Below, piece by piece: positions 1 to 64,000 of a DNA stretch of 64,000 nucleotides. The stretch spans positions 91,362 to 155,361 of the forward strand of contig MU619239.1 in NCBI GenBank assembly GCA_025201805.1. Reading direction: 5' to 3'. The notes under the pieces were generated by a model, which did no database searches, had not been told where the DNA came from, and worked only from the letters and a program-made list of their open reading frames with translations. Source of the stretch: Parasitella parasitica NRRL 2501. Taxonomy: Eukaryota > Fungi > Mucoromycota. Within the stretch, counting starts at the first letter, position 1. Each line of letters opens with the position of its first letter. A program made the translations under genes and the position numbers.

Positions 1-438
1 GGCGGGCGATTGTTGAAATAAGAGATTGAAAATCATTCCTGCAGGTGAAACGGTGGTTGTTGGCGCTGGAACTGCCAAATTTACAATATCTGTTGCTGGA
101 ATTTCGTCATCTGTCGCAGCAATGCCTCTATTTTCTTTGGATTTCTTGGCTAATATCTTGAAATCGTTGCCTCCATAGCCATCTTCCTCGACAACTGCAG
201 ATGCAGGCACTCTACTAGTCACATTTCTGCCATCAAACACAGTGGTAATCGAATGTGCATCATTCCCTACCCCGGGAGATCCGTTATTCCCTGCATTCTC
301 AAAAATGCTCGGGTCAATCAGCTGTCTAAACATGGACGAGAGAGCACCTTGCATTATAGAGTTCATGGCATTCTCAATTACTTCTAAATCGGAATCAAAT
401 TGGCCATTGTTATTGTTGTTTGGAGGCTGCTTTGACAT
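1..438 (-). CDS. Hypothetical protein, 5' part (runs off the left edge)
   Basis: ATG at 438 followed by 146 uninterrupted codons to the window edge (MSKQPPNNNNNGQFDSDLEVIENAMNSIMQGALSSMFRQL...). No family recognised. Confidence 0.7.
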   Translation of the reverse strand, partial: MSKQPPNNNNNGQFDSDLEVIENAMNSIMQGALSSMFRQLIDPSIFENAGNNGSPGVGNDAHSITTVFDGRNVTSRVPASAVVEEDGYGGNDFKILAKKSKENRGIAATDDEIPATDIVNLAVPAPTTTVSPAGMIFNLLFQQSPA

Positions 439-1077
439 GATATTGTAAAGTTTTTAATTTGAATATTAAAAGAAATCAATTGAAATTTGCATTGTTGGGA
501 CCGCAATGCCTTGCCAAAAGGAAAAAAAAAAGAGAAAAAACAAATTAGTCAATCAAAATTTGCAAAAAGGCTCGACACACACACACCCAATTTGCCATAA
601 TTTATAACCAGAAACAAGGACCTGAACAGGTTTAAAATGATAAAGAGTTAGACAGGATTTCAGTATTGAGTGTTACGATTTTATCTACCTGATAGCTATT
701 GAATGATTTTGTTTGTTCAAAAATACTACTTTTTGACAGAGAAATTCAAACTTACACCGATATTTTTGATGACCTCCCGGTTATCCTCTGCGTGTAGGCG
801 TAGTATATCCCCTTACAGTATTTGATTGCTCAAGTATATCCATTACTATTCAATACAGCTTTAAATCAAAATTTTAGTAGCTATTACTGTATAGTATACT
901 ACCACACTGTCATAAAATAGACAGTTCAGAATAAATTTTTTTATTGCCCTGGTGGCATGATCAACGGTTCATCAAGGTAGTTGCCTCTCGGAAACAGTAT
1001 CGGTTAAAACATAATAAAACTTTTCATCAAGTATAAAAGGAACAAAGTATTTGTTTATCGTTCATATTAACCTCACA

Positions 1078-2759
1078 ATGAAATCACAGATTATTTTATT
1101 GCTTTCTTCTTTGGTTGTTTCGGCATTAGGCACTATAATACCTTCTCAAGTCGATTTAGATCCCAAAATCATCCACATATCCTCAACAGCAGGCGGTATC
1201 AGCCATATCGCTTGGACACTGGAAATCGGAAAAGTACTTGCTGAACGTGGCCACAATGTCACTTTTTTGACAATAGACCCGTTCGTCAGATTTGGCACTC
1301 CTTACGAGCCTCACATAAAAACAATATCCATTGGACCACATATATCAAATGTTCAATTTCGTGATTTATTTGATACAGAAGACGCATTTTCAACCAAGGT
1401 GACCAGCGCATATAAACAGGTGATCGAGGATACATATAAACGAGACTATTTTGCATACAAGGACATATTTTCGTCTTCTAATACATCAATTGTGATCTGC
1501 GACCAACTTTCTTTGCCTTGTTTTGATGCTGCCAAAGAACTGAATATTCCAATGATTATTCATATGACCATGAGTTTATCGAGAGGTAGTGTACATATGT
1601 AAATAATTTGTATAAATCAGCTTTTAAAACAAACATTCGTTTAGATGCAAGAGCACCTTTCATCACCTTTTATCATTTGACAGATGAACCGACAACATTA
1701 CATCAATCCTTTTGCCAGAGGTTTTATGAACGTTATATCCTTTTGCCTAAATTTATTTACCGGTACTTTCCTGTGGCCATGGCAATCAAAAAGGCTCGCC
1801 AGGAAATTAATGTTGAAGGCTTCGATCCTTTGGCAAGGGACAGTAACGTCATAAAAATGGTCAACAGCTTCTGGGGATTGGAAAGTCCTCGCCCTGTAGG
1901 TCCACTAGTCGAATACGTGGGACCTGTTATCGGTACATCTTACGATTCTCTCCCATCACATTTGACGAACTTTATGCAACAGCATCAGCGAGTAATTTAT
2001 ATCGCCTTTGGCCAAATGTACACACCCAATTATCAAGAGTTCAATGTGCTTTTAACCAGTCTTTTAGAAACGTACGAGAATGGCTATTACGATGGATTCA
2101 TCTGGTCGCTTTCGGAGAATTCCCGTCGAGGGTTACCCGAACAAATCAAAACTAATTCTGGGAAAGTATACTTTATACAAGAGTTACTCCAAGGCAATTA
2201 CGCCGATCTCCGTTTTGAGTTGTGGTCACCGCAATTTGCTATTCTCGATCACGATCATTGCAAGCTGTTTATCAGTCATGGAGGAGCAAGCTCGATCCAC
2301 GAGTCCTTATATAATGGAGTTCCCTTGCTGCTTCATCCTTTCACCAGCGATCAACCTGCTAATGCACACAACATTGCCAATGCAGGTGTAGCCTTAGTTT
2401 TAGACAGGAAAGCGCATAACGTGACAGACACGTTTGAAAAGTTACGAGCAATACTGCTAGATAAAGATGATTATTTTGCTTCAAATATGGAAGGGATGCA
2501 AAAATTAGTACAACTCAAGAGCAAAAGAAAGCATTATGCTGCCGATATCATCGAGGAGGTCATGTACACTGTTCGAAATCGAAGCGATATTTGGCATCGA
2601 CGTGAGGCGATGGAGAAAATGTCTTGGTTCAAGGCAACAAACTGGGATATAGATTTAGCTGCTATAGTCGCTGCACTGGTAGTAGCCATCTCTGTTTACA
2701 AGGCAATATTGCGATTGTTGAGCAAAGCATTGGTATCACAAAAGTTGAAAATTGATTAA
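1078..2759 (+). CDS. UDP-glycosyltransferase (GT1, UDPGT-like) with signal peptide and C-terminal TM
   Basis: Two exons, intron 1586-1644. Hydrophobic N-terminus, GGISH catalytic His, UGT signature WSPQFAILDH...FISHGGASSIHESLYNGVP...PFTSDQ, C-terminal TM and KLKID tail. Confidence 0.92.
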
Positions 2760-2827
2760 TAAAAACTGCAATTCAAAACTAGGAAAGAACTTTCTTTTTT
2801 GCCCTATTAAATATATCCGTAGTATCC

Positions 2828-3742
2828 ATGGATAATAATAGCAAAGAAACTGTATTCATTACTGGTGCTACTCTTGGCTTAGGCCGACTCACTGCAAAGA
2901 AACTTATCAATCTAGGCCATAAAGTTATCATATCAGGACGTTCTGAGAAGAAAATAAATGATGCCTATAGCTTTATTCTTGCAGATGCGCCTCAAAATAA
3001 GGAAAATCTGTACAGCGTGGTTTTAGATCTTATCGACCTCAAGTCTGTAAAGGCTGCAATAGAGAAGGTTGAATCTCTTGGGTTTGCTATTGACGTCTTG
3101 GTAAATAATGCAGGTGGTACTCGTACAGAGTTCAAACAAACAAATGAAGGCATCGAGGATACTATTTTCATGAATGCAGTGGGTCCCTTATATTTGACTA
3201 AGCTTATGATTCCTTTGATTGAGCAGAGCCAGCATCCCAACAAGCGTATTTTGTTTGTGGGGTCTTCTATCCATGACCCTAATTCCAAAGGTGGGGGAAA
3301 CAATCAAGCCACTAAAATCCCTCATGATGTCGACATCCAAACCGTTATCAAGGACAAAAATCACTGGGATTCAATGAAATATTACAAACTATCGAAATTA
3401 GCATCTTTATGGGACGCTTATCTTATCACAGACAGATACCCTCATCTTACCACCATCGTATTTTGTCCTGGATTTGTACCTACCACTGATCTCATTCGAA
3501 ACTCTAGCTATATGGTCAGACTTGCACTCAAGTATGCAATATCGAAGCTAAATTTCACAACCAGTGAAGACGATTCTACTGATGATTATATCTTTTACAT
3601 CACTACACCTGGCACCAACCTCAAATCAGGGGGATACTACGAAAAGAAACAAGAATCCAAGCCCTCAGACGATGCATTGAACAAGGCAAAGCAGCAGGAA
3701 TTCTGGAATCTTGCAATGAAATCCATTGACCAACAAACTTAA
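2828..3742 (+). CDS. Short-chain dehydrogenase/reductase (retinol-DH/WWOX-like), intronless
   Basis: TGATLGLG Rossmann motif, DVLVNNAG, YKLSK (YxxxK), PGFVPT. Confidence 0.92.
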   Translation: MDNNSKETVFITGATLGLGRLTAKKLINLGHKVIISGRSEKKINDAYSFILADAPQNKENLYSVVLDLIDLKSVKAAIEKVESLGFAIDVLVNNAGGTRTEFKQTNEGIEDTIFMNAVGPLYLTKLMIPLIEQSQHPNKRILFVGSSIHDPNSKGGGNNQATKIPHDVDIQTVIKDKNHWDSMKYYKLSKLASLWDAYLITDRYPHLTTIVFCPGFVPTTDLIRNSSYMVRLALKYAISKLNFTTSEDDSTDDYIFYITTPGTNLKSGGYYEKKQESKPSDDALNKAKQQEFWNLAMKSIDQQT

Positions 3743-3885
3743 TATATTTCAATCCTTATTTATTTAACAATAAAATATGAGAAATACGGAAAAAATGTAT
3801 CGTTGAAACCAAAATACAAGAAATTCTACCGGAGAGATTAGTACAGCTATCTCTCAAAAAACCATCCAAATCATCAATAAACTTA

Positions 3886-4551
3886 CTACTTCTTCTTGGA
3901 GACACCAACGGTACGTCCACGACGACCAGTGGTCTTGGTGTGTTGACCACGAACACGGATACCCCAGTAGTGACGGAGACCACGATGGTTACGGATCTTC
4001 TTCAAACGCTCAAGATCATCACGGAACTTGGTATCAAGAACGTTAGAGATGACTTGGGAAGACTTGCCATCAACAATATCCTTTTGTCTGTTAAGGAACC
4101 AAGTAGGGATCTTGTATTGAGCAGGGTTTTGGAGAATAGTGACAATACGTTCCAATTCCTCAGAAGAAAGCTCACCGGCTCTCTTGGTGAGATCGATATC
4201 GGCCTTCTTGCAAGCAATGTTAGCGAAACGACGACCAACACCCTTAACAGAGGTCAAAGCAATTTGAATCTTGACACGACCGTCAACGTTAGTGTTGAGA
4301 AGACGAATAATGTGTTGGAACTACATAAAAAATATTAGTCAGTCTTACTATCAAATTTTAGCTGTTTACTAGTAATCATACATGGTTTCTTTCGGGAACG
4401 ACGAGAGACTATATTAATAGAATTTTAGTAAATCTGATTCATCCACAAATATCCATATCAAATCATCCATCTATATCTGGTTTTCATTATCCATTATCCA
4501 TTATCCATCATCCATTATCCCCTCTTTTCCCTTCGCCTCCCAACATACCAT
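3886..4551 (-). CDS. RPS18: 40S ribosomal protein S18 (uS13)
   Basis: Exons 4549-4551 (ATG only), 4382-4408 and 3886-4320. Sequence [14 protein letters not shown]...[24 protein letters not shown]. Confidence 0.98.
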
Positions 4552-4791
4552 GGCTATGATGATTGCAACGAAAAAGAAGGACCTTTACCTATGCAAGTAA
4601 CTAGACCTTATTGCACTGAATCACTCATGAAAAAACTGAGATTAAATCGTTTGTCTGTTTGAGTCGGTCCGCACTGGTTGTAAGCCGGAGAGATGTTTGT
4701 GGCAAGGAACCAGGGTTCAATGAGAGATGTATCTATTCTAGTGGCTTCGACCCCCCCTCTTTTCTTTTTGCTATTCTATCTACCCAAAAAC

Positions 4792-5226
4792 ATGCTTACA
4801 AAAGAGTTGGTGGCTCGCTTTTTAACAACTGCTCGTAACAGAGTCAATACAAATGTCTGGAAACGATACGCTTCTACTACCACTCCCACCACATCAATCA
4901 TCAATACCATTCCTTTATTTGACAGGGCTCTTTTGCACAATTGTAAATACACAGAAAACTGCCTATTGGTATCTATTAACACGTCTATATTAGCCAAGAA
5001 CACAATGTCTGTAGCAAGTGTATCTGATCATGTGTCTCGCATTCGCCCTTTCTCTATCCCTGCTCCTCCACAACCATCCATCACCCAGCCAACAAGTAGC
5101 AATAAAGTCGTCGAAGAGCTCGAATTAACCAGTGTGCTTCGAAAGCGTCGCTTGAAAATGAACAAGCATAAGCACAAGAAGTTAAGAAAGAGAACCCGTG
5201 CCTTGAGAAAGAAGTTGGGTAAATAG
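4792..5226 (+). CDS. COX24: Mitochondrial small-subunit protein mS38 / COX24-like (DUF1713)
   Basis: Arg-rich presequence-like N-terminus and C-terminal TSVLRKRRLKMNKHKHKKLRKRTRALR. Probable 51-nt intron 4943-4993. Confidence 0.85.
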   Translation: MLTKELVARFLTTARNRVNTNVWKRYASTTTPTTSIINTIPLFDRALLHNCKYTENCLLVSINTSILAKNTMSVASVSDHVSRIRPFSIPAPPQPSITQPTSSNKVVEELELTSVLRKRRLKMNKHKHKKLRKRTRALRKKLGK

Positions 5227-5348
5227 ACAATAATATATACAACACTAGAAAAATGTACCATATTTTTACTTGCAAAAACATGCAATATGCTTCAAGAAAA
5301 TTACTTTTTTTTTTATATATATATTATCATTATTATTGTTATTAAAAA

Positions 5349-7246
<1,898 letters not shown>

Positions 7247-8281
7247 TTATGTTTACTTTTTGAAGCAAATCAACGAGCATGATGGATCAGAAGCAGCCTA
7301 TTTATAAGACTTTAGAAGCAGTGCAAGGGATAAGGAGAAACTTGTTATCTAGTCATGATTTTCCCTTTTCCTCTTTTCGTTTATCATCGGTCATGAAAAA
7401 AACATCATTTGTCAAAGAAATAACTCCTTGCTTTTTCGTTCGAGTACAATACACCATTTTCTGCAAAGTTGTGTTGTGAACAGAATACATGTTTTTAATG
7501 CATAATCTAATGCTGCCTTTAGCGGATTACATGTTGTATTATAAAACATTAAATGTTATTACAAACATCTGGCTTCTTCTTGTATCTGCTGCTCCTCCTC
7601 GTTGCGGATTTGCTCCTTGATTTTTCATGTACTTTTATTCATTGCCCCTCATTTTTTATCATATCTAATTGGTCTCTGGTGAGGATATGAGGGGCGCGTA
7701 TTCATGTACAATGTAATTCATTAAAAAGGCATACATACATTTATACATATGATCCATGTCAGTTTGATGCACTCAAAAGACGGACTGTCGTCATAGAAAC
7801 CACACCAAAGATACAATTTTGCTCTATACTCATCATAACTACAATGATACCATCTGGCCGTGCGGTAATGGCCTACCAAATGTATGTAACCTCTCTCTCT
7901 CTCTTTCTCTCCTTTATTTTCTCTGTCCTTCTATCTGCAATGCACAGTCATTGATCATTCTGTTACTTGGAGGAAGCATGATGACTGTTTCGTTTATAAC
8001 ATTGCGTTGTTCCAATGTCATTTATTGCCTTTTGGTGCATATAGAGTCATGAATATAAAGGAGCGCTGATCATTCGCCGTGAACTACTAACAGTTATCCT
8101 TTCGTTCAATTCCGTTCTGACCTACCTGTTGAGAAAGAAAAAGAAGGAAAAACGAAGATGTCAAAATAATACTGTCTGCAATATCTGATTTTATTGGATT
8201 CGTAAGTGTGCAATCCATACGATTATAAAAAAAAAGGTCTATAAAATCTGGATGGTTGATATCATGGTGTATATGTACAAT

Positions 8282-8507
8282 TTATTTCTTCATTTTTGTT
8301 TCTGTGAACAAGACATGTTGTTTGACTAGATGGTATGTTAGTTTTTTTCTTTCTATCAATGACAAGATTTATATTACCTTGAGGATCATATTTCATCAAA
8401 GAGAGCTTGGGCGAAATTCTAGGACGACTCTTGATATAATTGTAGCCTGTACCAGCTGAAGATAATAACTTGACGAGGATAACTCTTGCCTTTGCTTTCT
8501 TGGCCAT
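8282..8507 (-). CDS. MRPL39: Mitochondrial ribosomal protein bL33m
   Basis: MAKKAKARVILVKLLSSAGTGY...KYDPQ|VKQHVLFTETK; intron 8326-8377. Confidence 0.92.
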
Positions 8508-9199
8508 TTTGGACTGATTCTACTGAAAGATATGGAAAGGGAAGGGGTACCAGTACTCCGGGGTACCATTTCTTGGAAGAAAAGTGAAGTTCAATAGTCA
8601 CATGGCTGCCTATTTTGAGTGTATTTTTATGGACAGGGCTGGGAAATCTCAAACTGCAGATGGATGGATGGAGCTCTTTTACAGCTTCTACTATGGTAGT
8701 AGATCAAGTGGGCATTCTTTGTGAGCCAACGATGAATACAATGATGGGTCAATGAGCGTTTGAACCTGTGCATTGGATGACTAAATCACACATGAAACTG
8801 ACTTTTTCGAACTGAATACATCAGACATTCTTACTCGGTTATCTTCTCCATTGTAGCAAATTGGTTTAACAACATATTTTATTTTGATACAGAGGCGTGA
8901 TGTTCGAAGTTACTGATCAGTGATGCTTATTTGATAATTCACAGCTCTATTACTTTGACGTTAGAGTGGCAGGTTTATATTCAAAAATGCCTAGCTGACA
9001 TGTGAGACCAAAAATATGAGCAATCAACACTGAAAACTAATGTTTGTTTCAAGGAAATGAGAAAAAATTCCAAGTTATTGAGAAAAAAAGAATGATCGGT
9101 TTGAAAGATTATAAATAATAAATGAGAAAAGTTGATAATGAATGGAGACAATGATATAATTGAACGTTAGCATTAGTGCTAAAACCCCTCTTTTTCAAG

Positions 9200-10480
9200 T
9201 GTTCTTATGCGGACTAACCGTCGCGAGTTTTTAGTATTCGAGACGTTCATTACCATGAATTCCTATCATTGCCAAAGCGTGAATGTTGCATGAAGCGTTC
9301 ACATCTCGTTGCCATGTATGTCCACAGTTTTTATAGACTAGGACGGAATGCAAGGTAGATGCTTTCTCCGTTTATTTCTGAAATACAGTATCACTAAAAA
9401 TGAATTTCTACCGTAAATGTTGCAAAAAATGAAGCTTACCTTTTAGTTGCTGACGACTCAATTGATGTTTCTGCAATCGGTGGCGTTCTTATTTTTTGCT
9501 TTCTCTCGAGCGAAACATCTGGTTTGGTACGAGCCCCCACAACATTTTTACTGACTTGAAAATAGACATCAGAATTGCAGTTCTTTTCATAGGTCAAGTA
9601 AGTATTTATGAGCTCATCATGTACCTTTTGACAACCAATGTATTTGAGGAACTTTAACCTTCAACCGATCAAGTACTACACTCACAATATACTGATTGAC
9701 CTTATTCACGTCGATGTTTTTGGCGATGATATTTCTGATTCGAGAACTTCAATTCCCTGATCCTTCTTAAACTGGCATATCCTGGCATTGGTCTTCTTGA
9801 ATTCTGCTTTTACATAATACTCTGTTGATAAGAATTGCAGCGCCTGATGACGAGTGTTAGCAGACACCTCCGAACTAGAGTATACAGTACTGTCACTACC
9901 ACCAACAGCCATAAAGACCTCTATTACACCAGGTCGACTCCCCATACTTTACAGCGATTCAAATTTTCTGGTCTAAGGTCTTGTAGCGTTAATGCAGGAA
10001 GAGAATCAGTCGAAACATTTTTAAGACATATAAACGAGGATGCAAAGCCATCAGACATAAAGTTGTTTTAGAATACCCCGTACCTATAATGATAAAACTG
10101 GAACATCAGTTCTAAATCATTATACAAATAGATAAATCATAAGTGTACTGTTTTCATTTTTGAAAAATCAAAGATATTGAATTCTATTGGGTGGGATAGG
10201 CGTGTTTGAGCAAGAATTTGAGAATAGCACATAACGAGTTTTGATCAATGCGAATGTACTTTCTAGTATATCCTAGACAAGGAACAATTGTAAATAGTCT
10301 CGTCTGATACCTCACGAGGAAAGTAAGTGGCTGAAAGCCACTATCTCTTAGCTCTTGATCCTCCATATTCCAATTAATTTTCCATGTTACCTAACATCTT
10401 GTATAATACAGTCAAAAATATACGAAAGAATTTCATTATAGTAGCGTTGGTAATGGAATATCTGTCTATAAAGTTATCAG
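9200..10480 (-). pseudogene. Decayed Fanzor1 (TnpB-like RuvC RNA-guided nuclease) remnant
   Basis: Ordered minus-strand motifs: RLFTIVPCLGYTRKYIRID; MSDGFASSF; RuvC-I WGVD[-1 frameshift]PG; STEYY; LKFLKYIGCQK; LHSVLVYKNCGHTWQRDVNASCNI (partial Zn ribbon plus RuvC-III). Contains stops and frameshifts, and RuvC-II is missing. Confidence 0.85.
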
Positions 10481-10756
10481 ATGATATCACAAAGTTGCGT
10501 ATCAAAATTGTATATAACCCATAGCAATATTGCTTAAAAAACAGTTGCTAGCGAGTTGCTATGCTCAATTTGGGTGTGTACATCATTGCAAGAAAAACTG
10601 AAAAGAAGAGGCACAGGTAGATGAATAAATAAAAACAGAGAAATATACGAAGAATAGAATGGTTGTATGTGTCATTCAGAGTGTTGTCAATTTTGATACA
10701 TATGAAGTCATTATTATTTTAATATAATACCAATAATACCGTTAGAAGGATTATCA

Positions 10757-11881
10757 CTAGATAGGTGCACCTTGGTAACCAGAAACCTTTGCTTTCAGCA
10801 AGTTTTCAGTAAACTCCCAAAGCTTCAAAGGAGCGTCTTCTGAGGCTGCAACACCTCGAGGCATAGCAGGATTAGCAAAAGGGACATAATATGCGCCCTT
10901 GATAGACTTTTTCTCGACATCAGGGCTCGTAGCAAGATACAGTTGAGTCAGAGCACCATCTTCGGGGGAGATCAAGAACAAATTTAAGAAAGCATTAATC
11001 ATAAAGGAGGTATGGCGGTAAAGATCCGTATTGACAGTCCCGGGATGATTAGCATTGACATATACCTGTATAATGTTTGTCAATAACTTATGATATATGT
11101 CAATATATGCCTTACATTTTGCACTTACATTTTCAACACCTTTAGCCTCGAGTCTTTTGTTTAATTCTCTGGTAAATAAAATGTTGCAAGCCTTGGATTT
11201 GCCATAGTGAATGTATTTGTTGTATGTGGAAGGGTCACTAATGGTCTCCAAGTTCAATGCCTTGAACGGCATTCTGTGGCCTATAGAACTGACGTTGATA
11301 ATACGACTAGGCGCTGATTTTTCCAAGACTGGCAACAATAGCATGGTTAAATAATAATGAGCGACATGGTTTGTAGCGAATTGCGTTTCAATGCCATCCT
11401 CAGATAATCCGAATGGGCACATCATGACACCTGCATTGTTCATCAAAATATGTAATTTACTATGACGAGCTAAGAATTGATCTGCAAATTCCTTTACGCT
11501 GGATAGTTTGAGCAAGTCCAAAGGAATGAACTCTACATTTTGGTTATCTGTCCGTGATTTAATTTCCTCGACGACCTGCATTGTCTTTTCTTTGTTACGA
11601 CAAGCAAGGATTCTGTGTATGTCATTACGCTATGTCAATATGGCGAAATTAATGCTCAACGATGTTATATATTTACACTGTAGCGCCTTTTTTAGCCATT
11701 TCCAAAGCAGAAACTTTGCCAATCTATGCAAGAGACAGATGAATTAGGCGACAACACGTATACGTAAAACGATATGACTTACACCTGTGTTGCTACCAGT
11801 GACAATGGCAATTTTTCCTTCTAAATTAGGAATCTGGTCAAATGCAAAGCTTTTCTTGGCAAAAACGTCAATTAAATCCAT
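10757..11881 (-). CDS. Short-chain dehydrogenase/reductase (RDH11-14/WWOX-like)
   Basis: IAIVTGSNTG|IG, LMNNAGVM, QFATNH, YGKSK, NHPGTVNT, GALTQLY; about 3 introns. Confidence 0.93.
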
Positions 11882-12156
11882 ATTGATAAAGGATAAACAG
11901 AAAATAAACAACAAAAAACGAAAAAGAAAAACGAAAAATCGACGAAAGGCAATTTAGCTATCGTGTTACAAATAAAATTGAGTTTTTCTTATTTTAAACG
12001 AAAGCGGTTAAAAGTCTCATTGTTCGGTAAACAAGTATGTTTTTATTCTAGAAGAGTAGTGAGTGGAAACATGTGTATTTGTGATATATAGGAATTAAAA
12101 AAAAACAGAGGTAAATTTTCTTTGTGTGATGTGTGTGTGTATGTAAATTATATAAT

Positions 12157-15622
<3,466 letters not shown>

Positions 15623-16259
15623 TTTTCTATTATATGTATTACAAATTGATGCAAAAGATAGAGAGAGAGAGTGCGTGTGTGTCTGATGAACAAAAAATTT
15701 GAAAAGAAAATGACCTTCTATTCTATATTTTTAGTTGTGCTCTCTGTTTCTTGAACGGCCTCTATAGGGAACCAGATAATGTAAAGAATAAAGGGATTAA
15801 AAACGAGTGCAGTGAAATTGGAAGTTGTCGAAAAAGGGAAAAACAAGCAATTGAATTGGCGCGTGTAGAGCTTCATTTATATAGGCTTGACCCAAAGAGC
15901 AACCGCCGATTCTGCTCATAATTTAGGGAAGTGCCCAATCAAGATGCGAAACGAATGTAGATCCTCCTTTCAAAATGTAACGTTATCCTATAAGGGCTTT
16001 TTATGATAGCGCGGAATCTTTGAGTTGGGTTCAATCTCAATAGAAAAGAGGTTTGGTGAGAACACCTGCAATCTTTTCAAGTGTTATTGTAAATAAGACT
16101 TGTCTCGTTGCCAAGCTGATATCCTCTTGTTAAACCTCAGACTTGATATAACTCTTTCAGCATGACATTCTCCATATACTGTTGTTATATTAAGCTGGGA
16201 AGGAGCTTTATTACGCATGGTTATAACGCTTTAAAGACAATAAGCTACCTGAGAAAGCG

Positions 16260-16261
<2 letters not shown>

Positions 16262-16356
<95 letters not shown>

Positions 16357-16369
16357 AAAAAAAAAAAAA
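16262..16369 (+). repeat. Poly(A)/poly(T) homopolymer of about 108 nt (single G at 16344)
   Basis: Read directly from the sequence. Confidence 0.9.
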
Positions 16370-16433
16370 GGATAGTATACAAATGAAAGACAAGCTATCG
16401 AGATAGATGGTTACAAACATAAAGTTCAACAAG

Positions 16434-18937
16434 CTAGTTAGACTTTCCAGATACGCCACTCACGCTTCCATTTCTTTGTTTCTACACGGGGCAAGTACGA
16501 TATTAGATTTGGGCAATCATATAAACAAACACATTGCATCTTACGTTATGGTTGGGTACAACATATGTAATACCCTCAATTTTCTTTGGCGGTTCGGCAC
16601 TTCTGAAATCCTTGATAGTTTTGTACTTGGCGAGCAACTCAGTCATGCGTTCGTTGAAAACCAACACTCTCTTCTTCTTATCCTTGCGGTAAAAGTTGTA
16701 GGCCCAGAATTTCTCCAAGCCATACAAATGACCATTATCATAATCATTGAGGGTGATTTCTTGGAAATCCTCAAACATATCCTTGCTGAAATGTCTTTCA
16801 AGGCCATAAGAGTAAAGACGGAAGAGACATTCAAGACCATAGCGATAGTTATGGTTGGCATCTTCGACAGCCAGACGCTTGAATTCATTATGCATACGCT
16901 TGTTTGAGTGATCACGCAAAAAGTGCGACCAGAAACGGAACAAGGTGTTCATTTCTTGAGATTGACCAATGCCTAATTGCTTACGCTCCTTCAAGGCCTT
17001 AGCATGATACTTGTGGTACTTGTGCTGAACAAATCCCTTTTCGCGTAATAAATCGCGGCTAGGATGTTGGAAACTGGTACCAAACGAGTGAGCCATGTTA
17101 TCCACAGAGGCAGACAGATTGCTGTCAGGCATGGGTGATTTGCCGAGACTTGTGGATAAAAGATCATTGGGATTAGGATGATAAGCTTCATCGCCGAGTA
17201 CCCAGCCAACGTGACCCTGTTCGTCCTTCTTTGCGCCGGCAGCACTGCCATTCATAGCAGAACGAGCCATGGAATTAGGAAGAGATTCAGCTTGAACAGG
17301 ATAGAATCGAGGAGCCTTCTTCTTGGACTTGATGGGCTTAGCCTTGATGTTGGACAAGACAGACTCTCTTTGCTTGGCGCTGGCACTAAGCTGGGCGAAA
17401 TGCTCAGGATCAAGGGTGCCAACCTTGGATTGATTGGGTTGATTGCCAATTCCAAGGCCACTTTCGTATTGATACAAGCCTTCGTTAATCATGTCTGAAA
17501 TGTCATCATTCATCTTTGCGCGATCAAAGGAGCTGTGGGAGCGATCCTTTTTACGCTGGGTGACAATCATGATGCGAGCCACGCTGTCATCGTCAAACTC
17601 AAAATCTTCATCATCCTCTTCGTCGTCAGAGAGGTAGTACTTCTTGACAGTGTTGGGACGACTGCCATCAGCCCATTCCTCGTCTTCGAAATCAAAGAGA
17701 TCGTCTTCTTCAGCATGAGGAATATTAGGTGTGTTGGCCACTTTAGAAGTGGGGGCAGCGGTCGACTTTTTAAGAGCCAACGAAGCTAATGTAGGGACAG
17801 GCGAAGCGAGAGTAGCAGTAGGCGTCGCGTTGGCGGGTGGAGGAGTCCCATTGACAGTTGCAGTCGTTGCCAAGGAACCAGGAACAGGTAACACCCAGGT
17901 TTCCCAACCCTCTCTTTTACGCACTAGATCGCCGCTGTCTTGTTTCACTTGCAAGATTTTCGAAAGCTCGAGGGATGTGCGCACGAGAGACATGTCTGTT
18001 GTCAATCCTCGCACACGATTGAAACCAGCAATCAAAGTGATGGGCACGTAGCCATCGGTATCCATTTGGCTGCGTAAAAAGATATCTCTGCACAAATTAT
18101 CGACGCTAAAGTAATACTCAATCTGTTGGCAAATGTAGGCTTTAAGTGTTTCGGGATCAACATTGTTGTTGGCTGAGGGATTGGGTCTATTAAAATAACG
18201 AGGTTGAAATCCACCACGGCCACGATTTGAGCCACGTCTCATGCCGCGACCGTTCATCTGCTGGTGATGGTGATGGTTGTTGCGCTGTTGGCGGTGTTGT
18301 TGCTGGTTGGATTCCATGGCGGGTGTGTCCTGAGTTGTACCAGCAGCCGTGTTGCCATTGCCGATTATACTGCTCTTTTCTTTTTCAGGAACAAATGTAT
18401 TAGCTACTGATGATGATGAGGAGGAGAGATGGGTGGTAGGAGCAACAGGTGTTTTCGCATTGGAAACATTCTGTTCATTGTGCGCCTGTGACGAAGCTAT
18501 GGAATGATCGTTATTTGATGGTGGTGTCGATTTTCTATTGCCACGAGAAGAATTCTTGCGTCCGTTACCACGACCACCCGTAGTAGGAGGAGGGGTAGAG
18601 TGGCTAACATTAGGGATATAGGTCTTCCATTGAACATTCTTACCAATTGACTTTGGTCGAGGCTTTTTCTCGCTGGTAGGCTCTTCTAGCGAGATGGCTT
18701 CCTTGGGTTCAGGCCAAGAAGCGTCTAGGAGCAATTATAATGAATAAATGTGTATAGCAAGTAGTGTAGTCTTTTTATGTTACCGATTGAGTTTATTGAT
18801 ACAGACGTAGATGTGGTTGACTTTTTGATTTGCCATACATTGACATCAGGGATAGGTGCAGGAACTTTCTTGGGTACCTCTGCTGGCTTTTCAGTAAGAG
18901 TTTCTTGAGTTTTCGTATCTGTTGTTGAGTTGACCAT
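16434..18937 (-). CDS. LARP1: La-related protein 1 (La motif plus DM15)
   Basis: [22 protein letters not shown] La motif; DM15 region FQHPS..LL...[36 protein letters not shown]; 2 introns. Confidence 0.93.
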
Positions 18938-19373
18938 ACTTTTTGCTTCTAATTAAGACAAGTTCTAATGGTTTGATAATTTACAGAGTTTTTTTTTGTG
19001 TGTTTTGTGTTTTTGTAGAGGTTTTTGTTGGTTGTTGGTTGTGAAAAAAAAAAAAAAAAAAAGATTTGAATTTATATATAGGTGATGTTCTCTTTGCTTA
19101 TTTCTTTCTATTAGACAGAAAACAAAAGGAGAGAAGAAGTCGATATTTTGGCTTTGATGGAAACTCGAAAAAATTTCTTGTTTAAATACAATAAAGGTGG
19201 CTTATGGAAACATGCCCAGTTTTGACATTTCTCAAACATAAAAGAAGGAAAACCTTAATAACGAGAGCATAGGAGACCCCTTTATGAGAATGGCCTCCTT
19301 AAAAAATCAACATATATAAGAGAGAAATGTTGTATTTCAATTGTTCTCTTCTCCCTGTATTTCGAATAGTGAA

Positions 19374-20220
19374 ATGACCTGTTGTCAAAAGTAAAAATGA
19401 ACATTTTCAATGGTTTAAATGTTTGTAACTGCGTACTAAACCAAGATTCTCCTAGGCAAAGTACAGTCTACCTTGTGTTGACAAATATTTTATTTTTCAT
19501 ATGTGGATGCACACTCTTAACATTTGGAATGATGGCTACACAAATGAAGATTACTGATTCCATCTTATTTCCTGTGAATATCTTGAAGAGTAAGGCTGCG
19601 AATCTTTGCAAATCTCAATGCGAACACTGACTTTGTTGTATCTGTATGTAGTGGTGACAATCTTGGGCCTTATTTTGGTATTCACATCACTAGTTGGCAT
19701 ATTGGGTGGATATTACAAAGAAAGAAGAAAAATTCACATTTTGTACATCACATTAGTTGTTGCTGCCTTTGTATACCAAATATCAATAGCAGTTATTGTA
19801 TATGACGACGCCGCCCATATATCCAACTGGATGAGTAGTGCCTGGAATAACTCTACAAAAGACTACAAACTTTACGCACAAAAAAAGTTCAGTTGCTGTG
19901 GTTTCTCTAATCCAAAAGACCATTCCGTTGCCACAGCAACATGCTTTCCAGATGACATTATCAATTCTGCCCAACCCTGCTATGGACTATTGGCCGCATT
20001 CATTCGATCCAAATTATCAAACATGTACATTGCCTTGTTTACGAGCCTATCTATAGAACTGCTTGCTTTATGTAATGTAATTACACATTTATGTACCTTA
20101 AATCCAAAAAAATGGGAAGTCAGTCCCGAAGAACAATATGTGCACCATGGCAACTACTCGGCAGACACTTTGGTAGCTTCTAATTCCACTACAATGTATT
20201 CAAAACCTAGGCAGTTTTAA
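19374..20220 (+). CDS. Tetraspanin
   Basis: Four hydrophobic segments and a CCG motif (FSCCGF) with downstream cysteines in the large loop; 2 introns; start MTCCQK inferred from splice sites. Confidence 0.85.
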
Positions 20221-20628
20221 TTTACTCACAATACAAAGCGTCTGTAATTTTTGCTACCATACTGTTTTTGTAAATACTTGGTTTTTGTCATATATTGTTA
20301 TTGTGTGTAGCTTCCCCTTGACTTGTCTTTTTTGTCTCCATGTCTCTCATCCCCCTTGATTTTCTCTCTTTTTTTGTTTTTTTTGTTATGCCTGCAAATG
20401 TGCTCCGTTGCTTAAAATAGAAATCGTCTGTGTTAGATGGACTCAACAAATGTTGTCAATAATATCCCTCCATCTTGTGAGGTATAATGTTTAAAAAAAA
20501 AAAAAACTTTAGCACAGTTTATAAGAATAAGCTTTACTATTTTATCTAAAGTTGTGTACAAAATAAACGAGAAGAAAAAAAAAACAAAGTAACCCCCTTG
20601 ATTTATACGGTACAAATATATAAACTCC

Positions 20629-21654
20629 TTACTGGTTGGGAGTGGATGTCTTCCAAAGGTGCATAATATGGTCATAAAATGAGCAAGACGCCACCAAATC
20701 AGGTTCAGAAAATGACCAATCCGCTCCGTAAGTCATTGACGTATGATCCAAGAAGCTTGTCAGCATGTGTGCCTCACACTGATCATCTATTTCCACAACA
20801 AAGGCTCCGGCATGCATGGAAGCAGAAAGTAATCTATTTGCTCTAGTGGGATGCCATTTCAACCTCCAAATACCTCCTCCTGGTGTTTTAAATGTGCTGA
20901 CTGGCTGCCTAGTAGATCTGGTATCCCAGAAATAGATCGTCTCATCATAATTGCCTGTTGCTAGCTGATGTTCTTTATGAGGATTCGACTGCATTGTAGT
21001 TACGCCCATCATGTGCTGTTTGTAAGTAAATGTAGGTGTCTGTGTTCGAGCATCCCATCCTTTGAATAAGCCATCATCCGCACCTGAATAGACAATATTG
21101 GTGTTCCAGTAATCAAACGCTGCAATCCATACTTCTGCATCATGAGCATGCCATTGATCTTTGATGGCATATCCGCCACTGTCATCAGGAGACAGGATGT
21201 TGATGTCTCCATTTGAGTGTGATGTAACAATTCGTTTATCTGACTTATCTAAACGACTGGCCCAGTCTAAAGACAGGCAAAGGACACTGGCATCCTCAGT
21301 CGCCTGCGTATGATCTACAAGCGTTAACTTGTCTTCTTCATCGAAACCGTACAAGTGAAATCCGCCCACTGAATCTACAATTCCCAAACACTGCTTGTCG
21401 TTGACAAGCGAATGGCTCCATTTCATGTCGAGAACAGCAGGTGTTTCAATCACTTGTTTGGGTACAAGAGGTTTCGTCACGTCAAAGAGGTAGGTTTTAC
21501 CTTTCCGGATTCTGACGTTACCTCGCTGCTCATCTGTAAGCTGGTAAGTGCCTACTGCCAAATATTGTGCGCGGTCTTGAAATGGACAAAATTCGGTGGA
21601 ATCAGCACTATAGACTGTGTCAAACGATGCGATAGAGGACGCTTGAACTGACAT
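20629..21654 (-). CDS. DPH7: Diphthine methylesterase, WD40 (DPH7/RRT2/WDR85)
   Basis: ADSTEFCP, LAVGTYQL, AVLDMKW, WHAHDAEVWIAAF, GGGIWRLKWHP, HTSMTYGADW, SCSFYDH; intronless. Confidence 0.92.
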   Translation of the reverse strand: MSVQASSIASFDTVYSADSTEFCPFQDRAQYLAVGTYQLTDEQRGNVRIRKGKTYLFDVTKPLVPKQVIETPAVLDMKWSHSLVNDKQCLGIVDSVGGFHLYGFDEEDKLTLVDHTQATEDASVLCLSLDWASRLDKSDKRIVTSHSNGDINILSPDDSGGYAIKDQWHAHDAEVWIAAFDYWNTNIVYSGADDGLFKGWDARTQTPTFTYKQHMMGVTTMQSNPHKEHQLATGNYDETIYFWDTRSTRQPVSTFKTPGGGIWRLKWHPTRANRLLSASMHAGAFVVEIDDQCEAHMLTSFLDHTSMTYGADWSFSEPDLVASCSFYDHIMHLWKTSTPNQ

Positions 21655-22009
21655 GGTTGAAAAGAACAAATAGTAAAAAAAAAAAAAAAAGAAAAATTTT
21701 CGTTGCAAATGTGCAATAATTAAAATAACGGTATTACTCTAACAGAGAGAGAGGACATTGACTTTAATTTCTAAGCCTGTCTGATTCACTGCGTAATGGC
21801 GGTTATCACAGATCAGGAGTGTCTAATATTTTGACAGATTAATGATATATTTGGAAGTGTCAAGTCTATATAAAGGAGACAGTGAGGAATTTTTATGATT
21901 AACGGTATTAGTGTATTGTATCATTATTAATTAATTAGGCATCAAGTAAAAAAAAAAAAAAATAACCAGACGGCGGTATCGTGATAATTATTATGTAGCA
22001 TGAATAGTT

Positions 22010-24043
22010 TTACAGTGTAATTACGTTTGGATCGCCATTCTAACAGAAAAACGGTTAGTATAGAGCCTCAAGCATCCAGTGTTACAACTTACAAATGGAT
22101 GGCGCCAACCACATTGAAATTCATTCTTTTTATAAGATCTATCTAAACTCGTAGATGTATTGTAGCCGATATGGTACATTAACAATGTTTTGCTTGTGAC
22201 AAGAGTCTGGCCACATTCTTTGCACTCTTGCAGGTTTCCCAGCAAGCATTGTTGAATGACAATATCTGGAGGCAAGCTTGGGTATTTTAATAATAGGCCA
22301 GAGACAAGCTTTGCGATTTTCGGTTTCAAGAACAGTCCATTGCCACCCGTACCAACAAATACACCGCAATGTCCAGGAGATTCGATGTTGGCAGCATAAA
22401 TGACACTTTCAATTTGTCGCCATTCTCTAGCTCCACACACTGGGAAATCGTCTTCTACCAAGGCAATGTAGGTGCTCTGATAATTATCTGCGGCCAAACT
22501 GAGTGCCTCTGACACATGACTTCGTTGGTCTAATTTGTCACCTTCCTCACGAATCCATCTCAGGTACCGTTGGCCTCGGTCTGTTGGCTGAAATAGTGCC
22601 TTTGCGCGATCGAACTCTAGATGTGTCGTAAAATGAGTATATACAATGGTTTGGATGCGGTCGTAGAGTGATCCAGCTTCAGGTGCTTGCTCTGGCCAGT
22701 TTTGTAAGTAGGAATCAAGCGTGCGCGTTAAAAATGGTGGATCGCCTCTGCGCGGTGCTGTCATAATCACAAATGTAAACAAATAGCGGTCGTATGAAAG
22801 TTGATTCAATGCGGTTGAACTGACGAATCTTTCTCTGGTGTAATAGCTGTTGCACAGCAGTAGAAAGGGCAGTATAGTGGCGACTACAAGGAGGCCTTTT
22901 CTTACGGCATTGCGTAGTGTCTTCCAAAGAGGCAAAGGCCTGAACCTCCCGCGTGTCATATCTAGAGGCGAATCTCTGGTTTTTTCATTCAGTGATTCAT
23001 CATCCCAGTGTTTGTCTTGCGCAAGCCGTGTTTGAATGATGACCATGGCAATGAAACCTGTCAGCACTCCAGTCAATGACCACCATAAGATGTTTTTCAT
23101 TGTGTAATTCACGAGACACATGGCAAACTGCAATGTCACCTTCCTCACTGTCAGCTTATTGTTGTTTCCATACATTAAGATATACTTGTCGTCGATATTG
23201 AGTGATTGTATAACGAGCAGTGCGAACAAGTACGGAGCTAGGCCTGCGTGCATTGATTGAGCAGCTTCATTAGTAAGTATAGAAACACAGGGTAAACAAC
23301 AACAAACCTTGACTGCATTCATGCAGTGAATCACTGAAAAATAAGGAGGGAACTGCCCATCCTGTACTTTTTGAGAATAGATATCCAATGCCTTGACGAA
23401 TTGTGCACACAGATAGTACAATTCCCGTCAACGTCTGCACAAATCGTCGAGTGTCGCCCAACATGTGAGTCAAAGACTCTTCGAATAAGCCCAATATCAG
23501 CACGTTCCAGCCAAACATGAAAATGTTGGGCAACGAGCCTATGCAGAAGAATGGTGACAGCAGAAGATTGAAGATCTCCAATCGGTAGATGACATAAGTA
23601 GGTGAGGAACATGATAGCTGGAGGATACTGAGGAAATTCAGCAGCGAAACTATCAGGGACAGTAAGATCGTGTAGCGGGTGATGGTTGGAAGCGGCCAAA
23701 GACATAGCAATATCTGTGATTTACATTTGAGATGGCCGCTGCTGTATAATTTGATGATGGAGAACTGTTGCTGCTGTTGGAACTTGAACTTGTTTAGCTT
23801 ACGAAGATGTTTCGAAGCGTAATATGAGTTCTTTCTGCCATGTTGATGTCTCTTTTTTTGTGGTTTGAAGTTAAGCGGTGCTATAGTTGCAGTTGGTATC
23901 GAGGCAAGAGTATTTGGTGATTTTGTGGCAGCTGTATTACCGCTTGATTTTATTGCGGAATCATCGTTTGTGGCTGTAGTAGAATTTGTCACTTCTTGGA
24001 CTATTTTCACAGAGCCAAACATTTTGAAGAGTGTGTCTGACAT
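22010..24043 (-). CDS. Rhomboid-like multi-TM domain fused to a GT-A glycosyltransferase (MGAT4/PGAP4-like)
   Basis: Spliced in frame (ECSQG|LAPYLFALL). GT motifs IMTAPRR..PFLTRTLDSYL, IALVEDD, LMYHIGYNTS. Last exon NGDPNVITL*. Confidence 0.75.
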
Positions 24044-24222
24044 GGTTCGAAAAATGAAAGATCAACCAAAAATAATAAAAAAATAAAAAAAAAAATAAAG
24101 AGAACGAGATAAAAAGATCGACCCTTTGCTATCAAAAAGACACTATTTCTCGTGGCACCAAATAGATAGTCTATGCTGTTACACGGGAAAACATTACAAA
24201 TATTATAGCCTGTTTATTTCAC

Positions 24223-24319
24223 TCAAGAATCGTCATCAGTATCATTGTCTTGATCTGCATCATCAGAAATGCCTTGTAATCTGATAGGCTTTAGATGCTT
24301 CAGATCTATTATTTTTTTT

Positions 24320-24353
<34 letters not shown>

Positions 24354-25379
24354 AATAGTGAAACCAGCTTTCAGGGTTTTACCTTGAAGGTATTTCAGGC
24401 ACCCTTTGTTCACGCTTGTATGATCCAAATTGAGATTAGTGAGGTTGATTGCACCTAAAATACATAAGCTGTCCACATTTCCATATTTCAGCATCTCATT
24501 TCCATACCTGACAAGCAGCGAACGCCCTTATTAGTAACGGATACACATTTTGCAAGGTTTAATGTTCTTAAATTTCTTGTAAAACTGGTTTGCTCAAAGT
24601 CGCCCAATAATTTCAAGAATAGATTACTTGTTTCAGTGCGACATAACGATAAAGTATCCAGATTAGAGAGTCCTATTAGAGATGTCAACACAGCACTTGG
24701 TTGTATGTATTCAGGTACAATATACCTAATAACTGAGAAAGACCGGAATCTGTTATCAACGTACGATCCAGATAGAGCTTCTCTATATCAACTAGATTTC
24801 TTAACAGTCCGAGTCCCGTATCTGTCAGCTTTGTCCCATCTAAACTCAAGTATCGTAAATGTTTCATATCAGCAATGTGTCTGGCTCCATCGTCAGTAAT
24901 GTTTAAAAAGCCTGCCAAATCCAAATGCTCCAGGGGCAATTCTATTTATATTTTAGTACTGTACTGTTATTAGCACCATGCCGCTACAAGGTATTTACCT
25001 TTAAACCTGGATAAAACACCATCAAGCTCATGTTCTCGATCTGGAAATTGAATCAGTCGGAGGTGTTTCAATTCTAATAATAAGCATTAAATACAAACAT
25101 GAAAATAAGCAACTGCGAAACCAACTTGCCTCGAGGTAAAAATGACAATCCCCTCGTGCTCACATTTCCACAGCCACCCATTTTCAATTCGACAAGGCTT
25201 TTTATCTGGCTGATGATGTGTATCAAATCATCGTCGCCTATAAACGTGTTGGTCAAATCTAGTTGCTCCAACTTGGTATTTCTTTTCAACTTGATGATTT
25301 CTTGTTGCTGCATGCCTGTGTTGGCCATTGACAGCTGCAATAGATTCTCAAAGCCTGCGTATGTTAGTCATCTTGCTTG

Positions 25380-25410
<31 letters not shown>

Positions 25411-27682
25411 GAAGGAGGATCCTTTTACCATTTACTATGGGGACTAATGTATTGGACGATTTGACACGTGTACAGCCATCCAGAAGCAGCACTCTGAGGC
25501 TGTTTTTGAACTTGCTGTTTGTCACCATAGATGCAATGCCCTGATCTGTGATTTTGGTCTTTGAAAGGTTGAGATGATTGAGGTGAAACAGATCTAGTGT
25601 ATATGTTAATCAAGAAGTCAACCAAGAGATCATGGCATCCAAGCAAAAAAAGCTTACTTTCCAACGATTTTAAGCCTTTATCAGTGATTTTGCAGTTGCT
25701 GACATCCAGATAACCCAAGTTTTTCAGCCCTACACGCAGCATTTAAATATCAACCAAGCATTGTAGACAAAAAAAAAAAAAAAAGCTACCATTCAATGAA
25801 CGAACGCCGTTGTCAGTAACCACATCACATCCACGAAGGCTCAGCTTTGTCACGGAAACCGTCGAATTTGATCTTGCCAAATCTGCAATCAGTGAATCGG
25901 TGCAGTACGTGTATGAATCCAGCTTGATATCCTGCAAATAGCTATGCCAACCGAGTAAGTACACGCTGCTGTGCATAATAACCAATGCCATTCTACCAAT
26001 GATCCGCCAGTTTCCTCATGGTGCTTGCATTTAGTTTGCCGTTTTTGACAAGATACCCCAACAGCGACTCTGCAACTTCAGATGACAAAGTACCAAGACT
26101 CTTTAAATAGGTGTTCATCTGTGACGAGTGTTGAGACAGTAGTGCTATGGGTTTGATATTATCAATAAAAGAGACACTGCAGAATTATCAGTGCCAGTAT
26201 ACGCTTTACCTGCCACTGACGTAGAGCATGTTTCCTGCAAAGACTTTGCATGTCGCTCTAATGTAGGCTGGTGGTGGTTCGCTGGTGCATCAGAAATAGT
26301 CGACACACGCTGCTCTATGGCCGTTAAAAAGTTGGTTCTACGGACATCAGTAATGTCCTCTGCAGTTGCTTCCTCGACTACTGCTAAACCGTGATCAATT
26401 CACCTTGCATGTATTCATCCTTTACACTGCTTACTTTCTGATGTATTTACAATAGGGGAAGGATCAGTCAGGTGGTGTCCCGTACCAACTCTTCCCCAAA
26501 TTCGACGAACATTGTGTGCGGGAGGCCGGTGAGGGTCAATTCCGCTAATAGTGTCGATGTCCATGCCATCCTGCGCTATTCTTTAGCCTGCATTCTTTAG
26601 TTTTGCTGCAGAATATATACATACCATATCGTCGTCTAGGTCGGATTCCTCATCGCGTGCGACTTCACCGCCTATGCTTCTACCGCTATCAAAGACTCTT
26701 TTGTCTTCACTTTGCATTGTTTCTGCCATCTCGGGTGGTGCTGCAATGTTTACATTTAATGTAACGTTGGGGAAGAATCCAGCCTCTTGTATATTTAATT
26801 CCGCATCGTGCACAGTGTATATTCTTTTCGGAAAAGTCTAATTCGTTGAGGAATGTGTAAAACACACTTTTTTTTTTGTTTTGTTTTGTTTTGCAGTCGA
26901 TGCCCCACTTACACTGATCAGCGATATATTCTCCAGAGTTGCGCGTTGATCTGGCGCTTCTTTTTCCATCACAAACTCCAGCACTTTGATCAACTTTGTG
27001 TCTGGTGGAAATTTTTGCCGCAATGTCTTTGAATTGGTCCATTTAAACTATGTTTTGTAAGCTGAGTGTGCAAAACCAGAGTATCTGCGTGTCTATAATT
27101 GTACCTGGATGAAAGCAAATTGATCGCTTGAACTGGCCCTTGTAGGATTGGCAGAGCTGCTTGATGCGTCGCTGGCTTGTGGCCGCATCCTTTGCTTCTG
27201 TCTTTCTCTATCCTCCTTGATGTCCAGCAGCGCTCTACGCCTAGCCTCTCGCTCTGCCAATCTGTCTCTCCTGAGATCGTCGGCCACTCGCTCAAATTTC
27301 TTCTTTTGCGAGTGTCTAGCATCTTGGCCATCTTTTTGGTTTTTTTCAATCTTTTTTTTTTTAAAAAAAAAGATGTGAGTTAGCTAACAATGTTGCCAAT
27401 GCTACCATGCGATTCATACCAAAACGTTGGGAGTGGGAAGGGAGCTGGAAGAGGCGACTGGTGCAGAAAAGTGCCTATTGCTTGTCGTTAACGTAGGAGG
27501 CTGAGAAGGATCCAAAATCCTACCAAGAAAAGTTGGGTTTATGCAAAAGCATCCGTTGTTTAGGCTGCCTACCATTCTGCTGCATCTTGCAGTGTCGCGT
27601 TCTGCTGTAAAGCTTGCTCACACAGCTCTACTTCAAACCCCAGATTCAACAAATAGGCAAGATTCGTGTCATTTAGAGCCAT
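24223..27682 (-). CDS. UBA-coiled coil-UBX-(BC-box-like)-LRR protein
   Basis: Manual splicing: LLNLGFEVELCEQALQQNATLQDAAEWIL (UBA); IQFKWTNSKTLRQKFP...ISTFPKRIYT...IQEAGFFPNVTL (UBX); SLQETC; many RNI-like LRRs (LEHLDLAGFLNITD, LRYLSLDGTKLTD). Confidence 0.8.
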
Positions 27683-28391
27683 TTTGGACTTGGAGACGCT
27701 TAAAGAAAATGCTTGGCTTACTTTTGATCACATTTCTCATCATTCCAGTTCATGCAGTGACGTATATTTGCGAGAGGCAGTTGTCCTACATTTGACACCC
27801 GTCACCGCAAACATGTGCATATGATCCATCATCCTCGCCCAGTTGATAAAAAAGCAAGCAGATTACGCCAGCGCTGGTTCGCTAAAACGTACAGCCAGAA
27901 GCCAAACCTCAGATCAGCTAAAAGGCGTTACATACAGAGTAATTCCTTGCCAAATTGCGCATTGCTCCGACCTTCTTGTAGCCATAGACCAAAGATCTCG
28001 ATGGCATTGATCTATACGGTATAATCAGCAGTATTCAGAAGCATTCAAAGCCAGTGTTGATCCTCTGATATTCAGGCAGCGCCCATTATGCTGTTGTTTG
28101 ATCTGCCTGAAATGTTTGGATCATGCAAGCGATAACCAACAGAGCGGCAAACTCAATTGGCACCGCTAGCGAGCATGCATCGTATGGACAGACATTGCAT
28201 ACCTGCCCAGATTTACTGATGGGAATTCTGCTGCATGTGAAAAATAGATCTACTGTCTAACATTCATGATTACCCCGGACGGTTGATGTCACTCCGCTGA
28301 TTGCTTTTTATCTTTTTGTCAGCATTTATTTGGGCTTTCGCAATATCTCGGTTCCTTTTTACTTTTTTCATCCCAACAAATTACAATCACC

Positions 28392-29376
28392 ATGTCTAAT
28401 CCTTTGCGTATCTTTGTTCCTGTCAAGCGTGTCGTTGATTACGGTAGGTAATGGGGAGGGCGTACATTGGTCGTCGTATTCATGTCATGTATTAGCTGTC
28501 AAGGTTCGTGTCAACCCTGCTAAAACTGACGTTGATCGTAACGTAAAGCACAGCATGAACCCCTTTGATGAGATTGCTGTCGAGGAGGCTGTTCGCATCA
28601 AGGAAAAGGACCCCAAAACAGAAGTCGTTGCTATTTCTTGCGGTACTGCCAAGGCTCAAGAGACCCTGAGAACTGCTTTGGCAATGGGAGCCGATCGTGC
28701 TGTTCATGTCGAAGTGAAGGATGATAGCACACTTCAGCCCTTGGCCGTCGCTAAATTGTTGAAGGCATATGCTGACAAAGAGGCCAACAAGCCTGACCTC
28801 TTCATTCTGGGCAAGCAAGCCATTGATGACGATGCTAATCAAACTGGACAAATGCTCGCTGGCTTACTCAATTGGCCTCAGGTAGGTTCTTTTTTTCCCA
28901 CGCACGACTTTTGAAAATAGGGTTTGTTCCTAAAAAAAAAATCGCATCTTTTTTTGTAATAGACTACTTTTGCTTCCAAGGTTGAGATTAATGGACAAGA
29001 TCTGAAGGTTGTTCGTGAAATCGACGGTGGCCTTGAAACTGTTCAAACCAAGCTGCCTGGTATTGTCACAACGGATTTACGGTAAGCCTTTTTTTTTTTT
29101 TTTTTTTTTTTTTTGTAGTCGCTGGAGGTGACGAGGCATCAGGCATTGACCCTTTCATCTAGTCTCAATGAACCTCGCTATGCTTCTCTCCCCAACATCA
29201 TGAAAGCCAAGAAGAAGCCTTTGGTCAAATTGACTCCTGAGGATCTCGGCGTTGATATTTCACCTCGCATTGAGACATTGAAGGTAGAAGAGCCTCCTAA
29301 GCGTGTTGGCGGTCGTAAGGTCGAGAATGTCGACGATTTGATCGACAAGCTACGTAATGAAGCCAAGGTTTTGTAA
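28392..29376 (+). CDS. ETFB: Electron transfer flavoprotein beta subunit
   Basis: VPVKRVVDY|[54 protein letters not shown]; 3 introns. Confidence 0.97.
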
Positions 29377-30490
29377 GCTATAATGACAGAATAAGATAGA
29401 GATATCCCCAGCCTCCTTTAAACACATATACACACACATAAAGAAAATTGATGTTTTGATACAAAAAAAAAGAAATGAATTTTTCCACTGAACACTATGA
29501 TGTATCTTTTCATAGTACCTCTCTCTCACTTTCACCCCCCCCCACTCTTTTGCTCTCTTTCTACTTGAAAAAGGTTACAGTTGTTTATTGACAGACATCT
29601 GTGATTCTGGGTGTGTAAGTGTGTCTGTTGACTTTGGATCAAAAACCGTTAATTGGATTCAGGAGCGAAGAGCAAGGTTGAAGATAAACACATTTATGTC
29701 CTTGGTATTTCAAAATTTTGTATACAGACAATTTTTTATTAATGGGTGTATTATCTTAGTGGCAGATTGTTTCTTTTCTCTGGCATTTTCTTATTCCTTC
29801 AGTTGATCTGGCGTCTGCTAGTGTAGAAGGTCTTGTCAAACAAGTACCAAACTGGATTATGTATATCCAGTTGCACTGTAGAACAGCTAGTTAAACCTTT
29901 ACCATCTTTTTCATAATGTTAAAATGGTTCAAAAGTGTGCGTCTTTGCAAAGTCAAGTAGGTAGATGTTAGGCGTCTGATTTTTTTTTTTTTTTTTTTTG
30001 TGAACTTTGTCAGTGTGTTGTTGTCAGAAAAAGGCAGAAGCTGCAAGAAAACGATTTTTAGTGATCTTAAACACAAAAAAAGTAATAAAAAGTAATGCAT
30101 TAGACTAAAAGACACCTTTTGATTACACATTTGTATAGTTTAAAGCAAGTTTTTGTACCTTTCAAGTTGGCATCAGATGAAGGTAGCGACTTTTTTGACT
30201 TTTTTCGGAATAGTATATTTTAAAATCGGAGCGTGAGATCGTCAGGCCAAGTACACACATGCAAGTACCATCATTAGAAACCCAAGAAGCACACCATCTA
30301 ATTAAATGGTTTGCAATTGTTTTTTTTTAAAAAAAAAAACGGGTAAGCTATGGCTTCTCAAAGCTAATGCTTTCTTCTAAAAACACCATTTTTTATAGCG
30401 GAGATTAAATGCGTCCAATATTGGAAAGAAAAAATTCTTTCAGAAACTCCATTTGGACAATTCGAGAACAAAATTACTCCTTTGAGGCAA

Positions 30491-31018
30491 GATATCATCT
30501 TCTGATACTATGCATACCACAGCTGTCAGTTTATGATAATAGTTGTATTTTTGGGCGCTCTACACGCTGGTTTCATTTCATAATCCCCGCGTGCTTATGG
30601 CAGGAATTCTTTTGAGAAAACATCAAAGACAGATCAAGAGGGAAAAGTCAATATTTTGCTTAATCAGAGCGCATTTCCAGTCTTTCAGATCAAGGAATGG
30701 TCTTTTGCGATCATTTTCTTCTAATATATGCTGTAGTAAAAAGTTGCAATTTTGGGGTCAAAACCGAGGATAATGCATAATCGATGATTTTGGATGTGTG
30801 GATACAAGGGAAAAAATGAAAAAATCCGTCATTTTGCATCGAAAAAAAAATCATGCTCAAATTGCACCAAAATCATATATAATGTAGTTGTTTCCCAATG
30901 GATACTATTTCTGGCGTTTTCAGGGCACTTTTGATTATGAAAATTAATCAAAAAATGGCACACAAAGCTAAATTTCTTGCTTTTAAGCTGTAAAAAATAC
31001 CTATCTGGAGATGATATC
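30491..31018. repeat. Degenerate inverted-repeat (foldback/MITE-like) element
   Basis: gatatcatcttctgata (30491-30507) versus the reverse complement of 31002-31018 matches 15/17. tttcataatc (30576-30585) pairs with gattatgaaa (30933-30942). Both share roughly the same symmetry centre near 30755. Confidence 0.4.
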
Positions 31019-31784
31019 ATGTCCATATCAATTCTAGTACACGACAAAGTTTATAAAGTATTTTTGAAACCCAAGAATACCTTTCTTCAAATTACTATAA
31101 TCAAACAGACGTGGCCGATTGAATTAGAAGCAAAAGAGGATAATTAATGGATTCGAAATTTTGCTGCAATAGTAACCCCTTGTTGTCTTGTGAATAGTTC
31201 ATAGGTTGCTAATTGCTAGTGACAGAGAAGCCCTATTACCATTGAAGCTTATAATAATGCTTACTGTCAGTTCAATAGTTCCTTTTTATGTGACTCTAAT
31301 GCTACACATGTAAAATAGAAAGTGGCTTTTGGCCAAACTACCAACATTCTAGCATCTTTTTACCAATGCAAAGAGATACTCCAATTTTAAAAGGTCGAGC
31401 CAGAAGTTTTTTTTTTTATATGTCATTTATTCTATTTGGAAAACCTTTAATGACTTGTTGAAAGAGAAGACATTATATAATAGATGAAATGTGATGCATG
31501 GAAGTTCCCATCTATCGGTTTTCTATTGCTTTGTTTTCATTTGAATTGCAATTATAACAAGGATCTCGGCTCCTTTTTGACTTCCTGAGACATGTGAAGA
31601 TTGCTCAAAAAGCTTCGAAAGTGCCTTGAAGAAGAAGCAGCAAAATTTTCCAAAGATGCCATCTTTTATACCTACTGACATTCCTCTTCGTGACGGTACA
31701 ACCGACTGCTAAAATTTTTGTAAAATGTAAAACGCAGCTTTTTCAAGATTAGGAAGCCACCTTTAAGCCATTTCTACAACAGCA

Positions 31785-32821
31785 ATGTCAGGCAGACTTA
31801 CTCGTGCACACAGAAGAGAAATTGAAAGTAAAACTCATCAGAAAATAAACCTGGATGATTTGGCCAAGTTTGAACCTGATGATTTTGTTTCTGATGTCAG
31901 CAATGCTCATCCAGCTGAAAAGACCAAAGAGATAGAAGCACAGCAAAAGAACGAGAAGCAGAAATCGAATGCCACAAAGGAGGAGAACTTGAACAAACAG
32001 CAGGAGGAATCTAGCAAAGAAGAATCTAGTGAGGAAGATTCCAGCCAAGAAGACTCTAGCGACAGTTCTAGCGATAGTTCTGAAGATGATGAAGAAGAAG
32101 ACGAGGATTTAGACGCCCTTTTAGCCAAAGCACAAGAAGCACTTGCATCACAAGCCGCTAGCATTGCACTAGAAAAGAGCAGCTCAGATAAAATCAACAC
32201 TAAACTTTCCAAAATGGATTTAGGCATTTCTGTCGAAAATGAGCTTTATCTTAAAAAAGCTGGAGGTCGAGCAAAGTTGATCCCTGACGCTGTTGCCTTG
32301 GTAGACGATGGGGAAAAGGCTTCTGCCAAAGCAACTGTCGTTTTGAAGCCTAGTAAAGACGAAAAAAAACTCAACAAAAAGGAGCGTCAAGCTGTAGGTT
32401 ATTCATTTGCGATTGACACTCCATCTGTCTAATGTTTTCCCATGCGTAGGAGCGAGAAAAGACAACAGGCAAAGCATGGTTTGACATGCCCAAGACAGAA
32501 ATGACAGATCAAGTAAAGCGAGATTTGCAAGTGCTTAAAATGCGTCATATCTTGGACCGCAAGAGACATTACAAAAAGATGGGCAAACGTCCTGATCCAA
32601 AATACTTTCAGATAGGCACAGTCATTGAGAGCCCAACAGAATTCTTCTCTGCCCGCATCAATAAGAAGGATCGTAAGCAGACTATCGTGGACGAGTTGAT
32701 GGCCAACGATGAACTAAAGCAGTATTACAAACGCAAGCATATCGAGGTGCAAGAGAAAACAAGCAGTGGAGGCAAGAAGCACTACAAAAAACTCAAAACC
32801 CAAAGACAATGGGCCAAATAA
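31785..32821 (+). CDS. FCF2: Pre-rRNA processing protein Fcf2
   Basis: Acidic low-complexity N-terminus; TTGKAWFDMPK, RDLQVLKMR..LDRKRHYKK, PKYFQIGTVIESPTEFFS, KQTIVDELM; 1 intron. Confidence 0.93.
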
Positions 32822-32948
32822 GCTGCCCCATTCACTCCTGTCATATAAATACCATCTTTTTTTTTTTTTTTTTCTTTGCATGCAAACGTCTTGATAGAAT
32901 CCCTCCTTATTTTCAATGTGTAAAAATATACTTTATTATGCTCAATTT

Positions 32949-34808
32949 CTAATCTGCAATCACTGCCCTTATTGTGTCCGTTTGAGTTTGTCGCACAGCT
33001 GCACTTCCAGCAGCTTTGACAGAGGTGACTAGAATAACCACAGACAAAACGATAGAGAAATACAGAGCAGCAAGACGGCATTTTTTTTGCCAGCGTAAAT
33101 CGCTCGGATCCATCAAGCGGCTTTTACTGGACGCTTTCATATGCACACTGCCATAATACCACAACAATGGACACACAAAGCCAGCCCAAAATAGCCTCTT
33201 TTCTGTCCAGTAGTGAGATTTTTCTAATAATAAAATCCCTGGATCAGCCGCATCCGCTGGTTTTCCATCATCCATTGCATATTCGTTGTATGCCAAGGCT
33301 GCACAGGCGGATGGTATTGTTTGCGACGGCGATGTCGTATTAGCAGTGCCGTTTGCTGATTTGTTGCGACCGAATCCGCCTAGTAGTAGCGCAGCGGCCA
33401 AAGTCTGTCGTCTGAATGATTTGTGGTTGTGATTATCTTTATGTGTGCGTTGGTTTTCCTCTTTATCAATAATAGATACGCTAGTAGATTGCAAAGTCGA
33501 GCTGCTTCCGTCCAGCGATGAGCCGTTATCGCCACGGATCCTTTGAAGCATGTCATAGTAATAGCCTTCCTGCACATTGGATGGTGCAGCCTCGTGACAC
33601 TGGCTGTTGACCAAGGTGATTGCGCTACTGTCTCTCTCCATTTCATGCTCGTCTTCTGCTGATATAATTGTCAAGATGGGCGATGGCTTTAGCGGCGGTG
33701 TAGGCATGATTTGAGGAATAGTTGCTTCTGCTACGGCTGCCAGTGGCTGAGCCGCAGCAATAAAAGTGTTGTCTAATGAATGCGAAGTTGGATGGGTGAC
33801 ACGCTGGGCTACAAGAGCGGCAGCTGCAGGCAGATTGACAGAATTCCAAGCGTAATATTCGAGCTCGCCTTTGTTGTGCTTGAATGTGCTGAGAGGATGG
33901 AATATGGCCTCCCACGACTCTTCTGTTATGCTCTGCTGCTGCTGTTCGTCATCCTCAAAATAGAACACACTTGTAGATGCGCGAGGAGAAGACGTCATGA
34001 GCGATTGGTCATAAAACGGTTCCTCCTCACGTGTGTAAAGCCAAGGAAGCGCAGAATCTTGATTGTTCCAGTCGTAGATGTCGCTGTAGGCCTCAACAGG
34101 TAAAATGATAGGCGGTGGGCAAGATGGCGTTGTTGTCACTTCCTTTGGCGGCGGCGTGGGTGGGATGAAAGCAGCGGTGGAAAAAGGCAGTTCAAATGCC
34201 AGATCTAGATACTCTTTATCATAATCCTCGTCTTGTTGCGGGCTGGGCTGGCTGATCCATTGGTTACGACCCATGACAATATAGAGTTGTGACAAGAGCT
34301 GCTCGTACAGAAATCTCGATTTAGGCTTGAATGTGTATGGCAAGATCTCCTCCTGGCTAAAGGGCATGACTGTCTGAAATTCAAGGTTTTCTTGATCCAA
34401 TGGCTCTAGTTGTGCTGTAGGAGGAGTAGGAGAAGCTTGAGCTTCAACAATGCATAATCTTAATGGATCCTCTGTCCAAGCAGCTTTTTGAATGCTGTGG
34501 TGCATCAGTAAATCCATCGTGTTTTCTTTGGGATAATGCGGTGCCATGTATTGCTGCTCAACGGTGTCTTCAGTCATGTTGATTGAGATGCGCCGAGTTT
34601 CATGATCTTCTTCGATTGCGTTATAAAATCGCTGCATGGGCAAGCCGAGTAACAAATTTAACGCCTTGTTGGGTTCATTATTCTTCTTTTTCAATGGTGC
34701 TGCAGGCAATGGCTTGGGAAGCGGTTTTTCAGCAGGTTGACTTGAATAAAACATTTGGCAATGAGAAAAAAGAGCATAGTTTGGTCGAACAATGAGCAAA
34801 GCTGTCAT
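32949..34808 (-). CDS. Hypothetical disordered protein with C-terminal two-TM motif
   Basis: 619-codon open frame; C-terminal EKRLFWAGFVCPLLWYYGS...RWQKKCRLAA followed by a TM segment. Start uncertain. Confidence 0.75.
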   Translation of the reverse strand: MTALLIVRPNYALFSHCQMFYSSQPAEKPLPKPLPAAPLKKKNNEPNKALNLLLGLPMQRFYNAIEEDHETRRISINMTEDTVEQQYMAPHYPKENTMDLLMHHSIQKAAWTEDPLRLCIVEAQASPTPPTAQLEPLDQENLEFQTVMPFSQEEILPYTFKPKSRFLYEQLLSQLYIVMGRNQWISQPSPQQDEDYDKEYLDLAFELPFSTAAFIPPTPPPKEVTTTPSCPPPIILPVEAYSDIYDWNNQDSALPWLYTREEEPFYDQSLMTSSPRASTSVFYFEDDEQQQQSITEESWEAIFHPLSTFKHNKGELEYYAWNSVNLPAAAALVAQRVTHPTSHSLDNTFIAAAQPLAAVAEATIPQIMPTPPLKPSPILTIISAEDEHEMERDSSAITLVNSQCHEAAPSNVQEGYYYDMLQRIRGDNGSSLDGSSSTLQSTSVSIIDKEENQRTHKDNHNHKSFRRQTLAAALLLGGFGRNKSANGTANTTSPSQTIPSACAALAYNEYAMDDGKPADAADPGILLLEKSHYWTEKRLFWAGFVCPLLWYYGSVHMKASSKSRLMDPSDLRWQKKCRLAALYFSIVLSVVILVTSVKAAGSAAVRQTQTDTIRAVIAD

Positions 34809-35202
34809 GCTATTTTAATACATTTCGATGCCAACCGACCCTTCAAAGTTTATTCCATCAAGGCTATTGTTTCTCCATATCTATTGAGATAGTTCAACAA
34901 ATAAACTAAAATTTTAATGTGGACCTTCAGCCAAGATGTAGCATGCTGTCCTTTATACAAGAATGGCTTGTACGTAAGTCAATCCGCTTGAATTATTTAT
35001 AGCGTTATACACAACAGTATCTCCATGGTAACATCTACGCAGATCCGTTCGATCATTAGCTTGGATGAGCACGCTGCAGAGTGTTTTCAACATCAGCGCA
35101 AAAGCGATCATCAAAGCCCAAAAACATTTAATGGGATTTTTCCTGAAATTAGTAGACCCTTTTTTTTTTTTTTTTGCTTTTCTTTGCGTTTATCAACTCA
35201 TT

Positions 35203-36197
35203 ATGCCCATCAGTCATTTGAAAAAGTTTTCTACTTGTGAAGTAAGTCAAGCTGGGAGATTAAGAAGAGGAAAAGAGTGATTGAGCATCTACAGATAGCG
35301 GATGCTCTTATCAAACTTGGTAAAGGGCCTTGGGCAGGATATATCCCAGGCATTGATCTTTGGTCACCAACGCACTGCGAAGGAGAAACACGTATTGTAG
35401 GACCTGCTTTTACTGTCAAGGTAATGCACATTATGTTGATTTTGCAGCGATAAAGCTAAGTCAAAAGCACTGTAGATGGTACAAAAATCAGACACGACCT
35501 CGCCTGTCCCCACAGAGCATTTTGTGAGTATTATCGACTGAACAGTTGACTNNNNNNNNNNNNNNNNNNNNNNNNNNNNNNNNNNNNNNNNNNNNNNNNN
35601 NNNNNNNNNNNNNNNNNNNNNNNNNNNNNNNNNNNNNNNNNNNNNNNNNNNNNNNNNNNNNNNNNNNNNNNNNNNNNNNNNNNNNNNNNNNNNNNNNNNN
35701 NNNNNNNNNNNNNNNNNNNNNAATAGAGGTAAAAAATGCTGTTTGGGGCGGTCTCATGTCAGCTAGAGCAAAGTCTAAAGGATGCCATGGCGTAGTGATT
35801 GATGGGAATGTTCGTGATTTGAACGAACATCGTCAAATGAACTTTCCTGTAAGTCTTTTTGATGGCTCCATAGTGCGTGTATACATGGCAAGATGCATAC
35901 TAACCATGTATCTGAAAGGTTTTCGCTAGGTCCCACTCTGTGCTTCCGCAGAACGCCTTTGTACGACCTTCTGAAGTCCAGGTTCCTATCACACTTTCAA
36001 GAGAATCCCCCGTGGTTGTGCATCCAGGTGACATCATTGTAGCTGATTTGGATGGCATTGTAGCTATACCTCAAGACTTGGTTGAGCAAGTCATTATGAA
36101 CTGTGAAAAGTATGTCGCAATTGATGATCAGTGCATGGAAGCATTAAAAGAAGGTCATGGTGTCAAGGAGACATTTGCCAAATACCGAGGGACCTAG
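35203..36197 (+). CDS. RraA-like / 4-hydroxy-4-methyl-2-oxoglutarate aldolase (interrupted by gap)
   Basis: FSTCE|IADAL, IVGPAFTV, NAVWGGLMSARA, GVVIDGNVRDL, VHPGDIIVADLDGIV. Confidence 0.9.
35552..35721. other. Assembly gap
   Basis: Run of N. Confidence 1.
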
Positions 36198-36443
36198 GTT
36201 GCAAGAACGCTCGGGCCCGGCTTGATTCCTGCTTGCATAAATATGGAAAATATTATTGTTTGACAACAAAACTTTGTGTTCATGTCTATAAAAATGAAAT
36301 GTTTATTATATAAAATGCTGGATATCTGTACAGTCCAAGAAGAAGGCATATATGTTTGTAGGGAAAAAAGAAAAAAAGAAAAGAAGAATGGTATGTAAGT
36401 TTGTCTCATGATGTTGTATATGTATATGTATATGTGTAAAGTC

Positions 36444-37277
36444 TTATAGTCTATAAAGAGGGTGAATAGAGGTGGAGGGAGCAGAGGGAATAGGAGATAA
36501 TGTCATAGATCTATGATGATATGGATGAGCATATGGTAAGCGTAAGGAAGGCAATGGAATTTTGTGATGTCTCATTGTCATTGTTTGTGCTGTAAAAGGA
36601 AAGTCGTCATTGTTATCAGATGATGAATCACTAACAATGCTGCTGTTGCTGCTAATGTCGTTTGCATAAGAGGAGGGTGCATGTCTGGCATGGGTAGCAT
36701 CACCGGAAGGAGATGGGAACCATTTTGGTTGAGCATAGTTTGATGTTGGTGGTGGTGTTTTGGGGTCACTGAAGCATGATGTAACAGGACTAGTGGGACT
36801 AACGGATGATGAAGATGACATTTCTGGGGAGCCTTCTCCCGCCAATTTACGTGATTTTCGAATGCCTTGTAGGGTTCTGTAACGGTTGAAGCAAGTAGCG
36901 CGCTTGCGATGAGGTAAAAGATCTGAGATTTGTCCCCATGTCAATCTCTGAGCAACACCTTGTCGGATGATATTGTCTTCATATTCAGAGAATCTACTAC
37001 GTGGCTTACCAATGATATGTTGGTGCTGAAGATGCTGTTGATGAAGGTGATGAAGATTCATAGGCTGATTGCGCTCATGGTGGGTTCTATTGTTGGCCGA
37101 GGGAGCAGAAGAAATCGTAGGAGTGGAAATATGTCTAGAGTGCACACTTTTGCTGCTGTTGCAGTTGTAGTTGCGGTTGTGGTTGTTAGGCAAAGGGTTA
37201 AGCAAATCAGAGACTGTAAAGAATCGAAAATGTTAGTTGACATGAAAAATGAATACGATCAAATATTTACCATTCAT
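36444..37277 (-). CDS. Myb/SANT-like DNA-binding protein
   Basis: RSRFSEYEDNIIRQGVAQRLTWGQISDLLPHRKRATCFNRYRTL. A 7-nt first coding exon (ATG AAT G|GT) gives MNVSDLLNP. Confidence 0.85.
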
Positions 37278-40200
37278 TTTCTAATGGTTTTTTTTTTCTT
37301 TCTTTCTTATTCTGTGTTCGAGTCAGGTCAATTGGTATATGAGAAGATGAAAATAACCTTTAAATCATTGAGAAAACCTTGGGTCTTTATATAGGAAAAG
37401 AGTTCTTGTCTTGAAAAGGGAATAATAACAACAGATTTTTTTTTTAGACGTGCAGCTGCTTTTGACTTGAAATAATAACAATAACAATAACAAAAGCTAA
37501 ATTATTAAATGCATCCATGCTCATTCAACTTTATTATACCTGTTCGCCTTCTCTCAACATGCCTACATCTCTTTGCTTTTTCAGCTTTTACTTTTCACTT
37601 CACTTGATATAAATTGACTACGTCAATATGCAATTATCTATATAGACTTAGTACTAGAATGATGATCGGCTGCTTAAATTACCACGATGCTGTCATATTA
37701 CAAACAGCATCATAAAAATTAATTGACGACAAAAAGCCATTTGAAATGTTTGTTTGTAAAAAGTACAATAAACTCTTCACGATTTGCTATTTTTATGAGG
37801 GATTATCTGAATAGTTTGGAGAAACTAAAAATACTTTCTTTGTTTAAGACTTGTTGACAACAATAAAATTTTATTACTTGTTTTGTAAGCCCAAGTAACA
37901 CTAAACCGTTAAGCGGAACACTTTCCGCATTTTTAAAAACTGTTTGTGCGTTTGTCTGCTGTTGCTTATCATGCCTTGGAGCAATAGCATTTCATGTACG
38001 TAACTAAAAATAATGCGGGATCATCGTTACTCTTTCAGAAACCCAAAATATACGCGTGATTCATCTTAGATGATGATGATAATCGCCACCCTTTTTTTCC
38101 ATCTGGTACTACCATGGCACATAAATTATACTGTTGCTGCCGTCTTTTTGCGTATAACAATCAGCATGTGTTTTGTGAATGAATGTCTATTTTTACATTA
38201 CAACATTCAATTGAAAAAAAAAAAATGTTGTCGCTGAAAGCTGTACTTGCAAACAAATGAAATATCACAAACGATAATCCTTTAATTAACCACGAATCCG
38301 CATTGACTATTTGAAAATATATCCAATTTAAGGCTGACAATGGCTCTGTTGTGTCACCTTATGGAAGTGTGGTCAATTGCACGCTTTTAATATTATCTTA
38401 ATATATGAAAAAACAATGAAATTCACATCAACGAGGTAATAAATGAGTTTATTGAATGGAATTTAACTTGCAGCTGCTGCAAACAGTAGTACTAAGAACA
38501 AGGATATAATGGATTAATCCAGTGTAACAGATTTTCTTTTTCTTTATTTGGCACATAACAAAAGATGCAAATGTTAAGTTCAACCTGCACATGTTATTTT
38601 TTTTATAAACATGTATATCAAGGGGGCGTTTCCTTACTTGCACAGATCTTTGATCCGTCCAGGGCTTTTTCAGCATATAATTGCGATATGCAACACAAGT
38701 AAAGCTTTGGAAATATGGTAGGTAGTTACAGTATAATATGATACCTAAAAAACGTCATATTATCAGAAACTGTGTATAAGCACCATGCTTTATAATCGCT
38801 GATTTTAGCCATTAAAGGTTGGCATTTCTTTTTTTTTCGTAAATAAGAAGTATTGGATGACTTTATGTAGGTGATCACTGACGCATAACCATGATGTTTT
38901 ATTCCATCCGCATTACTACTCCTGCAAGATTACATATATGGTGCGCATGATTGTCTGCAAACGTAATATGGCTCTAAATGTCTATGATCACACCTTTTCT
39001 TAAAAATTAAGCCCACATGAGCTTAAAACTATGATTTATGTAATAGAATTTATTTAACCGACTGTTACTTTAAGCAACACCAAAACTTTCTTGTTCACGA
39101 ATAATAATGAGTAAGACGGCGTATCTCAATATTACTTTTTTATTTCCATCTTTTGATTTCCGTGCATATATACCAACACGAATGTAGTTGCTTCGATTTT
39201 TTTTCTCATTACTGATCTGCCATAATGTAGGATAGGAGATCATGATAATGTACTTCAATTAAAGATTTTAGATTGTTCAATGATGTGTTGTCATACCGTA
39301 CTTGTCGAAACAGGAGAATAAAGTCTTTGTTTCAAATCAAGAAGGTTATCTGTAACACAGATCTGTATGATTGACAAACAATAAGGTACTGTCAGATCAA
39401 AGATCAATAGCTTTGTAGTATAATAATACATCGTATCCTGTTAAGCTGCTTGCAAATTATTCTTATCGATTAGTATCGACTAGTATTCTAAATAAGTCAC
39501 CAAAAACTTATGTAGTTGTAAAAAGTATAAATAGCAGATGCAAAGTTGAATCTTTAATAAAGTAATCTCAAGTTTTCGTATCTCGTTAATTCAGCGTTTT
39601 ATTTTACACTTTTCTTATTTCGATCTTGCAGATCTCAACAATTACTTGAAAGCTATATCTGTATATTACTTTGTGTATAAAAAACAAGGATCTTTATACA
39701 ACGTCGTAAAATTGCAGAAATCAGCTTATCAACAACATCCATCGACCAACTAAGCATTAACATTAATTTATCATTCACGACATAGCTTTTTCTTATCTTT
39801 TCATATAATAAATTAATCAAATATTATCAATTTGATAGCAACATCATGCAGCAGGGTTGTTAATCTCAAATACTTTCAATAGTCTTTTTTCATAATAGCA
39901 ATAACAACTACATTTATATACGGTACAAGCTGTCCTCACTCCACCCCCAACTGCAGTGAGTTATCATTATATTTCCAAGTTAGATCTCGGTTCTACGGTT
40001 CTTTCAGCAGAGGTTATGAGTTATTAATGAAAAAATTGATAAAAATGTTTTCGCCAGGTGGCGCTGTGTTTTCCAAGTTTGGTCGTGGCTCTATGATTCC
40101 TTTCTAGACGAAGCGATGACCAAAAAATAAAATAAAAGATCGTCGTGCTTAACGATAAGGGTTGGAACAACATCAATATTCCTCTATTAGATAATTGTAA

Positions 40201-41305
40201 ACGGCCATATGCATTTTAAATTTTTTCAGCACAGTTGTACGTAATGCTATTGATTTATACGAGTTGATGTTGTGTACACGAATGTATGACTTCGTGATTG
40301 ACAGCCGACTGTAAAAACCAAGGGATACTATACAATAGGTAAGAAATAATCTAATATAAGGTACTTGTTCTCTGTAATATAAATATACACTCCCCTCTAA
40401 TGTACATAGAATTACGAGTGCAGAAATGATCAATTAACTTATAAATATGTATATTAAAAAATGTATAATACGACTATTTGCACGCATCATAGCGTTGTTC
40501 GTGCACAGTTCGGACGCTTGCCCTTTGGACCATTCTCAATAACAGTATTCTGAGGACGGCCATAAATAAGAGCCAAAGGTTGCTCAATTGCTTCTCTAGG
40601 TTAATAAGAATAGACATGAGTCAATGGTTTCTATGATTTTTTTTTTTCACACTCTCAAGTCATTTCCTTTGGGATTCAAATGGTCATTGCTAAAGTTGGT
40701 AGGAAACTTATTAGGATGGCAGGCCTCAATCAGATACGAACCGCCATTACAAAAAAATGGGAATCTAATATCTAAGTTTCCGAATTCTATGGCTCTTCCC
40801 GCTGATTTCCGTTCAATAATACAAAATTACAAATTTATAAACGAAGTAGTTTCGGAAACCATCCACCAGCGTGATATACTCACAATTCCAGGTACCATGT
40901 TGGTGTGCACTAGAATGTTTCAACAACACTACTTGCTTTCTTGAATGAAAGAATATTATAAAAAACCCACTGTTACGAATGAAATAAAAGTAAACTTGAA
41001 TGAAATTGATAATCTACCTTAAATCAAGTATGAAGGCAAGGCCTCGACATAAACCTGATAGTAAAGGCCAATCTCTTCACATTCATGTGGGTGAATGTTT
41101 CTTGATAGCATAGTATACATACACAATGCAATGCAATGCATGGCTATCCGATGCCTCACTTTCGTTGGTTACTTTGCATACTACATGACAAGTATATGTC
41201 CAAGTCTTGGTTTTCACGTTAGCTACCAAAACAGCAAAACTAACAGATATTATTTCATGAATATATTAGCCTAAAATTATGAGACCAACTTGAAAAAGGA
41301 AAAAC

Positions 41306-41548
41306 TTGGCCATAGAAATGCAAAGACAACAAATTGTGGACACAGCAATAAATGAGTGTAACATGAAGAGTGTATTACAGGAACGTGGAGGTGTAATGGC
41401 TGATCTTGCGTATAGGGAAGCATTGACCTCAGAAGCCTTGTCGTTTCGACAGCAAAAGTTGAATATTTTGTTTGTTTGGCAATCATTTCATGAGACCTTA
41501 AATTTGCATGAAACGGGGAGGTTAGAAGACGTTACAAAGGATTATTAG
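41306..41548 (+). mobile_element. Degenerate IS630/Tc1-like (DDE_3-type) transposase fragment
   Basis: MKSVLQERG...REALTSE..FRQQK...LFVWQSFHETLNLHE resembles the KGMKxVLxERG...QPDFxxQK...FLPKFHCELNPIE blocks of fungal Tc1/IS630-like transposases. Confidence 0.4.
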
Positions 41549-41810
41549 GTGAGACGCAAGTTTGATTCAGACAATAAGATTCATGAGCGCTCCGAAACTC
41601 AGGAAAAGCACAAGTGATTCTTGCGAAAATCAGGAACCCTATTCTAATCCAATCTCTAATGTCACTTTTTTTTTTTAGGTTTGTGGCGGGGGGGGGGGAG
41701 GGGAGATTGCACTCAAAGCCTTCATATATTAAATGTTGAATTGATCTTGAAAAACCTTTATCTCTTTCAGCTTTTGAACTTTTATCACTTTCCTTGAACC
41801 AACATTTCAA

Positions 41811-42763
41811 ATGAAGGCTACTGTCATTACCTCATTCATTGCCCTTTTCATCGCTACTGCTGTCGCTCAGACAACTGCTCCGTTTTACTTGACTAGCCCC
41901 ATCGTTGGCACCTCCTACAAAGCCGGAAGCACGTAAGTCCATGACATTGCATTATTGACTTTTGCCAGACGATTTAACAACCATTCGCTTTTGTAGTGTT
42001 ACTATTAGTAAGTTTGCTTTACAGTTGTGCTTGCCCAAGAGTATCACACCTAACATTTGATCATAGCTTGGACCAATGGTGTCGATGAAGCTGCTCAAGT
42101 TTCTCTTCTTACGGGCACCAATGCTGCTACCATGACCCCCACCAGCGACTCTTTCACTATCAAGGGTTCCGATGGAGAGTATGAATGGAAGGTAAAATGC
42201 AACGTGCTCCATGGCTAAATCGAGTCAACTCAATGTTGCAACAAAAGACCTGGTTTTATTAACAAAAAAAAAAAAAAATTAACAGGTGCCTTCTGATCTC
42301 CCTCAAAATGCAACCTTTGCATTCAAGATTGATTACACTGACTCCAATGGTGTTGCGTAAGTAATACAATATCATCAATTGGTGGCACATTCAATTTCAC
42401 AGCACTAAATCCTAATATTCGACTGTGCACAGCGGCTCTACCTACTCTAGCGGTTTCACCATTGCCGGTACCACAGGTGATGTTGTTTCTCAATCATTCA
42501 TCTCTTCCATTGCCACCGCCGTTTCTACCGCCCCTGCCACTGCTCTCTCTACCGCGGCTTCAATTGTCTCTGCCAGCAAACCTAGCGCACTTCCTTCCTC
42601 ATCTGTTCTCGTTAGATCCAGCGCCGCGCCTACTTCTGCCAGTGCCAGAGCCACTGCATCTGCCTCCACTACTCCTCAAGTTCCTTCCGCTGCCAATGGA
42701 TCCAAGGCTCCCATTGTTGCCATCTGTGCCATCGCTATGATTGCCTCAGCCCTCTATTTTTAA
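41811..42763 (+). CDS. Secreted Ser/Thr/Ala-rich GPI-anchored cell-surface protein (Kre9/KNH-like N-terminal Ig-like domain)
   Basis: Signal peptide, TSP..GTSYKAG..VTITW, YEWKVPSDL, YSSGFTI, S/T/A-rich stalk, hydrophobic C-terminus; 11-nt micro-exon 41997-42007. Confidence 0.85.
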
Positions 42764-42840
42764 GTACATAATTTACTAGTAAAGTTTAATGTTTATTGCA
42801 CTTTAAAAAGCCAGGAAAAGAGGAGGGTATATGTATCCAT

Positions 42841-43639
42841 CTAAAACAGACCATCATTTCTAAATAATTGCATGTACTGGTAACTGGTATGAGCAGTTGT
42901 GAATTCGTTATTACTGAGGCCCACTTGCTCATAGTTGTATTCGTATTCACAAGATAACTGAGCGGTTGGAGGTACAATTGATTCTACAAATTCTTGAAAC
43001 AGCTTGCTGGCATTGTTGGGTGTTGTACATGGATGATAATCGATCTTTCAAGGCATGAGTAAGCTAGAGATTATACATCTAATCCTCCTTGCACATACCT
43101 CTAGCAGCAATCCCTTGTATGTTGATCCCAACAGGATATTTGCTACCCTCAATGTGAAATCACCAATTTCGTAGCTTGTCCCCTATCCACATAAATTCAG
43201 CCTATTTTCCCCAACCCCCCCCATTGAGATAAAAGCCCGCATTCTCATTGTTTACCTCGATTGTTACGCTCTGCCTCAACTGCCATAGGTTCTTGAGACG
43301 TGAAAGGATGATTTCCATTTCTTTTTCTGCTTCAATGACCACATTGCCATCCACCATGCAATACACATGTCCAGGTTGTTGCGCAAGCGATACTTGGTAC
43401 AGCAGTTTGCTGTCTTTGAGCGCCATTTGTCTGTTGTTTTGGTTGTTATCGCGTAGTACTTTGAAAGAAAGCGACCAAGGGCCTGTGTTTTTACCGTGCA
43501 GTGTTTTAGTAACATGCTCGGCTATGAATGTGAAATCGCGCATGCCGGTAGCATTTTTCCACCTAACAAGACTGATTCGGCTGTTAGTACGGCAGGTTTG
43601 ATTCACTCAAATGTGTGGCTACTACCAAGTGACACCCAT
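42841..43639 (-). CDS. MED20: Mediator subunit 20
   Basis: MGVT..., LKNLWQLRQSVTIE|GTSYEIGDFTLRVANILLGSTYKGLLLE|IDY, HTSYQYMQLF. Confidence 0.85.
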
Positions 43640-44153
43640 TTTGTAAGATAAAATGTTTCGGGAAGCGAGGAAAGCGCCTGAATGTTGTTCATACAATTAT
43701 ACGGCAGTTGCGCCTCTCAAGTTCCATTAGTGGCTTGGCTTTACTCATTCAATGCATTTATCGCATCGAGAATGTCGATATACTTTGACTCAAGATGCAT
43801 TCGCCACATTTAAGCTATCAGACATGGCACATATGCATTCAATGTCGGATTATTGTTGAAAAATGTTCGAGATTAGCATAAAAATCAAACAATAAAATAC
43901 CTTTTTACAGTTGTCTGTTGGTGATTTACATGAAAAAAAAGGAAATTGAAGATGTGCTGCATGGCTGCTACATATCAATACATGCAGCATGTGTTTTGAA
44001 AAGACCATGGCGTCTAAAAATTCTCCATAAAGACAACTGCTTTGTCTAAAAACTAGGCACTTTCAACATGTTGTCACAAAAAAAATCGTGTATCACAAAT
44101 ATAAGACACAGGAAAAAAAAGTTTATTCATTGCTTCCTCTTGTCGGTACCAAT

Positions 44154-46838
44154 ATGGGAAACTCACTCTCAAGAAGCTCTAATCAGGATAAAGGCACAAA
44201 AAGAGCTCTTGAATCCGAGGATTTATTTGAAAACCTTAAAAAAAAAGGCCGTTTTGAAGATGAGCCCACAATTGCCATCAAGGAAAGCGACGTGGGAATA
44301 GTTGCTTATGTCAATCCTCACTTGAAAGGTTTTCATAGCATATTGAAATTCAGGTAAGCTTTTGCTAGGAGGCAGGAAAGCAGTGTGCCTGACGATCTGT
44401 AGAGCTGAGGATTTTCTTGTAAATGAAGTTGACATGGACAGGAATATTGTTCACCTTACGTCTCTGGAACCCCCAAACACCAGAACCAAGGTAAATGCTT
44501 AATACCGAAATGTATTCTTGTTGCAGAAAATTAAACAACTATCAGGAAATCAAGCAAGATTACTACCCATCTAATGTGTTTGACAAACATGTTGCTGAAA
44601 TCTTGAACACCGAGTTTGCTCAGCAATTCCGCCATTTCCTCGAGCATCCTGAAGTGGAAGATGCTGTTCTTACGATTAAAGTATGTTCAGTCCAGTATTG
44701 ATGCAGAAATAGTGATTGATTGATTGTTCATAGACTGACAAGGACCAACGCATAATGTTTTATAATTTGGTTGAGAAACATTTAAAGGCCAAAGTCAACT
44801 GCCGTGGCAAAGACGGAAATCTGGTCATAAGATGGCCTTCAACTGTGCATAACGATGGTAACTTGACAGTGACAAGTGTATGCCACGAAGCACAGAACTG
44901 AACTTTTGAATGCCGTTCTATAGAATACATTGATTGGAAAGCTCTTGGTGGCGACTATTTGCAAGTCAGTATGTACAAAGCTAGCATCGATACCATGAAT
45001 GCCATCAATATCATCTCCAAAAAAACTTCGTAAGTTGGTTCTCCCCTCCCCCCTCCCCCTCCTCCCTCCCCTCCCCTCCAGAATCGAGGCAGCGTGTAGG
45101 CGTAGCTCATAGTTTGAAAATAGAATTCATCCTAAAAACTTTGGTTATGCCGGAAACAAAGATGCTCGTGCCATTACAACGCAAACACTCACATTGAAGA
45201 GCATTAAGCCCGGTCGTATTATCATGGCCCAGGAAGACTTGATGCAGAATGGCATCTATCTTGGTGATTTCAAGTAAGCTATGGAGCATACCTATCGCCT
45301 CCTTATTTCTGACTTTTTGCATCAGGTTCGTTCCTAAAGGGTTGACACTCGGAGACTTGAAAGGAAATCACTTTACTATCGTACTCAGAGACATACGAGG
45401 TGCCAACGAAGACGAGTTGGAATTGTCGTTGCGTTCCTTGCAAGACAATGGGTTTTTGAATTATTTCGGCATGCAAAGATTTGGTACAAGCACCGTGCTG
45501 ACTCATACTGTCGGCTGTGCGATTATGAAGAAACAATACGAAGAAGCTTCCAATTTGATCCTTGATCCTCGTGAGGGGGGTATGTATTATTAATGTCAAC
45601 TCGTGTTACATAATATACTTGGTAAACTAAGCGAGCTCCGTTTTCATGTAGACCGTGAGGAATACCATATTGCCAGAACTCTCTGGAAGGATACGCATGA
45701 TCCTGATGCCGTGCTCGCAGTTTTCCCGAAAAGAGCTTATGCTGAACGTAAATTACTTGCATCCTATGCTCGAAGCCCTGCGCAACATGCAAAGGCTATC
45801 AAAAGCGTAAGTTATTATACTGATTCATGCAATCCGTGTTTCTCACGTTTCCTGCTAATAGCTGCCTAAAAATATGCTTTCCCTGTACTCACATGCGTAC
45901 CAGTCCTACATTTGGAATCGAGTTGTTTCTGAGCGTGCAAGGCTCTTTGGTACCGATAAACTTATGGTAGGAGATCTTGTCATGGTGGATGCTAATAAAA
46001 GCCAAGACTCTGGTAAACCCGACGATAATGTAGGTAGACGTAATTTTGCCAATGTAAGTTTATGCTTGTGCGTGTTTGTGTGTGTGTTTGTGTGTGTGTG
46101 TGTGTGCCTGCATATATGCAATATACTCGGTATATTTTAACCTCCAAAAATATATAGCGCAAGGTTCCCAAAGTGCTCACTGCACAGGATTTAGAAAGTT
46201 ACTCTATTGCGGATGTAGTTTATCCTTTACCTGGCAAGAAGTCTGTGTACCCTGATAATGAAATTAAAGAACTGTACAGAAAATTTATGGGTAATTGTAC
46301 TTCAAGGCAGATGACTGCAGATGCTCATACGATTATTTTCTTCATGTAGCCCAAGATGGTATTTCCATGGAAAAGAGAGATAATCATTTCGAGTAAAATT
46401 GCCATATTTAATACAATTTAAGTGTTAATCTTCTACATAGTGGATTAAACGGTGACTACAGAGCCATGCTGTCAAAGCCTGAACAAATGGGCTGGTAGGT
46501 TACTGATATACACGCGTCAAAATCAACTCAACTGACAAGTGCGCATAGGTCGTTTGTTCGCTATAATGACCCTACTGAAAAACTCTGCAATACAGACGTT
46601 GACAGACTCGAAAATAAGGATGAGCCAGTTGGCATTGCTGGTACTTGTTGGCAGAAAACTTTAATATTTCTGGTATTAACGATTCCCACCCTTTAACCAT
46701 ATATGTACAGATGGACAATATCTAGCTCTAAAAGTTGAATTCACACTTGGTACTAGCCAGTACGCAACAATGGCATTGAGAGAAATTATGAAAGCAGAAA
46801 CATCTTCGCAAGCACAATCTACTCTTTCTCATAACTAA
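44154..46838 (+). CDS. PUS7: Pseudouridine synthase Pus7 (TruD family), many introns
   Basis: DVGIVAYV..GFHSILKFR..DFLVNEV, FGYAGNKDARAITTQ, LGDLKGNHFTIVLR, GFLNYFGMQRFG, YSHAYQSYIWN, FTLGTSQYATMALRE. Confidence 0.93.
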
Positions 46839-46864
46839 CTAGTATTTACATAATATAGAAATCA

Positions 46865-47381
46865 AGATAATGTTGATAGACGCATATTTAATAAAGAGGC
46901 TTCTTTTTTAGTATTTTTCCCCGCAATTTACGGTTGATAATTAACTTTGCATCAGCAAGATCTCTATCAAATATCCGAACATTAAGATTTAACGAGATAG
47001 TGAATCGGTTGATAAGATAGCAAAAATATAGTATACAAGACAGCTATAGACATCCCTGCATCAAATGATAAGTGTTTAAGCAACAAAAATTTATTCTTTT
47101 TTTTACTTACCAAAGGCGAAAAAAAAAAAGAATCACGCCACCTCAAGACATGGAAATCTATCAAAAAAAACTGAAAACTTCATTTCTCACGAATGATATT
47201 GGGAAGTTGTATATTCAAAGCAAAATACCAATCATTATCAGACTAAAAACATGTAGCGCCTTCCGGATTTTAAACACATGGCAAATATACCGGTATAATC
47301 GCTGAGATCGTGTTACACTCATGCTAGACCCAATTGAAAGGAAAAGACACAGGATGAATTTCATATAAAAGGGACCTATCT
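46865..47381 (+). promoter_or_regulatory. Cluster of WGATAR (GATA-factor) sites upstream of uricase
   Basis: 11 WGATAR/YTATCW hexamers counted in about 520 bp; TATAAAA near 47364. Confidence 0.6.
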
Positions 47382-47450
47382 TTTGTGAATTCGAATCTTT
47401 TTTTTTCTTCTTCTTCTATATCTCAAATACAATCAATTTATCAAGCCAAC

Positions 47451-48493
47451 ATGTCCAGCAACAACGCCAACGTCTACCTCAAGAATGCCCGCTACGGTAA
47501 GGATCTCGTCCGTCTTTTAAGAGTCTACAAGGAGGGCAATGTCCAACACTGTACCGAGCTTACTGTAAGTTGATATTTCACGAGTCGGAAATTGACATGG
47601 GTTTAACGCTGTTCGCAATGTCTATAGGTCAGACTTTTGTTGGAAGGTGATATCGAGACCTCTTACACCAAGGCCGATAACTCTGTCGTTGTCACTACCG
47701 ATACCTGCAAGAACACCGTCAACGTCATTGCCAAGCGTAGCAAGAATGTTGACAACATTGAAGTCTTTGGTCAAGAGATCACCGAACATGTCTTGAAGCA
47801 ATATGCCCATCTCTCCGGCGCTTTTGTTGATATCATCAAGCACAAGTGGACCCGTCTTATTGTTGATGGCAAGCCTCATAACCACTCCTTTGTCCGTGAT
47901 GGTGAGGATATCCAAACCGCCAGTGTTCACCATTATCGTGCTGGTAACGAGATCCGCATTACCTCTGGTCTTGACAAGCTCCTCGTCCTCAAGACTACCG
48001 GTTCTGCTTTCCATGGTTTCTACACTGATGAGTACACCACCTTGGTCCCTGTCTGGGATCGTATCTTTTCCACTGCTGTTGACTGCAAGTGGACCTTTGT
48101 CTCCAAGTCTTCTGCCACTCTCCGCAACGTCGACTTCAAGGCCATCCATGCTGGTGTCAAGCAAATCACCTGTGATACCTTCGCCAAGGATGACTCTGCT
48201 TCCGTCCAAGCTACTCTCTACCTCATGCAACAACAAATCTTGGCCAAGTTCCCTGCTGTTGCTGAAGTCTCTTATGCTTTGCCCAACAAGCATTACGTCG
48301 GTGTCGACATGAGCAAGTTAAACATTGACAATGCTGGCAAGAACATGGAAGTCTACCACCCTCAAGCTGATCCTTCCGGTAAGTTTATATATATACGCAA
48401 AGGGATATATGAGAGAATTGCAAAGAAACTCATCGCTTTGCACATGTAGGTCTTATCACCGCCACTGCTGCCCGCAAGGAATCTAAGTTGTAA
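47451..48493 (+). CDS. Urate oxidase (uricase), peroxisomal
   Basis: ARYGKDLVR, YTKADNSVVVTTDTCKNT, VLKTTGSAFHGF, SASVQATLY, LPNKHY, DPSGLI; C-terminal SKL (PTS1); 2 introns. Confidence 0.97.
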
Positions 48494-49689
48494 ATGCAAC
48501 TTGGTATTGAAAAAAGGAAAATACAAGATTTGATGTCGATGATCCTACTTTTTCTCTTTATGTTTGATATTATTTTTCCCCCCCTCAAAAATTGACGAAA
48601 TACCTGCGACTTTATAACTAATCCTTTTAACATTTTCAGTATCTTGCGTTGTCTCACTATTTTATAATTTGTTAACTGCGTTAGCAAAGAGTATTTTAGT
48701 GATGATCAATTTTGCTTGATCATAATTATTAAAATTCGATATGTTATTGTGTAAATAATACATATGTTAAACAAAAAAAAAAAATCACTGGCTTTTTCGA
48801 TATCTTAATGTATAATGTTTATGTGAGGTATATTTGTAACTTTAGATATAGTGATGTAATAAACTTTATCTGATTATCAACATCAAATGACGGTTGCTGC
48901 TGCAACTATTGCATTGCTTACAAGTTATTGCAATACATCATATACAGCTCAGTCAAATGATATGATCTCAAATCGAAGGTTAACGCATCCATGTATAAAG
49001 TACAATTCATCAAAACAGCCAACTATATGTAAACATATAAAGTAATTCATAGATGGAATGAGGAGGAGTCAAAAGTTACATTTGCAAACAAATTTAGCAT
49101 TCCAAGTTCAGAACCCTGAAGTAAGGAGCATTATTATCAGACAAAAGTCTGCACAAAAAGGCATCCGTTGCTGGAATCCATGTGATACAGAGGTTTTTGA
49201 GCTACCCTTGTAAAATACTGCACAATAAACCATGTCTTGGCTTAGAACTGTCTTGTTATGATGTGACTCTTGCAAGACAGAAGTACAGGTATAAACGTTC
49301 AGATTTTTTTTCAATTAGCTCGTGTTTTCTCTACATATTAATGGAATATCATCCTCATAAGTGGTTATCTAGGATTCAAGAAAACATGCTTAACACGATG
49401 TTCCAAGATCAAAATTCTTACTTGAAAACTATTGTTTATAAAGCTAATTTACTCTTTATGAACCTTGTAAAAAAAGTAATACATGTTGGATAATAAGATT
49501 TAGATGAAAAAATAAAAAAAAATAAAACATCAGGACATACGCACTTTGAACTTTTACATACGACAAAGAGTTGCATCGCATTCTAATGAGTAGACAAATT
49601 ACAGGAAATATTCAAGTTGTCCACACTTCAAGTGTTTAGTAATGAAAAATTTATAGTGTAATAGAATACGTTTGCGATACAAGCAAGGC

Positions 49690-51230
49690 CTAATACTTGC
49701 AATTACCAACCCATCTAGGCATTGGGATGACCTCACGAACATTCTCTAGACCAGTGAGCCAGAGTAATAGGCGTTCAAAACCTATTCCATAGCCACCGTG
49801 AGGAGCACTGCCGTATTTACGTAAATCAAGATACCATTGATAATCCTCCAAGTTCATCTTGGCATGCTTCATCTTTTGCTCCAAGACTTGATAACGCTCT
49901 TCACGCAGCGAGCCGCCAACAAGTTCTCCGATACCAGGTAGTAATAAATCAAAGCACCCTACAGTCTTCTCGTCTGGATTGGCTCTCATGTAGAAAGGCT
50001 TCAGTTCTGAAGGATAATCTGTGACAAATACAGGCTGGTCGCAATAGTCGGATGCCAGATAACGTTCATGCTCTGAATGGAGGCTGGAGCCCCAAGTAGT
50101 AGGAAAGTGGAATTTGTTCTTTTTCTTGTTTTGAGCCTTCTGCAGTGCATCTATCGCCTCTGTGTAAGTCATGCGCACAAACGGTTTGTCGACGCTTTTG
50201 TGCAATCTCTCCAGCAAGGACTTGTCAACCCATTGATTGAAGAAATCAAGGTCCTCGCCACAGGTGTCCAAGACATAGCGAGTTGTTTGTTGTACGCAGC
50301 CCTCTGTTACATCAAGCAAAGGCGCCAAGTCGTCAATAAATGCCATTTCAGCCTCCAACATCCAAAATTCAGCCAAATGGCGTGAAGTCAGTGATTCTTC
50401 CGCTCTGAAAACGGGCCCAAATGTATACACACGCGACATGGCTGAAGCTGTGATTTCTGCATGCAACTGTCCCGAAACTGTCAGATAAACTGGCTTTTTG
50501 AAGAACTCCTGTGGGTCTGTGGTATCGATAGGGGACACCTTGAAAACTTCTCCGCCTCCTTCACAATCATGCGACGTCAAAATGGGTGTGTTTGTCAGTA
50601 TGAATTCTTGGTCTCTAAAAAAGTCTCGAAGCCCTTCGCTCGCAGCATTTCTAATTCTGAGCATAGCGCTTCCTGTGTTGCCACGCATCCGCAGATGTCC
50701 AATACTTCTTAAAAAGTCTATTGTATGTCGCTTTTTTTGGAGCGGGTATGTCTTTTTTTTTTTTTTCGTTGCTGTTGGTTAGCTGATTGTTCATGTCTGG
50801 AAGCTACAACTTACATCATCGCATTCGCCAAGCAATTTTATGCTGTCCACCTTGAGCTCTTTGGTTTGTTCCTTTCCGAGACTTGGTACTAATGAACCAT
50901 GCAGTTCTACGCAAGCACCAGTTGTCAATCTGATTTTAGTTTTTAGATTAGCTCTTGGCAGATTTGTGCTAAATAGTCCTTTTTTTTTTTTTTTTACTTT
51001 TTAGAATCCTCACTGCTAAGAATGGCCTGAATGCCCTTCAAGTTGGAGCCATCATTGATGGTCGCAAAGCTGATTTGCTTTTGTTTGCGCACAGAACGAA
51101 TCCATCCCCTTACGCCCACATTCGTGATGTCTTCCTTCAGTATCGTCTTGATGGTTTTGTTGGGTAAAATTGATTTCGCTGTCCCGTAATTGGCTTTCTG
51201 TATAAGTTTTGGGATGTTGAAGCGATTCAT
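49690..51230 (-). CDS. SLM5: Mitochondrial asparaginyl-tRNA synthetase
   Basis: GWIRSVRKQK, INDGS, YPLQKKRH, HLRMR, DCEGGGEVF, LTVSGQLH, FRAE..RHLAEFWMLE, KPFYM, GGSLREER, PHGGYGIGFER. Confidence 0.93.
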
Positions 51231-51682
51231 GTTTACTACAAGAAATAGAAAAGGCGGGCTAGGGGGTAGATGTCAAGGATTTGCATCTCGCCAAATGTTC
51301 AAAGCCAGTTCAATGTTGAGCATCTCTAGCAACATGATGTCACTTTGCTATTGCCATGGATACTGACATCTGCGGTTGCTACTGTGAAAAGCCTGACAGC
51401 CAGCGCCGTCGAATGACCCGGTGGATTCACGTAACATATCTTCCTTCTTCCAAGGTTGGCGCATTGATTGAGATACCATCAGCATTTGTTCAGGGTATCA
51501 AAGGTTAACTAGTCACATTTAGCTTTGGAATCCCTAACTTCTTGACCTCGCCTGAGTCTAGGGTGGGTCGAGTTTAGTGCTGGAAAAAAAAAAAAAAATG
51601 ATGTAGGGAACCATCTTGATAAAAAATTCTCTTTCTTTTCTCTTATATTTCCTTGAATAAAACAAAAAAAAAGAAGATAAAA

Positions 51683-53004
51683 ATGGCCACACCCGAGTCT
51701 TCCCCAGCAGCAGCACCCAGATTGTTTTCTCCTCTTTCTGGTTCATTCGGCCTCAAAGACCAAAAGCCTGCCGGCTCTCCTTTGAACCCTCTTCAATGGC
51801 CTGCTTGGTTCTCGTACCAAAAAGGACGTCTCAATCTACCTAGCCCTGGAAAATTCGAAAGACTTCACGGTGAAGTTACCAAAGGTAAAAAAAAATAAAA
51901 ATAAAAAACCTAATTACTATGTAAATATGTGTATATTGAATGTCAATATGTTGGCTATTTCTTCATGTAGAGGTTTTCACCACCAATTATCTCTTTGATG
52001 GTGCTCAAGCTAATATTGTCAAAGAACTTTCCGGCAACTTTCACGTTCAACACCAATTCTCTTTGGGCTCCCAAGTCATGCCTCCCATGTATAACTTTAT
52101 GTCTGGTTACATGACTGAGCGAGTAAGTATTGTCAAGGGAGGATGGAGGGGCAAGTGAGACGCACGGGAAGTGCCCAATGCATTTATCGTTGCTGCTGCA
52201 AAAAGTCAGATTTTGACACTTCATATCATAGACTATGTTACAAGGTACTATGGACAATGACACCAACCTCAACGGTGTATTCAGACATGCCTGGTCTCCC
52301 TTCTCTGTTACAAAGGTCGTTGCACAGGTAAGAGTGAAATACACTGGTATGTCACTCGGTAGTGATGAATCATTGTTTTAGCTTACCAACATGCCCGGCC
52401 ATTCCATGCTTCAAGTCGAGCAAGAAGTCAATGGATCAGACTATTCCATGACATTCAAGACCATGAACCCTAATCCTTTGGAGTTAACCGGTCTTTACAT
52501 GGCCTCCTACCTTCAATCTGTCTCTCAAAATTTAGTCATTGGATCTGAAATTGTCTTGCAACGTCCCACTCCTGACATGGAAGAGACTGCAATGTCGCTT
52601 GTCGGTAAATATACAGGCAACGACTACATTGCTACTGCACAATTCCAAGGTGTTGGTGCGATACAAGCTAGCTACTATCAACGTATTAACGAGAAGGTTG
52701 ACTTTGGCGTTGAGCTTAATTTGATGGTTCAAGGCGGACGTAGAGAAGCTGTTGCCACTGTCGGTGGCAAATTTGATTTTAGACAGGCGACTTTCAGAGG
52801 CCAGATCGATACTACTGGTAGAGTCTCTGCTGTTTTAGAAGAAAAGATGGCTCCTGGGTTCTCTTTCCTCATCAGTGGTGATTTAGATCATATGAAGGTA
52901 AGAGATATACTTGATTTTCCTTTCAATTTCATACTGACAAATCTTTAAAATTCGAAAAACAGGGCCAAAGCAAGTTTGGTGTCGGTATCATGTTATCCGC
53001 TTAG
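51683..53004 (+). CDS. TOM40: Mitochondrial outer-membrane translocase Tom40
   Basis: LNLPSPGKFERLHGEV, MASYLQSVS, SYYQRINEKV, FRQATFRGQIDTTG, SKFGVG. Confidence 0.95.
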
Positions 53005-53150
53005 ATCTATTGTTTTCTTCTTCTATAAATGCTTATATACAATATTGTCTCTCTCTTTTTTCCAGACATTTTTTCAATCTTTCTACTTTTGTACAAAAAC
53101 AAACAAAAACCAAAAAGCTTCCAATTTAAAAACGTATTATCTCTCGTTGA

Positions 53151-53320
53151 NNNNNNNNNNNNNNNNNNNNNNNNNNNNNNNNNNNNNNNNNNNNNNNNNN
53201 NNNNNNNNNNNNNNNNNNNNNNNNNNNNNNNNNNNNNNNNNNNNNNNNNNNNNNNNNNNNNNNNNNNNNNNNNNNNNNNNNNNNNNNNNNNNNNNNNNNN
53301 NNNNNNNNNNNNNNNNNNNN
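53151..53320. other. Assembly gap
   Basis: Run of N. Confidence 1.
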
Positions 53321-53351
53321 TGAATGTGAATGACAAATCCAAGATTTCGGC

Positions 53352-56195
<2,844 letters not shown>

Positions 56196-57106
56196 AGTCA
56201 GTTTATGCTCTTTTTTTGAATAATGTTGTACAAAGAAAAAAAAAATACAGAGTAAAAGCTTTTTTTATCCCATTTTGACAGTGCGGGCTATGAACCAGCA
56301 CAGTTGTCAATTACGTAGTGCATACAGCTTAAGGATTAAGCATGCAAAGCTCTGCTTGTTTTGCTGCAATCTGTAGAAATTCCACTCAAGCTGTATAGCT
56401 TTGAAAAGAAGAAAAAGCCGCTATCATGCATTATCATGATTTGAACAGGATAAGCAACATACAAAAAAATGCCATCTGGATGTAGTTGTGATTTTCTATA
56501 GCAAAGCTACTGCTAGAAAGGCTTATTATTATTGAAATTCCATTGTTGTTTGTGTCTACACACTAGCACTGTTAAAAGTAATTGCATCCATAGCACATTA
56601 TCGTACCAAAACATGTTGATTGCGTTTTCTTGATATTAGATGCCACCCAAATGAGAGTACATAATAGTGGTAGCTGCACATGTATTGTTCATTTTACTCT
56701 TTCGCGGTCGGCACATTACGCCTTTTTATGTCGCATACATACCATGGTCATTGACATGCAATTCAAAAATTTTAATCAATCAAAACATCAAGCATTTATC
56801 GCAGGCTTCTTTTGCCTTGGGTCTAGCACGCAATGTTTAACTTTTTATACAAGCTTTTTATACCATCAACATTTGGTTCTACAAGTTTTCCATGAAAAAA
56901 TAACCCAAACGTTCCCTACCACTATCAACGTCTTTTCAACCACTGTATATACAAGTGCTTTGAAGCTACGCACTTGCTTTCAATCGAGGAGCAAGACTTC
57001 AGCCTGATACGTAACTTGCAATTGTATTGATGCAAATCGATAGCCAAGATGCTGTGGAATATTGCTTCAAAATTCTTCTGAAATAATTACCACTTGGTGT
57101 AAAAAA

Positions 57107-58091
57107 NNNNNNNNNNNNNNNNNNNNNNNNNNNNNNNNNNNNNNNNNNNNNNNNNNNNNNNNNNNNNNNNNNNNNNNNNNNNNNNNNNNNNNNNNNNNNN
57201 NNNNNNNNNNNNNNNNNNNNNNNNNNNNNNNNNNNNNNNNNNNNNNNNNNNNNNNNNNNNNNNNNNNNNNNNNNNNNNNNNNNNNNNNNNNNNNNNNNNN
57301 NNNNNNNNNNNNNNNNNNNNNNNNNNNNNNNNNNNNNNNNNNNNNNNNNNNNNNNNNNNNNNNNNNNNNNNNNNNNNNNNNNNNNNNNNNNNNNNNNNNN
57401 NNNNNNNNNNNNNNNNNNNNNNNNNNNNNNNNNNNNNNNNNNNNNNNNNNNNNNNNNNNNNNNNNNNNNNNNNNNNNNNNNNNNNNNNNNNNNNNNNNNN
57501 NNNNNNNNNNNNNNNNNNNNNNNNNNNNNNNNNNNNNNNNNNNNNNNNNNNNNNNNNNNNNNNNNNNNNNNNNNNNNNNNNNNNNNNNNNNNNNNNNNNN
57601 NNNNNNNNNNNNNNNNNNNNNNNNNNNNNNNNNNNNNNNNNNNNNNNNNNNNNNNNNNNNNNNNNNNNNNNNNNNNNNNNNNNNNNNNNNNNNNNNNNNN
57701 NNNNNNNNNNNNNNNNNNNNNNNNNNNNNNNNNNNNNNNNNNNNNNNNNNNNNNNNNNNNNNNNNNNNNNNNNNNNNNNNNNNNNNNNNNNNNNNNNNNN
57801 NNNNNNNNNNNNNNNNNNNNNNNNNNNNNNNNNNNNNNNNNNNNNNNNNNNNNNNNNNNNNNNNNNNNNNNNNNNNNNNNNNNNNNNNNNNNNNNNNNNN
57901 NNNNNNNNNNNNNNNNNNNNNNNNNNNNNNNNNNNNNNNNNNNNNNNNNNNNNNNNNNNNNNNNNNNNNNNNNNNNNNNNNNNNNNNNNNNNNNNNNNNN
58001 NNNNNNNNNNNNNNNNNNNNNNNNNNNNNNNNNNNNNNNNNNNNNNNNNNNNNNNNNNNNNNNNNNNNNNNNNNNNNNNNNNNNNNNNNNN
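57107..58091. other. Assembly gap
   Basis: Run of N. Confidence 1.
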
Positions 58092-58172
58092 AAAAAAAAA
58101 AGATATATATATATATAATATAAAATAGGCCTAGATTTCGCTTGATCTGCTGTTTTCTCTATTCTCTCTCCT

Positions 58173-61100
58173 ATGGTTATTAATCAGCAATCAAAGAAAG
58201 AAAACATCACATTTGATACTAATGACGAAAGCAAGAGATATCAGACTGTCCACAATGAAAAGGCAATGAGTCGAGAAACGACGCTTTCAGGCAGTGAATG
58301 TGGAGATGACAAGAGATCGTTACTGCAAAAAGTGCTGATGAGAAAAAGAAACCTCATCCGTCGCAAGTCTAATGGCCATGTGCCATCTATGGAGGGCCCC
58401 CCTTATCATACCATGCAGATTGAAACCGTCGCGCAGCTGATGAAGTCTGACTTACAAGACGGTTTGACTGAAACTGCCGTAAGTGAAAAACACGCAGAGT
58501 TTGGCTACAATGAGATGGAAGGCGACGGCGGCGTCAATCCTGTCAAATTAATGATGAAGCAGTTCTTTAACGTGCTGGTGCTGATTCTGGTGATTGCAAT
58601 GGCGGTTTCGTTTGCCTTCAAGGATTGGATTGAAGGCGGCGTAATCGCTTTTATCATGTTGTTGAATGCTGCTATTGGCTTTATGCAAGAATACAAGGCT
58701 GAAAAGACCATGGACTCTCTGCGTCAGATGGCTTCTCCTACTGCTCAGGTCATCCGTGAGGGCCAGCAAAAGACAGTGGCTACAAAAGAGTTGGTTCCTG
58801 GTGACATTGTTATTCTTAAAAACGGTGATGTTATTGGTGCTGATTGCCGTGTGATCGAGTCGTTCAACATGGACATTGACGAAGCTCTGCTTACTGGTGA
58901 ATCATTGCCTGTCAATAAGATGTGAGTATTTTATCGTGTAATTGGTAGTCAACTGTTGCTAATGTTATCCTATAGTAACGACGTTCTTGACACTGCTGAA
59001 GTTCCCCTAGGCGACCGTGTCAATATGACTTACTCTAGCACTACTCTCTGCAAAGGCCGAGGTAAAGCCATCGTCACATCCATTGGCATGCAGACTGAAA
59101 TCGGCAAGATTGCCAAGCGCTTGCTCGACAGCGGCGATAATACCCGCACTCCTCTCCAAAAGTCCCTGGATCGCATGGCTATTGTCCTTTTGGTTATTGC
59201 CATTATCTCTCTCATTATTGTGTTTGCTGTTGCCAAATTCCAGATCGATGACCAAGTTGTTCTTTATGCTATTTCCACAGCTATTGCCGTCATCCCCGAA
59301 GGTCTGATTGCTGTTGTCACGCTGACGCAAGCATTTGGCGTGAACGCCATGGCCAAAAGCAATGCCCTCGTCCGTCGCTTGGTCGCATTGGAAAACTTGG
59401 GGTCTGTCACCAATATTTGTTCTGATAAAACCGGCACACTGACTCAATCAAAGATGGTGCTGACTCGTTTCTGGAGACCTGATACAGGCTTCTACAGGGT
59501 TTCGGGTCTTGGTTTTGATACCAGCGGTGACGTTACGCCCGAAATCGAGCAGGAAAATGAAGCTGTGACCAAGAGTAATATGAACTATGGCTTACGTCGT
59601 TTGGTCCAATCTGCTGCTTTGTGCAACATGAGTGAAGTACGCCAAAATCATGAAACCCAGGAATTCTATGGCATTGGCGATCCCACTGAAATCGCATTGC
59701 AAGTGTTCTCTCACAAACTCGACATGGGCAAGCCTCTTTTGACTGATACCAACGAAAGCACTGACGGTGGATGGAAGCTTCTTTCTGAATATCCTTTTGA
59801 CTCTTCAATCAAGCGCATGAGTGTCCTTGCCGAGCAAAAAAACGGGGATTTGGTTGGATTTTTGAAGGGCGCCACTGAGCGTGTCCTGGAATGCTGCAGC
59901 AGCATTCAGCTATCTGCTCAGGACGAAATCAAGCAAGTCAGCAAAGATGAGCTTGAAGCTCTTGTTTTACCCAATGTGCAAACTCTGGCCGAAGGTGGTC
60001 TTCGCGTGCTCTCTCTTGCTGCCAAGCGTATTCCTAGAAAGAGCAATGGCGGTGAGGTCACTTTTTCTACTTTTGACCGTGAAGAAATTGAGCAGGACAT
60101 GGTCTTTTTGGGTCTGGTTGGCATCTATGATCCTCCTCGTGCCGAGTCCAAGGATGCTGTTGAAAAGTGCCACAAGGCCGGGATCACTGTCCACATGCTA
60201 ACGGGTGACCATATTGCCACTGCTACTGCCATTGCCCGCGAAGTGAGCATCATCCCCGCTGAAGGCGATGTCAGCGACCTTGTAATGTCTGCTCAAGCCT
60301 TTGATAAACTCTCTGAAGAAACGATCGACCAATTACCCAATCTGCCCCTAGTCATTGCCCGTTGCAGCCCTGATACCAAGGTCAAAATGATCGAGGCTCT
60401 TCATCGTCGTAAGCGTATCAGCGCAATGACAGGCGACGGTGTCAACGATAGTCCTTCTCTAAAGGAGTCTGACATTGGTATCGCCATGGGCCAAGGTGGA
60501 TCTGACGTCGCCAAGCAAGCGTCTGATATCATTTTGGTTGACGATAACTTTGCTACCATTGTTGCCGCCATCCAAGAGGGCCGTCGTGTATTTGCAAATA
60601 TTTCCAAGTTTGTCGTCCACATGGTTTCCGTCAATGTTGCTGAATTAACGCCCTTGCTGCTTTGTTTGGTCTTTAGAGAGGGTAACAACATTGTGTTCCC
60701 TCTTTCTCCCATACAGATTTTGTTCAACAACTTGGTCACAAGCGCTCCTCCTGCTATGGCTTTGGGCCTTGAAAAGGTGCATCCTCAGCAGATGCTTGTC
60801 AGACCTAGGACTAGCAAGGAATCACTCTTTTGCAACCGAAACATTATCGATATCTGCTACTACGGCGTCATGATGGGCTTAATCTGCATGGCCAACTATG
60901 CTATTGTCATTTATGGTTATGGAGACGGCAGTCTTGGTGTCAACTGTAACCTCTCTTTTAATTCCAACGAATTCCGCGATACCTGTGTTGATGTCTATCG
61001 TGCCCGTGGTGCCTTGTTTGTCACGATGACTGTGCTGCTGCTGCTTCATGCTCAAACATGCCGTGATCTTGTCAATCCTACATGGACCTGGAAGAACTTG

Positions 61101-61374
61101 GCTGGCGAGCAAAATTATTACATGTACTATTCATGGGTATTTGGCTTTGGAATCATGTTTATTGTGCTTTATGTGCCAGTGTAAGTTGAAGCTGAATAAA
61201 ACATACATAACCGCCGTGATACTAATAGGTAATTTTAGCGTCAATACCGAAGTGTTCAAGCATCTACCAATTACATGGGAATGGGGCATGGTTGCCGCCT
61301 CTGTAATTGTATATATCATTCTAGCAGAGTCTTATAAACTCTTCAAGCGCAAGTTCTTTGCGATTCGTAAATAA
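58173..61374 (+). CDS. ENA1: ENA-type (P2D) Na+/K+ efflux P-type ATPase
   Basis: QEYKAEKTMDSLR, LTGES, AVIPEGL, LENLGSVTNICSDKTGTLTQ, VHMLTGDH, PLVIARCSPDTKV, FPLSPIQIL; 2 introns. Confidence 0.9.
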
Positions 61375-61895
61375 TCCATTTGTACATCATAAACACATAT
61401 TATTTAACTGCACTCATGTCCGTTGCAATCAAAGTACTCTTTATCCAAGAATAATAAAAAATAAAATCAAAATAATAGTGAAATAGCCTTTTTCACTATA
61501 TAAAAGAAAACATGTAGCTTTCTCGGTCGTATACGGCCATATTTGAATCCTCCAAAGAGCCTCTGCCCAAGCGGATAAAAACAGACAAATACGTTTAATA
61601 TAATGGCTGTGTAACTCTCATGTTTTTATATTCCAAATAAACAAATCAAATCCTCTTTTTCTCTTTTCTTTATTAAAAGGAGAAGACAGAATTCATTATA
61701 CCGTACAGACATACCTTGGACCTAAACCCTAAAGCTGGCCCTTTTTCTTTTATTAAATACTTCCGAATATATTTACATATACCCCTCCTTACTCTCGCTT
61801 TTCCTCTCTCTCTCTCTCTCTCTCAAGTATAATCAATTGATCTTCCAAACACCCACACGCTTCTTTCTTCTTTCGTGTCTGTGAATCGATACGCC

Positions 61896-63952
61896 ATGAC
61901 AACAGATGAACCAGCAGGGAACAAATGCTCACATTGTCAGAAGCCAGCAACATTCATGTGCTCTTCGTGTGGACAAGACGGGCCGAGATACTGTTCAATT
62001 GAGTGCCAAACAGATCACTGGAAAGCCAATCACTATAGATTATGTAAAGCAGCGAGACGAAATAGACAAAGACATGCAGAGGCTGCTGCTGCCGTCGCCG
62101 CCGCCGCCGCCGCGACAGCAGTCAGAAACGATGAAAGATCAAGTATGTATAAAGACTGCAAACATTGGCCATATGTGGATGTGTAAGTTGACAGTCTTTG
62201 CCGATACATAGGCGATATACCCATGGACGATCTCTCCCAAGGCCAAAGTCAGGAAAAGTTGGATGAAGAAAGTGATGGCTTCGACGACAATGCTGAAGAA
62301 CTCAGATTCTATACCCTGCAAATTTACCGCATTATCAAACCAGTGGTTGCTTGTATTGTCTTGAGCATCTTTTGGGTCAAGGTATCGTATTCAGGTTTGA
62401 GCGATTACAGGTAATACTCAAGGTCTGCTAGATTTATGTCAACAAGCTTATTAACCACCACCACCCCCTCCTCCTCCTCCTCCTCCTCCCTTTTTTTTTA
62501 CAGCCCCAATAGGCCGAGCTATGTCAATGTATCGCCTGGGCCGTCCACATCTTCCAGCACAGACGGTTCAACAAGCAGTGGTACATCAATAGCGAATTCA
62601 TTTACAAATGCAGCCATTATTATTGGACAGATCATCGGCGTGACAATATTGATTGTGTTTCTGTTCAAAAAGGGATGGATCAAGGTGTTGATTGGATTTT
62701 TTATGGTGGTCGTGTTGTTATTATTGGGATTTATGACCTATCTACTTTTACTGTAAGTGGTTTAATGGTGTGGCAGCAAAGTGCACGTCCTAATGCCTGT
62801 ATCAAACAGTAATTTGGTTCAAGTATTCTCGATTGCATTGGACTACATCACATTGGTATTTGCATTGTGGAATTTCGCAATGGTAGGTTTAGTGTCTATT
62901 TTCTGGAAAGGGCCGCTTTGGGTGCAGCAATCTTATCTAACGATCATGAGCTCACTGATGGCTTTTTCGTTGACTGGATTGGAACAATGGACCACTTGGA
63001 TCTTATTAGGCCTCCTGGCTATTTGGGGTAAGCGTGACACCATTGGAGGCATATATTAAATACCTATTGACATACCTGGATAAACAAGATCTCATTGCCG
63101 TACTATGCCCGTTTGGGCCGCTTCGTTTGTTAATCGAAAGTTCGAGAAACCAGCAACGAGAAGTACCTGCATTGCTGTACTCGGTGAATGCGGTTTGGTT
63201 CATGATGGCCTCGAATGATCATTTTCGATTGTCAAACAGTATGACCGGCACCGGAGCTAATGAATCTATGCCCAATAATGAAGCTGCTCCGCCGATAGGG
63301 AACAGATCATCTGCACAGCATCGTTCACCTTCCTCTTTTATTCAACAAAATTTCAGGAAAAGCCATGATGGATTTATGCGATTACCTGATGATAGCCATG
63401 TTACCGTGGATAGCAGTGCGAGCAACAGTAGTCCATCTGCAGCTGATATCGCATCGAGCGCTGTAGACGATATGGATCAATCAGGCAACACAGGACAAGA
63501 GGCTAATAATAAAAAGATTGAAGTTGAAAATGACGAAGAAGATGGTAAGCACAGAATGGTTTAAATCCTCAGCCCAACCCTAACCCTATCAATGTGTGTG
63601 TGTGTGTGATTTTTCAATCAAGCTGAAAGAAGTGGGCTTAAACTTGGATTAGGTGATTTTGTATTTTATAGTGTATTGATCGCAAGAGCAGGTAAATGCA
63701 TATCCGTAGATGGGTGTGTCAATGTATTAATATGTTTGGATAGCCATGTATGATTGGATTACCACTGTTTGCTGTACTATTGCAGTGTTGACAGGTTTAA
63801 CAACAACGATATTCCTTTTGGCCATATACAAGAAAGCATTGCCCGCTTTACCAATATCAATTGCATTTGGAATACTGTTTTATTTTGTAGCTAAAACTGT
63901 TCTTGTTCCGTATGTTGGCGCGCTCTGTGTATTTGGCATGGTTGGATTATAA
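61896..63952 (+). CDS. Presenilin (A22A aspartyl protease) with N-terminal MYND zinc finger
   Basis: MYND CSHC..CSSC..YCSIECQTDHWKANHYRLC spliced in frame via intron 62143-62211. Presenilin motifs IIKPV, WNFAMVG, WKGP..QQSYL, AIW|DLIAVLCPFGPLR, KLGLGDFVFYSVL, ALPALPISI. Confidence 0.9.
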
Positions 63953-64000
63953 AAATTTGTATATAAAGATTATACCCCCTTCTACTAATACTCCCTTTTT

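What the first reader, a model, noticed from the sequence alone, without database searches (positions are those of the whole stretch)
61896..63952. Fungal presenilin carrying an N-terminal MYND zinc finger
Seen: exon 1 encodes a complete MYND-type Cys/His pattern (CxxC-CxxC-YCxxxCQxxHW-H-C). The GT..AG intron 62143-62211 joins it in frame (ERS|SDIPMDD) to a presenilin that keeps both catalytic aspartates (WD in TM6, GLGD in TM7), the PAL motif and a large low-complexity TM6-7 loop. Established: presenilin is the gamma-secretase catalytic subunit and is absent from model Dikarya; animal and plant presenilins have no MYND domain; MYND fingers are protein-interaction modules that often bind proline-rich motifs. 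Inference: a gamma-secretase-type protease with a built-in cytosolic adaptor, possibly part of an uncharacterised intramembrane-proteolysis signalling pathway in early-diverging fungi.
Basis: partly seen in the sequence, partly recalled or inferred. Interest (0 to 1): 0.82.

Follow-up and report, generated by a model that had tools for sequence, protein, structure and literature searches.

The report
Fungal presenilin with MYND zinc finger

Summary
The gene at 61896-63952 (+) has seven exons and encodes 548 aa. One 1900-nt spliced contig from a public run has all six GT..AG introns removed. That includes 62143-62211, which joins the MYND exon in frame to the presenilin body. The 210-nt leader holds no upstream ATG.

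Exon 1 passes Pfam zf-MYND, and exons 3-7 each pass Pfam Presenilin. W-D (TM6), GLGD (TM7) and PAL are all present. The same genome encodes nicastrin, APH-1, PEN-2 and a second, divergent presenilin without a MYND finger.

The fusion is not peculiar to this genome. At least 81 of the 120 best database homologues already carry PF01753+PF01080. They span Mucoromycota, Zoopagomycota, Blastocladiomycota, Chytridiomycota, Neocallimastigomycota and an aphelid. None of the animal or amoebozoan presenilins listed has it. These proteins form one well-supported clade, so the fusion is ancient.

All eight zinc ligands and the Y/Q/W peptide-binding triad of solved MYND domains are conserved.

Best reading: a gamma-secretase catalytic subunit with a built-in cytosolic docking module for a proline-type motif. 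The ligand is unknown.

The architecture is catalogued in databases, but I found no paper describing it. Interest is moderate. This scan had not noted it before.

The parts
61686..61895 (+). 5' leader covered by the spliced transcript contig; no ATG in it. The start at 61686 is inferred: the contig was laid from 61700 and has 14 further nt beyond that.
61896..62142 (+). Exon 1: start codon, MYND finger, basic and poly-Ala linker
   Evidence: Pfam zf-MYND 30.5 bits; spliced contig
61926..62045 (+). MYND zinc finger proper (residues 11-50, C4-C2HC)
62143..62211 (+). Intron 1 (GT..AG, 69 nt, phase 1); if retained, an in-frame stop follows after 14 codons
62212..62410 (+). Exon 2: acidic linker and TM1
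62504..62752 (+). Exon 3: Ser/Thr-rich lumenal loop and TM2 region
   Evidence: PF01080 51.7 bits
62810..63027 (+). Exon 4: TM3-TM6, ending in W plus the first base of the catalytic Asp codon
   Evidence: PF01080 89.4 bits
63089..63544 (+). Exon 5: rest of the TM6 Asp codon, DLIAVLCPFGPL, and the large cytosolic low-complexity loop
   Evidence: PF01080 58 bits
63623..63691 (+). Exon 6: TM7 with GLGD (63646-63657)
   Evidence: PF01080 36.1 bits
63744..63952 (+). Exon 7: TM8-TM9 with PAL (63842-63850) and the stop codon
   Evidence: PF01080 78 bits

Best explanation
The gene encodes the ancestral fungal form of presenilin, the aspartyl-protease subunit of gamma-secretase, with a MYND zinc finger on its cytosolic N-terminus. 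Shown: the fusion is transcribed and spliced as one mRNA. Both domains pass their family thresholds, the catalytic motifs are intact, and the three partner subunits are encoded in the same genome. The fusion has been inherited vertically across all major non-Dikarya fungal lineages and an aphelid. Inferred: the protein assembles with nicastrin, APH-1 and PEN-2 and cleaves type I membrane-protein stubs within the bilayer. Also inferred: the MYND finger sits about 90 residues before TM1 on a flexible basic, Ala-rich and acidic linker, and uses its conserved Y32/Q38/W42 groove to dock a short proline-containing motif (PxLxP / PPPL-phi type). That motif would belong to another protein, such as a substrate tail, a trafficking or assembly factor, or an effector that receives the released intracellular fragment. 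The ligand itself is unknown.
For: A spliced contig spans the 5' leader to the 3' end with all six introns removed, and the first AUG of the transcript is the MYND start. Pfam gives zf-MYND for exon 1 and Presenilin for exons 3-7, all above cut-off. W-D, GLGD and PAL are present. Nicastrin, APH-1 and PEN-2 are found in G000 above cut-off. At least 81 of the 120 best homologues of an orthologue are annotated PF01753+PF01080, across six fungal phyla or subphyla and Aphelida. In the set I fetched, 83 proteins have the MYND pattern together with both Asp motifs and PAL. In a 43-taxon tree the MYND-presenilins form one clade (SH-aLRT 100) that broadly follows fungal phylogeny. In 40 diverse MYND regions, C11, C14, C22, C25, C33, C37, H46, C50, A18, Q38 and W42 are invariant, and Y32 is at least 90% conserved. 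Y/Q/W are the three non-zinc residues that contact the peptide in BS69, ETO and DEAF-1 (PMC4742278; PMC3555993). The AF2 model of exon 1 has pLDDT 93-97 over residues 11-50, and its best PDB matches are solved MYND domains, including BS69 bound to a PXLXP peptide, at rmsd 1.4-2.7 A.
Against: There is no biochemical evidence for proteolysis, complex assembly, zinc binding or peptide binding. No candidate ligand was found. No PxLxP, PPPL or PxLE motif is conserved in the TM6-7 loop of 25 orthologues, and none appears in the ORF pieces of this genome's nicastrin, APH-1 or PEN-2. MYND specificities differ between proteins (PMC3555993), so the motif type is a guess. This organism has a second presenilin without a MYND finger that could be the main gamma-secretase subunit. 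The RNA evidence is a single assembled contig; it cannot exclude a minor MYND-less isoform starting downstream.
Confidence: 0.7

Rival explanations
1. The MYND finger acts in cis. It would be a structural or regulatory zinc module for folding, ER retention, dimerisation or autoinhibition of the presenilin or complex, with no external ligand.
For: No ligand motif was found in partner subunits or in the loop. Many lineages carry a second conserved N-terminal motif, RGN-x-AQ-x-IN, that could be an intramolecular partner.
Against: The residues that are invariant beyond the zinc ligands are exactly the peptide-contact triad of ligand-binding MYND domains. The RGN-AQ-IN motif is lost in Mucoraceae, including this gene, while the MYND finger is kept.
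Confidence: 0.18
2. In Mucoromycotina the MYND-less paralogue (G000 C38) is the gamma-secretase subunit. The MYND-presenilin would then have another role, for example a stand-alone protease, a Ca2+-leak function or a scaffold.
For: Two presenilins with intact YD/WD, GLGD and PAL coexist in this genome. The paralogue's N-terminus resembles the short acidic animal type.
Against: In the searches run, the paralogue is limited to Mucorales and Endogonales. Chytrids, Blastocladiomycota, Mortierellomycotina and Glomeromycotina showed only the MYND form, yet early fungi are reported to keep the gamma-secretase complex (PMC10406608). The MYND form is also the slower-evolving copy (branch lengths).
Confidence: 0.1
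3. Annotation or assembly artefact: a small MYND gene and a presenilin gene lie side by side, joined only by read-through or a chimeric contig.
For: Several database models of close relatives lack the MYND exon or read it in the wrong frame.
Against: The intron has canonical GT..AG ends, is removed in the RNA contig and keeps the frame. There is no stop or start between the domains. The same architecture occurs in at least 80 independently annotated genomes. The models that lack MYND are truncated inside the finger or still keep the post-MYND motif.
Confidence: 0.02

Closest known systems
Animal presenilin-1/2 (MEROPS A22A, Pfam PF01080), catalytic subunit of gamma-secretase
   Same: It matches the Pfam model over positions 3-408. 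It has a TM6 Asp, the TM7 GLGD motif, the PAL motif and a large cytosolic TM6-7 loop ending in an acidic run. A hydrophobic VWF-MA segment lies where animal PS1 is endoproteolysed (that site is from my own knowledge). Partner subunits are present in the genome.
   Different: It has an N-terminal MYND finger of about 50 aa and a linker that no listed animal or amoebozoan presenilin has. The TM6 motif is W-D rather than Y-D in all fungal MYND forms examined. Identity to animal PS1 is about 35-40%, judged from related fungal queries.
MYND-presenilin orthologues already deposited for Mucor, Rhizopus, Lichtheimia, Phycomyces, Mortierella, Rhizophagus, Basidiobolus, Allomyces, Batrachochytrium, Piromyces and Amoeboaphelidium
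   Same: They share the two-domain architecture (PF01753+PF01080). Per-exon identity to Mucor and Parasitella proteins is 64-97%.
   Different: None is experimentally studied. The names are automatic ('Presenilin-domain-containing protein', 'MYND-type domain-containing protein'). Several close relatives are mis-modelled at the MYND exon. The window gene lacks the RGN-AQ-IN motif found in many other lineages.
Ligand-binding MYND domains of ZMYND11/BS69, ETO/CBFA2T1, DEAF-1, ZMYND8 and ZMYND10
   Same: It has the C4-C2HC ligands and the conserved Y/Q/W peptide-contact residues at the same spacing. These are the best sequence and fold matches in the PDB. In Mucorales a basic run follows the last Cys, as in BS69, where such residues matter for PXLXP binding (PMC3555993).
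   Different: Those domains sit in nuclear chromatin or transcription proteins, whereas this one is tethered to a polytopic membrane protease. The ligand is not known.
Signal peptide peptidase (A22B), the GxGD protease that Dikarya retain
   Same: Both are GxGD-type intramembrane aspartyl proteases.
   Different: No Peptidase_A22B match was listed for any exon at E <= 1; all hits are to PF01080. Its topology and substrate orientation are opposite (established knowledge).

Membership tests
Presenilin (Pfam PF01080, MEROPS A22A) | Match to the family model above the gathering score | tested here: met
   Exons 3-7 score 51.7, 89.4, 58, 36.1 and 78 bits against a cut-off of 34.3, covering model positions 47-408. 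The six-frame genome search gives 135.6 bits.
Presenilin (Pfam PF01080, MEROPS A22A) | Two catalytic aspartates: [YW]D in TM6 and GxGD in TM7 | tested here: met
   W-D, with the Asp codon split across intron 4 (63027 | 63089-90); GLGD at 63646-63657. Both are conserved in 83 orthologues.
Presenilin (Pfam PF01080, MEROPS A22A) | PAL motif before TM9 | tested here: met
   PAL at 63842-63850
Presenilin (Pfam PF01080, MEROPS A22A) | Nine-TM topology with cytosolic N-terminus | not tested
   Only inferred from collinear alignment to the Pfam model and to orthologues. No topology prediction was run on the joined protein, because the joined step was left out.
Presenilin (Pfam PF01080, MEROPS A22A) | Intramembrane proteolytic activity and endoproteolytic maturation | not testable with these tools
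   Needs biochemistry
Gamma-secretase complex | Nicastrin, APH-1 and PEN-2 encoded in the same genome | tested here: met
   PF05450 at C61:138969-139708 (67.8 bits); PF06105 at C124:10783-11436 (140.9 bits); PF10251 at C13:325350-325677 (45.6 bits)
Gamma-secretase complex | Physical 1:1:1:1 assembly | not testable with these tools
   Needs co-purification
MYND zinc finger (Pfam PF01753) | Family model match above cut-off | tested here: met
   30.5 bits against a cut-off of 22.7, full model 1-39
MYND zinc finger (Pfam PF01753) | C4-C2HC zinc ligand set | tested here: met
   C11, C14, C22, C25, C33, C37, H46 and C50 are all invariant in 40 orthologues
MYND zinc finger (Pfam PF01753) | MYND fold | tested here: met
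   AF2 pLDDT is 93-97 over residues 11-50. The best-ranked PDB matches are solved MYND domains (ZMYND10, BS69, ETO, ZMYND8, SMYD2/3), prob 1.00 for the best rows, rmsd 1.4-2.7 A. Foldseek E-values are weak (at best 3.5e-3) because the domain is small.
MYND zinc finger (Pfam PF01753) | Peptide-contact residues (BS69 Y540/Q546/W550 equivalents) | tested here: met
   Y32 (at least 90% conserved), Q38 and W42 (both invariant), at the same 6 and 4 residue spacing
MYND zinc finger (Pfam PF01753) | Binding of zinc and of a proline-motif peptide | not testable with these tools
   Needs recombinant protein
Signal peptide peptidase (PF04258, A22B) | Match to the A22B model | tested here: not met
   No PF04258 hit at E <= 1 for any exon

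The most novel reading that the evidence does not exclude
The MYND finger is the substrate- or effector-recruiting arm of a fungal gamma-secretase pathway. Proteins carrying a cognate proline motif would be brought to the catalytic subunit itself, a job that in animals falls to nicastrin and exosites. This would define a form of regulated intramembrane proteolysis specific to the fungus-aphelid lineage, one that was lost with the whole complex in Dikarya. It would also give a direct handle (MYND pull-down) for finding the first fungal gamma-secretase substrates.
Probability: 0.3. Interest if true: 0.7.

Novelty: new variant of a known kind. Interest (0 to 1): 0.5.

Why it matters
Gamma-secretase was long said to be absent from fungi. 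[quoted passage not shown] I found no study of its role in fungi.

All early-diverging fungal lineages that I sampled attach a ligand-binding-type MYND finger to the catalytic subunit, and they appear to have kept it since before the aphelid-fungus split. That argues the finger is integral to how the enzyme is used there.

It offers a concrete experimental entry point. Pull-downs with the finger, and W42/Q38 point mutants in genetically tractable Mucor, could identify partners and substrates.

The work here also flags systematic mis-annotation of the MYND exon in several deposited genomes.

The caveat is that the architecture is already visible in public domain annotations. What is new is only that it has been noticed, shown to be expressed here, and shown to be ancestral and under constraint.

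Tried and rejected
1. Intramolecular ligand in the TM6-7 loop. I aligned the loops of 25 orthologues and the window's exon 5. No PxLxP, PPPL or PxLE motif is conserved; the window's 'APPIG' is not shared. Rejected.

2. Ligand in partner subunits. Six-frame ORF pieces of this genome's APH-1, nicastrin and PEN-2 show no such motif in their tails. These gene models were not refined, so this is a weak negative.

3. Truly MYND-less orthologues. Most such database models are truncated inside the finger (P0195, P0208, P0205), read the exon in the wrong frame (P0212), or keep the post-MYND motif (P0202, P0249, P0253, P0255). They are therefore not evidence of loss. Gonapodya, Bifiguratus and Amoeboaphelidium occidentale remain undecided.

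4. Position of the Mucoromycotina MYND-less paralogue. It sits on a long branch and is unresolved in the free tree. A tree holding all fungal presenilins together is not rejected and is slightly better (p-AU 0.61). A fungal-internal duplication followed by MYND loss is therefore possible but not shown.

5. Literature. Searches for presenilin with MYND, fungi, chytrid, Rhizopus or early-diverging fungi found no description of the fusion.

6. RNA data. Only one run held the stretch, and only as assembled contigs. Expression level, transcript ends and minor isoforms could not be assessed.

Exons were searched by reference, and full-length database orthologues stood in for the whole protein.

8. 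Whether nucleariids, rozellids or unicellular holozoans carry the fusion could not be determined with the listings available.

Full report
OBSERVATION. The region 61896-63952 (+) was read and translated, and splice sites were located exactly. The gene has seven exons: 61896-62142, 62212-62410, 62504-62752, 62810-63027, 63089-63544, 63623-63691 and 63744-63952. These total 1647 nt, or 548 codons plus TAA. All six introns are GT..AG and 52-93 nt long. The junction codons read S, S, L, D, A and A. The codon of the TM6 catalytic Asp is itself split by intron 4.

RNA EVIDENCE. One public run holds the stretch. When laid on 61700-63990, a single 1900-nt contig matches with no mismatch and skips all six introns at the predicted positions, including 62142|62212. 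The genome has only two presenilin loci, and both contain introns. The intronless contig must therefore come from spliced RNA, even though the run's type is only guessed. The contig extends about 210 nt upstream of the start, and that leader has no ATG. The MYND start is thus the first AUG. Limits: this is one assembled contig from what is probably the same organism or project. It cannot show transcript ends, abundance or minor isoforms. If intron 1 were retained, translation would stop after 14 further codons.

DOMAIN IDENTITY. Searched exon by exon, by reference, exon 1 is zf-MYND (30.5 bits, cut-off 22.7). Exons 3-7 are each Presenilin above the 34.3-bit cut-off and together cover model positions 47-408. 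Exon 2 gives a weak hit to positions 3-28. No signal-peptide-peptidase model matched. W-D, GLGD and PAL are present. Full-length database orthologues stood in for the whole protein.

GENOME CONTEXT. The assembly (32.8 Mb) encodes nicastrin (C61), APH-1 (C124) and PEN-2 (C13), all above their Pfam cut-offs. It also has a second presenilin at C38:212660-214362 (-). This copy is only about 50% identical in the most conserved exon. It keeps YD, GLGD and PAL but has a short acidic N-terminus and no MYND finger. In the search I ran, that paralogue type is limited to Mucorales and Endogonales. By per-exon identity, the window organism is a Mucoraceae close to Mucor and Parasitella.

DISTRIBUTION. A profile-free scan of 1.84 billion representatives with exon 4 returned 150 presenilins, of which 19 carry an N-terminal MYND pattern. 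A search with one full-length orthologue (Calcarisporiella, P0009) listed 120 homologues, and at least 81 have precomputed PF01753+PF01080. They come from:
- Mucorales, Umbelopsidales, Mortierellomycotina and Glomeromycotina
- Basidiobolus and Syncephalis
- Blastocladiomycota
- many chytrid orders
- Amoeboaphelidium

Piromyces (Neocallimastigomycota) also has the fusion. In the fetched set, 83 proteins combine the MYND pattern with both Asp motifs and PAL. None of the roughly 90 animal, amoebozoan and unnamed protist presenilins listed has PF01753.

Models that lack the finger are mostly annotation errors. Some are truncated inside it. One (Parasitella) reads the exon in the +1 frame. Others still keep the motif that follows the finger.

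In a 43-sequence ML tree, the MYND-presenilins and these 'MYND-less' models form one clade (SH-aLRT 100) that broadly tracks fungal phylogeny. The fusion was therefore inherited vertically and predates the aphelid-fungus split. The Mucoromycotina paralogue is a long-branch clade of unresolved position. Holding it together with the other fungal presenilins is not rejected (p-AU 0.61).

THE FINGER. In 40 diverse orthologues, all eight zinc ligands plus A18, Q38 and W42 are invariant, and Y32 and S34 are at least 90% conserved. Y/Q/W, at the same spacing, are the three strictly conserved non-zinc residues that contact the peptide in BS69, ETO and DEAF-1 (PMC4742278; PMC3555993). The closest solved sequences are ZMYND10, ZMYND11 and ETO. 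An AF2 model of exon 1 built from that alignment has pLDDT 93-97 across the finger. Its best PDB fold matches are solved MYND domains, including BS69 bound to a PXLXP peptide. The Foldseek E-values are weak, as expected for a domain of about 40 residues.

MECHANISM. The shown steps are expression, architecture, intact catalytic and zinc-binding motifs, presence of the partner subunits, and deep conservation. The inferred steps are as follows. The presenilin N-terminus is cytosolic (established for animal PS). The finger therefore sits in the reducing cytosol on a linker of about 90 residues, where it can dock a short proline-type motif of another protein. I put 0.7 on 'gamma-secretase catalytic subunit with a functional ligand-binding MYND adaptor'.

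There are three rivals: a cis-acting structural or regulatory finger (0.18), a non-gamma-secretase role with the paralogue serving the complex (0.10), and an artefact (0.02). The ligand is unknown. Searches of the TM6-7 loop and of the partner subunits for proline motifs were negative.

KNOWN OR NEW. The held literature contains no description of a MYND-presenilin. [quoted passage not shown] However, dozens of orthologues with both Pfam domains are already in NCBI and UniProt. Two of them carry the UniRef name 'MYND-type domain-containing protein'. So this is a catalogued but undescribed variant of a known enzyme. It is worth a moderate score, not the 0.82 first given.

It is a possible upstream sheddase, but I did not test it.

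Noticed in passing
Relatives only (e.g. P0009 residues 117-132, P0154 125-140, P0232 129-144, P0119 310-325); absent from window exons 1-2: A second conserved short motif, roughly (G)RGN-[AVI]-AQ-[VIL]-IN, lies 30-80 residues after the MYND finger. It occurs in 29 fetched fungal presenilins (Glomeromycotina, Umbelopsis, Calcarisporiella, Syncephalis, several chytrid orders, Piromyces) and in none of the non-fungal ones. It has been lost in Mucoraceae, including this gene. Its function is unknown.
   Followed up: partly
G000:C38:212660-214362 (-), loci L002, L005-L007: A second, divergent presenilin paralogue without a MYND finger, with YD, GLGD and PAL intact. Orthologues were found only in Mucorales and Endogonales. 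It sits on a long branch of unresolved origin.
   Followed up: partly
Database proteins P0212 (Parasitella), P0195 (Mucor ambiguus), P0208 (Apophysomyces), P0205 (Rhizopus stolonifer): Deposited gene models of close relatives mis-handle the MYND exon. P0212 starts in the +1 frame of the exon, and the others start inside the finger. As a result they lack the PF01753 annotation.
   Followed up: yes
window 63024-63027 | 63089-63090, and the orthologue alignment: All fungal MYND-presenilins examined have W-D rather than the animal Y-D at the TM6 catalytic Asp. The MYND-less paralogue has Y-D.
   Followed up: no
window 58956-61184 (+): A long ORF piece of a P-type cation-transporting ATPase (Pfam E1-E2_ATPase, Cation_ATPase, Hydrolase, Cation_ATPase_C) lies just upstream of the presenilin gene.
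   Followed up: partly
window 61800-61826 and 62076-62123: A CT dinucleotide run lies in the 5' leader or promoter region. A GCC/GCT repeat in exon 1 encodes the poly-Ala linker. The reads tool skipped both as repeats.
   Followed up: no
Database proteins P0258, P0041 (Batrachochytrium salamandrivorans) and P0156 (Rhizophagus irregularis): These models carry extra N-terminal domains (ARM/HEAT repeats; PF06094) ahead of MYND and presenilin. They are probably merged neighbouring genes rather than true larger fusions.
   Followed up: no
window introns 62143-62211, 62411-62503, 62753-62809, 63545-63622: Four of the six introns have lengths divisible by three. Retention of intron 1 would still truncate the protein at an in-frame TAA.
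   Followed up: no
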